This document shows positions 1 through 20,933 of a stretch of DNA of 20,933 nucleotides, piece after piece. A model generated the notes under the pieces. It saw nothing but the letters and a program-made list of their open reading frames with translations. It was not told the origin of the DNA and did not search any database. A program made the position numbers and the translations under genes. The stretch is taken from sequence record SRR22947727_2435, one strand, 5' to 3'. How positions within the stretch are numbered: the first letter of the stretch is position 1; the number at the start of each line of letters is the position of its first letter.

Positions 1-1
1 A

Positions 2-1785
<1,784 letters not shown>

Positions 1786-1873
1786 GGTTTACTCCAAGCC
1801 CCAGAAAGACCGCGAGAGCGGTCGCGCACCAGGCGATTCTATCGCCCTCATTCCTGGGCCTGTCGATGGGTGT

Positions 1874-2470
1874 TTAGGAAAAAGACCTACGGCCCTCAAA
1901 TGCGCGACCCAGAGTTACCTCGTCGGCGTATTCCAGGTCACCACCAACGGGAAGTCCACTCGCAAGGCGAGTCACAGAGAGCCCTGGCTGAACCAGGAGC
2001 CGACTCAGGTACGTCGCTGTTGCTTCGCCCTCGAGATTGGGATCAGTCGCAATGATGACCTCCGTCACCGACGAGTCCGCAAGACGGGCGAGTAGCTCGG
2101 AGATTCTCAGATCATCGGGACCGACGCCATCAATGGGGCTGATTGCCCCTCCCAACACATGATAGAGACCCCGGTACTCACGTGTCCGTTCAATAGCGAG
2201 AACATCCTTGGCTTCCTCGACCACACAAATTAGTGCGGGGTTCCGTTTCGCATCGGAGCAGAAACCACAGGTGTCACTGTCCGAAATCATTCCGCAGATG
2301 TGACAGAACCTGACCTTCTCCCTTACCGTCTCCAGAAGTTCGGAAAGCTTTGTCGGGTCATAGCCCTGGTTCTGAATGATGAAGAAGGCAATGCGTTGCG
2401 CAGACTTCGGGCCAACGCCCGGAAGTTTGCCAAACTCATCAATGAGGTCTTGGACTATCCCCTCATACAT
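1874..2470 (-). CDS. recR: Recombination mediator RecR
   Basis: [14 protein letters not shown] HhH motif, C4 zinc finger (CHIC...CGFC), Toprim [22 protein letters not shown]. Confidence 0.98.
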
Positions 2471-2472
2471 GG

Positions 2473-4245
2473 CTAGCGCTCATCCTGCTCAGAGACTGGA
2501 TGCTCTTCCACGAGTTCACCACCGAGGACTTCACGAATGACAGCTTCACCGATTTGCCCCTGGGAGGATGTTGTGGTCGGAACCTCAGGGGGCTCATCCT
2601 CAGCTTCGACCTCTGCAACTTCTGGCTCTGGGGCACCTGGCGGCGTAACGGTGGGCCATGAGGTTGGCCCCGATTCTGGCTCTGGGTCAGGCTCCGGTTC
2701 TGACTGCGGGGTCGGCTCAGGTGCGGGCGCGCTCTGGACGGGATCAACCACTGGCTTGTCTCGAACAATCTCTTGGATCTTGAACCTCACACGGTGGCCT
2801 GTCACTGCCAGAATCGCTTCGCGAACTAATTCGGCATTCACAGGGAGACCGGGTCCTTGCGGCTTCTTCAACACCTCTGCTGCTTGCAGCGAGGGGAACC
2901 CAATGGTCACGACGTCATCAACGAGGGCGAGTGCTTCCGTGTCCAGCAGCGCAGTCCATACCGCGCGCTTCTTCTCTGCTACCGACTCAATGACGGCAGG
3001 CCACGACGCGCTCAGGAGTTCAAGACTGAGAGGCTTGGCGGGTTCAGCAGGAGTCTCGGTCACGGGTACGTGAGTGGGAGCCTCCGTTGCGGGCGGGGAC
3101 ACTGGTGCCGGTGCCGCCACCGGCTGAGAAGCAGCAGGGGAGGGTGACCCATCGAGCAATAGACGCGCCATCAGGAGTTCCAGGTGAAGCCTGGGGGAGG
3201 TCGCTCCCGTCATGGATTGCAAGGCTTCACTCACCACATCGGCCATTCCCGAGAGCCTCTGCGGCCCGAGGGTGGTGGCCAAGGAGCGCATCTGCTCAAT
3301 CACCGGTGCGCTAATGCCCGGAAGGAGAGCGCCAGCCTCTTGGCCCGCGGCCAACACAACAATCAGGTCGCGCATGTATTCGAGGAGATCTTCTCCAAAG
3401 CGGCGAGGATCCTGTCCAGTGTGCATGACTTTGTCGAGAGCAACAAAAGACTGTGCTCCGCTTCCTTGGGCCACCGCGCCCACAACTTCCGCTAAGAGCT
3501 CACCGTGGGTGTAACCCAGGAGCCCCACCGCGCGGTCGTACGAGACAGAGGAATCGGTAGACCCAGCAATCAACTGGTCCAATACGGAAAGGGTGTCTCG
3601 CACAGATCCTCCACCCGCTCGCACCACCAGGGGAAGCACGCCCTCTTCTACCGAGACCCCCTCGCTCGAGCAGACCGACTCGATGTACGCAAGAAGATCC
3701 GCAGGAGGAACGAGTCGGAACGGGTAATGGTGGGTTCTTGAACGAATGGTGCCAATTACTTTGTCGGGCTCTGTCGTCGCAAAAATGAACTTCACATGCT
3801 CCGGTGGCTCCTCGACGATTTTGAGGAGAGCGTTGAAGCCTTGCTGGGTAACCATGTGGGCCTCATCCAGGATGAAAATCTTGTAGCGATCGCGCGCGGG
3901 CGCATATACAGCGCGCTCACGAAGGTCTCTCGCGTCGTCCACTCCGTTGTGGCTGGCAGCGTCGATCTCGACAACATCGAGTGATCCGCCACCATCGCGG
4001 GATAACTCCACACAACTCGGGCAGGTTCCACACGGAGTGTCTGTTGGACCCTGGTGACAGTTCAAGCACCGGGCCAGAATTCTGGCGGAGGTTGTCTTGC
4101 CACAGCCTCTGGGCCCGCTGAACAAATAGGCGTGGTTGACCCGGTCGGCCGTCAGTGCCTGCATAAGGGGGTCGGTGACCTGGGATTGACCGATGAGCTC
4201 GGCAAATGACTCAGGTCGATATCGTCGATAGAGAGCAGCCACCAC
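2473..4245 (-). CDS. dnaX: DNA polymerase III subunit gamma/tau
   Basis: LYRRYRP, Walker [10 protein letters not shown], zinc-binding Cys cluster, [17 protein letters not shown], Pro/Glu-rich C-terminal linker. Confidence 0.97.
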
Positions 4246-4251
4246 GCCTTG

Positions 4252-4257
4252 AGCCTA
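4252..4257 (-). promoter_or_regulatory. Putative -10 element (TAGGCT) 6 nt upstream of the dnaX GTG; leaderless transcript
   Basis: TANNNT-N6-start geometry and no SD visible. Confidence 0.6.
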
Positions 4258-4295
4258 CCGGGCACTCATGAGTACACGACTGTGGCTCGAAAAGA

Positions 4296-4386
4296 GAAGA
4301 CTCCCCGCGCACCCACCAGAGCCCAGTTACCCTTGCTACGTTTCCGTCCTGGGGGAGTTAGCCAAGTTAGTGCCACGCGAGGAGCC
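4296..4386 (-). ncRNA. ffs: Signal recognition particle RNA (small bacterial SRP, 4.5S)
   Basis: Minus strand GGCTCCTCGCG...CCCCAGGACGGAAACGTAGCAAGGG...CGCGGGGAGTC forms a long hairpin with the conserved CAGG/GGAA/AGCA domain IV. Canonical position upstream of dnaX; -10 TAAACT at 4393-4398. Confidence 0.93.
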
Positions 4387-4446
4387 ACCCCGAGTTTATC
4401 GTTAGGATGGAGTTCGCGTTGGTCGAGTAAATCCCTCCATCGCAAC

Positions 4447-4531
4447 GGAGGATTCGCCTAGTGGCCTATGGCGCACGCTTGGAAAGCGTGTTGGGTGAAA
4501 GCCCTCGGGGGTTCGAATCCCCCATCCTCCG
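4447..4531 (+). tRNA. tRNA-Ser(GGA)
   Basis: Acceptor stem GGAGGAT/ATCCTCC, anticodon arm CACGC-TTGGAAA-GCGTG, long variable arm, T-loop GTTCGAATC; CCA not encoded. Confidence 0.97.
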
Positions 4532-4616
4532 CGAAATTTTGTCAGCCCCACCATCAAGACCCAAGCGACCACGAGTTCTCTTGCGGAACTGAATTTGCCG
4601 AGCCTGTGGTCTGTGT

Positions 4617-5351
4617 CTACACCCCATAGAAGACATCGTGACCCTCTATGTCAGAATACGACGGCCGCTGCCGCACTGCTCTCTCCCGGGGTATCGCAAA
4701 CATCAACTGGCGACGTTGGAGTTTTCTCCAATGCCGATCGATTGCCACAATCCCCAAGGGCTTTCCGGCTTGGATGAGCTGGGTCGCCTCAACAAAGGAA
4801 TCCCGCAGCATCGGCAGTGCGCGTGTCTTCACCACGTAACAGGCGGCTGTCGCTGTGTCTGCGGTAATCGCAAGTCGGGACGATATGGCGTGAGGGGGCA
4901 ACCTCAGGTGAAACGCGAGGCACAGAACGTCGAGGACTGGGTTTGTAAGGAACTCACTCACTAACGTGCGCAGCTCTTCTGCAGAGACAAGAAACTCAAT
5001 GTCGTCTTCACAGATCATGACCGCGGGTTCGAGGCCTTGAACTTGCTCCATCAGCTGAGCATGGGATAGAGCACACCCCAATGCCCCATTCGAATCCTTG
5101 ACAGCGCTAAAGCGAGACCACTGCGTGATTCCCATTTGTGCAAGCTCTGCCTCGGTCTCGCGGAGCCGATCAGAACGGGATTCCAGGTTGATGACCCGGG
5201 TAGAAACAGGGTCGACAGTAGGCAGACTAGGTGCCGGGTTGGCCTTACCCAGTGCGAGACGCCTCACGGTGTAACGAGGACCGAGCATCCACTGATCAAT
5301 CCGCCGAAAGAATGCGAGGACATGGCGCTTGAGGTGTCGTCTCACCTCCAT
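4617..5351 (-). CDS. Glycosyltransferase family 25
   Basis: VINLESRSDRL, RFSAV, GCALSH, ICEDD and SDIE motifs typical of GT25. Confidence 0.85.
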   Translation of the reverse strand: MEVRRHLKRHVLAFFRRIDQWMLGPRYTVRRLALGKANPAPSLPTVDPVSTRVINLESRSDRLRETEAELAQMGITQWSRFSAVKDSNGALGCALSHAQLMEQVQGLEPAVMICEDDIEFLVSAEELRTLVSEFLTNPVLDVLCLAFHLRLPPHAISSRLAITADTATAACYVVKTRALPMLRDSFVEATQLIQAGKPLGIVAIDRHWRKLQRRQLMFAIPRERAVRQRPSYSDIEGHDVFYGV

Positions 5352-5567
5352 AAACCAACCCCTCTCTGAGCTACCTCTGCGTAAGCACGCTATCCGTATC
5401 CAAGTGACATCAACCTGAACCCCATAAGGCTAAGCCAAGGAGTCACCGTCACTATCCTGCCGGTATCGAATGCGGCACTAAAGATCGAGGTCAACGCTCA
5501 TCCTCGTGATGCGGTGTAGCGTGAGAAATCATTCACAAACGGATGGCTACAGGAAGATTCGAGGAGC

Positions 5568-6446
5568 ATGGCTGAGCAACCGGTCTCTCTTGCTGTCCTG
5601 ATTTTGGCGCACAAAAACCTGCAGCAGGTCGCACGGTTAGTCGGCCACCTCCAGGCTTCGTTTGATGTATTTGTCCATCTGGATAAGCGCTCCGGCCTGA
5701 CAGCAGAGGATTTCAGCAGTTTCCACAGAACGACCGTCATCAAGACGTTCAAGGCCGGCTGGGGAAGCGTGGGAATTGTTCGCGCCACCCTGGAATTACT
5801 CTCAGTGGCATCACACAGTGGGATATATGACCGATTCATCTTGATTTCAGCTCAGGACGTCCCCCTCAAGTCCAACGACGAGATCCAGTCCTTCTTTTCC
5901 CGTCATCCCACTACCGACTTTGTAGATTCAAGGAACTTCACCCCTGCAGATCACTCTCGACTCACACGGCTTACGCACTTTCATTTCTTCTCGCGAAAGT
6001 CCTTGAGCGGCACGTTCACCCGGTGGTCAGCGGATGTGAGTCGGCATCTTGATAAGGCATTGTGGTCGCTGGGGATTCGTCGTTCCATGGACTACCGATT
6101 CAAGTGGGGATCTCAATGGATGGATCTCACCGGAGACACTGTGGAAAGAGTCCTGCAGTTCGTTAAGAAAGATAAGAATTTTGTGAAGAGATTCAGGTTC
6201 ACCTTCTGTCCCGACGAGTTCTTTTTCCAAACTGCCCTCGAGCACTGTGGGTCACAGGGCACTGTCCTGAGGGAGCCCAGACGCTTCACTGACTGGATTT
6301 CTGGTCCAGAGCACCCGCGGGTGCTGCGAAGCGAGGACCTAGAACGAGTTACAGATAGCGACATGCTCTTCGCCCGGAAATGTGATCCCTTAGTCGACTC
6401 ACAATTCATTGATGACCTCTACCGTCAGATCGAGCGCACACCATAG
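5568..6446 (+). CDS. Glycosyltransferase family 14 (core-2/I-branching beta-1,6-GlcNAc transferase-like)
   Basis: LILAHK, FVHLDK, WG..GIVRATL, LISAQDVPLKS, WGSQWMDL, PDEFFFQT, LFARK motifs; GAGGAG RBS. Confidence 0.88.
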   Translation: MAEQPVSLAVLILAHKNLQQVARLVGHLQASFDVFVHLDKRSGLTAEDFSSFHRTTVIKTFKAGWGSVGIVRATLELLSVASHSGIYDRFILISAQDVPLKSNDEIQSFFSRHPTTDFVDSRNFTPADHSRLTRLTHFHFFSRKSLSGTFTRWSADVSRHLDKALWSLGIRRSMDYRFKWGSQWMDLTGDTVERVLQFVKKDKNFVKRFRFTFCPDEFFFQTALEHCGSQGTVLREPRRFTDWISGPEHPRVLRSEDLERVTDSDMLFARKCDPLVDSQFIDDLYRQIERTP

Positions 6447-6518
6447 GCGCCTGGAGTTGAGAGCGTCTGATGACGTTCTCGTCACCTCTGCAAGGAAGCC
6501 CAATCCGCTCCTTCGGGC

Positions 6519-6524
6519 TACGCT
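6519..6524 (+). promoter_or_regulatory. Putative -10 (TACGCT) 6 nt upstream of GTG 6531; leaderless
   Basis: TANNNT-N6-GTG and no SD. Confidence 0.5.
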
Positions 6525-6530
6525 GGTTTT

Positions 6531-7313
6531 GTGATTCTCAAGCGGATGCTGGCTCTATTTCGTCGAGGGCTTGCATTGAGGAGCAAGCTCGTTCGACGCG
6601 CTAGGGGCGCCAGACTCAAGGCACGTTGGGATAATCGTCTTAACACGTCACCGGTGAATCCCTCACCCGGCTGGGACCCCGACACTGTCTTCGACAGACT
6701 AGATGTTGTCGTCATCAATCTGGATTCCAGACCTGATCGTTTGCAGGAGTTTTCTGACGAGGCCAGAAAGCTGGGGCTCACCTCTTGGCGCAGGTTTTCC
6801 GCAGTCGATGGACGGCAACAATTTCCCGATCTGGATCCTTTTTACTCGGGGTCCATTGGGTGCTCACTCTCACATGTTTACGCTTTCGACGAAGCGCAAT
6901 GGGATTCCAAGGACGCTCTCCTTGTATGCGAAGACGATGTCGAGTTCCTCGTTGACAAATCAACGCTTGCGGCCGTAATCCAGGAGTTTCTGGAGAACCC
7001 CAATCTTGACGTCCTCGCTCTCTATGGGCGGGCACGAGGTGGATCACATCACATATCCGACACCCTCAGAATTGTTGTTGGTCTGGTGGGAACCGTCTGT
7101 TACGTGGTGAAGCCTCATATGATTGAGGTAATCGGAGACCTCTTCACGCAAGGGGTTGAAGATCTGAAACTCGGAAAGCGCAGAGGAAAAAGCGACGTTC
7201 TATGGAATCAACTCCAAAAGAAGGGCTACTTCTTTGCCGCTCCAGTTAGGACCTACTCCCGCAACCGAGAAGGATTTTCTGACATAGAGGGTCGAGTCCT
7301 GGGTCCGCGATGA
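6531..7313 (+). CDS. Glycosyltransferase family 25
   Basis: VINLDSRPDRL, RFSAVDG, GCSLSH, VCEDD, FSDIEG motifs. Confidence 0.85.
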   Translation: MILKRMLALFRRGLALRSKLVRRARGARLKARWDNRLNTSPVNPSPGWDPDTVFDRLDVVVINLDSRPDRLQEFSDEARKLGLTSWRRFSAVDGRQQFPDLDPFYSGSIGCSLSHVYAFDEAQWDSKDALLVCEDDVEFLVDKSTLAAVIQEFLENPNLDVLALYGRARGGSHHISDTLRIVVGLVGTVCYVVKPHMIEVIGDLFTQGVEDLKLGKRRGKSDVLWNQLQKKGYFFAAPVRTYSRNREGFSDIEGRVLGPR

Positions 7314-7317
7314 TGGG

Positions 7318-8340
7318 ATGGACAGCGTGAGCACACTCGCCGACGTCGCAAAACTTGCGGGGGTGTCGAAGTCAACGGCATCCAGAGCCCTGTCTGGGCG
7401 TGGCTCTGTTTCTCTGCGGACACAAGAAAAAGTCTCCGCTGCGGCCGAAGAGTTGGGTTTTGTCCCCTCTAGTGCCGCCGAAAGTCTCGCAACAGGACGC
7501 TCGCGCAACATCGCCGTGGTGACCCCGTTCATTAACCGCTGGTTTTATGCAGAAGTCATTGACGGAGTGGAGTCGGCACTCATTGGTGCCGGGTATGACC
7601 TCACCTTGTATCGACTCACCAATGACACAGACCAACGTAAAGCCTTGTTTGACTACTTCCTCGTAAGAAAAGGGGTGGACGCGGTCATCGCTCTGACCCT
7701 TTTCGTCAGTGATGACGAGGTTCAGAGGCTTCGAAAGTTGGGCAAACCCATCGTCGGAATTGGAGGTCAGATCCCCGGCATCCCGACCTTCTCCATCGAC
7801 GATGTAAGGACCGCTAAGCGGGCGACAGAACATCTCCTCGAGTTAGGTCACGCCAGACTCATCCACATCGGTGGAGACCAGCAGAAACAGCTCGACTTTG
7901 AGGTTCATTCGAATCGACTCAAAGGCTTTCGCAAAGCCCTGAGGGAGGCCGACTTGAGCCACTCCGATGATTTTTTCGCCGATGATTTTGACATCGCGGG
8001 AGGTTACCGAAGCGCACTGAAAGCTCTTGGGGACCCAAAGTTTCGCCCAACCGCGATTGTTGCGGGATCTGATGAGATTGCGATTGGTGTAATGACAGCC
8101 GCTCGGGAACTCGGGATCCGCATCCCCGAAGACCTCTCCATCATCGGAATCGACGGTCATCCTCTGGGAGAAACGTTTGGCCTCACGACCATGAACCAGC
8201 ACCCTTCCCGCCAAGGAAGTATGGCTGTTTCTGAAGCCTTGGCACAATTGGGAGGAGCGTGGGATGAGTCTGACGATTCCCACCTCGAGCTGCAAGTCGA
8301 TCTCAAGATCCGAGCCAGCACAGCTCCACCGCCGGCTTAA
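7318..8340 (+). CDS. LacI-family transcriptional regulator
   Basis: TLADVAKLAGVSKSTASRAL HTH followed by a periplasmic-binding-protein-like domain (IPEDLSIIGID). Start could be GTG 7327. Confidence 0.95.
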   Translation: MDSVSTLADVAKLAGVSKSTASRALSGRGSVSLRTQEKVSAAAEELGFVPSSAAESLATGRSRNIAVVTPFINRWFYAEVIDGVESALIGAGYDLTLYRLTNDTDQRKALFDYFLVRKGVDAVIALTLFVSDDEVQRLRKLGKPIVGIGGQIPGIPTFSIDDVRTAKRATEHLLELGHARLIHIGGDQQKQLDFEVHSNRLKGFRKALREADLSHSDDFFADDFDIAGGYRSALKALGDPKFRPTAIVAGSDEIAIGVMTAARELGIRIPEDLSIIGIDGHPLGETFGLTTMNQHPSRQGSMAVSEALAQLGGAWDESDDSHLELQVDLKIRASTAPPPA

Positions 8341-8344
8341 CGAC

Positions 8345-8374
8345 TGTGGGCGCCCACCGAAGTGAGCGCCCACA
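8345..8374 (-). terminator. Hairpin terminator of rplJL, between convergent rplL and lacI
   Basis: Minus strand TGTGGGCGCTCAC-TTCG-GTGGGCGCCCACA: 13-bp stem with a cUUCGg tetraloop, no U-tract. Confidence 0.75.
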
Positions 8375-8389
8375 AGATTCTCAGGGTGA

Positions 8390-8782
8390 CTACTTGAGGG
8401 TGACGGTTCCGCCAGCCTCTTCGAGAGCAGCCTTGGCCTTCTCAGCGGTCTCCTTGTTGGCTCCTTCGAGCACAACACCGGGGGCGCCGTCAACGAGTGC
8501 CTTTGCCTCACCGAGACCGAGGTTGGTGAGTGCGCGCACCTCCTTGATGACCTGGATCTTCTTGTCGCCAGCAGCTTCGAGAACGACGTCAAAAGAGTCC
8601 TTCTCTTCAGCGGCTCCGCCTGCGTCGCCACCAGCAGGTGCAGCACCTGCAGCAGCAACAGCAACGGGGGCTGCAGCGGTAACTTCGAATACCTCTTCGA
8701 ACTTCTTCACGAACTCGCTGAGTTCAATGAGTGAAAGCTCCTTGAAGCCTTCAATGAGCTCATCAGTTGAGAGCTTGGCCAT
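8390..8782 (-). CDS. rplL: 50S ribosomal protein L7/L12
   Basis: MAKLSTDEL...[12 protein letters not shown]...[10 protein letters not shown]...[20 protein letters not shown]. Confidence 0.99.
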
Positions 8783-8825
8783 GATTTCTCCTTAGTTTTT
8801 CTTGGTCGAGTGAATACCGCTGGGA

Positions 8826-9341
8826 CTAACCAGCGGACTCTTGCTTCTGGCGAAGGGCGTCGACAGTGCGAGCGGCCTGCGCCAAGGGGGCAGTGAACAT
8901 GTATGCAGCGCCAAACAGCGAAGCCTTGAAGGCACCTGCGAGCTTTGCGAGCAGGACCTCTCTGGTTTCGAGGTTTGCCAGTTGCATAACTTCTGCTGGG
9001 GAGATGGGGGCGCCATCGAAGTAGCCACCCTTGATCACCAGCGCGGGGTTGTCCTTGGCAAAGTCACGCAGACTCTTCGCAACGGTGACGGCGTCGCCGT
9101 GCACGAATGCGAGAGCAGAGGGGCCAATGAGCATGCCATCGAACGCGTCGATGCCTGCCTCTTTGGCCGCAATCTTTGTCAGCGTGTTCTTCACCACGGC
9201 ATAGGTAGCGTCGGCCTGAATGCCTCGACGCAGCTCTTTCAGCTGCGCGACACTCAGTCCGCGATACTCAGTAAGCACAATGGCCGATGAGGTACGGAAG
9301 TGCTCCGTAAGCTCGGCGACCGTTGCTTCCTTGTTCGCCAT
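8826..9341 (-). CDS. rplJ: 50S ribosomal protein L10
   Basis: TEYRGLSVAQLKELRR, VVKNTL. Start re-called at ATG 9341 (MANKEAT), which has an AAGGAG RBS; the 9419 start lies inside the leader. Confidence 0.98.
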   Translation of the reverse strand: MANKEATVAELTEHFRTSSAIVLTEYRGLSVAQLKELRRGIQADATYAVVKNTLTKIAAKEAGIDAFDGMLIGPSALAFVHGDAVTVAKSLRDFAKDNPALVIKGGYFDGAPISPAEVMQLANLETREVLLAKLAGAFKASLFGAAYMFTAPLAQAARTVDALRQKQESAG

Positions 9342-9388
9342 GGTGCTCCTTAGTACGAATGATGTGGATGCCTCGTCCACCGGACATG

Positions 9389-9417
9389 AAAAAAGCTCCG
9401 GCGCGGGCGCACGGAGC
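9389..9417 (-). terminator. Intrinsic terminator/attenuator within the rplJ leader
   Basis: Minus strand GCTCCG-TGCGCCCGCGC-CGGAGC followed by TTTTTT, about 50 nt before the rplJ start. Confidence 0.65.
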
Positions 9418-9448
9418 AAGAAATCGTGGATGATTTTCTACTGACATA

Positions 9449-9529
9449 CACCTGCGCGGGCCCTCAAGATTGCTCTTGATGCTTCGGTGCCAGGAGATTG
9501 CTCTCCCGCCACGACCGGCGGTCTTCGGC
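9449..9529 (-). promoter_or_regulatory. L10 leader (L10/L12 autoregulatory RNA)
   Basis: GCCGAAGACCGCCGG...CCGAAG...CCCGCGCAGG upstream of rplJ, matching my recollection of the L10-leader core; -10 TAGCCT at 9536-9541. Confidence 0.8.
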
Positions 9530-9538
9530 TAGGAAAGG

Positions 9539-11017
9539 CTATGGGATTACAACAGTTTTCGCAACCTTGGGCGTCGGCAGAGTCACCGTGAAAGCGGTTT
9601 TCCCAGGTTTTGACGTGAGCGTCACTTCTCCTCCGTGCGCTTTCACAATCGTGTCCACAATGGAGAGTCCAAGCCCCGTGCTACCTGACGACCTGGCTCG
9701 GGAAGAATCCCCTCTAGCAAAGCGCTCAAAGAGTTTCTTACGCGCGTCTCGTGGGATGCCAGGGCCAGTGTCTTCCACCTGCAACGCCGTCTTGTCTGCT
9801 GTCTGCTTCACCCGAACCTCAACCGAGGTGCCCGGGGGAGTGTGGACGCGAGCATTAGCGAGCAGGTTCACCACCACTTGGTGAATGGCTGAGCCATCTC
9901 CGGTAATGACGACAGGCTCCTCAATCCCCTCCGCAGCCCATTCATGTTCAGGGCTCGTGACATAAGCATCAGAGAGGGCATCTCGCACAATCTGGGCAAG
10001 ATCGACGGATTCCATCTCCAGGGTGTGACCTTCGTCAAATCGAGCGAGGAGAAGAAGGTCCTCTACCAGGGACGTCATCCGAATCGATTCGGACTCAATG
10101 CGATCCAACGCCTGTTTCATATCGCTCGAGAGCTTCTCACCCCCGCGTTTTGTCAACTCCGCATACCCGCGAATACTGGCAAGAGGTGTCCGCAGTTCGT
10201 GGGAGGCATCCGCGACAAACTGGCGCATCTTCTCTTCGCTCTCAAAACGAGACTGAAATGCCTCATCGACGTGATCGAGCATGAGGTTGAGGGCGGCGCC
10301 CACCTGACCCACTTCGCTCTCGGTATCTGCGTATTGAGGGGGAACACGGAGCGCCAGTCGCACATCACCTCGGTCAAGGGGTTGCTTGGTGACCGCAGAA
10401 GCAGTCTCGGTGATGCGGTCCAGTGGTTTCAATGCGTATCGAACGAGCAGTGCTCCGATACTCGCGGCAACCATCACCACAATGGCCACCACAGCGATGA
10501 TGATGATGTTCAACCTGGCAATCGTGACCCGAATTTCCTGGAGGGGAAGGCCCACCACAATTTTGGCGCCCTCAATGGTGGCAACGAGCAAGGTTCGATA
10601 TTCACCCCGCCCATCGAGAAGTCGCACGATTTCCGGTTCGCCGGGGACCCATTCGACGGACGCGAGGTTGCCCACTTGGTGAGACTCGAGAGCTCGCAGG
10701 TTTCCATCGGCGTCAATGTATGCGCCGGAGATCTCGTCGCCGGCAATAATTGCGACGACTGTCCCTACGTCAAACCCGGGCCGGTTGAGCTGACCCGCCC
10801 CTGGGCCCTCCAGACTCACGGCAAGACGTCGGGACGTGTCGACGAGTTCCTCATCCAACCGGTCCAGAAGCGCTCTTCCCACGGCGAGTGAGGCGGCGAT
10901 ACCAATCACGATGCTCGCCAGTGCCACCAGCGCCACACCACCGGCCACAAACTGTCGGCGGAGCGTCGTCGGTTTTGCTCGGAGTATTCCCGGGAGCGGG
11001 ATGGAGGAGGTGACCAC
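9539..11017 (-). CDS. Sensor histidine kinase (2 TM, HAMP, HisKA, HATPase; TcrY-like)
   Basis: FVADASHELRTPL H-box, NLLANARVH N-box, DTGPGI, FERFAR, GTGLGLSIV. Confidence 0.95.
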   Translation of the reverse strand: MVTSSIPLPGILRAKPTTLRRQFVAGGVALVALASIVIGIAASLAVGRALLDRLDEELVDTSRRLAVSLEGPGAGQLNRPGFDVGTVVAIIAGDEISGAYIDADGNLRALESHQVGNLASVEWVPGEPEIVRLLDGRGEYRTLLVATIEGAKIVVGLPLQEIRVTIARLNIIIIAVVAIVVMVAASIGALLVRYALKPLDRITETASAVTKQPLDRGDVRLALRVPPQYADTESEVGQVGAALNLMLDHVDEAFQSRFESEEKMRQFVADASHELRTPLASIRGYAELTKRGGEKLSSDMKQALDRIESESIRMTSLVEDLLLLARFDEGHTLEMESVDLAQIVRDALSDAYVTSPEHEWAAEGIEEPVVITGDGSAIHQVVVNLLANARVHTPPGTSVEVRVKQTADKTALQVEDTGPGIPRDARKKLFERFARGDSSRARSSGSTGLGLSIVDTIVKAHGGEVTLTSKPGKTAFTVTLPTPKVAKTVVIP

Positions 11018-11764
11018 TTAGTCGCCGGGTTTGATGATGTATCCCACACCGCGAACAGTGTGAATCAGAGGCGGCCCCAAAGTGTCAATCTTCTTCCGCA
11101 AGTAGGAAATGTAAATCTCGACAATGCTTGCTTTACCGCCAAAGTCGTAGTCCCACACACGATCCAAGATATTGGCTTTGGAGAGTACTCGCTTGGGGTT
11201 TCGCATCAGATACCGCAGAAGCTCAAATTCAGTGCTGGTCAGCTCGATCGGAACACCTGCCCGGTGAATCTCATAGCTGTCCTCATTCAACACAAGATCT
11301 CCCACACGGAGTTCGGCGTGCTCGTCCTCGGTCACTCCAGCTCCCGCACGACGAAGAATTCCGCGGAGCCTGGCAACGAGTTCCTCGAGGCTAAAGGGCT
11401 TTGTGACGTAGTCATCGCCTCCAGCAGTAAGCCCTGCAACACGGTCATCCACCGCATCCTTGGCGGTCAGAAACAGCACGGGGAGTCCCGCGTGAACACC
11501 GCGGAGGCTTTTCATGAGGGAGAGACCATCACCATCGGGGAGCATGATGTCCAACACGGCGATATCGGGAGCGAAAGTCTTGACGTGGTTCATCGCCTCG
11601 GCCACCGAGTGGGCGGTTTTGACGTCCCAGCCTTCGTAGCGGAGAGACATCCCTACTAAATCGGCAAGACTTTCTTCGTCGTCCACCACCAGAGCCCTCA
11701 TAGGTGACCCATCAGAGTGCGACAGCTTTTGAGAGGACTGCTCGATACCTGTGTAATCGTTCAT
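11018..11764 (-). CDS. OmpR/PhoB-family response regulator (TcrX-like)
   Basis: LVVDDE, LDIMLP, FLTAKD, DDYVTKPFS, winged helix ending IHTVRGVGY. Confidence 0.96.
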   Translation of the reverse strand: MNDYTGIEQSSQKLSHSDGSPMRALVVDDEESLADLVGMSLRYEGWDVKTAHSVAEAMNHVKTFAPDIAVLDIMLPDGDGLSLMKSLRGVHAGLPVLFLTAKDAVDDRVAGLTAGGDDYVTKPFSLEELVARLRGILRRAGAGVTEDEHAELRVGDLVLNEDSYEIHRAGVPIELTSTEFELLRYLMRNPKRVLSKANILDRVWDYDFGGKASIVEIYISYLRKKIDTLGPPLIHTVRGVGYIIKPGD

Positions 11765-11822
11765 GCTCCCTAGGGTCCCACCACTCTCTTGGTGTTTTCT
11801 ATGAGAAACCTATATGCGAGCT

Positions 11823-12347
11823 CTAGAGAACTTTTTCCCGGACAAAATCCTCTTCGAGGCTGGCGCCTACCTGGAATCTTCGTTCGCCGACCACCAGAAA
11901 CCCGTTTCGCTCATAAAAAGTGTTCGCACGCTCATTCTGTTGGTTGACCCCGAGCCAGACTGACTGTGCGCCCTCGGCCCGAGCATTCTCCACCGCAACA
12001 CTCATGAGCTGCTGCGCGATACCCGAGCCATGTGCGCTAGCTAGCACATAGATTTTCGATATCTCCACAGTCGGACGTGCCGATACAGCTTCGGCAATCA
12101 CCGGATCACCCGGCTCGCCGCTCACACTCATGACATATCCCCGGAGCTCGTCCTCGTGGCCCGCGAGCCAGATCCGAATCCGCGGATCAGCGAGGTATGC
12201 CTCGAATGACTCCGGAGATAACTTCGCAGTACAGAACTGGTCGATGTTCTCCTGCGTAGTGCCAGGAGGGCAGGCGAGCGGAAATGTCTCAATCGCGAGC
12301 GCAGAAACACGATGAGCATCAGCGGGCAGTGCCCGACTGATGCTCAT
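11823..12347 (-). CDS. GNAT-family N-acetyltransferase
   Basis: IYV...AHGSGIAQQLM acetyl-CoA motif, WLGVNQQNERANTFYERNGF. Start re-called to ATG 12347 because the 12398 start overlaps rplA. Confidence 0.9.
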   Translation of the reverse strand: MSISRALPADAHRVSALAIETFPLACPPGTTQENIDQFCTAKLSPESFEAYLADPRIRIWLAGHEDELRGYVMSVSGEPGDPVIAEAVSARPTVEISKIYVLASAHGSGIAQQLMSVAVENARAEGAQSVWLGVNQQNERANTFYERNGFLVVGERRFQVGASLEEDFVREKVL

Positions 12348-12360
12348 TGATGACACCGAT

Positions 12361-13050
12361 TTAGAGTGCGTTGACGTCCAGAGGGATACCAGGACCAAAG
12401 GTGGTCGACACGGCAGCCTTCTGGATGTAGCGACCCTTGGAAGCGGAAGGCTTCAGGCGCTGAATCTCTTCGAATGCGGCAGTGAAGTTCTCCAGCAGCT
12501 GGTCTTCGCTGAAGCTTGCCTTACCGATCACGAAGTGCATGTTGGCGTGCTTGTCGAGCTTGAACTCGATCTTTCCGCCCTTGATGTCTGCAACGGCCTT
12601 GCCGACGTCAGGGGTAACAGTTCCGGTCTTGGGGTTAGGCATGAGGCCACGAGGACCCAGGACCTTACCGAGAGTTCCGACTTTACCCATGAGCTCTGGT
12701 GTCGAGACAGCTGCGTCAAAGTTGGTGTAACCACCAGCAACCTTCTCAATCAGCTCATCGCCACCGACCTCATCCGCACCGGCTGCGAGAGCTGCCTCTG
12801 CTGCAGGGCCCGTCGCGAATACGAGGACGCGAGCGGTCTTACCGGTTCCGTGGGGGAGGCTAACGGTTCCACGAACCATCTGGTCAGCCTTGCGCTGGTC
12901 AACACCAAGCTTGATGGCCACCTCGACGGTGGAATCAAACTTCTGTGAGGTGGTCTTTTTCGCGAGAGATACTGCCTCGCTGGGTGCGTAGAAGTGGCCT
13001 TCTTGCACCAGGGCCTTGGCGGCCCGGTATGCCTTGGATTTTTGCGCCAT
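12361..13050 (-). CDS. rplA: 50S ribosomal protein L1
   Basis: [38 protein letters not shown]. Confidence 0.99.
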
Positions 13051-13074
13051 GTTTGTGTCTCCTGTACTGAGGTC

Positions 13075-13104
13075 GCGGTATGTGAGCGTGGCTCGCTCTC
13101 CCGC
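13075..13104 (-). promoter_or_regulatory. Putative L1-binding autoregulatory hairpin upstream of rplA
   Basis: Minus strand GCGG-GA-GAGCG-AGCCA-CGCTC-ACATA-CCGC: two stems around an asymmetric internal loop with GGGAG on the 5' side, just upstream of the AGGAG RBS. Confidence 0.5.
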
Positions 13105-13120
13105 TGAATGAAAAAGGGTG

Positions 13121-13543
13121 TTAGCCGACGGTGATGCCCATGCTGCGGGCAGTACCTTCGATGATCTTGGCGGCAGCCTCGATGTCGTTGGCGTTCAGGT
13201 CAGACTGCTTTTGCTCAGCAATCTGGCGGACCTGTTCGGGGGTGATGTTGGCCACCTTGTCAGTGTGAGGGGTTCCTGAACCCTTCTTGACACCGGCAGC
13301 TTTCTTGATGAGCTCTGCAGCGGGAGGGGTCTTCAGTACGAAGGTGAAGGACCGGTCCTCGTACACAGAGATCTCGACGGGAATAACGTTTCCGCGCTGA
13401 TCCTGCGTTGCCTGGTTGTATGCGTTGCAGAACTCCATGATGTTCACACCGTGCTGACCAAGGGCCGGACCCACGGGGGGTGCCGGGTTGGCAGCGCCAG
13501 CCTGAATCTGGAGCTTAATGAGGCCCACAACTTTCTTTGCCAT
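13121..13543 (-). CDS. rplK: 50S ribosomal protein L11
   Basis: [39 protein letters not shown]. Confidence 0.99.
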
Positions 13544-13625
13544 TGCTTTTCCTTTTCTTTATCGAGCACGACGCTCCGCCGTGCGCTCCCACGTTCGTGG
13601 CATATCCACGCCGTGGTACCTGTGT

Positions 13626-14570
13626 TTAGAGCTTGGTGACCTGGTCGAATCCGAGTTCGACAGGGGTCTCACGTTCGAACAACGAAACAAGCACCGTGAG
13701 CTTACCGCTTTCGGGCTTGATTTCGCTAATGGTTCCGGGAAGCCCCGCGAAGGAACCTTCCTTGATGGTGATGGTTTCTCCCACCTCGAAGTCAACCTCG
13801 GCAGGAAGCATGCGGGAGACGCCACCACCCACGCTGACTGCTTGACCCTTGATGGGTGCAGCCTCAGCGACCTGGACGGTGGACTTCAACATCTCGAAGG
13901 CTTCCTCGAAACGCAGCGGGGTCGGGTTGTGGGCGTTCCCCACGAAGCCCGTCACACCGGGGGTGTGGCGAACAGTCGACCAGCTATCTTCGTTGAGGTC
14001 CATGCGCACTAAAACGTAGCTGGGGATGCGAACGCGAGTCACAAGCTTTCGCTGACCATTCTTGATCTCGACAACGTCTTCCATCGGAACCTGGACTTCG
14101 AAGATGTATTCCTCCATGGCCAGAGAGGTCCGACGGTTTTCGATGTTGGACTTCACGCGCTTTTCAAAACCGGCGTAGGAGTGGACGACGTACCACTTGC
14201 CAGGCTTGCGACGAAGCTCACGACGGAAGTCGGCGTAGGGGTCTTCCGCCTCTGCTGCCTCATCGTGATCAGCGGTGTCTGCTTCGTCATCGGTTGCTTC
14301 CGCAGCGGCGTCCGCTTCTTCAAGAGAATCAATGTCAAGGGCATCCTCAACAACAGCGTCAGCCTCTTCATCCGAAGAACTCTCGAGAGCCTCGAGGGCT
14401 TCGTCCACGTTCACGCTCTCGTCATCGACGATGTGCATGGCCTCGTGCTCTGCAGAGTCAGAGGAGTGCTCCTGCTGCTCCAGGACCAAGCCCTCCTGCG
14501 CTTCATCCTCTTCGGAGGACTGCTCCGCGGCGGTTGCCACATCGATGTCGTAGCTCTTGTCTTCTGACAC
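13626..14570 (-). CDS. nusG: Transcription factor NusG with a long acidic N-terminal extension
   Basis: [26 protein letters not shown] domain ending [14 protein letters not shown]. Confidence 0.97.
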
Positions 14571-14597
14571 TGTTTTTCTCTCTTTTCTCTTGAAGGC

Positions 14598-14882
14598 TTA
14601 GCCGAAGAGGCTTCTGCCATCACCAAAAATCCAGGAGACACCCCATCCAAAGAAGATGTCCAAGACCGACACAAACGCCATCATGATGATGACGAAGACC
14701 AAGACCACCAGCGTGTAGTTGATGAGCTCACTACGGGTAGGGGTGACAACCTTGCCCAGCTCATCAATGACCTGGCGGATGAACAAGACGAAGCGGGCCC
14801 AGGCACTCTTACGAGATTCGCGATCACGCTTCGCCTTGCCGACGAGGTCGTCGCCCGCTTCTTCTGATGACGTTGTCGCCAC
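14598..14882 (-). CDS. secE: Preprotein translocase subunit SecE
   Basis: FIRQVIDELGKVVTPTRSEL plus one TM helix; located between tRNA-Trp and nusG. Confidence 0.96.
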   Translation of the reverse strand: MATTSSEEAGDDLVGKAKRDRESRKSAWARFVLFIRQVIDELGKVVTPTRSELINYTLVVLVFVIIMMAFVSVLDIFFGWGVSWIFGDGRSLFG

Positions 14883-14935
14883 GATGTTCCTTACGTTGTT
14901 GTGTGGTCACTCCCCGTTACGGCGTAACGAGTTCG

Positions 14936-15008
14936 CAGGGCGGACAGGACTCGAACCTGCAACCTGCGGTTTTGGAGACCGCTGCTCTACCAATTGAGCC
15001 ACCGCCCT
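14936..15008 (-). tRNA. tRNA-Trp(CCA)
   Basis: AGGGCGG...GCGGT-CTCCAAA-ACCGC...GGTTCGAGTCC...CCGCCCTG; canonical position before secE. Confidence 0.98.
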
Positions 15009-15129
15009 AGGGCGTGAAATCCAAGCTTGTAGGCACAGCAAAGCTTGGCAGATTTCAACCACCGAGCTCCAGTGTAGGTGGCGTCTCCTGGTTTAGCAAA
15101 GGCGCTAGCTCCCACTCACCCAGGCTGTG

Positions 15130-15135
15130 TACCCT
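15130..15135 (+). promoter_or_regulatory. Putative -10 (TACCCT) 6 nt upstream of GTG 15142; leaderless
   Basis: TANNNT-N6-GTG geometry. Confidence 0.55.
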
Positions 15136-15141
15136 ACAAGG

Positions 15142-16356
15142 GTGAGCGAAGCACCCCGCGGTTTATCCAAGCGAATCACGTCCATCGCTGAGTCAGCCAC
15201 CCTCAAAGTCGACGCCAAAGCCAAAGCACTCAAAGCAGAGGGCCGACCCGTCATCAGCTTTGCTGCGGGCGAACCCGATTTCCCCACACCCGCCCACGTC
15301 GTCGAAGCGGCTCTTGCGGCAGTGAAAGACCCCGCCAACCACCGCTACACCCCTGCATCTGGACTCCCTGCACTTCGCGAAGCCATCGCGGAGAAGACAC
15401 TGCGCGATAGTGGCTGGGCAGTGTCGCCGGGCCAGATTGTCGTCACCAACGGCGGAAAGCAAGCCGTCTACCAAGCGTGCGCAACGCTTCTGGACCCAGG
15501 CGATGAAATGCTCCTGCCCGCTCCCTACTGGACCACCTACCCCGAAGCCATCACCCTGGCTGGAGGAACGCCGGTCGTTGTCTTTGCTGGAGCTGACCAG
15601 GACTACAAAGTCACCGTCGAACAGCTGGAGGCCGCTCGCACACCGAAGACCAAAGCATTGATGTTCGTCTCACCCTCAAACCCAACCGGCGCGGTGATGA
15701 CTCTGGAAGAGACCCGTGCAATTGGTGAGTGGGCGGCAGAACATGGCATTTGGGTTATCGCGGATGAGATTTATCAGAACCTGGTCTATGAGGGCGGAGT
15801 GGACCACGCAGTGTCGATTGCGGAGGCAGCCCCTGCTGTTCAAGACCGATGCATTCTGGTGAACGGAGTTGCCAAAACCTATGCCATGACCGGGTGGCGT
15901 CTGGGATGGATGGTGGGACCCCAGGACGCGATCACCGCTGCGGCCAACCTCCAGTCACACCTCTCCAGCAACGTCTCCAATATTTCGCAACTGGCTGGTC
16001 TTGCAGCCCTCCAAGGGGACCAAGATCCCGCCAAGGCCATGAGGGACGCGTTCGACATCCGTCGGAAAGTCATCGTCGAGGGCTTGAATGCCATCGACGG
16101 GATTATCTGCCCTGAACCTACCGGCGCTTTCTATGTCTACCCCGATGTGACCGGTCTACTGGGTCGCGAGTGGGCCGGAAAAACTCCGACCACCAGCCTC
16201 GAGCTTGCCGACCTCATCTTGGATGAGTGCGAGGTGGCAGCAGTCCCCGGTGAAGCTTTCGGGCCCAGTGGTTACCTGAGATTCAGCTACGCGCTGGGAG
16301 ACGCTGACCTTGCTTCAGGGCTGAAACGTTTACAAAAATTTTTCTCAGTCCGCTAA
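15142..16356 (+). CDS. PLP-dependent aminotransferase class I/II (aspartate aminotransferase)
   Basis: [40 protein letters not shown] (PLP lysine), LRFSYA. Start re-called to GTG 15142. Confidence 0.94.
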
Positions 16357-16469
16357 GCAAAGAAGGTGAGAAGCTCCAGATTATCCTCGGTCCTTGACGG
16401 TGAATGCTTGCCGATTTTCCGGAATACGTTCGAAAATTGGACTCTAACAGAATGATGTTGGGGACTTCA

Positions 16470-17315
16470 ATGGCTCGGAAAACTCAGATTAACCTCGTTG
16501 GGGGATTAGGGAACCAACTATTTGGCTATATGGCCGGAAAATATCTTGAAGAAATTTGTGGGCATCGTGTGGTCTTCAACACTTGGCACATATCTCGAGG
16601 ACTCACGGACCATGGGGTCAGCCTCGAAGGTCGAGGGTTGCCCGGAAACTTCATCTCAAAACCTCCGCCCCCTCGGTGGGCCAGGTTAACTCAAAGGCCC
16701 TATAGATCAAAGGACTTGGGCTGGGACCCTAACCTTCAAATGCTCAGAAGAGGCAGAGTAGTGGAAGGCCATTTCCAGACGTGGAAGTACCGTAACGCGT
16801 TGGAAAAAGTCGTCCCCTCGCACCGGGAAGTTCTCTTGCGAGGTAGTCAATCATCCTGGCTGTCGCATCTTCTGGAGCTAGCCCAAAATAAGAAACCCGT
16901 GATCGTTCATTTCCGCAGAGGGGACTACAAGAAAGTACCGGAGGCGATGGGCCTGCTCGGAAAGTACTACTACCGGAAAGCACTCAACGCTCTACCTGAC
17001 GGTCTCCGAAGCTCTCCGGTCTGGATTTTCTCGGATGAGCCCAAACTCGCGAGAGAGTTTTTCGCAGATTTCACCACTGAGTTACTTTTCATAGATCCTC
17101 CCAAAGACAATGACCCCGGAGAAAGTCTTTTCCTTATGTCCCAGGGTCACGGACACGTGATTTCAAACTCCACTTTTGCGTGGTGGGGGGCCGCCTTGAG
17201 TGAAACTTCAAGTTTTGTCATGGCGCCGTCGCCCTGGCTTCGGGGCTACGAAACTCCGCGCGATTTTTTTCCTGAAGGCTGGATCCTCGTGGAACATGAA
17301 TGGGGCTCAGACTGA
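16470..17315 (+). CDS. Glycosyltransferase family 11 (alpha-1,2-fucosyltransferase-like)
   Basis: GGLGNQLF, GHFQ, HFRRGDY, IFSDE, ISNSTFAWWGA motifs. Start uncertain (16404, 16452 or 16470). Confidence 0.9.
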   Translation: MARKTQINLVGGLGNQLFGYMAGKYLEEICGHRVVFNTWHISRGLTDHGVSLEGRGLPGNFISKPPPPRWARLTQRPYRSKDLGWDPNLQMLRRGRVVEGHFQTWKYRNALEKVVPSHREVLLRGSQSSWLSHLLELAQNKKPVIVHFRRGDYKKVPEAMGLLGKYYYRKALNALPDGLRSSPVWIFSDEPKLAREFFADFTTELLFIDPPKDNDPGESLFLMSQGHGHVISNSTFAWWGAALSETSSFVMAPSPWLRGYETPRDFFPEGWILVEHEWGSD

Positions 17316-17422
17316 ATTGGTCTGGAGACAAGGCCAAGAGTGGCGCACAAAAATTTCTCCACGTGACAATTTCAAGAAACCCGGACTCGTTGGATGATAG
17401 CCGACTGCGAGCACACCGGAAC

Positions 17423-18523
17423 TTAGACCTCAATCCCCACGAGCGTGGGCTCAGGCACAAGATAGATGCCAGTCTTGTTCCCCACGGTGGTGACGATGTA
17501 TCGGGCGAGCTCGACGATCTCCGCTGAAGTTGCCCCTCCACGATTCGTAATCGCCAAAGAGTGCTTCCCGGAGATTGCCGCTTTCGATTCTGGTAGCGCA
17601 AACCCTTTGTGAATTCCGGAGTACTCGATAAGCCAGGCGGCACTGACCTTGACCAGCCCAGGTTCAGCAAAACTTGGCTCCCGAGGTGGCTTCGCATCGA
17701 GGGGAACAACGACATCCCCTGGTTGCTCCCCCACAAACCAACGGGGAGCATCGCTCGGGAGTGACATTGAGATCTTCTCCGACACAATCGGGTTCACGAA
17801 GAAGGAGCCCGAACTCACGGAGTCCGGATCTTTATCGTCGAGAAGCATTCCTTTAGAGGAGCGGATGGCTCGAACGGTCTCGCTCGTTCTCGCCAGAGGA
17901 GCCCGCTCACCAGAGGCAACACCCATGGCATCCGCCAATTGGTCATACAGAATCGGGATGCTTAAAGAGTCTTCTGCAGGCTCGAGGGAGAAGGTAACTC
18001 CCAACACAATCCCTCGCAGCGTGCCCGTCTTGAGTACACTGGTGCGAAGCCCTAGTTCCAGTTCATCAGCCGGAATGGTCCTTCTGGAGCCCGACGGGAA
18101 CTCGAGAAAATCGATGGAGACCAAAGTGTCAGAAATCTCAGCTCCGTAGGCTCCGATGTTCTGAATCACCGAGGCCCCAACGGTGCCAGGTATCCCACTC
18201 AAGGTTTCTAGCCCTCGAACTCCTTGGGCGAGCGTGTGAGACACAAAGTCATCCCAGTCTTCACCCGCTTCCGCATGAATCTGAACCCGCTGCCCTGTTG
18301 CTTTCTTGACGGTGACGCCACGGGTCTTGATTTGGAGAACGTGACCATCAAACCCAGCATCACTCACGACCAGGTTGGATCCAGAACCCAAAGCCATCCA
18401 CTCATCCGTCTCAGCCCAGATCTTCTTCGCTCCAGAGATCAACGCCCGTGTCGACGAGAAGGAGTGATAGCGACCCAGGGGACCGCCGACCCTCATGGTG
18501 GTCAGTTCAGAAAAACTGGTCAC
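17423..18523 (-). CDS. murB: UDP-N-acetylmuramate dehydrogenase
   Basis: TTMRVGG, LGSGSNLVVSD, GIPGTVGA..QNIGAYG, SGSFFVNP, KHSLAITNRG, LVPEP; GTGA overlap with the upstream gene. Confidence 0.96.
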   Translation of the reverse strand: MTSFSELTTMRVGGPLGRYHSFSSTRALISGAKKIWAETDEWMALGSGSNLVVSDAGFDGHVLQIKTRGVTVKKATGQRVQIHAEAGEDWDDFVSHTLAQGVRGLETLSGIPGTVGASVIQNIGAYGAEISDTLVSIDFLEFPSGSRRTIPADELELGLRTSVLKTGTLRGIVLGVTFSLEPAEDSLSIPILYDQLADAMGVASGERAPLARTSETVRAIRSSKGMLLDDKDPDSVSSGSFFVNPIVSEKISMSLPSDAPRWFVGEQPGDVVVPLDAKPPREPSFAEPGLVKVSAAWLIEYSGIHKGFALPESKAAISGKHSLAITNRGGATSAEIVELARYIVTTVGNKTGIYLVPEPTLVGIEV

Positions 18524-18948
18524 CGAGGTGACACCACCACAAAGGCTTTGCCCAGCACTGTCGTGCCGTCTTGGGTAGTGACAGAAAGCGCAAGCGTTGC
18601 CGATCCCGCTGTGGGCTCATCAACCTTTGCGAGTGACACAGACACAGCGACAGTGACGCCGCCATCGGCGGGCACATATACCGGTTTGGTGAAGCGAACC
18701 TGGTAACTGGAGACAAATCCTCGGTCCCCCAGCCACGCGGTGACAGGGGCAACGGCGAGGCCCATCGTCAGCATTCCGTGAGCGAGGACTCCCTCCAGCC
18801 CGACCGACTTCGCAACATCGTCACGATAGTGAATCGGGTTGAAGTCTCCAGACGCTCCGGCGTATCGGACCAAAGAGTCTCGGGACAACTCCACAGAGTC
18901 CTCGACGAGGACGTCACCGATATCGCGCCCTTCCCACAGTGTCGACAT
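18520..18948 (-). CDS. MaoC-like hotdog dehydratase (HadB-like)
   Basis: LVRYAGASGDFNPIH...AHGMLTM, RFTKPV. Confidence 0.92.
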   Translation of the reverse strand: MSTLWEGRDIGDVLVEDSVELSRDSLVRYAGASGDFNPIHYRDDVAKSVGLEGVLAHGMLTMGLAVAPVTAWLGDRGFVSSYQVRFTKPVYVPADGGVTVAVSVSLAKVDEPTAGSATLALSVTTQDGTTVLGKAFVVVSPR

Positions 18949-18950
18949 CT

Positions 18951-19400
18951 CTAGCCCTCCTCTCCACGAATAACGAGGGTGGAGGTTGCCACAACCACGG
19001 GCTCACCTGCAGTGGTGGTGATGGAGGACTCTGACGTCAGCATGGTGTGGCCACCAAGAGACTGAATCTTGGTGACTCGAAGCGTCGCAACAACCTCATC
19101 GCCTGCGACCAGCGGTCGTTGGTACTCAAACTTCTGATCCCCGTGCACGACCCGCAAGAAATCGATTCCAGCACCCGGGTGAGAAAGAAGTTGCTGCAAC
19201 GTCTTCTCTTGAATCACGATGGGGAAGGTTGGCGGAGCGACCACATCTGAATAGCCGGCTGCAATCGCCGCATCCACATCATGATGAATAGGGGCGGTAG
19301 CGAAAACTGCGGAGGCGAACTCCCGCACTTTCTCTCGACCCACCACATAGGGCTCCGTCGTTTCGAAGACGGTATCGAGCAATTCGGGGTTGACGCTCAT
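18951..19400 (-). CDS. MaoC N-terminal/FAS1-like dehydratase partner (HadA-like)
   Basis: YVVGREKVREFA, APPTF, VHGDQKFEYQRPLVAGD; paired with the HadB-like gene. Confidence 0.9.
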   Translation of the reverse strand: MSVNPELLDTVFETTEPYVVGREKVREFASAVFATAPIHHDVDAAIAAGYSDVVAPPTFPIVIQEKTLQQLLSHPGAGIDFLRVVHGDQKFEYQRPLVAGDEVVATLRVTKIQSLGGHTMLTSESSITTTAGEPVVVATSTLVIRGEEG

Positions 19401-19407
19401 GATGCCC

Positions 19408-19413
19408 AGTCTA
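19408..19413 (-). promoter_or_regulatory. Putative -10 (TAGACT) 7 nt upstream of ATG 19400; leaderless
   Basis: TANNNT-N7-ATG and no SD. Confidence 0.55.
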
Positions 19414-19422
19414 TTCCGGGGC

Positions 19423-20307
19423 CTAGAACAGGGTCATGCCCAACAGCGAGTCGAACATGTCTCGCGCCCTGAGCTTTTCGGCCTTCGTCGCCGAGGATCC
19501 CGCAGTGGACGCCAGGCTCCGCGCCGCAGAGACCGCGTGGTGGGCCTTCAACATAATGACGTCGTCCTCCGTCATCTCACGGTCATAACCCGAGAGGAAG
19601 GCGACGCGGAGCTGAGGATCAGTTCTCCAGTAGTCCTGTTCCAGCAGGAACACATCGACTATCCACGGATCGTATTCCGCCATGGCGAAGTCGATGAGTC
19701 GGACATGGCCTCCGGGATCCACCATCCAGTTCCTGGGGTGGTTATCCCTATGCGCTGGGACGAGGGTCAACGAGGACAGGTCCATGGCCCGGGCGATGAG
19801 GAGTCTGGCTTCTGAGAGCAACGAGGATGCCACCACTCCCTCGAGTGAACCCGCCGCTTCTTCAAAGCGCGCAGCACATTGCCTCGCGAATTGATCTGAC
19901 ACCACGGGCTGCGATGACTCATGCAGACGACGGATGAGAGCGCCCGCCTTGTAGTGAACTAGGGGGTCCCACTCATTCGCCGTTCCTGCGGCTGGCTCAC
20001 CCTGGATCTCGCTGAGGAGGAGCATCTTCAAGCTCTCGTCGTTATCGATGAGTCTGGGTGCGTCTGAGCCAAGGGCTGGGGTGTAGTGGGTAAGAGCATC
20101 CCACTCGCGTTGATAGTCCGTTTGGTCTCGGTACCACTTGACGAAGGATGAGTCACCAGAACGTGTGACAACTTTCAAGACCTTGCCCACCGTCGGACGA
20201 AGAGATTGGTCATCGGCAACGTCGACAGGACCGAGAACTCGATGAACCCGATCCAGCACCTCCGCATCGGAGGCAAGACCGGCTCGACAGAGAACAGTCT
20301 CACGCAT
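19423..20307 (-). CDS. Aminoglycoside-phosphotransferase/choline-kinase-like (APH family) protein
   Basis: FVKWY (ATP lysine), Brenner motif HRDNHPRNW, LIDF; GGGAGG RBS. Confidence 0.85.
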   Translation of the reverse strand: MRETVLCRAGLASDAEVLDRVHRVLGPVDVADDQSLRPTVGKVLKVVTRSGDSSFVKWYRDQTDYQREWDALTHYTPALGSDAPRLIDNDESLKMLLLSEIQGEPAAGTANEWDPLVHYKAGALIRRLHESSQPVVSDQFARQCAARFEEAAGSLEGVVASSLLSEARLLIARAMDLSSLTLVPAHRDNHPRNWMVDPGGHVRLIDFAMAEYDPWIVDVFLLEQDYWRTDPQLRVAFLSGYDREMTEDDVIMLKAHHAVSAARSLASTAGSSATKAEKLRARDMFDSLLGMTLF

Positions 20308-20334
20308 GGCGCCTCCCGTGGGTTAGTGGCAATG

Positions 20335-20373
20335 AAAAACCCCCGCCCACACTCATTGTGGTCAGGGGCTTTT
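20335..20373 (-). terminator. Intrinsic terminator downstream of the 25-aa peptide gene
   Basis: Minus strand AAAA-GCCCCTGACCACA-ATGAG-TGTGGGCGGGGGT-TTTT: GC-rich stem (one mismatch, G-U pairs) plus a U-tract. Confidence 0.8.
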
Positions 20374-20387
20374 ACAAGCTCATAGGA

Positions 20388-20465
20388 CTACTGGCAGCTG
20401 TCACACTGGAGCAGATCCATGGGATCTACCGGTACTGCGTAGCCTCCAACGTTGTCTTCGTTCAT
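20388..20465 (-). CDS. Unannotated 25-aa acidic peptide with C-terminal CxxCQ (MNEDNVGGYAVPVDPMDLLQCDSCQ)
   Basis: Manual translation from ATG (20465) to TAG (20388). SD TAAGGAGG 5 nt upstream, own promoter upstream and terminator downstream. Confidence 0.85.
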   Translation of the reverse strand: MNEDNVGGYAVPVDPMDLLQCDSCQ

Positions 20466-20506
20466 GGTGGCCTCCTTACTTTTTCGGCGGTTAATGCCGG
20501 AGCACC

Positions 20507-20536
20507 ACTATATACCCCTAATGACAGTGGTGTCAT
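20507..20536 (-). promoter_or_regulatory. sigma70/SigA-type promoter ATGACA-N18-TATAGT for the peptide gene
   Basis: -35 at 20531-20536 (5/6 to TTGACA); -10 at 20507-20512 (5/6 to TATAAT). Confidence 0.7.
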
Positions 20537-20537
20537 T

Positions 20538-20553
20538 ACCCCATATCTTGTGG
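20538..20553. promoter_or_regulatory. NrdR box (ACCCCATATCTTGTGG), with a degenerate partner at 20505-20520
   Basis: Matches all strongly conserved positions of acaCwAtATaTwGtgt. The partner CCACTATATAccccta matches the left half, lies 33 bp away and covers the -10. Confidence 0.65.
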
Positions 20554-20629
20554 TTTCGGCGTGTCGAATAATCCTGGATGCGCGGTTGAGCATCGCCGCG
20601 CGACATTCCTGTTCAAAAACAGCGGAATT

Positions 20630-20933
20630 CACGTGGTAGGCGGCAGAGAATACGAACCTGAGAGAAACACGAAACAGTTTTAGTCCTCGCTCGAGAAACG
20701 TGTGTTCGAGAACATTATCGTCGTAGAGCAACTTCACAAGCCCACCTTGAGCCAGCAAACAAAAATCTAGTAGCGCAAAATGAGGCCCGGAATCAACATC
20801 TTTGCGACACCCCCAATCTGGCCCGAATAGATTTGCTCCACAGAGATGTTTTGATCCGAGGACCCATAATCGACGACCACGGCTCGAGTCAGGCGATTTT
20901 GGGTAACCGCCAAGTCATTGGCCAGGCAAAGAT
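20630..20933 (-). pseudogene. Frameshifted/degraded GT2-family glycosyltransferase remnant
   Basis: One frame gives ...AVVVDYGSSD... then TAG at 20767-20769. The -1 frame gives ...DSGPHFALLDFCLLAQGGLVKLLYDDNVLEHTFLERGLKLF...FVFS. Together these resemble consecutive GT2 motifs. Left boundary approximate. Confidence 0.55.

Follow-up and report, generated by a model that had tools for sequence, protein, structure and literature searches.

The window, by which we mean the whole 20,933-nucleotide stretch of DNA analysed here (sequence record SRR22947727_2435), carries genes for asd, ask, recR, dnaX, glycosyltransferases, a LacI-type regulator, L10, L1, L11 and NusG, together with a two-component pair, an aminotransferase, MurB, HadB, HadA and an APH-family kinase. 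Rfam searches recovered just two tRNAs and the SRP RNA within the window and nothing at the locus discussed below, and a search for nrd genes across the whole window returned none, in line with a first-pass annotation made from the letters alone. On the minus strand, direct reading of the sequence gives a 25-codon open reading frame (ORF) closed by a TAG stop (20388..20465), with the translation MNEDNVGGYAVPVDPMDLLQCDSCQ; on the basis of homology to fused NrdA tails, this micro-ORF is annotated here as a putative unlinked copy of the C-terminal tail of NrdA, the alpha subunit of class I ribonucleotide reductase (RNR), an enzyme that produces the building blocks of DNA. Its ATG is preceded, across the 5-nt spacer CCACC, by the Shine–Dalgarno (SD) sequence TAAGGAGG (20471..20478, minus strand), just as the first reading had it, and AGGAGG-type SD sequences lie 5' of the other extracted copies as well. 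The peptide contains two cysteines and no lysine or arginine, as first described, and five acidic residues (one Glu and four Asp) in place of the six originally counted. No Pfam or NCBIfam family was found for the 25-residue peptide (the sole Pfam hit being a chance zinc-finger match, E = 0.28), and a search of it for the PF00268 (Ribonuc_red_sm) domain gave no match.

Downstream of the stop codon, folding identified an intrinsic-terminator-like hairpin, AAAAGCCCCUG.CCACA…UGUGG.CGGGGGUUUUU (20335..20373, minus strand), with 16 bp (11 + 5 pairs), UUUUU at the end of the 3' arm and a folding energy of −26.6 kcal/mol (z = −2.6; equal folding in 4 of 200 shuffles). The claim that the ORF has its own terminator is thus borne out by folding, though a simple terminator scan found none in the micro-ORF region. 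GC-rich hairpins follow most of the stand-alone copies in other genomes, as read by eye and uncounted. Beyond the hairpin lies the gene for the APH-family phosphotransferase (19423..20307, minus strand; PF01636, E = 1.4e−14). This kinase sits between the micro-ORF and hadA in the window lineage only. None of the 33 loci from other genera has it; there, hadA (at least 58% identity) directly follows the stand-alone gene in 23 of 33 cases, with one further weak match. A role as leader peptide for the downstream kinase was set aside, since a terminator lies in between and the kinase is missing from the 33 other-genus loci. Upstream of the promoter, positions 20566..20933 (~370 nt) contain short ORFs only; among these, a minus-strand frame of 98 codons (20462..20758) shares sequence with the promoter and with the beginning of the micro-ORF, and the window ends at 20933.

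A promoter scan of the region returned two promoter-like sites, against 0.5 ± 0.8 in shuffled sequence. The sigma-70-like promoter of the micro-ORF, already proposed in the first-pass annotation, consists of the −35-like hexamer ATGACA (20531..20536) and the −10-like hexamer TATAGT (20507..20512), both on the minus strand and separated by an 18-nt spacer, and matches at 10 of 12 positions. The −35-like hexamer lies within an inverted repeat, TAATGACA-N4-TGTCATTA (20519..20538, minus strand), that is kept in 33 stand-alone loci. Two NrdR-type boxes flank and overlap these elements. Box 1, CCACAAGATATGGGGT (20538..20553, minus strand), was recognised by consensus match, position weight matrix (PWM) and conservation, and box 2, with the half-site …TATATAGTGG (20505..20520, minus strand), by PWM and conservation; the latter contains the −10-like hexamer. 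Promoter alignment added a conserved upstream element, GACACGCCGAA (20555..20565, minus strand), which is common to nrdA promoters. In most of the stand-alone promoters read and in six of six nrdA promoters (among L036–L042), this element, as GACACGCC(GAA), adjoins box 1 on its upstream side; it might serve as an UP-like element or as a third site of recognition.

The published NrdR box consensus is acaCwAtATaTwGtg, and NrdR sites are described as two boxes placed on the same helical face, an integral number of turns apart (PMC4009431). Box 1 agrees with this consensus at 11–12 of 15 positions and ranks first among all 15-mers read from either strand of the window; box 2 is a half-site that agrees at just 9 of 15, and the two boxes start 33 nt apart. 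When a PWM was trained exclusively on nrdA-upstream box pairs from other genomes, its top match in the window was the micro-ORF promoter, at 27.6 bits against 9.5 bits for the next match (z = 6.9, 41,766 positions). The same layout, that is a box, the −35-like ATGACA inside the inverted repeat and a second box, recurs in all 33 of the stand-alone loci read. Here the family consensus of the near-palindromic box, ACACTACATGTAGTGG, reaches 13 of 15 positions of the published consensus, and the second box covers the TATATAGTG −10 region. Upstream of nrdA, the same box pair was present, 32–33 nt apart, at six of nine loci, and a single box scored above threshold at the other three. The nrdR gene itself (TIGR00244) was above cut-off in all five related genomes checked. 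The best reading of the shared box pair is that the peptide gene is co-regulated with nrdAB by NrdR, as a prediction from these motifs.

Close relatives of the locus were reached via the neighbouring kinase, which led to four syntenic loci, all from MAGs of Microbacteriaceae, one of which bears the name Pontimonas sp. The peptide was identical in three of these and 96% identical (one substitution) in the fourth, while the kinase was 83–98% identical; the DNA of these four closest loci is near-invariant from the boxes through the terminator. In a wider sample of 201 genomes from Microbacteriaceae, the family of the closest named MAG, the peptide was present in 94 (E ≤ 1.3e−8), after six weak matches (E 0.8–4.7) of 100 had been dropped. 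Because the ORF is kept both in syntenic loci and across the family, its presence is far beyond chance. Many of the genomes gave two to five matches to the peptide, and several gave three to five. The extracted copies (one locus, L048, left out) all have a start codon and an SD sequence and span 23–29 codons. In one genome, a third and more diverged copy, LMDDIETVGGYTIPLDPMDQLQCDSCQ, occurs without NrdR boxes (L068, G156:C1, nt 961..1044).

The first-pass annotation had called for the conservation of the cysteines and for signs of coding selection to be examined, and both came out clearly. An alignment of 36 copies has 12 invariant columns, namely Y, P, DPMD, L, Q, C, S, C and Q, and thus both cysteines are fixed in 36 of 36 copies. 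Among 31 stand-alone copies, in which the terminal C, S, C and Q are likewise invariant, pairwise comparison of the 19 core codons gave 2288 synonymous and 146 non-synonymous differences, with an AGC/TCC switch at a serine. Since change is mostly synonymous, selection acts on the protein, and the micro-ORF is under strong protein-level purifying selection. The sequences of the 5' UTR and terminator vary between genera; the SD sequence and ORF are kept.

A profile search of 1.84 billion representative proteins gave 448 matches at E ≤ 0.001, 61 of them at E ≤ 1e−10. The best 150 of the 448 were 24–151 residues long, with no fused forms among these, and the 21 matches that were read proved to be mostly the same micro-ORF with an over-long N-terminus, most ending exactly in C[DE]SCQ. 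Fused forms were found by a genome search together with a homologue search that used the C-terminal region of a fused NrdA. They reveal that the peptide core, VGGYAVPVDPMDLLQCDSCQ, has its homologue in the C-termini, read in frame, of full-length class I NrdA proteins from other actinobacterial families, where the fused-tail motif is …VGGVACPVDPMExLQCESCQ. In the genomes G528 (named Aeromicrobium erythreum) and G539 (Nocardioides sp.), NrdA continues in frame into …ACPIDPQERLQCESCQ with a GC3 of 0.92–0.98, and its C-termini read …DGSACPIDPQERLQCESCQ. A terminus of the form DPx[DE]..C[DE]SCQ was present in 120 of the 120 homologues listed, out of 1886 matches, and the listed fused homologues are named, by source, as Aeromicrobium, Nocardioides, Jiangella, Friedmanniella and Serinicoccus. 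In an order-level sample, 10 of 10 loci read from other families end in frame in …VVGGVACPVDPME[AR]LQCESCQ (GC3 0.82–0.96), which brings the fused loci read in total to 12, all 12 with the tail in frame. The matches to NrdA C-termini that the first-pass annotation had proposed looking for therefore exist, alongside the stand-alone homologues.

Split and fused NrdA proteins are 69–76% identical. The fused tails have a third cysteine 10 residues upstream, at a position where stand-alone peptides usually have Val. The linkers of both split and fused NrdA contain one or two R(R/K)GFG(G/A) repeats, which might have a role at the protein level, for instance in docking the tail or a redoxin. One protein of 756 residues, P0229, matches both PF02867 and PF00268 and has the NrdA tail motif at its end; this may be a true fusion or else a chimera that arose in assembly or gene calling. 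A further set of seeming fusions, open frames of 800–940 residues ending in the motif, was rejected as out-of-frame read-through in high-GC DNA (GC3 0.42–0.50), the true gene at these places being nrdA in another frame, with a GC3 of about 0.95. Judged by sequence, the peptide is a homologue of the class I NrdA C-terminal tail, encoded by a separate ORF and forming no covalent part of NrdA. From its homology to the fused tails, it can therefore be read as the detached last ~22 residues of NrdA. The ancestral state would then be an NrdA with a long Ala/Pro-rich linker followed by …VGGxACPVDPMExLQC(D/E)SCQ, as kept in Nocardioidaceae and other actinobacterial families.

The first-pass annotation had speculated that the peptide might serve an RNR lacking its own tail, and such a partner is found in the relatives. 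In those Microbacteriaceae with the ATP-cone enzyme, the operon runs from nrdA (ATP-cone, lgN and lgC domains) through a micro-ORF to nrdB (PF00268), and the tail-less NrdA stops inside the linker after the RRGFGG motif. No cysteine occurs in the 41–82 residues that follow the last barrel motif, TTYYLHMK, in any of 16 NrdA proteins (11/11 and 5/5) from peptide-bearing relatives. The nrdA stop and the start of the micro-ORF overlap or abut, as TGATG, GTGA, TAGTCATG or TGATCATG; in G028 the junction is TAAATG, with the micro-ORF in the same frame as nrdA. An SD-like GGAGG of the linked micro-ORF lies within the codons of the terminal RRGFGG of NrdA, the last repeat of the linker.

The tail has two kinds of gene: a micro-ORF that is translationally coupled to nrdA and lies before nrdB, and an unlinked gene that usually stands upstream of hadAB. 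The window copy is of the second kind. Stand-alone copies are 83–100% identical to the window peptide, and nrdA-linked copies about 64–82%; the latter mostly have CESCQ, and D or E at the first L of the LLQ motif. The linked micro-ORF is a paralogue of the window copy and shares its core and presumably its role, but it is translationally coupled to nrdA and less conserved, whereas the window copy is unlinked, has its own NrdR-box promoter, a strong SD sequence and a terminator, and represents a type that is the sole copy in some genomes. Both types occur together in G195, where the stand-alone peptide is 100% identical to that of the window, the operon consists of nrdA, a 27-codon micro-ORF and nrdB, and NrdA has no cysteine in its last 30 residues. 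In four single-copy genomes (G196, G013, G158 and G076), nrdB directly follows nrdA and the unlinked copy is the only one recovered with the peptide query (4/4). The tail-less NrdA is the only match to PF02867, the RNR barrel family, in G013, G076 and G158; G196 has a second. In this last genome, a second PF02867-type RNR catalytic gene, a 948-residue open frame, was observed beside the tail-less nrdA (G196:C1:15217–16824).

Across the 201 genomes, 92 had both the peptide and nrdA, two had the peptide only, none had nrdA only and 107 had neither, in counts uncorrected for shared ancestry; the 92 genomes may descend from one split event, in which case their independence is overstated by a Fisher p-value. 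For this comparison, nrdA was counted as present at an identity of at least 69% to the query (92 of 201 genomes), and the remaining genomes gave only a ~30%-identical NrdA match, which is taken to be a class Ib-type NrdE. The two peptide-only genomes are G001 and G193. The former is the closest named MAG and is incomplete; RNR genes were sought in it and none matched. The latter is a complete-size genome without an ATP-cone nrdA, and its diverged copy (L062, G193:C22, nt 1537..1629) ends in …PMDEMGCDSCQ, with the otherwise invariant LQ replaced by MG, and has no NrdR boxes; it may be a relic left after loss of the enzyme.

RNA libraries were consulted for evidence of expression. In 17 runs from 14 studies, 15–27% of the sampled words from an 801-nt stretch around the ORF were recovered. 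Contigs over the ORF were obtained in three of four runs (three studies), for example 20231..20479 and 20216..20489, and run X5 gave none. Other RNA contigs cross the promoter and terminator; they map no transcript ends and cannot exclude DNA in the libraries. Together, these data lend weak support to transcription of the micro-ORF region.

Among known systems, the nearest are the fused NrdA tails of Aeromicrobium, Nocardioides, Jiangella, Friedmanniella and Serinicoccus, which, like the peptide, present …VGG.A.PVDPM[DE].LQC[DE]SCQ, in their case at the extreme C-terminus, after an Ala/Pro-rich linker with RRGFG repeats and a catalytic body that shares the 69–76% identity with split NrdA given above. 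Their tail, with its third cysteine, is part of the alpha polypeptide, whereas the window peptide comes from a separate gene with its own promoter, away from nrdA. A precedent for redox cysteines on a second polypeptide is provided by NrdJa/NrdJb of Pseudomonas aeruginosa, where the catalytic polypeptide lacks them and NrdJb supplies them through thiol–disulfide exchange (PMC4520616). That system is class II (B12-dependent) and its genes are adjacent (PMC4520616), while the peptide gene here is unlinked and belongs to a class I system. NrdJb, moreover, folds into a zinc-binding, Cys-rich domain that has six cysteines (PMC5704485); the peptide is a disordered tail of 25 residues with two. The resemblance between the peptide and NrdJb is one of function only. 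The account of NrdJa/b terms it a unique split RNR in a free-living organism (PMC4520616).

Small CxxC dithiol carriers tied to RNR turnover, as is presumed for the peptide, also include NrdH, glutaredoxin and thioredoxin. These are folded thioredoxin-type domains of roughly 75–110 residues. The peptide is too short for a thioredoxin fold and matches no family, and it is presumed to be a substrate of such redoxins rather than their equivalent.

In class I enzymes, a Cys pair on the flexible C-terminal tail re-reduces the active site (PMC5704485, PMC9669993) and is recharged in turn by thioredoxin or glutaredoxin (PMC5704485, PMC9669993, PMC8403727); the redox motif described for class I is a CXXC that closes a disordered tail (PMC9669993). 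Because of this tail logic and the precedent of the split class II NrdJb, we propose a redox role in trans for the peptide. The Cys-x-x-Cys pair of the free peptide would be reduced by a thioredoxin- or glutaredoxin-type redoxin, and the reduced peptide would then enter the NrdA active site and re-reduce the disulfide formed in each turnover. A diffusible peptide would in this way take over, in trans, what the tethered tail does in ordinary class I enzymes. Docking would fall to the conserved front half, GGYAVPVDPMD. With NrdR boxes over both promoters, the NrdR repressor would switch peptide and enzyme on together, and a dedicated, strongly translated gene might compensate for the lost tether through a higher dosage of peptide. 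Homology, a tail-less partner, co-occurrence and shared boxes all support the original idea of a stand-alone RNR alpha C-terminal redox tail, and on these grounds we consider it probable that the micro-ORF encodes a detached NrdA C-terminal redox tail that re-reduces NrdA in trans and is co-regulated through NrdR. Counting against this, a free 25-mer loses the high local concentration that a tether provides, and an efficient shuttle is less obvious. The more specific idea that the peptide acts as a soluble dithiol co-substrate, made in excess from an NrdR-controlled gene and cycling between redoxin and NrdA, is tentative, with chances that we would place somewhat below even.

Several other explanations bear on the same observations. 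The stand-alone peptide might instead be a regulator or decoy that throttles RNR by rivalling the tail encoded in the operon, either at the NrdA active site or at the redoxin, in a manner resembling yeast Sml1, which is said to block active-site regeneration (PMC8403727). The existence of two kinds of copy with different conservation (83–100% versus about 64–82% identity to the window peptide) would fit such a role, as would a promoter that makes the dosage of the stand-alone copy independent of nrdA. However, the stand-alone gene is the sole copy in all four single-copy genomes, whose NrdA has no Cys tail; a pure inhibitor would leave the sole PF02867 RNR of three of these four without any tail, and the boxes common to both promoters predict co-induction with nrdAB rather than antagonism, which makes a decoy unlikely. 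We regard as quite improbable a peptide that binds metal (Zn or Fe) or aids RNR assembly, with the Cys pair as ligands, for example across a peptide dimer. Zinc is coordinated by the Cys-rich C-terminal domain of class II RNRs (PMC5704485), and the fused tails do have the third cysteine 10 residues upstream; yet the stand-alone peptides have two cysteines only, with the third position usually Val, no Pfam or NCBIfam domain matched the peptide, and the class I redox motif is described as just such a terminal CXXC on a disordered tail (PMC9669993).

The arrangement of the operon raises the separate question of recoding, in which a frameshift or read-through would rejoin the linked copy to NrdA and the stand-alone gene would be a leftover duplicate or a leader peptide. 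The linked ORF does start on the nrdA stop or at most 5 nt from it, in the same relative frame in most junctions and with the SD-like GGAGG just upstream. Against this, an ATG or GTG of its own opens each linked copy, the junction frame varies (in G028 it is in frame after TAA), no slippery heptamer was seen by eye in the junctions read, four genomes are without any linked copy, and the stand-alone gene shows strong purifying selection along with a dedicated terminator; recoding is very improbable on this evidence. Lastly, the near-invariance of the DNA from boxes to terminator in the closest four loci is what a non-coding locus would show, be it a small RNA or an NrdR-titrating site with an incidental ORF. 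Across genera, however, the 2288 synonymous against 146 non-synonymous differences, the fixed residues, and a kept SD sequence and ORF between a differing 5' UTR and terminator make this barely credible. The reading of the micro-ORF as a detached redox tail of NrdA remains the one that we prefer.

The first-pass annotation knew of no description of such a stand-alone gene. This holds for the literature: within full-text articles (supplements and subscription journals lying outside the search), no paper was found on a split class I tail or on the micro-gene. It does not hold for the databases, which contain the exact peptide sequence of the window, nameless. The 27-residue stand-alone form is labelled there as 'ribonucleotide-diphosphate reductase subunit beta' or as hypothetical, and the linked form of Clavibacter as 'Ribonucleotide reductase, alpha 2 subunit'. 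The 'subunit beta' label is, going by homology, a misnomer, as the 25 residues are homologous to the end of alpha; the 'alpha 2 subunit' label implies that at least one annotator therefore saw a split alpha. What seems to be new here is a class I split RNR with a 25-residue tail peptide, apparently duplicated to an unlinked gene with NrdR-type boxes.

In the RNR literature cited here, the class I Cys pair is treated as part of the enzyme, and the split RNR that is described is of class II. In Microbacteriaceae, a whole family seems to run its main, and sometimes its only detected, class I/II-type RNR with a 25-residue peptide as tail, often from an unlinked gene. This apparently essential micro-gene has been mishandled by gene finders and name transfer, being missed, over-extended or called 'subunit beta'. 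Its boxes would add a predicted non-enzyme gene to the NrdR regulon. The arrangement also offers a natural system for asking how an untethered tail finds both the active site and its redoxin, which is testable with synthetic peptide. If the trans role is true, a diffusible 25-residue carrier would, to our knowledge, count as one of the smallest protein redox shuttles to be genetically encoded, and the dosage of the peptide, separate from that of the enzyme, would be a new control point on dNTP synthesis.
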